DNA of 26,218 nt, counting the filler, from an uncultured virus (IMG/VR IMGVR_UViG_2061766007_000564) (Duplodnaviria > Heunggongvirae > Uroviricota > Caudoviricetes). It is 2 parts of one record of this genome, joined end to end, with 100 filler letters (N's around TTAATTAATTAA, not from the genome) between each part and the next. Parts side by side here need not be neighbours in the genome. Positions count along the whole stretch, not along the records: positions 1 to 15,802 come from IMGVR_UViG_2061766007_000564; 1 more part is not named here. One strand, written 5' to 3'. Below, piece by piece: positions 1 to 26,218 of this stretch (the stretch's first letter is position 1; each line of letters opens with the position of its first letter). The position numbers and the translations under genes were made by a program. The notes below the pieces were generated by a model that did no database searches, was not told the DNA's origin, and worked only from the letters and a program-made list of their open reading frames with translations.

Positions 1-120
1 CAGCCGTTCTACGATGCATTCCCGCCGGTAGAGACCGAGGACCCGGAATACGTACAGCAGGCACGTCGCGGAATGGGCATGCCCCCGCGCGGCGGCCGAC
101 CGATTGGCTTCGGGGACTAA
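1..120 (+). CDS. 3' end of a partial CDS (QPFYDAFPPVETEDPEYVQQARRGMGMPPRGGRPIGFGD*)
   Basis: Frame 1 is open from the window edge to TAA at 118-120 with GC3-rich codons like neighbouring genes. The RPIGF tail is not diagnostic. Confidence 0.55.
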   Translation, partial: QPFYDAFPPVETEDPEYVQQARRGMGMPPRGGRPIGFGD

Positions 121-132
121 TTTAGATACAGG

Positions 133-3100
133 TTGAACAGTTTAGAAGCGGTACAGAGAATGAACATGGACTACATGGATACACTGTCGCTCTTCGGCCT
201 CATACTTACTGAGGCGGAAGGCCAGGAAAACGCAAAGAAGGAAACTGACCTGGATAGGGCACGCCGCATCATCGAGGAACGGCTGTGTGACTACTTCACG
301 CTGGCGGGTTGCAAGATAGACGCCTCCGACAGGACCATACCCGACGCGAGACTTGACGGCAACACCGAGCCGCCTCCGGAAGGATACCGTCTTTCCGAAT
401 TCATAAGGCTGTGGATTACCAGCCGGCTCCTCCACCCGCCTTCAGAAGGCGGCTGGGGTATCGGCGACTCGAGACCGGCAATCGATAATCTCCGCACTAT
501 GCAGCAGAACAAGGGCGACAGGAGCCTCCGGGGCATCGGGTCGTCCGGAAACTCGCTTACCCCGGAATCACTGAAAAGTCCGGACAAGTATCCGGAACAG
601 CTCCGGAACTACATAGCCGCCCTGTCGGCCAAATACATGCTGGGCATGGTCCGCATCGGGATGGAGGAATGCGGACTGCTGCCATATACTCTGTACAACA
701 AGCGGGAAATCCTGGATTCCATCCTGCAGCCAGGGCATCCCATCAACGACGAAGGCACTCTGAAGTCGATGGTTCCGCCGGACTGGGACTTCGAGAAGCT
801 GTACCATCTTTCGCACATAATCATCCCGCAGTTCATACTGAAGCTGCTCATCGCGCCTTCCGCGCCGACGCCTAACTGCAACCCGGCACTGATTGCGCAG
901 AACGAGGCATATCTGGGCGACGACCTCAGGGTTATCCAGGCATACGTAACCCCGATAGATGACCTCCCGGAAATAAACGCCAACCTCCAGGTAAAGGGGT
1001 CCGCCAAGCCGGCCACGTACAACGACATGGCCAGGTACGCCGCCGCATGGAACTTCTCCGTTTCCGACATAAAGAAGAAGGCCTCGCATGACACCAACGG
1101 GCGCGAGCTTACCTACACCCCGCCCGACGACACGGAAATTCCGCAGGACCTGGGAACCGAATCCGAAGAAGACGACTCGTTGCACGTAACCTACGCGTCC
1201 GAGGCGGGAGACGACGGTACGCACCAATACAGGGACGCCTCCGGGCGCACCTGCCGCGAGTACCCGTCGCAGAGAGTGGGCGACTGGTACATAGTGGACG
1301 TGGACAACGACACCAGGCACCGGTCGCAGAACGTTTCCCTTCTCTCTAACGGATATACCGTACTGGAAGACGATTCGGGCGAACAGTACAAGTTCTGGTT
1401 CCAGGGAGGCCGTGGAAACTCCGTTGACAACAGCAACGGCCACAGAAACCGCGGCGTTTATCCATGGTGCTGGATATGGGGCCACTACAACGACTACTGC
1501 AAGGCGGAATACGGCGACCGCGGGTACATGATACTGAGCAAGCGCATATCCGACCCGGACATTATCCAGTACACCCCGAGGAACGGGCGCGACTCGGAAA
1601 ACAACGGTACGCCCTACGACTCATCCGCATTCGGTATCGTCGTCGCCGGCCCGGAGGACCCATACGGCATACCCGGGCTGGTAAAGCCTACCTGTATACA
1701 GGGAAGGAACGACATGACCGACGGCAGCTACCGCCCCGGCGACGAGGAGGCCATACACTACGACAGTTCACTTGTCCCCCACGGCGGCGAGATTCCGGGC
1801 CTAATCAAGTACGGCGGGTGGCTCGATGACGATAAACGGAAGGTCGCCGCGTGCATCAACAACTCCATCTTCTCGCTCGCCCTCATAGGAAAATGGGACG
1901 GCTCAATCAAGGTGTCCAACGGGAAGACCAACGTCCGTGAAGTGGAAATGTACCCTGACCGGATTTTGCCCCTCATGCAGAAATGGTTCCCGGTCGACAA
2001 GGGAGACTCCGGAACACGGGCCCTTACCCACGAAAAGAAAATAACCCTGAATACTATAGGCGACAAGGGTACGCTCGGCAAGATACTGGCGTCCTTCATT
2101 ACTAACGAAAATACCGATGAATCGCTCAGCAGCCTCCTGCTAAACGTATTCAAGATGGGAGACGGCAACGTATGGCACGTCCTGGACATAAAGAAGGATG
2201 ACGCCGGACGCGTAATCGGGTTCGTCCTGACGCACGCGGACGATGAATTCAGGCTTCGCACGGCACGCTCGGGAGGCAGGATAAACGAGTCCGGATACGA
2301 TAACGCCATCGGCAAACTGCCGGCGATGCTGTATACCCGCAACGACGACGGCAGGTTCATACCGTTGCCGGACGACGACCTCACCGTAGGCAAGGCGAAC
2401 CGGCTGCTCGAAATGTGGACACAGAACAGGGAAAGGTCGCTGAGTGAAAGGGTCGGCGACTGGACCGACGACGAACCGGCCGATGCGCAGGAAACCCAGG
2501 ATAGGCACCTTATATGGGCTCCCACCATGAAATCATCCGGCAAGAACAGGAAAATAGGCGTAGACTCTACCGGGGCAATCTGCATCAGCGGGCCCGAGAC
2601 CGGGAACGAGACCGTCGCCCTCTTCACTGACAAGACGGTCGCGGAATTCCTGGTGGCCCATACCCTCCGCGGTACCTATGTCACCACGGAAAATGGCGAC
2701 CACAACATCTGGATAACCTCAACCGGGGAAAACGGCGAGAGCGAGATGTACATCCTTTACGTAAGGAAGGGAAAGTGCAAGATGTTCATGGTGTCCGGCT
2801 CCGTGATAGGCAACGACACCCCCAACGCCATCCTGACCGACGGCAAGAGGGTAGTCCTCGGCAGCCTCCTCGGCGACCTCGCCAGGATGAACCGGCAGAA
2901 CAGCGACAGGTACACCCTGTTCCTCGACATGTCCAGCCTGGACGAGTCCGGACACGGTTCCATGGTTGACGGTGCCGGCATATACATAGCGGAGCTGCGC
3001 GAGATGGCCCAGACGTTCCACGGCTGCGTCGGCCTCGGCGTATCCAACGGACGTGTCGACTTCAACCAGGGGGAAGACAGCGTGGTCGGCGTCATGGACT

Positions 3101-3201
3101 GGTACAACGCGGACACGCTCGAGTTCGTCAGGACGACCGAGATTACCCTCGGGATGATACCGAAGGCACCTGGACGGCTACCCAGGGAAACAACCCTATA
3201 A
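133..3201 (+). CDS. Large hypothetical phage protein (~1010 aa), possibly virion/internal head protein
   Basis: 1022-codon ORF with strong GC3 bias, followed directly by a terminator hairpin. The true start is more likely ATG 160 or 166 than TTG 133. No recognisable catalytic motif; ILTEA near the N-terminus. Confidence 0.8.
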   Translation: MNSLEAVQRMNMDYMDTLSLFGLILTEAEGQENAKKETDLDRARRIIEERLCDYFTLAGCKIDASDRTIPDARLDGNTEPPPEGYRLSEFIRLWITSRLLHPPSEGGWGIGDSRPAIDNLRTMQQNKGDRSLRGIGSSGNSLTPESLKSPDKYPEQLRNYIAALSAKYMLGMVRIGMEECGLLPYTLYNKREILDSILQPGHPINDEGTLKSMVPPDWDFEKLYHLSHIIIPQFILKLLIAPSAPTPNCNPALIAQNEAYLGDDLRVIQAYVTPIDDLPEINANLQVKGSAKPATYNDMARYAAAWNFSVSDIKKKASHDTNGRELTYTPPDDTEIPQDLGTESEEDDSLHVTYASEAGDDGTHQYRDASGRTCREYPSQRVGDWYIVDVDNDTRHRSQNVSLLSNGYTVLEDDSGEQYKFWFQGGRGNSVDNSNGHRNRGVYPWCWIWGHYNDYCKAEYGDRGYMILSKRISDPDIIQYTPRNGRDSENNGTPYDSSAFGIVVAGPEDPYGIPGLVKPTCIQGRNDMTDGSYRPGDEEAIHYDSSLVPHGGEIPGLIKYGGWLDDDKRKVAACINNSIFSLALIGKWDGSIKVSNGKTNVREVEMYPDRILPLMQKWFPVDKGDSGTRALTHEKKITLNTIGDKGTLGKILASFITNENTDESLSSLLLNVFKMGDGNVWHVLDIKKDDAGRVIGFVLTHADDEFRLRTARSGGRINESGYDNAIGKLPAMLYTRNDDGRFIPLPDDDLTVGKANRLLEMWTQNRERSLSERVGDWTDDEPADAQETQDRHLIWAPTMKSSGKNRKIGVDSTGAICISGPETGNETVALFTDKTVAEFLVAHTLRGTYVTTENGDHNIWITSTGENGESEMYILYVRKGKCKMFMVSGSVIGNDTPNAILTDGKRVVLGSLLGDLARMNRQNSDRYTLFLDMSSLDESGHGSMVDGAGIYIAELREMAQTFHGCVGLGVSNGRVDFNQGEDSVVGVMDWYNADTLEFVRTTEITLGMIPKAPGRLPRETTL

Positions 3202-3229
3202 GAAAAGGCGGCCAGCTGGCCGCCTTTTC
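3202..3229. terminator. Bidirectional intrinsic terminator between convergent genes
   Basis: Perfect 28-bp palindrome GAAAAGGCGGCCAG/CTGGCCGCCTTTTC with A- and T-tracts, lying between the + strand stop at 3201 and the - strand stop at 3247. Confidence 0.85.
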
Positions 3230-3246
3230 CGTATCCCCTCGACATT

Positions 3247-4254
3247 CTACCATGGGTTGTCCGGCTTCTGTTCGCCGGATGCCTTCTGCATAGACCGGAA
3301 TATGCTCCCGGGTTCGGCTTGCTTCCCGCCGGCGAAGGGCATGAAGGGCTCGGCTTCCTCATCTTCCGGGATTTCGTTATCATCTTCCTTGATTTCCGAT
3401 GCGTTCTTCCCGAGGAAACCCTTGAGGAACTTCGGGTCCAGCCCTCCAATCACGTCGTCCAGCGACACGACCTCCACGTCGGCCGCCCCGGCGTCGTCCC
3501 CGCACATCCCGGCCATCGCCTCGGCGTAGTCAGCGTTGTACACGCAGCCCTCGTCCGGGTCGACGTCCATCACGGACTCGGAAATCCCGGTGACCTCGGC
3601 CACCGTGCGGTACTTCCTGCAGTCCTTGACCCCGTTCCTTTCCAGGATTGCGTAGTCCTCGTCGTCGAGCTTCCTGGAGAAGTCGAGCCCGCGCCTTGCG
3701 ATAATCTCGCCGCCGGCCCTGGCGATGCGGTCTGCCTCCATGTCCTTATCCATGAGGCTGTCGTGGAGCTTCGGGTTGAACTCCTTGAGCACGTCGGTCA
3801 TGCTGATTGAGGTGGCGTCCGTCACGCCGAACCTGTCGAGGAACCTCGGGTACTTCGGGAGGGTCCCCATCTTCTCCGTGCCGTCCTTGAACGACTTGTA
3901 CCAGAACGGGATTACCGAGGTGTACTCGGCGAGCCTTTCCGGGCGGACGCCGTTGCCGTCGACCACGTCGTCGAACTCGTCGTAGTCCGGGACGGTAAGG
4001 CGCTTGGCCTGTTCCCTGGTCAGCTTGCTGTTGATTAGCCCGACCTTGGACGTGTCGCCCTTGATGTCAGACTCCACCTTCTTCTCTTCCGGGGTGTCTT
4101 CCGTGGTTTCCGTGGTTTCCGTGGTTTCCGGGGTTTCTTCCTTCTTCTCCGGCTGCACGCCGTCCACCTCGGCCGTCCATGCGCCGATGTCCTCGGCCTC
4201 CTTCTCGAAAGCCCGGTACGCCTCCTCGGCGGTTTCCTTGTCCAAATCTGCCAT
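3247..4254 (-). CDS. Acidic hypothetical protein (335 aa)
   Basis: ORF with phage-like codon bias, GGAG upstream of ATG 4254, D/E-rich termini; ends at the shared terminator. Confidence 0.8.
   Translation of the reverse strand: MADLDKETAEEAYRAFEKEAEDIGAWTAEVDGVQPEKKEETPETTETTETTEDTPEEKKVESDIKGDTSKVGLINSKLTREQAKRLTVPDYDEFDDVVDGNGVRPERLAEYTSVIPFWYKSFKDGTEKMGTLPKYPRFLDRFGVTDATSISMTDVLKEFNPKLHDSLMDKDMEADRIARAGGEIIARRGLDFSRKLDDEDYAILERNGVKDCRKYRTVAEVTGISESVMDVDPDEGCVYNADYAEAMAGMCGDDAGAADVEVVSLDDVIGGLDPKFLKGFLGKNASEIKEDDNEIPEDEEAEPFMPFAGGKQAEPGSIFRSMQKASGEQKPDNPW
4099..4137. repeat. 9-bp in-frame tandem repeat (TTCCGTGGT x3 plus a degenerate copy) encoding ETP-ETT-ETT-ETT
   Basis: Read directly: ttccgtggt ttccgtggt ttccgtggt ttccggggt ttc. 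Confidence 0.85.
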
Positions 4255-4294
4255 CTCGGGGTCTCCGTAGTTTTTCCCTGACAGAAACTACAAC

Positions 4295-4320
4295 AAAAAT
4301 CCCCGGGGAAACCCCGGGGA
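4295..4320 (-). terminator. Intrinsic terminator after the 4346-5386 gene
   Basis: Minus strand reads TCCCCGGGG-TTT-CCCCGGGGA-TTTTTG, about 25 nt past the stop. Confidence 0.8.
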
Positions 4321-4345
4321 CTCCAAAAAGTGGAACTGTCCGGTA

Positions 4346-5386
4346 CTACCTGGACATCAGGACGTGGTTCCTGGAGCCGACACCGCCGTTTTCGGTGGTC
4401 ATCGTCCCGTAGCCGTTGTCGCTGAGAATCATGTCGGCGAGCTGGTCGTAGTCGACGTCATCCGGGGCGGAGAAGTCCTCTGAGTAGTCGGATACGCCCG
4501 GGGCTGTCCTGGGAGCGACGTCGAGGTCGTCGTTATCGGCGAAGATGTCGTCGACGGGAGCGCCGTAGTCGTCGTCGAGCTCGTAATCCTCGGTATCGTC
4601 GAGACCGAAACCGGGCGTAGTGGAGTTGATTGAGTCGACCTTGGGTTTCCCGGCGTTTGCCTTCTTCCCGCAGCAGCATTCCTCGAAGTTCAGTTCCTCG
4701 AGCTCGCCGTCGGCATCATAGGTGTTGTCGACATCGGATACGCCGTTGATGTTGTCCGGGTCTTCCAGGTACTTCGAATTGATTTTGTCCGCCTTGGTAT
4801 AGAGGTGCGGGCAGTTGTCCTCCGGATGGAACTTCGACGTGCCGTAGTTGTTCAGCTTGGCCTCGGTCAGCTTCTTATTCTCGCCTTCCGGCTTTTCCTG
4901 TTCGTCTTCGTCTTCGTCGGATTCGACGCATTCGCCGTCCTGGCATTCCTCGCCTTCGGGACATTCGTCGTCATCCTGGCATTCCTCGCACTCGCCATCC
5001 TCGCAGGTGCCGTCTTCGTATTCGTCGGTGTCGCCTCCGGCGTCGTTCATAGCGCCCTTGATGACATCCGCTGCGCCGGAGAGGTCGCCGCTGTTGATTT
5101 TCTCGTCAAGCGCGGAGCACACGCAGCCGAGGAACTGCTGTTCTTCCTCGTCCAGGTGAGGCAGGAAGCCGCCCACCAGGCCCTTGAACGCCGTCTCGAA
5201 GTCGCCGAGGGAAAGGCCGCCGGCAGACTCGGTCATCGCCTTCTTCGGGCGGATGTAGCCTTCCTTGACCGCAAAGCGGTACTTGAAACGGTCGATAGAA
5301 TCGTTGTTTGCGCCGTTCTTCAGGGAATCGGCGAAATTCATGTATGCCTCGAAGGCCGCCGGGCCGAGAGTACGCTTTGGTTTCAT
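4346..5386 (-). CDS. Highly acidic, Cys-patch hypothetical protein (~346 aa); candidate prohead core/scaffold-like protein
   Basis: ORF 4346-5479 with start reassigned to ATG 5386 (AAGGA 7 nt upstream, downstream of an ATAAACT motif). Very D/E-rich, with CEDGECEECQDDDECPEGEECQDGEC. Function is inference only. Confidence 0.75.
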   Translation of the reverse strand: MKPKRTLGPAAFEAYMNFADSLKNGANNDSIDRFKYRFAVKEGYIRPKKAMTESAGGLSLGDFETAFKGLVGGFLPHLDEEEQQFLGCVCSALDEKINSGDLSGAADVIKGAMNDAGGDTDEYEDGTCEDGECEECQDDDECPEGEECQDGECVESDEDEDEQEKPEGENKKLTEAKLNNYGTSKFHPEDNCPHLYTKADKINSKYLEDPDNINGVSDVDNTYDADGELEELNFEECCCGKKANAGKPKVDSINSTTPGFGLDDTEDYELDDDYGAPVDDIFADNDDLDVAPRTAPGVSDYSEDFSAPDDVDYDQLADMILSDNGYGTMTTENGGVGSRNHVLMSR

Positions 5387-5426
5387 TGACATATCCTTAT
5401 ACCTCACGTGGTACATTTTTATCCCA

Positions 5427-5433
5427 AGTTTAT
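5427..5433 (-). promoter_or_regulatory. ATAAACT promoter-like motif (leftward of a divergent pair)
   Basis: AGTTTAT on + is ATAAACT on -, 40 nt upstream of ATG 5386; the same heptamer occurs at 4 other intergenic sites. Confidence 0.6.
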
Positions 5434-5483
5434 ACCGTGCGCCCCGAAATTTTTGCCCGGAAAATCCTGGGCGTGCCATTCAC

Positions 5484-5490
5484 ATAAACT
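5484..5490 (+). promoter_or_regulatory. ATAAACT promoter-like motif heading the fibre cluster
   Basis: Intergenic, upstream of AGGAG (5500-5504) and ATG 5512. Confidence 0.6.
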
Positions 5491-5511
5491 ATGGATTACA
5501 GGAGTTTTACC

Positions 5512-5844
5512 ATGGCCACCGAGTACCACGTAGTAACATTGCCCAACAAGTCGAAGGTTCCCGTAAGGGACCACTATCTCAGGGACGGACGGACGTTTTC
5601 CGCCACTGGGGACGTACTGGCTTCCGAAGTCCGGTTCGACGGTACCGGGAATGTCCAGCTGAACACGAAACTGGCCGACGGCGTCATCCAGGTAAACAAC
5701 ATCAGCAACACATCCATAGCCAACAACATAAGCCAATCCAGTTCCACAGACAACCGCCTGGTGTCCGCCGGGGCGGTCGTGCAGGAACTGGAGAAGATTC
5801 AGCCGCTTCCTTGGGAAACGATAGATACCTTGTTTGACTGGTAA
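5512..5844 (+). CDS. Small phage fibre-type protein (110 aa)
   Basis: AGGAG before ATG 5512. Contains LRDGRTFSATGDVLASEVRFDGTGNVQL, resembling the 'RTIxLxGDxxGSxxFDGSxNV' tail-fibre shaft motif; ends LPWETIDTLFDW. Confidence 0.7.
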   Translation: MATEYHVVTLPNKSKVPVRDHYLRDGRTFSATGDVLASEVRFDGTGNVQLNTKLADGVIQVNNISNTSIANNISQSSSTDNRLVSAGAVVQELEKIQPLPWETIDTLFDW

Positions 5845-5860
5845 ATAATCGGCATATATG

Positions 5861-5867
5861 ATAAACT
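5861..5867 (+). promoter_or_regulatory. ATAAACT motif 7 nt before ATG 5875 (possible leaderless transcript)
   Basis: ATAAACT-CCGTGAT-ATG with no Shine-Dalgarno in between. Confidence 0.55.
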
Positions 5868-5874
5868 CCGTGAT

Positions 5875-6288
5875 ATGAGCGCAACTACGCAATACAGGGA
5901 GTTTGTCGATTTTCCGGGCCTGTCACACTTCTGGGACAAGGCCAAGTCCTACCTGCATACCCAGGTAACCGCACGGAAGCGCAATGACGCCTATGTCCCG
6001 GACCGGAGCTACCAGGAATTGGTGACCTTCATCGAAAAGGATGCCCCGGTCTACCCGACATTGAGGGTCGTCGACGGGAATTCGATAACGCAATACCCGC
6101 TGTACAGTTTCACGGACGGCATTTTCACGTTCCGCGGCATACCGGAAATGACCGCAGACCCGGAATACGGCATGCTAGGCGGCGTATCAACAAAGGAATT
6201 CACTTACGGACCGAGCGGTTTCCATGAAACCACACAGGAACTATCGGTACAGCCGGTGTCTCTCGGCACAATAGAGATAGGAGAATAA
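5875..6288 (+). CDS. Small fibre-associated/adaptor protein (137 aa)
   Basis: N-terminal FVDFPGLSHFWDKAK resembles the 'LDxxGLxxxWxKIK' start seen in many phage fibre-cluster proteins; tightly packed in the operon. Confidence 0.75.
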   Translation: MSATTQYREFVDFPGLSHFWDKAKSYLHTQVTARKRNDAYVPDRSYQELVTFIEKDAPVYPTLRVVDGNSITQYPLYSFTDGIFTFRGIPEMTADPEYGMLGGVSTKEFTYGPSGFHETTQELSVQPVSLGTIEIGE

Positions 6289-6289
6289 C

Positions 6290-7042
6290 ATGGCCACATA
6301 CATTCATCAAATCAATGGCTTACCGATTGCTGCTTCCGAAGCAGTTCCGGGGTCGCCGCTTGCCGACGCACTGGACGCCATTTCCGCCGGCGCATTCCGT
6401 ATCGCCCAGCTCACTACAGGCGAGAATCCCGTACCTGACGTCCCCATTCCATCGCCAAAAATCATCTACCTCACCAAGGATGAGAGCTCTACGGCGACTG
6501 ACCCGTATACAGAATGGATTTGGACCCAGGGTGACCCAACAGTCACCCCGCCAACTTCCGACAAGTGGGTCATTATCGGCACCACGTCTATTGCACTGGA
6601 GGACCTGGATTCCACGGTAGATTCCGGCCAGGACAACCACATTGAAATAGAAATCGTCGAGACTAACGGTAAGCTCGCATCGGTAACCGTCGTGCGTGAT
6701 GACACGGAAACCGTAGATAACAAGATTGCTGCATGGGGCACGCCGACCGATACACAGTATCCTAGCGCCAAGCTGACAAAGGACACCCTTGACACGAAGG
6801 CCGACAAGGTAACTGTTCCGGCCGGCTCCGACCCAAGCGGGCACATTCCGGAACTTGACGAACACGGCAATCTTGAGGATTCCGGCATCGAAGCGGCCAA
6901 TTTGGTCACCGACGTGACTGTCAACAGCGAAAGCGTCGTCGACAGGCAAACGAAAACCGCCGTGATACCGACCGCCGCACCCGGTGCAAACGGGGCTCCC
7001 GGCAACTACGGCGTTGTCACTATAGCAACAATGGAAATTTAA
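6290..7042 (+). CDS. Fibre-associated protein (250 aa) sharing modules with long fibre A
   Basis: AGGAG RBS. LDSTVDSGQDNHIEIEIVETNGKL...TQYPSAKLTKDTLDTKA matches LDATVTSSDGTNVQVKVTEADGKV...TKYPSEKLVKASLDGKA in fibre A; KADKV...LDEHGNLEDSG matches KADKV...LDGNGNLVDSG. Confidence 0.8.
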   Translation: MATYIHQINGLPIAASEAVPGSPLADALDAISAGAFRIAQLTTGENPVPDVPIPSPKIIYLTKDESSTATDPYTEWIWTQGDPTVTPPTSDKWVIIGTTSIALEDLDSTVDSGQDNHIEIEIVETNGKLASVTVVRDDTETVDNKIAAWGTPTDTQYPSAKLTKDTLDTKADKVTVPAGSDPSGHIPELDEHGNLEDSGIEAANLVTDVTVNSESVVDRQTKTAVIPTAAPGANGAPGNYGVVTIATMEI

Positions 7043-7056
7043 TGGGAGGATGACTG

Positions 7057-7302
7057 ATGCCCGAACAGACTGAACATGTATACCTGGTTAACGGGAAGCC
7101 CCTGGCGGCTTCCAACGTGGTACCGGATTCGGCACTGTCCGATGTTCTCGACTCGAAGGCGGACGTAGCCGACCTTAACGCATTCGTGACCGACGTAAAG
7201 GATGCCGGTGGAACTAGTCTCGTAGACCAAAATACGCACGAAGCAAAAATAAACGAAACCACCGACGAAGAAATTAGCGGCATACTGGCCGCCCTAAATT
7301 AG
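7057..7302 (+). CDS. Small fibre adaptor protein (81 aa), N-terminus paralogous to 6290-7042
   Basis: GGAGG RBS. VYLVNGKPLAASNVVPDSALSDVLD aligns with IHQINGLPIAASEAVPGSPLADALD; ends TTDEEISGILAALN. Confidence 0.75.
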   Translation: MPEQTEHVYLVNGKPLAASNVVPDSALSDVLDSKADVADLNAFVTDVKDAGGTSLVDQNTHEAKINETTDEEISGILAALN

Positions 7303-7317
7303 GCAGGAGTGAAAAAA

Positions 7318-10300
7318 ATGGCTGACCCGGTATTACCCACCTCGACCAACAACGTAACCACCAGGAAACTGGCAGCGACCATACAGGGTGTATGGGAAAA
7401 AATTGACACCAAGAAGGCTGACAAGGTCTCCCAGGCTACCAGCGGGAACTACGCGTCCCTCGACGGTAACGGGAACCTGGTTGACTCCGGGCATAAGCAT
7501 ACGGACTATGCCTCCTCGACACAGGGCGGCAAGGCCGATACCGCCGTGCAAAGCGTCAAGATGGGTTCGAGCTCCGGTACCGAGCTCAAGTCCGGCACCA
7601 ACGTGGTGATTCCCGCAGCCGTGGCCACCGGTACATCCGGGGCAACCAGCGGCGTGATGACTTCCGATGACAAGAAGAAGCTCAACGAAATCGCCGCCGG
7701 CGCCGAAGTCAACCAGAACGCGTTCAGTAACGTCGTCGTTGGCAGTACGACCATCGCCGCCGATTCCAAGACCGACTCGCTCACGCTCGCCCAGGGTACG
7801 CACATCACCCTTACCCCGAGTTCAGCAGACGACAAGGTAACCATCGCTACCGACCTCTCCAGCAAGAGCGCCACGTCCGGCGGCGCAGAGGAATCTCTTG
7901 TCACCACCGGTGAAAAGTATACCTGGAATTCCAAGCAGGACACCGTTGTATGGCACGATACCTACAACGCCTCTTCAAACAAGGGTGCGACCAAGAAAAC
8001 CGTCGATGATGCAATCGCCGCATTGGATGTATCCAGCATTACCTCAACCCTTGGCGTAAGCAAGACAATTACCGAGCTCTCCGAAACAGACGGTAAAATT
8101 GCGGCAACCGCAAGTCCAATACAGATTGCCGAAAGCCAGGTCACTAACCTGACTAACGACCTTGCCTCGAAGGCACCCCTGGACTCCCCGGCCCTGACCG
8201 GGACACCTACGGCGCCGACGGCAACAGCGGGCACCAACACAACCCAAATCGCCACGACCGCATTTGTCGTAACCGAAATCGAAGACCGTATCGGTTCATC
8301 CGACGCCCTGGTGTACAAGGGAACTATTACGCTTGGTACAACTGCCCCGGGTGCATTTACCGGCGCGGCGGATGCCGGGTGGATGTACAAGGTAGTTGCT
8401 AACGGAACTACGAAACACGGTTACGTTGACGGCGTTGCTGTGGAAGTCGGCGACATGCTCATCTGTAATACCGACGGTACCGCAGCGGCAACATCCAGTA
8501 ACTACCAAACAATTGTAGCGAAGTGGGACTTCATCCAGACAAACCTCGATGGCGTCGTAACAGGGCCAAACAGTGCCACAGCAGCAAGCGTTGCCGGATT
8601 CTCGGATACGACCGGAAAGGTTATTAAGCAACTGTCTGCAACCGAAATAAAGACCGCTGCCGGTCTGGATAAGGTAAAGAACCAGGCAATCACAGTTACT
8701 AGCACAAGCGTATCCGACGGAACCAATACGTTCAATAAGTACGAACACCCGACGACCACGGCAGTCTCGGCCGCCGCAGTCAAGGTAGGTAACGACGCTA
8801 CCGGTCACGTAGTCCTCGGCGCAGCACTTACGAAATCCGATGTCGGCCTCGGCAACGTCGTCAATACGGGCGACAGTGCAACACCAGTTTCTGGCGGAAC
8901 TACCAAGTTCACGACCGGCGGTGCGTACACCGAACTCAACAAGAAAGTCGATAAGGTTGACGGGAAGGGTCTTTCCACCAATGACTACACCACGGCCGAG
9001 AAGACCAAGCTCGCCGGTATCGCCGAAGGCGCGGAAGTCAACCAGAACGCCTTCAGCAACGTGAAGGTGGGCAGCACAACCGTAGCAGCCGATACCAAGA
9101 CGGATACTGTTGAATTCGTCGGTAGCGGTCATGTCACAATCACCGGCGATGCAACTAACGACAAGGTTACGTTCGCTACCGACCTTGAAAGCAAATCGGC
9201 CGCATCCGGCGGTACCGATGTGTCTCTGGTGACGACAGGCGAAAAGTATACCTGGAACAGCAAGGCCGGCGGCACCCATGCACATGGTAACATTACCAAT
9301 GACGGTAAAGTCGGGTCTACAGCCGATTACTCATTGGTTACCACTACCGGGGGTGCAGTAACCGCAGTAAGCATGGCTGTTTCATCGCCTACCGCATCGG
9401 GAAATACCCTGTCATTCATTGACACCGTATCGCAATCCAGCAATGGAAAGATTTCCGCAACCAAGAAATCCGTCACGGTCGACTCGACTTACTCATCCAC
9501 CGGCACCAACCCGGTGAACGGCACTGCCGTTAAGGCAGCTATCGACACTTTGGATGCAACCGTAACCAGTTCAGACGGAACAAACGTCCAGGTGAAGGTT
9601 ACCGAGGCTGACGGCAAGGTAACCGCAGTGAATATCACTACGGATAATACCGAAAACAAGAACAACAAGGTCACCTCTTGGTCAGCAACCACATCCGATA
9701 CTAAGTACCCGTCGGAAAAACTGGTGAAAGCCTCGCTTGATGGAAAGGCTGCCTCCAGCCATGCTCACGGGAACATCACCAACGACGGCAAGATTACCTC
9801 CGACACGGCCATCGCCAACGGCACGAAGCTCGCCACGGTGGGGACCGACAACAAGGTCGCCCGCTCCCCGATAACATTCGACGGGTCCACAACGACCACA
9901 GCCCTCACCCCGAAGGGGACGTTCGAGTCGTTCGCCAAACAGGCCGACATCGACGAGGCAATCGAGGATATCCCGAGTATCAGCCTCGTGGGCGACAACC
10001 ACATCACGGTCACCTCCGACGATACCACCGGTACTGTCACTGTTGCTACCGACATCGCCTCCCAGACGGCCTACACGGCCAAGGGAAGCGCCACCAAGGT
10101 TCCGCAGATTACAACCAACTCCCTCGGCCAGGTGACCGGCATCACCGAAGTAGCAATCTCCGGTGTAACACCAGCGTCCCACACGCATGGCAATATCGCC
10201 AATGACGGTACGTTAACCGATACTGCGGCTGCGGCAGCCGGAAACGACTATGTTGTCATAAGGGATGCGGATAATGCGAAAATCCAGACCTCGACGATTA

Positions 10301-11082
10301 AAGGAACTGATGTTGCGGATGCCGTGAGCAAGAAGCACTCGCATAGTACGCTGACATTGTCAACTACTGCACAGGCTTATGACGGTACGCATACGCTAGC
10401 CTTGCCTTCAACCGACCCCTATACTTCTGCAAGAACACCTGCCTCGCATACTCATGGAAACATTCAGAATGGCGGTACATTGCAGACTACTGACGTAGCC
10501 ATCGCATCAGGTGACAAACTGGTTATTACCGACTCATCCGACTCCAACAAGGTAGCCAGGGCTTCAATTAGTTTTGACGGTTCTACCGCGACCAAGGCAC
10601 TTACGCAGAAGGGTACCTGGGAAACCTTCAATAACTATGTCCACCCGACCACCTCCGGGAATAAGCACATTCCAAGCGGGGGAGCTGCCGGGAATATCCT
10701 TGGATGGTCCGCGGATGGCACGGCTACCTGGATAGCCAATACTTCGACATCCCGTGGCCAGGGTTACAGTGCAACCGCTACCAACAGTAGCGGAACATTC
10801 GCAGTGACACTGTCCGGCTACGAACTGGTCGATGGCGGTATCGTATCAATCAAGTTCAGTGCGGCAGTACCGGCTAATGCCAAGCTCAATATCAACAGCA
10901 AGGGTGCCAAGAGCATATACTACAGGGGGAGTGCGATTACCGCCGACATTATCCAGTCGGGTGATACTGCAACCTTCATGTACAATAGCACAGGTGGAGT
11001 ATATCACCTTATCGCTGTAGACCGCAGCGCCGGGGAAATGACAGACCAGGAAGTTACCGACTTGCTGGATTCATTGACTTAA
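7318..11082 (+). CDS. Long tail/head fibre protein A (~1254 aa)
   Basis: AGGAG 8 nt before ATG 7318. T/S/A/G-rich; KAPLDSPALTGTPTAPTATAGTNTTQIATTAFV (P2 gpH/Mu S-type fibre motif), KVDKVDGKGLSTNDYTTAEKTKLAGI, several HxH motifs (HAH, HTH, HSH), C-terminal KF...LNINSKGAKSIYY domain. Confidence 0.9.
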   Translation: MADPVLPTSTNNVTTRKLAATIQGVWEKIDTKKADKVSQATSGNYASLDGNGNLVDSGHKHTDYASSTQGGKADTAVQSVKMGSSSGTELKSGTNVVIPAAVATGTSGATSGVMTSDDKKKLNEIAAGAEVNQNAFSNVVVGSTTIAADSKTDSLTLAQGTHITLTPSSADDKVTIATDLSSKSATSGGAEESLVTTGEKYTWNSKQDTVVWHDTYNASSNKGATKKTVDDAIAALDVSSITSTLGVSKTITELSETDGKIAATASPIQIAESQVTNLTNDLASKAPLDSPALTGTPTAPTATAGTNTTQIATTAFVVTEIEDRIGSSDALVYKGTITLGTTAPGAFTGAADAGWMYKVVANGTTKHGYVDGVAVEVGDMLICNTDGTAAATSSNYQTIVAKWDFIQTNLDGVVTGPNSATAASVAGFSDTTGKVIKQLSATEIKTAAGLDKVKNQAITVTSTSVSDGTNTFNKYEHPTTTAVSAAAVKVGNDATGHVVLGAALTKSDVGLGNVVNTGDSATPVSGGTTKFTTGGAYTELNKKVDKVDGKGLSTNDYTTAEKTKLAGIAEGAEVNQNAFSNVKVGSTTVAADTKTDTVEFVGSGHVTITGDATNDKVTFATDLESKSAASGGTDVSLVTTGEKYTWNSKAGGTHAHGNITNDGKVGSTADYSLVTTTGGAVTAVSMAVSSPTASGNTLSFIDTVSQSSNGKISATKKSVTVDSTYSSTGTNPVNGTAVKAAIDTLDATVTSSDGTNVQVKVTEADGKVTAVNITTDNTENKNNKVTSWSATTSDTKYPSEKLVKASLDGKAASSHAHGNITNDGKITSDTAIANGTKLATVGTDNKVARSPITFDGSTTTTALTPKGTFESFAKQADIDEAIEDIPSISLVGDNHITVTSDDTTGTVTVATDIASQTAYTAKGSATKVPQITTNSLGQVTGITEVAISGVTPASHTHGNIANDGTLTDTAAAAAGNDYVVIRDADNAKIQTSTIKGTDVADAVSKKHSHSTLTLSTTAQAYDGTHTLALPSTDPYTSARTPASHTHGNIQNGGTLQTTDVAIASGDKLVITDSSDSNKVARASISFDGSTATKALTQKGTWETFNNYVHPTTSGNKHIPSGGAAGNILGWSADGTATWIANTSTSRGQGYSATATNSSGTFAVTLSGYELVDGGIVSIKFSAAVPANAKLNINSKGAKSIYYRGSAITADIIQSGDTATFMYNSTGGVYHLIAVDRSAGEMTDQEVTDLLDSLT
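7672..9264 (+). repeat. Two dispersed 88-aa copies inside fibre A (7672-7935 and 9001-9264)
   Basis: KKKLNEIAAGAEVNQNAFSNVVVGSTTIAADSKTD...SLVTTGEKYTWNSK versus KTKLAGIAEGAEVNQNAFSNVKVGSTTVAADTKTD...SLVTTGEKYTWNSK. Confidence 0.9.
10174..10440 (+). repeat. Single copy in fibre A of the 267-bp/89-aa HxH module that is tandemly repeated in fibre B
   Basis: ASHTHGNIANDGTLTD...DPYTSARTP; differs from each fibre B copy at about 2 residues. Confidence 0.95.
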
Positions 11083-11102
11083 CTTGAGTAAAGGAGACTA
11101 TC

Positions 11103-12560
11103 ATGGCGTTCATAAAGGTTGGAAACAAAGTACTGAAATGCGACGGTAAGGTCGTCACGAACGACCTGGTCCTCCTGGTTAAACTTGGTGGAGACGGGAA
11201 GACCCTCACGGTCACCCCGACAAAGGACATATCGGCAACACTTACCAGGTACATGCTGGTACTCACGCCAGCTTCCGGTAGCCCGACCGAGGTGAATATC
11301 GGGAATACCGGCACGTACGACCTGTCCTCGCTCCACGGGACCGTACAGGACGGAAAGTACACCCTGTCGGTATACGCGGTGCTCTCGTCCGGGAACACGG
11401 CCCCCTTCGGCAGCATAGAGTACTACGTCCTCGCGCCGTGCAACGCGATGACGCTGAGGTTCAAGTTCAGTAAGAGTGGATATGACCCAGTTAATGCTGG
11501 TGTAGGAAGCGCCGGGACATGGAACCACCTGATTGACGACGTCTGGGACTGGACCAACACGAATGCCGACTGGCACGAGGCGTTCAAGGGGGCGTTTGCG
11601 GCAGACGACAACGAGGTCGAGGTGATAGGGGCCGGGGATACCTCCGGGGTGACCAACGTAAACAAGATGTTCGCAGGTATATACAGCGGAACCCCGTCCA
11701 GCAATTGGACATTGACTTCTACAAATAATGTGGTTGAATGTATATCGTTTGACTTATCAAATTGCACTAATGTACAAACGATGTTCTGTGCATCCAATTT
11801 ACGGCATGCAAATTTTGACTTATCCAATATAAGTGTTGGTTTGTCCGGGTTCTACGCAGCCACGCAATTAACTAAAGTATCTTCCATAAATCTTGGCCAT
11901 GCCACTGAGATTTCTAACCTTTTTGCAAGATGTAGCGCCCTAGTCACCGTAGGTAGTCTAACAATTTCTGCAAATCTCACAAACTGTATGGCAGTATTCT
12001 ATAGTGATGACAATCTTGAATATTTTAGTGGATTTGTCGGTGACCTCTCTCATGTAACCATTTACCATTCAATCTTCACGGGATGCGTGTCATTAAAAAG
12101 CATAGGTACCCCAATCAACCTGATAGGCTGTAGAGGGACGACCGCATGTCCCCAATTATTTGCCAACTGTTACGAACTGGTTGATGTCCAAGTCATAAAT
12201 TTCACTTCAGCAATTACCGCAATGAACGCCATGTATGGCGGCTGCCGGAAAATGCCGAATATGCCCATAGGCTTAGATACGTCGAAAATATCCAATTTTA
12301 AGAGTGCATTCGCCAATATGAGGGAAATTGAGACCATAGAAGATATTAACGTGGCTTCGGCAACGAACGTGAACAGTATGTTTTTAAAATGCTTTAACGT
12401 GAAATACGGAATACTGGAAATGTACAATAAGCTAGTGGCAAGAGGCGCGGCAATCACCGACCACACTAATTGCTTTTCGGATTGTGGTCGGGATACCCCA
12501 GAAGGACAAGCTGCACTAGCCCAGATACCGGCCGACTGGGGCGGAACCATGTCAACCTAG
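11103..12560 (+). CDS. DUF285/BspA-like (PARCEL-type) repeat surface/adhesin protein (485 aa)
   Basis: AAGGAG RBS. Repeats DTSGVTNVNKMF, FDLSNCTNVQTMF, DLSHVTIYHSIF, DTSKISNFKSAF, NVASATNVNSMF; C-terminal cap CGRDTPEGQAALAQIPADWGG; lies between two fibre genes. Confidence 0.8.
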   Translation: MAFIKVGNKVLKCDGKVVTNDLVLLVKLGGDGKTLTVTPTKDISATLTRYMLVLTPASGSPTEVNIGNTGTYDLSSLHGTVQDGKYTLSVYAVLSSGNTAPFGSIEYYVLAPCNAMTLRFKFSKSGYDPVNAGVGSAGTWNHLIDDVWDWTNTNADWHEAFKGAFAADDNEVEVIGAGDTSGVTNVNKMFAGIYSGTPSSNWTLTSTNNVVECISFDLSNCTNVQTMFCASNLRHANFDLSNISVGLSGFYAATQLTKVSSINLGHATEISNLFARCSALVTVGSLTISANLTNCMAVFYSDDNLEYFSGFVGDLSHVTIYHSIFTGCVSLKSIGTPINLIGCRGTTACPQLFANCYELVDVQVINFTSAITAMNAMYGGCRKMPNMPIGLDTSKISNFKSAFANMREIETIEDINVASATNVNSMFLKCFNVKYGILEMYNKLVARGAAITDHTNCFSDCGRDTPEGQAALAQIPADWGGTMST

Positions 12561-12567
12561 TTAAATC

Positions 12568-12596
12568 GCCCAGCCAACCGGCTGGGTTTCCTTTTG
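12568..12596 (+). terminator. Intrinsic terminator
   Basis: CCCAGCC-AACC-GGCTGGG followed by TTTCCTTTTG, 8 nt after the TAG at 12560. Confidence 0.75.
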
Positions 12597-12611
12597 CCCG
12601 ATTAAAACCAT

Positions 12612-12618
12612 ATAAACT
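12612..12618 (+). promoter_or_regulatory. ATAAACT promoter-like motif before fibre B
   Basis: TATAAACT directly after the terminator, upstream of GAGGA and ATG 12645. Confidence 0.6.
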
Positions 12619-12644
12619 GCTGATATCATTGAGGAATCGTACCC

Positions 12645-15600
12645 ATGGCAGCACCTACTACAGACCACGACGTTACCGCACGCAAGCTAACCAAGTTCCT
12701 TGTCGGCTCGGACGGCACCGGAGGCCTCTGGGGTAAAATCAAGACGCTGCTTGCCGGGAAACAAGATACTCTTGCGGCGCAGACCGCATATACGTCAAAG
12801 GGTACGGCAACGAAGGTTCCTCAGATTACTACAAATAGTCTCGGTCAAGTCACCGGGATTACCGAAGTAACCATTACTGGGGTTACTCCGGCATCGCATA
12901 CCCATGGTAATATCGCCAACGGCGGTACATTGACCGATACTGCGGCTGCGGCAGCCGGAAATGACTACGTTGTTATCCGCGATGCAGATAACGCAAAGAT
13001 TCAGACTTCTACCATTAAAGGTACGGATGTAGCCGATGCTGTGAGTAAAAAGCATAGTCACAGCACATTGACCTTGTCGACTACAGCACAAGCGTATGAC
13101 GGCTCGCATACACTGGCATTGCCTTCAACTGACCCGTATACTTCAGCAAGAACGCCGGCTTCACATACCCACGGAAACATTGCAAACGGCGGTACATTGA
13201 CAGATACGGCGGCAGCGGCGGCGGGAAATGACTATGTGGTTATCCGCGATGCAGATAACGCAAAGATTCAGACCTCCACCATCAAGGGCACGGATGTAGC
13301 GGATGCCGTCAGTAAGAAACACTCGCACAGCACACTGACCTTGTCAACTACCGCACAGGCGTATGACGGGTCCCATACACTGGCATTGCCTTCTACCGAC
13401 CCATATACTTCCGCAAGAACACCTGCCTCGCATACGCATGGCAATATCGCAAACGGAGGTACTCTTACTGACACAGCAGCGGCTGCCGCAGGAAATGACT
13501 ATGTGATTATCCGCGATGCAGATAACGCAAAAATTCAGACTTCTACCATCAAGGGTACAGATGTGGCTGATGCGGTGAGTAAGAAGCATAGCCATTCTAC
13601 ACTAACGCTATCTACTACTGCACAGGCCTATGACGGAACCCACACATTAGCGTTACCGTCAACCGACCCCTATACTTCCGCAAGAACACCTGCCTCNNNN
13701 NNNNNNNNNNNNNNNNNNNNNNNNNNNNNNNNNNNNNNNNNNNNNNNNNNNNNNNNNNNNNNNNNNNNNNNNNNNNNNNNNNNNNNNNNNNNNNNNNNNN
13801 NNNNNNNNNNNNNNNNNNNNNNNNNNNNNNCACACAGAAGGGCACCTGGGAAACCTTCAATAACTACACCCACCCGGCATACACGGCCACTACAGCTGCA
13901 GCCAAGAAGATTGGCTGTGATGCCACCGGTCATGTCGTGTTCGGCGATGCGCTGGCAAAGGGCGATGTCGGTCTCGGAAGCGTGGTGAACACAGGCGACT
14001 CGGCAACACCCGTCAGCGGTGGCACAACCAAGTTCACTACCGGTGGCGCTTATACGGAGCTGGCGAAGAAGGCTAATGTTGCTGAATCGGTGTATTACGT
14101 AGCCGGTACTACCAGCTATAGCGCATGGACCGCAAATACGGCCTATGCAGTAAATGCCGAAGTCACTTATGGCGGAAAGGCATATTACTGTAAGACTGCC
14201 CACACATCTGGTTCCTCATGGGATAGCTCCAAGTGGACAGCCATTGCTACTCCGGTGCTGAAAGGTACCGTTTCCGGGGTTACCGCACTGTATGCTGGCA
14301 TGAAAATTGCATATAAGTGGCCAATCACCGGAGGTAGTTCAAGTACCTATCTGAACATCAATGGCCTCGGCAACGTGTATATTAGGCGAAATGACAGCAA
14401 TACTACTACACACTTGCCGGCCAATACGGTATCCATACTGACGTATGATGGTACATACTGGCGCTGGGCAGACTACGATTCAAACAGCAATACGGAATAC
14501 ATTATCCCGGATGCATATTGCTCCACAGCGGCCGGAACAGCAGCAAAGGCAGCGACTTGCGTTGGCTTCAATCTGACCAACCATGTCAATGTGCCGTTCA
14601 GGATTTACTTCACTGTCGCCAACACATCCGCCGGTGCATTGACGCTTAGCCTAAACAGCCAGACGGCAAAACCGATATATATCAACGGCACTGCGTCTAG
14701 CGCAACCAACTACACTATTCCAATTGGTGTGTACTGGTGCGTATACGACGGAACGGAATTCTTGTTATGGACCGACAAGCGGTTTACCGGACGTACACAG
14801 GGTGACGGAAGGAACTTGCTTAGTGCGTTCAACTATAGCGCCTCTAGGTTCACCGCAACTAATCCATCCGATGACATCAATGGCGCATCGTATACACATA
14901 ACAAAGTAACGGGTGACTCCTACATTCAAATAAAAGCCACTGAACCGATAGCTACCGGCGAAATGTTGACACTGTCATTCGATGTGTCAGGGTTGAATAC
15001 CTCTGGAAATGAATATGCTTCTTTTTTGGCGTACGCACTAAATAAAGTTATTACACATACTATTAACAAAAATGGTAGATGTGTGTATTACTTTACAAAA
15101 ACTGAAACAGCTGATATCACGACCGGGTCGGTAGTTAATATATTGGATGATAATACCAATATATACGCCTCGGCACCATCAGGAATCACTATATCCAATA
15201 TTAAACTGGAACGTGGTTTCGTAGCTGACCCGAAGTATACTAGGCATCCCTCGGAGAGCCGAGTAGCCAAGGCAGACAAGATTGCTGCATCCGCCAAGAT
15301 TGGGGATACCAACAAACCGGTCTACATCGCTGCTGACGGCACCGTAACAGCCGGGTCTACCTATGCTGCCGGTACCGCAGTTACCCTCAACGGTACATCG
15401 AAATCTGCGACGACCGCATCCTTCTATGCGCCTACTGGCGCTGGTACTTCCGGCCAGCTCCTGAAGTCATCCGGTTCCGGTGCACCAACCTGGGCAACCG
15501 CAAACGCCGCCCTGGTAGGCATTACGGTAACTTCTACTTCCGTATCCGATGGAACCAACACGTTCAACAAGTACACCCACCCGACCTATACGGCCCAGTC

Positions 15601-15802
15601 AGCAAAGGGAAGTGCCACCAAGGTTCCACAGATTACCACGGATTCTACCGGACACGTTACCGGAATTACCGAAGTAACCATTACCGGCGTNNNNNNNNNN
15701 TCATGGGAACATCCAGAACGGTGGTACGCTCCAGACCACTGATGTGACTATTGCATCAGGTGACAAACTGGTTATTACCGACTCATCCGACTCCAACAAG
15801 GT
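12645..15802 (+). CDS. Long tail/head fibre protein B (>1000 aa, 3'-truncated, interrupted by N gaps)
   Basis: ORFs 12645-13696, 13832-15690 and 15702-15802 are pieces of one gene. The sequence on each side of both gaps continues modules that are contiguous in fibre A (ARTPAS...TQKGTWETFNNY; ITEVTITGV...HGNIQNGGTLQTTDV). Contains 3 tandem 89-aa repeats, a CBM5/12-like segment, two LNINGLG-type domains and a GRNLL...KLERG domain. Confidence 0.85.
12891..13691 (+). repeat. Three tandem 267-bp (89-aa) coding repeats starting at 12891, 13158 and 13425
   Basis: Unit ASHTHGNIANGGTLTDTAAAAAGNDYVVIRDADNAKIQTSTIKGTDVADAVSKKHSHSTLTLSTTAQAYDGSHTLALPSTDPYTSARTP; the array runs into an N gap. Confidence 0.97.
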
Positions 15803-15902
15803 NNNNNNNNNNNNNNNNNNNNNNNNNNNNNNNNNNNNNNNNNNNNTTAATTAATTAANNNNNNNNNNNNNNNNNNNNNNNNNNNNNNNNNNNNNNNNNN
15901 NN
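15803..15902. other. Synthetic contig-joining linker (not biological)
   Basis: Exactly 44 N + TTAATTAATTAA (15847-15858; stops in all six frames) + 44 N = 100 bp. Confidence 0.95.
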
Positions 15903-15995
15903 CCCGAAGGGAACCACCAAGTTCGAGGTGGAAAAGTTGGAGGGTGACGTCTGGGTGTCCCAGAGCAAGCGTGCCGGGTACGGGCAGAAGGACTT
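15903..15995 (+). other. Misplaced 93-bp allelic fragment of the sbcC/gp46 gene
   Basis: Reverse complement of 22104-22196 (PKGTTKFEVEKLEGDVWVSQSKRAGYGQKD) with 4 substitutions at synonymous positions; bounded by Ns. Confidence 0.85.
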
Positions 15996-16119
15996 NNNNN
16001 NNNNNNNNNNNNNNNNNNNNNNNNNNNNNNNNNNNNNNNNNNNNNNNNNNNNNNNNNNNNNNNNNNNNNNNNNNNNNNNNNNNNNNNNNNNNNNNNNNNN
16101 NNNNNNNNNNNNNNNNNNN

Positions 16120-18426
16120 ACCCGGCATCCTGTACAGGATGCTGACCGGCTCCTTGGAGCCGTCCGGCTGTGAACGAGGCAGAGGAATCTTTATAGACAC
16201 GATTGCCCCGGGGTCTTCCACGAGCACGTCGTCCATGATTACGGTGACGTCGTTGTATACTGTGAAAGCTGCCGACTGGTTGACGAAGTTGATTGTCCCG
16301 GTACCCATGTCGATAACNNNNNNNNNNTCCCGGCATCCTGTACAATATACTGACCGGCTCCTTGGAGCCGTCCGGCTGTGAACGCGGCAGAGGAATCTTT
16401 ATCGACACGATTGCCCCGGGGTCTTCCCCGAGTACGTCGTCCATGATTACGGTGACGTCGTTGTATACTGTGAACGCTGCCGACTGGTTGACGAAGTTGA
16501 TTGTCCCGGTACCCATGTCGATAACCTTTTCGGGCAGCGGCTCGTCCAGGTTGAGCACGGACGACGTGGCGTTTCCCTCGATAGTATAGTCTGAACGGTA
16601 GCTGACTATCTCGCCGGCCTCCTCCTCGACTACCGGGTATTCCCCGAACACGGCCGCGTCGGTAAACGTTACCTCGGCCCAGCGTACGCCTATGGAACGC
16701 TTGACCATCTTNNNNNNNNNNNNNNNNNNNNNNNNNNNNNNNNNNNNNNNNNNNNNNNNNNNNNNNNNNNNNNNNNNNNNNNNNNNNNNNNNNNNNNNNN
16801 NNNNNNNNNNNNNNNNNNNNNNNNNNNNNNNNNNNNNNNNNNNNNNNNNNNNNNNNNNNNNNNNNNNNNNNNNNNNNNNNNNNNNNNNNNNNNNNNNNNN
16901 NNNNNNNNNNNNNNNNNNNNNNNGCAGTCGCCAGTGGCCAGCTTGCCTACCTGTACCAGCCTTGGCAAGGCCCTTAACATGAGTCCCGCACGCTTCAGCT
17001 CGGAAGGCTCCAGCATGCCGCCGTAGATGATGTCCATATCGAACACCATCCGGTCTGACCCGGACGGGGTGGTCGTATACCGCTTCTTCGCGGCATTTAT
17101 CGTCCTCTTGGTGCCGTCGCTGACAAAACGCCACACGAACGGAACCCTGGACAGGGCGTCCATAACGGACTTGAACTGTGACGAGAAATCCGACTCGAGC
17201 TCGTCCGCCGGGTAGAAATACGCCTTGATTGCCGTNNNNNNNNNNACTGACGAAACGCCACACGAACGGAACCCTGGACAGGGCGTCCATAACAGACTTG
17301 AACTGTGACGAAAAATCCGACTCGAGCTCGTCCGCCGGGTAGAAATACGCCTTGATTGCCGTCTTTACCGGTGGAATCGTCGCCGTAGTGTTCGCCGACG
17401 CGTCGCCTACCGGATACACCAGGTCAGGCTTGACGAGGAACTTGGGCAACTCCGTGCCATATGCGTCCTTGAATGACGTGAAAGTCTCCATGTCGGTGCG
17501 TGTACGGTCCGCATTGGACACCGCATCCATGTAGTCCCTGTGCTTCTTGCTGGCCTTAGTCCGGTTCGCCCGGTAGTCTTCCTGGGTCGCATCGTCGACG
17601 TTCACTTCACTTGCGAACGACTGGTCGTAATAGGTAACGCTGAACCCGACGTCACCCTCGCTACAGTATTCGGCCAGGCGGTCCATGCATTTCTTGAACC
17701 GGTCGTACGGGATGACCGCGTTGTCGTCGAGGCCCTTCCCCTTCATCACCCGGTTAAGCCACCTAAGGCCCTTCCAGCGTCCACCGTACAGGCCAAGGGC
17801 ACCGTACAGCAGCTTCATCATCTTCGGNNNNNNNNNNGCCCTCGCTGCAGTATTCGGCCAGGCGGTCCATGCATTTCTTGAACCGGTCGTACGGTATGAC
17901 CGCGTTGTCGTCGAGGCCCTTCCCCTTCATCACCCGGTTGAGCCACCGCAGGCCCTTCCATCGTCCACCGTACAGGCCAAGGGCACCGTACAGCAGCTTC
18001 ATCATCTTCGGGTCGACGACTACGCCCTGGTCGACTGGAAGCACCGGGGTAACCCCGGGAATCTGGTTGCCTTCCCACACGCCCAGGTTGACTTCCGTCT
18101 CGTGGCGCGGGTACACTATGGCGTAGAACGACGAGATGTAGACTCCATGCCCCGGGGATTCCCCGTCGCCATCGTCTATCAGCTGGTATGACACCCCCTC
18201 GATATTCGGGTCGGCTACGAAGGTAGACACGCGTGTCGCCTTAGGGTTCCACGTGCTGGAAATCCCGGCGGTGGCCACGTCGCCCAGGACGTGNNNNNNN
18301 NNNGTCGTCTATCAGCTGGTATGACACCCCCTCGATACCCGGGTCGGCCACGAAAGTAGACACGCGTGCCGCCTTGGGGTTCCACGTGCTGGAAATCCCG
18401 GCGGTGGCCACGTCGCCCAGGACGTG
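16120..18426 (-). CDS. Body of a large hypothetical (probably virion) protein, broken by gaps and duplicated allelic segments; its N-terminus is at 19168-19487 (+)
   Basis: After collapsing the duplicated segments, one frame reads HVLGDVATAGISSTWNPKATRVSTF...KMMKLLYGALG...VWRFVSDGTKRT...LATGDC-gap-KMVKRSIG...EPVSILYRMPG. The 3' end is lost in the gap. Confidence 0.7.
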
Positions 18427-18437
18427 NNNNNNNNNNG

Positions 18438-19052
18438 GTCTATGTCGGTCCTACCGGAATCAACTTCACCGGAATCGAGTTTGCCGAGAGTGCAGGCCAA
18501 GTCCTGTGCCCGCCGGTGTACAGCGAGAATCGCACTATCGAGCTCGAACCGAGTCCTGCCGTGGACCGTAACTTCATTACCTGTTTCAGTAAGCTCGTCT
18601 GTACCAGGGAAGACTCTATGGCAATGAAAATCGCCTGCCGTATGCTGAGCAGTGGCCTGAACTCTCCGCTTTACCAGGAAATCCGCGAGAAGCGTGGCCT
18701 TTCATATTTCAGCATCGGCGATATCGAGCGAATGGGCTCGGTGGTCATTCCGATGTTCTGCGCCGCTACCGACAAGGACAAGACTGCGGAGCTTATCGGC
18801 GTGTACGACATGGTGTTCGGCGACCTCGACAAGTACCTGACTGAGGAAAGGTTTAACCTGTGCCTCAATTTCGCCAAGATTACCAAGGAGAAGAATACTG
18901 TCCTGCGCTACGAGCACTATGACGACTTCATCGTCAAGGCGCTCGGCTATGCCCTGGACGACGATGAACTCGAATCCCTCACGTTTGACCGCGTGAAGGA
19001 AGTCGCCGCAAGGTATCTTTCCCCGTCGCAGATATGCAAATACACTAATTAG
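18438..19052 (+). CDS. C-terminal half of M16 (insulinase-family) peptidase on a flipped contig
   Basis: Starts VYVGPTGINFTGIEFAESA, overlapping the end of the - strand N-terminal half (VYVGPTGINFNGIEFAESA). Contains LSSGLNSPLYQEIREKRGLSY, the M16 C-domain R/Y motif. Confidence 0.85.
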   Translation, partial: VYVGPTGINFTGIEFAESAGQVLCPPVYSENRTIELEPSPAVDRNFITCFSKLVCTREDSMAMKIACRMLSSGLNSPLYQEIREKRGLSYFSIGDIERMGSVVIPMFCAATDKDKTAELIGVYDMVFGDLDKYLTEERFNLCLNFAKITKEKNTVLRYEHYDDFIVKALGYALDDDELESLTFDRVKEVAARYLSPSQICKYTN

Positions 19053-19070
19053 GATTGGATTGGTGTGTGG

Positions 19071-19106
19071 AAAGGCGGCCGACCCGGTATAGGGCCGGCC
19101 GTTTTT
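19071..19106 (+). terminator. Intrinsic terminator after the M16 peptidase
   Basis: GGCGGCCGACCC-GGTATA-GGGCCGGCCGTT-TTT imperfect stem with U-tract, about 20 nt after the stop. Confidence 0.65.
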
Positions 19107-19140
19107 GCATGGAATACAGTAGTTTACCGGTCACGGGTAG

Positions 19141-19147
19141 ATAAACT
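19141..19147 (+). promoter_or_regulatory. ATAAACT promoter-like motif
   Basis: Intergenic, after the terminator and before GAGGGA and ATG 19168. Confidence 0.6.
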
Positions 19148-19167
19148 CTTGAATTACGAGGGATTCT

Positions 19168-19487
19168 ATGGCAACAGGGTTCGATTTCGAGGAATACTAC
19201 GTCAACGAGAAGATTAAGACCGAGGCGGCAATCGACCGCAGCGGCGTCGTGGTGCAGGACCCTACCGAAGGTGCGGAGACACCCACCAACAACGTGGTGT
19301 ACTATGTCGCCGCAGTGTTCTTCAAGTACAGCGAGACCGACCTGGACTACTCGGCGCTCCCGGAAAACTGCAGGATTTGCATCTCGGAATCCCCGGCGGC
19401 CGACTATCCGCCGACCTATTACTACCTGAGGCCATGGCACGTCCTGGGCGACGTGGCCACCGCCGGGATTTCCAGCACGTGGAACCC
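19168..19487 (+). CDS. N-terminus (MATGFDFEEYY...HVLGDVATAGISSTWN) of the hypothetical protein that continues at 18426-16120 (-)
   Basis: The last ~50 nt are the reverse complement of 18244-18293 and of the equivalent end of the 18304-18426 copy; RBS and ATAAACT upstream. Confidence 0.75.
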
Positions 19488-19497
19488 NNNNNNNNNN

Positions 19498-20261
19498 GGC
19501 ACTCTCGGCAAACTCGATTCCGTTGAAGTTGATTCCGGTAGGGCCGACATAGACAACCAGGTTGGGCTTGCGGAACCGTTCCTCGTATACACGCTTAAAG
19601 TCATCGAAGGTAAAGTTTTCGACGTCCTGACGGCGGCCGATTGCAGCGTACCCGCCGAAAATCTTACGGATACCATTCAGCATGCCGCAGGCGATTGGGT
19701 CGGAGAAGGTGTCACCGTATTCCTGAAGGACGGTCTTCTTCTCGGTCTCGAACATTTCCTCGGTGATATGGCCACTGACACCACCGGTAATCCTGGCAAC
19801 GAACTCCTTGGCGAGGGGTTCCACCCTGGAGGTGAGGCCAGTGATGTGGAATACCACGATGTCGCAACTGGTGTAGGCGTTCGCCTGGATACCGTTCTCC
19901 TGGAACGTGTCGCGGAGGTCGTCATAGTTATGGCAGACCATGTGTTCCATGAGGTGCGACGTACCNNNNNNNNNNGGACACCACCGGTAATCCTGGCAAC
20001 GAACTCCTTGGCGAGGGATTCCACCCTGGAGGTGAGGCCGGTGATGTGGAATACCACGATGTCGCAGCTGGTGTAGGCGTTCGCCTGGATACCGTTCTCC
20101 TGGAACGTGTCGCGTAGGTCGTCATAGTTATGGCAGACCATGTGTTCCATGAGGTGCGACGTACCGTACTCGCCATCCTTTTCGTAGATGCCGCCGGCAT
20201 TGCCGTAGATTACGTAGACGCCGGACATTGCCAGCGGGTTGATTTCGTTTATGATGCTCAT
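19498..20261 (-). CDS. N-terminal half of M16 (insulinase/pitrilysin-family) zinc peptidase
   Basis: GTSHLMEHMV (inverted zinc motif HxxEH), NAYTS, EKKTVLQE. ATG overlaps the sbcC stop (ATGA). 19777-19965 is duplicated at 19977-20165 across a 10-N gap. Confidence 0.9.
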
Positions 20262-22495
20262 AGCTTCTCCAATTCTCCTAGAGTTGAATAGTTACCGTCA
20301 TATTCCACAGCAATCCTGTAGTCGAACTTGTCGGCCACAACGGAGCCCCTGTGGGTAATCACCAGCGCACACCCGATTTCCTCGGCCATGTCGCGCACGA
20401 TGTCAAGCATTTCCCTCATGCCGCTATCGTCGGTAGAGATGTCAAGCACCTCGTCCATCGACAGGAAGTTAATCTTGAAGTTTCCGACCATGGTGACGAA
20501 GTCGCGGAAGGCCATCGAGATGGCAAACCCGAGCTTCCTCTGCTGTCCCTGGGAAAGCATTTCATAGGACGGAGCAAGACCCGGGTCGGCGTGGTAGGTG
20601 AACGACATCGAATCGTCGAATTCCATGCTGAACGGCAGGTTAAGCCGACGGATATTGCGTTCGACGCTACGGTTGAATTCCGGCACGAACTTGCTGAAAA
20701 TCATCTTCTTGATGCCGTCGTCCGCGCACATGTTCTTGCCGATGTACTCGTAGGCAAGCCGGTTGTCGCTTTCGGTATGCAGCCTGAGTTCGGCATTTGC
20801 CAAGTCGTCCTTGGCGTCAGCCAGCTGCTTCTCGGTCAAAGCGAGCGAATCGTCGCTCGCTCGCCGCTTTGCCTCGGCAATCTCATTGTTCAGCCTTGAC
20901 ACGTTGGCGTTGATGCCATCGTATTCGGACTGTGCGGCGGCAATCGCCGGAGTATACGAATTCCATTCATCATAGGCGGCCTGCCACTTGGCCCGGATTT
21001 CCGGGAACTTCTGCTTTTCGGCAGTCAGCCTGTCAATTTCCGCACTGAACTGTGCCGGGTCAATGCCGGCAGCAGCGACAACGCCCTCGGACTGTGCAAC
21101 CGCAGCCCGTAGAGAATTGACCGCAGATGCCACCGGGGCAACTTCCTTGTTGTAGAACTCCACAATGCCGGCAAGTTCCTTCTCGATGTCGGTCTTGGAC
21201 TGCTCGTCCGTTCCGATTGATGCGAGAAGTTCGCCCAACAGCTTACCCTGGTCGGCGGCAAGCGCCTTCTGTGCGTTGGCCTTGTCCCTGAGTTCAACCC
21301 AGCGACGCCTGAACTCGGCCTTGTGCTTCTCGATATCCTCTTCCGTGGAGGGTTTACCGCACGTCGGGCACGGCACACCGGGTTTCATTGCCTTAGCCTG
21401 TGCCGTTATATCGTTCATCTGCGACTCGAACCCGGCAGCCTTGGCATTTGCCGTGGCTATATCGCCTTCTATGCCCCTGCGCTGTTCAGCCTTCCTGGTA
21501 AGGGATGCATTCAGGGCGGCGAGCTGGTTCTTCAACACCTCGCTAGGCATGGCATTGTACTTCTCGGTCACTGCCTGCAGCTCCGCTTCCTTGGCAGCAA
21601 GCTCGTCACGGTTCCTCTTGAGCACGCTTATCTCGGTTCCGGCTGCATTGATTCTGGCAAGAGCCTGGTCAATGGCGCTCTCTCCGGCCACCGCCGCGGC
21701 ATATCCGTCAATCTCGGTCTTCTTTGCATTGGCCTGGGCGGCAAGACCGTTCAGTTTCTCGGTAGCAGGTGCCAACTTAGCACGCCATTCGGCCAGCTGC
21801 TGCTCAAGCAGCTCGACGTTGGCCTGCTTTTCCTGCTTTAGCCGGTCGCATATCTCGGTCAGCTTCGTAATTTCCCCGTTGATACGGGTGATGTCGCTTT
21901 CCGCGATGTCGAAAGCCGTACAAGCGGCGGACAGCCTGCTCGCTGTCTCCTTTTTCCAGGCATCCCAGGAAACCATGATGATTGCCTCGAGCATAGCCCG
22001 GCGTTCCTTCGCCGACATCTCAAGGAACGGAATCGATTCCTGGGTATTCATCGCAATAGTGTTCTTGAACAGAATCTCACTGAACCCCAGGATGCCGGTC
22101 TCGAAGTCCTTCTGCCCGTACCCGGCACGCTTGCTCTGGGACACCCAGACGTCGCCCTCCAGCTTCTCCACCTCGAACTTGGTGGTTCCCTTCGGTGAAA
22201 TCGACCTCGTCACGCGGTACGACTCGACTATCCCGGCAACCTTCTCGCAGTCAAACTCGAGAATTACCCGGAGGGTCCCGTCGACGTTCCTGGTATTCCT
22301 CAGGTCGCTCTTGTTTCCGCCACGGTAAGACGTGCCGAACAGGGCAAAGTTGATTGCCTCGACCAGAGTCGACTTTCCCGAGCCGTTGTCGGCGGACATC
22401 CAGACCAGGCCGTTCGGGAACGTGAATTCGTTCACGTTGTTGCCGTAACTCATGAAGTTATTGAATACACAACTCTTAAGCGTAAGATTGTTCAT
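20258..22495 (-). CDS. sbcC: SbcC/Rad50-family SMC-like ATPase (T4 gp46-like recombination nuclease subunit), 745 aa
   Basis: Walker A DNGSGKST, Q-loop MNTQE, long coiled coils with central zinc hook CPTCG, signature LSQGQ, Walker B LSMDE, H-loop VITH; NFMSYGN start as in gp46. Confidence 0.95.
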   Translation of the reverse strand: MNNLTLKSCVFNNFMSYGNNVNEFTFPNGLVWMSADNGSGKSTLVEAINFALFGTSYRGGNKSDLRNTRNVDGTLRVILEFDCEKVAGIVESYRVTRSISPKGTTKFEVEKLEGDVWVSQSKRAGYGQKDFETGILGFSEILFKNTIAMNTQESIPFLEMSAKERRAMLEAIIMVSWDAWKKETASRLSAACTAFDIAESDITRINGEITKLTEICDRLKQEKQANVELLEQQLAEWRAKLAPATEKLNGLAAQANAKKTEIDGYAAAVAGESAIDQALARINAAGTEISVLKRNRDELAAKEAELQAVTEKYNAMPSEVLKNQLAALNASLTRKAEQRRGIEGDIATANAKAAGFESQMNDITAQAKAMKPGVPCPTCGKPSTEEDIEKHKAEFRRRWVELRDKANAQKALAADQGKLLGELLASIGTDEQSKTDIEKELAGIVEFYNKEVAPVASAVNSLRAAVAQSEGVVAAAGIDPAQFSAEIDRLTAEKQKFPEIRAKWQAAYDEWNSYTPAIAAAQSEYDGINANVSRLNNEIAEAKRRASDDSLALTEKQLADAKDDLANAELRLHTESDNRLAYEYIGKNMCADDGIKKMIFSKFVPEFNRSVERNIRRLNLPFSMEFDDSMSFTYHADPGLAPSYEMLSQGQQRKLGFAISMAFRDFVTMVGNFKINFLSMDEVLDISTDDSGMREMLDIVRDMAEEIGCALVITHRGSVVADKFDYRIAVEYDGNYSTLGELEKL

Positions 22496-22511
22496 GACAC
22501 AAATATAGCAA
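22496..22511 (-). promoter_or_regulatory. TTGCTATATTTGTGTC-ATG promoter-like element abutting the sbcC start
   Basis: 15/16 identical to the element abutting the rnh start (25595-25610); no SD; follows a terminator. Confidence 0.7.
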
Positions 22512-22527
22512 TTTCTGGCCTACTACG

Positions 22528-22557
22528 CAAAATGCCGGCCTCTCGGCCGGCATTTTG
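22528..22557 (-). terminator. Intrinsic terminator (symmetric, potentially bidirectional)
   Basis: CAAAATGCCGGCC-TCTC-GGCCGGCATTTTG, a perfect 13-bp stem about 20 nt after the stop at 22577. Confidence 0.85.
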
Positions 22558-22576
22558 TCTATGTATGGAGGAATTT

Positions 22577-23544
22577 CTAGGCTTCCGGGGCGGACTTCTG
22601 CACGTTGGAGATGACGGAATCCATGTCGATGTCGTCCATCACTTCGTCCATCCCCTCGAAGGCGGAGTCGACTTCGTCAGTGACTGCCGGTGTATCGGGG
22701 GCCTTGACCGGTTCCTTGGTTTCGGGCCCGGCTTCCACTGCCTTGGCGGTGCCGGCGACAACGGATACCTTTTTCTTCTTGGCGGGGGTCTTCGCCTTCT
22801 TGGCGGCGGTCACCTTCTTCCTGGACTTCGGCTTGGCCTTCTCGTCCATGATGGCGATTGCCTCGTTGCGGGCGTCAAGCTCTTCCTTTGTCGGGAGGGA
22901 ATCCTGCTGTTCCCTGTCGAAAGCCTCGACGAGGGCTTCGTCGGCGGCCTCTTCCGGGGTAGACGGGACTTCCTCCGTGCCTACCTTGACCTGGATGGTC
23001 GATTCGGCGGCAGCCGCCTCGGAATCGTCCTTCGCGAACTCGGTCTTGATGTCGAGAACCGGGAGGGCGACCTTCATCCTTGCAAGGGTCGTCTCGGTAA
23101 GGCAGAGTTCCTTGCGGATTTCCAGGTCGGTCTTGCCCTGGTCGATGAGTTCCTGCAGGGAAGTGTACAAGGTGGAGGACTCGATGATGTTGCGGCGTTC
23201 CGTCTCGAACATCTGTTCGAGGAGGGCGTGGTCGAAGTCGTGCGTCTTGGATTCGACGTACTGGACGATGTCCTCGAAGAACTGGCCCTTGAAGATAAGC
23301 TTGTCAATCCTGGCCCTGGTAATCGGCATGGCCGCCTCGGCCGACTTCTCCACTGCCGGGGACGGGGCTTCCGGGGCCTTTTCGGGGGGTTCGCTCTTGG
23401 CGAACAGCTTCTCGGTTTCCGGGTTCACCGGGACATGCATGTACATCTCCCTGGCCTTCTGCATGTTGAGGTCCTGTACGTCGANNNNNNNNNNTATGCA
23501 TGTACATCTCCCTGGCCTTCTGCATGTTGAGGTCCTGGACGTCG
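22577..23544 (-). CDS. Acidic/Lys-Ala-rich protein with HTH-like segment; 5' end in gap, possibly the C-terminal part of the glycosyltransferase gene
   Basis: The frame is open back to the gap (DVQDLNMQKAREMY...) with no RBS before the Met. LQELIDQGKTDLEIRKELCLTETTLARMK is HTH-like; AAKKAKTPAKKKK basic patch. Confidence 0.7.
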
Positions 23545-23652
23545 ANNNNNNNNNNNNNNNNNNNNNNNNNNNNNNNNNNNNNNNNNNNNNNNNNNNNNNN
23601 NNNNNNNNNNNNNNNNNNNNNNNNNNNNNNNNNNNNNNNNNNNNNNNNNNNN

Positions 23653-24165
23653 ACGGAAAAGCGTGACGCCGGTGTTGGGGAATGCGTTGTATGCGGGGAA
23701 GAATCCTTCGGGTTCCCGGCGGGTATGGCAGAAGCAGTCAATCTGTGTGCCGACGCGGTAGCGGGTCGGTTCCTTGGACGACATGTGCTTCACGTAGAAT
23801 GTCACAGCGGCGACGCTGCGCGGAATCATGTCGACGTATTCGACGATGCTGCGGGCGCGGGCCGGGGAAATCCACAGGAAATCGTGTTCGTCCAGGCAGA
23901 TGCACCATTCCTCGAATTCGCGACGGGAAACATAGTCCTGGATGATTTCGCTCTTGTACTGCCATCGTTCGTCACGCGGGGCGAGTACGACGTGTTCCTG
24001 GCGCTTGGCACAGACTTCTTCCAGCCAAGTGTGGTTTCCGCTGTCACAGACGAAGATTGTGTCGAAACCGAGGGCGATATGGTAGTTGAGCCATTCCTCG
24101 AAGTCGAGCCGGTTGTCTGTCTTTACCTGCACGAGGCAGTTTACTGCAAGTCTCTGATTCTGCAT
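23653..24165 (-). CDS. Glycosyltransferase family 2/92-like protein (GT-A fold), 3' end in gap
   Basis: GAGGA RBS before ATG 24165. FEEWLNYHIALGFDTIFVCDSG and WCICLDEHDFL match the 'EWxxYHxxxGxxxxxxYDN' and 'WxxxxDxDEF' motifs of Glyco_tranf_2_4/GT92-like proteins. Confidence 0.75.
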
Positions 24166-24205
24166 AGTCAATTCCTCTTTGGGAACTAAACTATGCCATT
24201 TCGGG

Positions 24206-25594
24206 CTAGAATATTACGTCGATATCCGACAATTCGGCATCCAGGCCTATATTATCGGCCGTAACTACGTCTTCCGGGAGTTCAATCTTGGGCTTTTCGG
24301 CCTCGGCTCGGTACCTGGTGAACAGGTTGGCGTTGAACGGGAGCCCTCCCTTTGCCGGGTTTACGCAGTAGAACCCGGTGGCCTGGAGACGCATGTAGTT
24401 GTTCCTGGCCATGTCGGGGACATCCCAGAACTCGAACCGTTCGAACCCGGCGGGGGACGCCGGTTCGGGGCAGGCATCCATCGAAGTCTCAATCTCCCGG
24501 CTGACTTCGGCCGGAATGCGGGAAAGGTCGATAAGGGTACGGTTCCTCATGTACTGGTCCGCCCAGCCGTTCTTCTTTGCGGTCTCGTACACGTTCGGGC
24601 ACGACTCGAGGAGTATGTGGGCGCTGCCGGTGGCAATCTGGGTCGTCTTCTCCCCGTAATAGAGGCCCACCTTGCCTTTCCGGGTATCCACGAAGGCCAT
24701 CCCGTTGATATTGTCCGCACTGTCCCCGGCAAGCACCTTGCCGTCCAGGTACCCTACCGGGTCCGGCTCGACGATGAATGTGTCGGTCTGGTGGTTGAAC
24801 AGTTTCACCTTGCTTGATGCCAGCTGGGCCATGTCGGAGTCCCTGGTGATTACGATTACGTCGTCGCAATCTCCCGCATACTTGCGTATCGTCGCATAGA
24901 TTATGTCGTCACCCTCCGCGTGGTGGCACTGGATGGCCCTGGCCCTGAACAGCGGTGCCAGTTCCTGGGCGAACCTCTCCCGGTACTCGGCCCACACCTT
25001 CTTCTCGGTAGAGAACTTCCACGGCTTTGACTTGCGCTGTCCCTTGTACGACGGCAGAATCGGGTCTCCGCCTGGCGTATAGATTCCCCAGAACATCCTC
25101 TGCTGCTTCTCCGGCATGTCCTTGAGCTTCCTGTGCTTCAGTTCGGACAGCTTTGCCCTGTCCTTTATGCTCAGCTGGGTAACTGCGTATCCGCCATCGG
25201 CAGCCTGCTGCACCATGTACAGGTAGTTGTCGGACAGGACGTAGTATTCGCTCTTGTTGTAGTAGATTTCGGCATGCTCGCCGTAGTATTCCTCGACGAA
25301 CTTGCGCCGCCACGCCGCCTTGCCTTCCAGTGCGAACACCAGGTGTCTCGGGTTGAACAGCGCTATGTACTCCATTACGCGGTCAATCATCTTCGTGCGC
25401 CACAGCTCGAGCTCGCCCTCCGAATCCAGGAGGCCGTACTTCTCGCGGTTCTTGTCGGAGCCGATTGAATGGAACAGGTGGTACGACAGTGACGCCCAGT
25501 CTATGATGACGAGGCGGTTGTCCACGTACGGGTAACTTGTGACAGGCGCTTCCTTGAAGAGCGCCTTGGATGCATCTTTCTTAGGTTTGGCCAT
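24206..25594 (-). CDS. rnh: T4 RNase H-like 5'-3' exonuclease/flap endonuclease (462 aa)
   Basis: FEN-family motifs LVIIDW, ALEGKAAWRR, YKGQRK, EGDDII, ITRDSDMAQL, LAGDSADNING, and RNRTLIDLSRIP. Confidence 0.9.
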   Translation of the reverse strand: MAKPKKDASKALFKEAPVTSYPYVDNRLVIIDWASLSYHLFHSIGSDKNREKYGLLDSEGELELWRTKMIDRVMEYIALFNPRHLVFALEGKAAWRRKFVEEYYGEHAEIYYNKSEYYVLSDNYLYMVQQAADGGYAVTQLSIKDRAKLSELKHRKLKDMPEKQQRMFWGIYTPGGDPILPSYKGQRKSKPWKFSTEKKVWAEYRERFAQELAPLFRARAIQCHHAEGDDIIYATIRKYAGDCDDVIVITRDSDMAQLASSKVKLFNHQTDTFIVEPDPVGYLDGKVLAGDSADNINGMAFVDTRKGKVGLYYGEKTTQIATGSAHILLESCPNVYETAKKNGWADQYMRNRTLIDLSRIPAEVSREIETSMDACPEPASPAGFERFEFWDVPDMARNNYMRLQATGFYCVNPAKGGLPFNANLFTRYRAEAEKPKIELPEDVVTADNIGLDAELSDIDVIF

Positions 25595-25610
25595 GTCACA
25601 AATATAGCAA
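25595..25610 (-). promoter_or_regulatory. TTGCTATATTTGTGAC-ATG promoter-like element abutting the rnh start
   Basis: Near-identical to 22496-22511; fills almost the whole 17-nt intergenic gap. Confidence 0.7.
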
Positions 25611-25611
25611 A

Positions 25612-26016
25612 TTACTGCCCGGCAGTCTTGCGCCTTGCGGGTGCCTTCCTTCCGGCCGGCCTTTCCGCGGCAGCGAACGCCTCGTCATGGACCCTGTCCA
25701 GCGCATGGAGCGTGTCGTTCACGTCACGGAGTGCGCCGCAGGTAATCTTGGACTTCGGGACGTTCGGCATATCGCAGGCTGCACGGTTCGCCGCCGGGAA
25801 TTCCCGGATTCGGTCGACCAGCCCGTCGTCATACAGCTTCTTGATTGCCTTCGGCACCATGCCGACTTTAGCCTTCTGGGCAAGCTTGGCCGCCAGGGTG
25901 CCGAGCAGGGAGGCCTCGGTGGAACAGTTCTCGTCAACCTTCCAGCGGAACCTGCCGTCGCCCATGTTTGCGTACAGGGTATCGACAAGGTACTTGACGG
26001 CGGACGCGATGAGTTC
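25612..26016 (-). CDS. Hypothetical protein, 5'-truncated by gap
   Basis: The frame stays open upstream of Met 25965 (ELIASAVKYLVDTLYANMGDGRF...) to the N gap; TAA at 25612. Confidence 0.65.
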   Translation of the reverse strand, partial: ELIASAVKYLVDTLYANMGDGRFRWKVDENCSTEASLLGTLAAKLAQKAKVGMVPKAIKKLYDDGLVDRIREFPAANRAACDMPNVPKSKITCGALRDVNDTLHALDRVHDEAFAAAERPAGRKAPARRKTAGQ

Positions 26017-26027
26017 NNNNNNNNNNC

Positions 26028-26218
26028 ATGCTCAAGGACCGCCTGGTCAGCAATACGGAGTTCGACGACGAGGTCCTGCTGGACACGGAGGCCACTTTCG
26101 GCGTCCGCTCGCTCGGCTCGGCCAACGAGGTGCTCGGGTTCCTCCGGTCGAACGGACTGTCCAACGGAAGGGAGATTACGTCCGAGGGAATCAGGCTCGC
26201 ATACCGGATTTCCCGGGT
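26028..26218 (+). CDS. Partial hypothetical CDS (MLKDRLVSNTEFDDEVLLDTEATFGVRSLG...)
   Basis: Open + frame with strong GC3 bias from the gap to the window end. Opposite strand to its neighbour, so it may be another flipped contig. Confidence 0.5.
   Translation, partial: MLKDRLVSNTEFDDEVLLDTEATFGVRSLGSANEVLGFLRSNGLSNGREITSEGIRLAYRISR

Follow-up and report, generated by a model that had tools for sequence, protein, structure and literature searches.

The gp34–gp35–gp36–gp37 series of phage T4 is among the closest described systems: as set out in PMC3004832, mostly trimeric proteins from neighbouring genes are joined end to end in gene order, with trimeric gp36 binding the N-terminal region of gp37 and the C-terminal end of the last protein forming the receptor-binding tip. 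For three podophages of Klebsiella, KP32, K11 and KP34, PMC13352976 describes a branching domain in RBP1 and a conserved N-terminal docking peptide in RBP2. In the Listeria monocin FtbN–FtbO–FtbP, according to PMC11830787, FtbN has a C-terminal "treble hook" to which FtbO and FtbP dock through their N-terminal "latch" domains. The tail fibres of Crassvirales, the most abundant gut phages, are described in PMC10172136 as poorly resolved, as is the attachment of the fibre proteins; the same account places residues 1–26 of crAss001 gp22 in the tail hub and has gp22 bind further fibre proteins.

The window analysed here, a stretch of 26,218 nucleotides (filler included) of an uncultured virus (IMG/VR IMGVR_UViG_2061766007_000564), carries a gene cluster (Table 1) whose product would be one long, possibly branched, tail fibre made of separately translated pieces. 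These proteins probably carry non-covalent head-to-tail connectors, the C-terminal peptide of one segment binding the N-terminal peptide of another. We propose two connector classes. Class X would consist of a short acidic helix at the C-terminus, [IM]T[ND]xE[IV]xx[IL]L..., and an amphipathic helix at the N-terminus, GLxxFWxK[IV]K, which in the window also takes the form VT[TA]RKL...GxWxKI; class Y would match a hydrophobic, strand-like C-terminal peptide, ...V.[IV].T[IM][ED][IL], with the N-terminal peptide Y[IV]xx[IV]NGxx[IL]AAS. The chain would read 117 -X- 137 -Y- 250 -Y- 81 -X- fibre A -X- fibre B, with the 137-aa and 81-aa proteins switching one class to the other. Its tally is balanced, with three X C-ends to three X N-ends and two Y C-ends to two Y N-ends, and all termini quoted by the first-pass annotation were found in place in the ORF translations. 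The two peptides of a pair would presumably touch each other in a 3:3 stoichiometry, X perhaps as a helical bundle and Y perhaps by strand addition; the X ends are helices by prediction, and the ends are unpacked or low-confidence in monomer models, both points in favour of connectors.

Table 1. Genes of the candidate fibre cluster in the window, with their putative terminal connector motifs.
Feature	Position	Strand	Details
117-aa first segment	5491..5844	+	ATG at 5512 may be the start; C-end PWETIDTLFDW 5809-5841
137-aa candidate adaptor	5875..6288	+	X N-end FVDFPGLSHFWDKAK 5902-5946; folded core; Y C-end PVSLGTIEIGE 6253-6285
250-aa segment	6290..7042	+	Start MATYIHQINGLPIAAS; Y N-end YIHQINGLPIAAS 6299-6337; Y C-end VVTIATMEI 7013-7039
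81-aa candidate adaptor	7057..7302	+	Start ...VYLVNGKPLAAS; Y N-end 7078-7113; X C-end TTDEEISGILAALN 7258-7299
Fibre A	7309..11082	+	ATG 7318 the probable true start; N-terminus starts ...VTTRKLAATIQGVWEKID; X N-end 7354-7407; X C-end MTDQEVTDLLDSLT 11038-11079
DUF285/BspA-like gene	11103..12560	+	Pfam DUF285 (PF03382), E 8.2e-12, 45.4 bits vs cut-off 25
Fibre B N-terminal part	12645..13700	+	X N-end VTARKLTKFLV...GGLWGKIK 12672-12743

The joining of fibre proteins end to end is already known in principle, and these connectors would be a variant of that principle. The first-pass annotation knew of no such system; the principle is present in the T4, Klebsiella and monocin accounts cited above. 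Our literature search found no description of the particular X and Y motifs. As in T4 gp34–gp37, fibrous proteins come from adjacent genes with the distal tip in the last. Unlike the window, the T4 joints as described are not short, portable, reused peptides, and the fibre includes a knee protein that is monomeric; here one and the same connector is used as many as three times in a cluster and appears across unrelated phage backbones. No homology to gp34–gp37 was seen, and fibre A had neither a match among PDB chains (E ≤ 1) nor a Pfam family. The likeness to Klebsiella RBP2, as that source presents it, lies in a conserved short N-terminal peptide on a downstream-encoded protein with exchangeable modules, the X and Y N-ends being kept while the bodies vary; the Klebsiella socket, however, is described as an internal branching domain of RBP1 giving one branch, whereas here it would be the extreme C-end of each protein in a chain of up to six. 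No window protein matched a T4gp10-like branching domain in Pfam or PHROG. The monocin also involves consecutive gene products, and FtbO and X-class fibres both bear a ...MSxxDKxKLD shaft repeat (E 5e-5), but its latches are reported as beta-hairpin domains that sit on a large hook, branching 1:4, and not as a helix–helix peptide pair.

Similarity among the window ends was assessed pairwise by local-alignment score against 5000 shuffles. None of the shuffles reached the score for the Y N-ends of the 250-aa and 81-aa proteins, the X N-ends of fibres A and B, or the X C-ends of the 81-aa protein and fibre A (0/5000 each). The corresponding counts were 146/5000 for the Y C-ends of the 137-aa and 250-aa proteins, 109/5000 and 1108/5000 for the X N-end of the 137-aa protein against fibres B and A, and 752/5000 and 2463/5000 for the X C-end of the 117-aa protein against the 81-aa protein and fibre A. 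The ends of the 117-aa and 137-aa proteins thus appear weakly tied to the other window ends, and what had been claimed as a single type X divides on these scores into two subtypes whose tie is not significant from the window alone. The counts of 1108, 2463 and 146 would suit a chance resemblance of short motifs, an explanation that we regard as extremely improbable in view of the three pairs never reached by shuffling, the conservation of the ends in orthologous clusters and a p of 8e-40 in other phages (below). For the X class in general, chance resemblance was ruled out.

X HMMs were built solely from unrelated AT-rich IMG/VR loci (cut-offs of 9 bits for N-ends and 6 bits for C-ends), the widespread class having the working definition of a C-end ...ITNxEIDxL[FA] followed by an N-end LDxxGLxYFWxKIK. 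The N-ends of the 137-aa protein (23.3 bits) and fibre B (16.9 bits) matched, and that of fibre A scored 2.0 bits. Among the C-ends, the 117-aa protein scored 4.6 bits, the 81-aa protein 0.9 and fibre A 0.4; the 112-aa orthologue in L119 reached 7.4 bits. The sub-threshold scores of the 81-aa and fibre A C-ends and of the fibre A N-end count against connectors. The C-end of the 117-aa protein, near the threshold, may belong to the widespread class, and its orthologues in L117 and L119 end in ...ETIDTLFDW.

Three related metagenome clusters (L116, L117 and L119) match the window in gene order and in the kinds of ends, with protein middles that differ by insertions and deletions, and the preservation of the balanced chain in them counts for the connector reading. 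In L116 and L119, where the DUF285 gene is absent, fibre B comes immediately after fibre A, supporting the earlier proposal that the two are partners although next but one in the window; the DUF285 gene, of lower G+C (0.48–0.50), is an insertion between them and stands outside the chain. Fibre B contains three 267-nt repeats followed by runs of N, and its C-end is unreadable in the window because these runs break the gene; the 1076-aa orthologue in L119 has a C-terminus without an X C-end. A distal ORF has CBM_5_12 and a weak PHROG tail-fibre match.

Across 549 dereplicated adjacent same-strand gene pairs from 113 IMG/VR loci, an X N-end followed in 47 of the 58 pairs with an upstream X C-end vs 23 of the 491 without (both ends 47, N-end only 23, C-end only 11, neither 468; odds ratio 87, Fisher p 8e-40, p-values that overstate independence, as the loci were chosen via the N-motif and many come from related phages). 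A regex version of the table gave 44/16/13/473. Both the proposed pairing of ends across consecutive genes and the preference expected from HMMs in other phage loci were thereby supported, if indirectly, for X. The 23 N-ends without a called partner come after genes under the C-end threshold, about half of which resemble divergent C-ends; the preceding genes in L045, L056, L063, L076 and L080 do not. Conversely, 11 X C-ends had no N-end in the next gene.

These pairs would also occur if the proteins were parallel fibres from tandem genes, every X-N (or Y-N) peptide sitting on one hub or baseplate site and the C-ends serving as homotrimer caps. An N-terminal docking peptide common to several receptor-binding proteins is a familiar design in the account of PMC13352976, runs of the types "nn", "nnn" and "cnn" occur, and the ends are uneven in L002/L080 (three C-ends vs four N-ends) and in L223 (two Y C-ends vs three Y N-ends). 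Pairing across genes, however, exceeds pairing within proteins, where 36 of the 74 C-end ORFs also bear an N-end. Moreover, 28 of the 34 complete multi-gene runs read [C-only], [both]*, [N-only] without violation, C-only proteins leading and N-only proteins closing, and 6 break this order. Proteins without a distal body, such as the 81-aa protein, a 69-aa protein in L004 and a gp22-like 149-aa protein, would be useless as free-standing fibres. We consider parallel fibres unlikely. The exceptions to the order and the uneven tallies nevertheless count against head-to-tail connectors.

The conservation of the X junction lies in the protein. When the 9-codon C-core was compared in 43 DNA versions, third-position entropy was 1.3–1.9 bits and that of the first and second positions of conserved residues ~0, which indicates selection on protein, not DNA. 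The bodies joined by the connector are unrelated, 16 upstream and 23 downstream clusters occurring in 27 combinations, with one fibre cassette found behind three different, unrelated adaptors. Such exchange, together with an HNH homing-type cassette precisely at two different junctions, would fit peptides that are recombination linkers, marking module boundaries for cassette exchange without a docking role. This seems improbable: with third positions near saturation and the amino acids fixed, little DNA identity is left for recombination, the gaps between the genes vary from 1 to 52 nt, and universal connectors predict cassette exchange equally. In L046 an RRXRR-HNH cassette lies between intact partner genes and, with the DUF285 insertion, seen in the window only, suggests that adjacency is dispensable. 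Cross-gene pairing, run order, protein-level conservation, unrelated bodies and dispensable adjacency all count for connectors.

Proteins of 47–176 aa elsewhere are made up almost entirely of one end of each kind and, like the 81-aa protein here, agree with the adaptors that had been suggested. In the 81-aa protein next to nothing separates the Y N-end from the X C-end. Only three relatives (81, 104 and 78 aa) were found among 1.84 billion representatives, none of them fused (0/3), with conservation at both ends and not in the core. The 104-aa and 112-aa forms carry in their middle a shaft repeat, KADKV..G..LD..GNL.DSG, common to fibre A and the 250-aa protein. The 137-aa protein has a confident core in its AF2 model (residues 28–124) with a helix at 16–27, and pLDDT <50 at residues 1–26 and the last ~10; the fold had no match in the PDB at E ≤ 0.001, and within its family (P0001–P0006) the T[IM]EI C-end is found in the four short relatives. 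In the 250-aa protein, alignment A4 keeps the N-end and a GVV..T.. C-end, the ~40 columns preceding the latter being variable.

Small genes beside fibre genes often encode assembly chaperones, such as T4 gp38 and gp57A in the description of PMC3004832, and the 117-aa, 137-aa and 81-aa proteins, none with a Pfam or PHROG assignment, might be factors of this kind that act on the adjacent fibres outside the virion. Their genes are found upstream and not downstream of the fibres, and the 81-aa family conserves both ends rather than the core, with orthologues that gain the fibre-shaft repeat; we judge a chaperone role very unlikely. The expected natural fusions failed to appear: no longer or fused relative of the 117-aa protein was present among 474 candidates, and searches across relatives found no fusion of the two X motifs. 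The lack of such a Rosetta-stone fusion was counted against connectors.

Further Y junctions are present in L225 (399 -> 1473 aa), L224 (421 -> 485), L223 (158 -> 772) and L227 (71 -> 448), with relatives of the 250-aa protein in L223–L225, and these four further phages count for the connector reading. In L223 a 564-aa Y protein is encoded upstream of the 137-like protein, so that the order is swapped, and in L080 a gene without an X C-end precedes a 417-aa X-N gene; the order of the genes, in which the segments were first proposed to join, need not be that of the chain. The docking domains of modular PKS and NRPS, the analogy offered by the first-pass annotation, are short C- and N-terminal peptides of separate subunits that decide partners. 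This system is unrelated, and cognate specificity, established there, is conjecture here: the suggested code holds at the level of two classes only, and within class Y the N-end variants trade positions between related genomes.

The helix-type junction occurs far beyond the window phage, in many gut phages. It is conceivable, if doubtful, that X and Y are orthogonal portable connectors with tiny X-to-Y and Y-to-X converters, a general fibre kit of crAss-like and other large uncultured phages in which connector type, not gene order, sets assembly and distal modules can be swapped across unrelated backbones. A sequence-recognisable joint, if true, would make fibre architecture (which protein sits on which, and which is distal) readable from genomes alone, explain fibre-gene mosaicism, reassign many tiny "hypothetical" genes of fibre clusters as adaptors, and offer a concrete interface to cryo-EM or pull-downs.

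No X or Y motifs were found in crAss001 gp22–gp26, which counts against connectors, and the 117-aa protein of the window shows no similarity to gp22 (E 0.10); homology to the gp22 N-domain was confined to one crAss-like contig, L010. There, a 149-aa protein (L010:4510-4959) is 42% identical over residues 1–128 to crAss001 gp22 1–125 (E 8e-29), recalling the hub-docked, fibre-bearing base described in PMC10172136. It stops past the gp22-like domain, ending in ...IPITNIEIDNLFA, an X C-motif, and downstream of it come a 403-aa X-N/X-C gene and an X-N-like gene of 137 aa. A gp22-type stub with such an end would be sensible only if something docks on it, and it counts for connectors.

The tight run of plus-strand genes between 5.4 and 15.8 kb of the window encodes, in order, 117-, 137-, 250- and 81-aa proteins, fibre A, a DUF285 protein and fibre B, and every terminal sequence quoted in the first-pass annotation was found in their ORF translations. 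That annotation had proposed a head-to-tail docking code with two classes of ends: in class X an acidic helix at the C-end precedes a W-x-K helix at the N-end, and in class Y a beta-strand C-end precedes an NGxP[IL]AAS N-end. In the analysis the X ends resemble ITNxEIDxL[FA] (C-end) and GLxxFWxK[IV]K (N-end), and the Y ends T[IM][ED][IL] (C-end) and Y[IV]xx[IV]NGxx[IL]AAS (N-end). Pfam names only two features here, DUF285 in the 485-aa protein and a CBM_5_12 module in ORF 13937-15742; PHROGs gave nothing useful for the small cluster proteins, and fibre A had no match among solved structures. The wider surroundings look like those of a phage and include PHROG families of SbcC-like and exonuclease type. 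No phage record matched the cluster in a megablast search and none is near-identical; relatives of the 137-aa protein lie on contigs as long as 326 kb. Fibre B and the genes that follow are broken by runs of N at about 13.6-13.85 kb and 15.7-17 kb, which leaves the distal part of the chain unreadable in the window.

Genes of the fibre cluster (window positions) and cassettes inserted at X junctions of other viral loci (L-numbers)
Feature	Position	Strand	Basis or remark
117-aa protein gene	5491-5844	+	ORF translation
137-aa protein gene	5875-6288	+	ORF translation
250-aa protein gene	6290-7042	+	ORF translation
81-aa protein gene	7057-7302	+	ORF translation
Fibre A, 1257 aa	7309-11082	+	ORF translation; relatives begin at ATG 7318
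485-aa DUF285 / BspA-type LRR gene	11103-12560	+	Between fibre A and fibre B; Pfam DUF285 45.4 bits, cut-off 25
Fibre B	12645 onward	+	Broken by runs of N
Cassette, 64-aa ORF and 412-415-aa RRXRR + HNH protein	L046:5110-6612	-	Pfam E 5e-47, 3e-11
Cassette, RRXRR + HNH	L070:6233-7744		Pfam
Cassette, RRXRR + HNH	L078:2287-3798	-	Pfam

A distant AT-rich viral contig (L002) carries five consecutive genes obeying the same end grammar, and viral_contigs was therefore scanned with a degenerate DNA pattern for GLxxFWxK[IV]K; at least 113 stretches matched, and flanks were taken for 80 of those listed. Among the matches listed, the motif lies within the first 32 residues in 54 of the 58 ORFs that bear it. 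HMMs of both X ends, scored on all 956 ORFs called in the listed matches, gave a bimodal distribution. Across 549 dereplicated adjacent same-strand pairs from these matches, the upstream C-end and the downstream N-end occurred together in 47, the N-end only in 23, the C-end only in 11 and neither in 468 (odds ratio 87, p 8e-40, values that overstate independence because the loci were selected through the N-motif, come in many cases from related phages and rest on crude gene calls). With a cruder regular expression, the corresponding counts in the listed matches were 44, 16, 13 and 473. About half of the 23 N-end-only pairs have visibly variant upstream C-ends (ISKSEINNITNF, SETDISNIFN, ITEEQITDITSK and others), and the remainder, among the matches listed, are real exceptions. 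In line with the expectation that an X C-end is preferentially followed by an X N-end across phages, 47 of 58 C-ends in the listed matches had an N-end after them. In the same matches, the two ends are paired across gene boundaries more often than they are found together in a single protein (36 of 74 C-end ORFs and 36 of 86 N-end ORFs), and the order C-end only, then both, then N-end only is unviolated in 28 of 34 complete multi-gene runs and broken in 6.

The nine-codon core of the C-end occurs, in the listed matches, in 43 DNA versions coding 29 peptides; its third positions vary almost to saturation (1.3-1.9 bits) and the first and second positions of fixed residues are invariant, the mark of protein-level selection rather than of a conserved DNA linker. 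Among the matches listed, the bodies joined at the X junction form 27 combinations, drawn from 16 upstream and 23 downstream clusters. Natural fusions of the end motifs, which the first pass had raised as a check, did not appear: no X locus listed has an in-frame fusion or read-through, and all 9 listed junctions in the same frame contain a stop codon. Searching the full library by HMMER with the 81-aa protein recovered three relatives only, of 81, 104 and 78 aa, and each of them is unfused. An apparent subtype covariation (GLxH N-ends after ...LF C-ends, 8 of 9) was discarded as too confounded by relatedness. Also rejected were the Firmicutes phages Terrisporobacter TPELB_ph1 and Clostridium phiCT19406B, which match in the shaft repeat only and lack X ends, as do most of the 56 records matched by a natural 69-aa protein with both X ends. 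The fibre of locus L013 likewise matches solved structures only in the shaft repeat of monocin FtbO. The inspected regions of crAss-like phages cr10_1 and cr1_1 contain no clear X array; in cr10_1 (NC_055875.1, 4991-8116) the gene immediately 5' of a 587-aa fibre-like gene carries a reverse transcriptase annotation and may belong to a diversity-generating retroelement beside the fibre.

On contig L010, portal- and gp21-like genes follow the crAss001 order. Its 149-aa protein is 42% identical to residues 1-125 of gp22, the crAss001 tail fibre base (E 8e-29), and stops after the gp22-like part with the C-end ...IPITNIEIDNLFA. The next gene encodes a 403-aa protein that starts MKFLDLNGLTHFWSKVK and ends ...ITTAEIDALFA, followed by a 137-aa protein of L010's own that starts MKFLDLNGLKHLL. 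In crAss001 the hub domain and the spike body are covalently linked, whereas in L010 a gene boundary flanked by both X motifs lies at that place. A hub-docking stub that carries only an X C-end beyond the gp22-like part would be meaningful only as an attachment point for the following protein. The same cassette of a 350-400-aa plus a ~140-aa protein also stands behind two other unrelated adaptors (L020/L058 and L005).

Within the window, local-alignment scores of the ends were compared with 5000 shuffles. Three comparisons were never equalled by a shuffle: the two Y N-ends with each other, fibre A with fibre B at the N-end, and the 81-aa protein with fibre A at the C-end. Marginal scores came from the pair of Y C-ends (146 of 5000) and from the N-ends of the 137-aa protein and fibre B (109). 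The N-ends of the 137-aa protein and fibre A (1108), as well as the 117-aa C-end against those of the 81-aa protein (752) and fibre A (2463), were non-significant alone. HMMs built from the AT-rich loci recognised the N-ends of the 137-aa protein (23.3 bits) and fibre B (16.9 bits; 11.7 bits for fibre B of L119). The 117-aa C-end fell just under the cut-off (4.6 vs 6); the fibre A N-end and the C-ends of the 81-aa protein and fibre A were below threshold, and an orthologue of the 81-aa protein, 112 aa long, scores above the C-end cut-off (7.4 bits). By these scores the 117/137 junction belongs to the common X kind; junctions 81/A and A/B appear, from sequence, to form a diverged subtype. The single type X of the first pass accordingly splits into two subtypes.

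Three relatives of the cluster (L116, L117 and L119), found by one metagenome-contig scan with the 137-aa family, keep the gene order 117, 137, ~250, 81/104/112, fibre A and the same end kinds, with fibre B following where the contig extends far enough; in L119 its C-terminus lacks a connector. The 81-aa family conserves its first ~34 and last ~16 residues and gains or loses a fibre-shaft repeat in the middle, and in the 250-aa family the N-end and the GVV..T.. C-end are retained, with a variable stretch preceding the latter. The 81-aa protein was not found in viral_contigs, and no longer relative of the 117-aa protein occurred among 474 candidates. In two members of the 137-aa family (P0005 and P0006, 236-239 aa) the core domain is present twice, and the ends read ...KYDTAII and ...KYDTTTI rather than T[IM]EI.

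Fibre B comes directly after fibre A in L116 and L119, which marks the DUF285 gene as an insertion in the window's phage; its lower G+C fits this, and it is probably a recently acquired, moron-like accessory gene. In L046 an RRXRR-HNH gene and a 64-aa ORF separate an intact 166-aa C-end gene from a 347-aa N-end gene, and in L070/L078 the cassette follows the second junction gene; L017 has no such insert. All three cassettes (L046, L070 and L078) consist of a 64-aa ORF and a 412-415-aa RRXRR + HNH protein (Pfam E 5e-47 and 3e-11); they sit exactly at X junctions, at two different ones among related phages, and may be a homing element aimed at the conserved junction. Adjacency of the partner genes is dispensable, and these inserts, together with the DUF285 gene, make a cis mechanism, for example translational coupling, less likely.

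For class Y, a degenerate DNA pattern for the N-end returned 97 stretches, with one true N-terminal Y end (L187). Most matches were other things, including a large group with an internal LNGYPLAA[ST]NQVP in long proteins; in many of L125-L221 (e.g., L137 and L140) a Y N-end-like ...GPFLFN...LNGYPLAA[ST]NQVP... lies 100-900 codons downstream of the ORF start. Scanning with the 250-aa family identified five loci. In L225, a 399-aa protein (Y N-end; Pfam Phage_fiber_2; C-end VVTVETATI) precedes a 1473-aa protein with a Y N-end; in L224, a 421-aa protein (start ...YLDEDGLKLLYSRL, end ...ITTVDL) precedes a 485-aa Y protein; and in L227, a 71-aa protein (end ...YKELEM) lies 5' of a 448-aa protein with the start ...IYKIDGYRLLAASA. 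L223 has a 564-aa Y protein 5' of a 137-like 158-aa protein (end VDITVEPLD), a 772-aa protein with a variant Y N-end 3' of it and a further 887-aa protein with another variant. Y ends thus recur in diverse phages, and converter proteins recur as well. Gene order at Y loci is not always chain order, as in L223, and donor and acceptor numbers are not always equal, so the idea of strict assembly in gene order was not upheld. Nor was a code finer than the two classes, since two Y N-end variants exchange positions between genomes of the window's family, which is evidence against finer cognate specificity.

Assembly of end-to-end or branched fibres from products of neighbouring genes is established in T4, Klebsiella podophages and the Listeria monocin. 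Within T4 gp34-37, the N-terminal region of gp37 is the binding site for gp36 (PMC3004832); the Klebsiella podophages use a branching domain together with a conserved docking peptide (PMC13352976); and in the monocin the C-terminal hook of FtbN bears the N-terminal latches of both FtbO and FtbP (PMC11830787). The chain-like fibres of A1002 follow a different design (PMC13730344). A literature search outside supplementary material, including the literal motif strings, found no description of these end motifs. The observation holds and, in class X, extends well beyond this phage; docking of the ends is its best explanation, which we consider fairly probable by comparative inference.

The AlphaFold2 (AF2) model of the 137-aa protein has a confident core (residues 28-124) and low-confidence termini, with a helix at 16-27 in the N-terminal stretch; Foldseek of the model against PDB gave 0 matches at E<=0.001. 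For the 69-aa protein with both X ends, single-sequence AF2 placed helices at 6-32 and 60-67 with a pTM of 0.32, and this model is therefore uninformative on packing. The predicted helices agree with the helical label given to X ends in the first pass and carry no information on contact between ends.

At 12888-13690 of the window, three 267-nt tandem repeats (82% matches) code ~89-aa units with paired-histidine motifs (SHTHGNI, KKHSHS), and similar units occur in the C-terminal half of fibre A. Metal binding by these shaft repeats is possible by analogy, because iron is coordinated by histidine pairs in monocin FtbO stalks (PMC11830787). Two very acidic proteins (3247-4254 and 4346-5479, minus strand), neither assigned a family by Pfam or PHROG, are transcribed divergently from the fibre operon, and the second has a Cys/Glu/Asp-rich stretch (CEDGECEECQDDDECPEGEECQDGEC).
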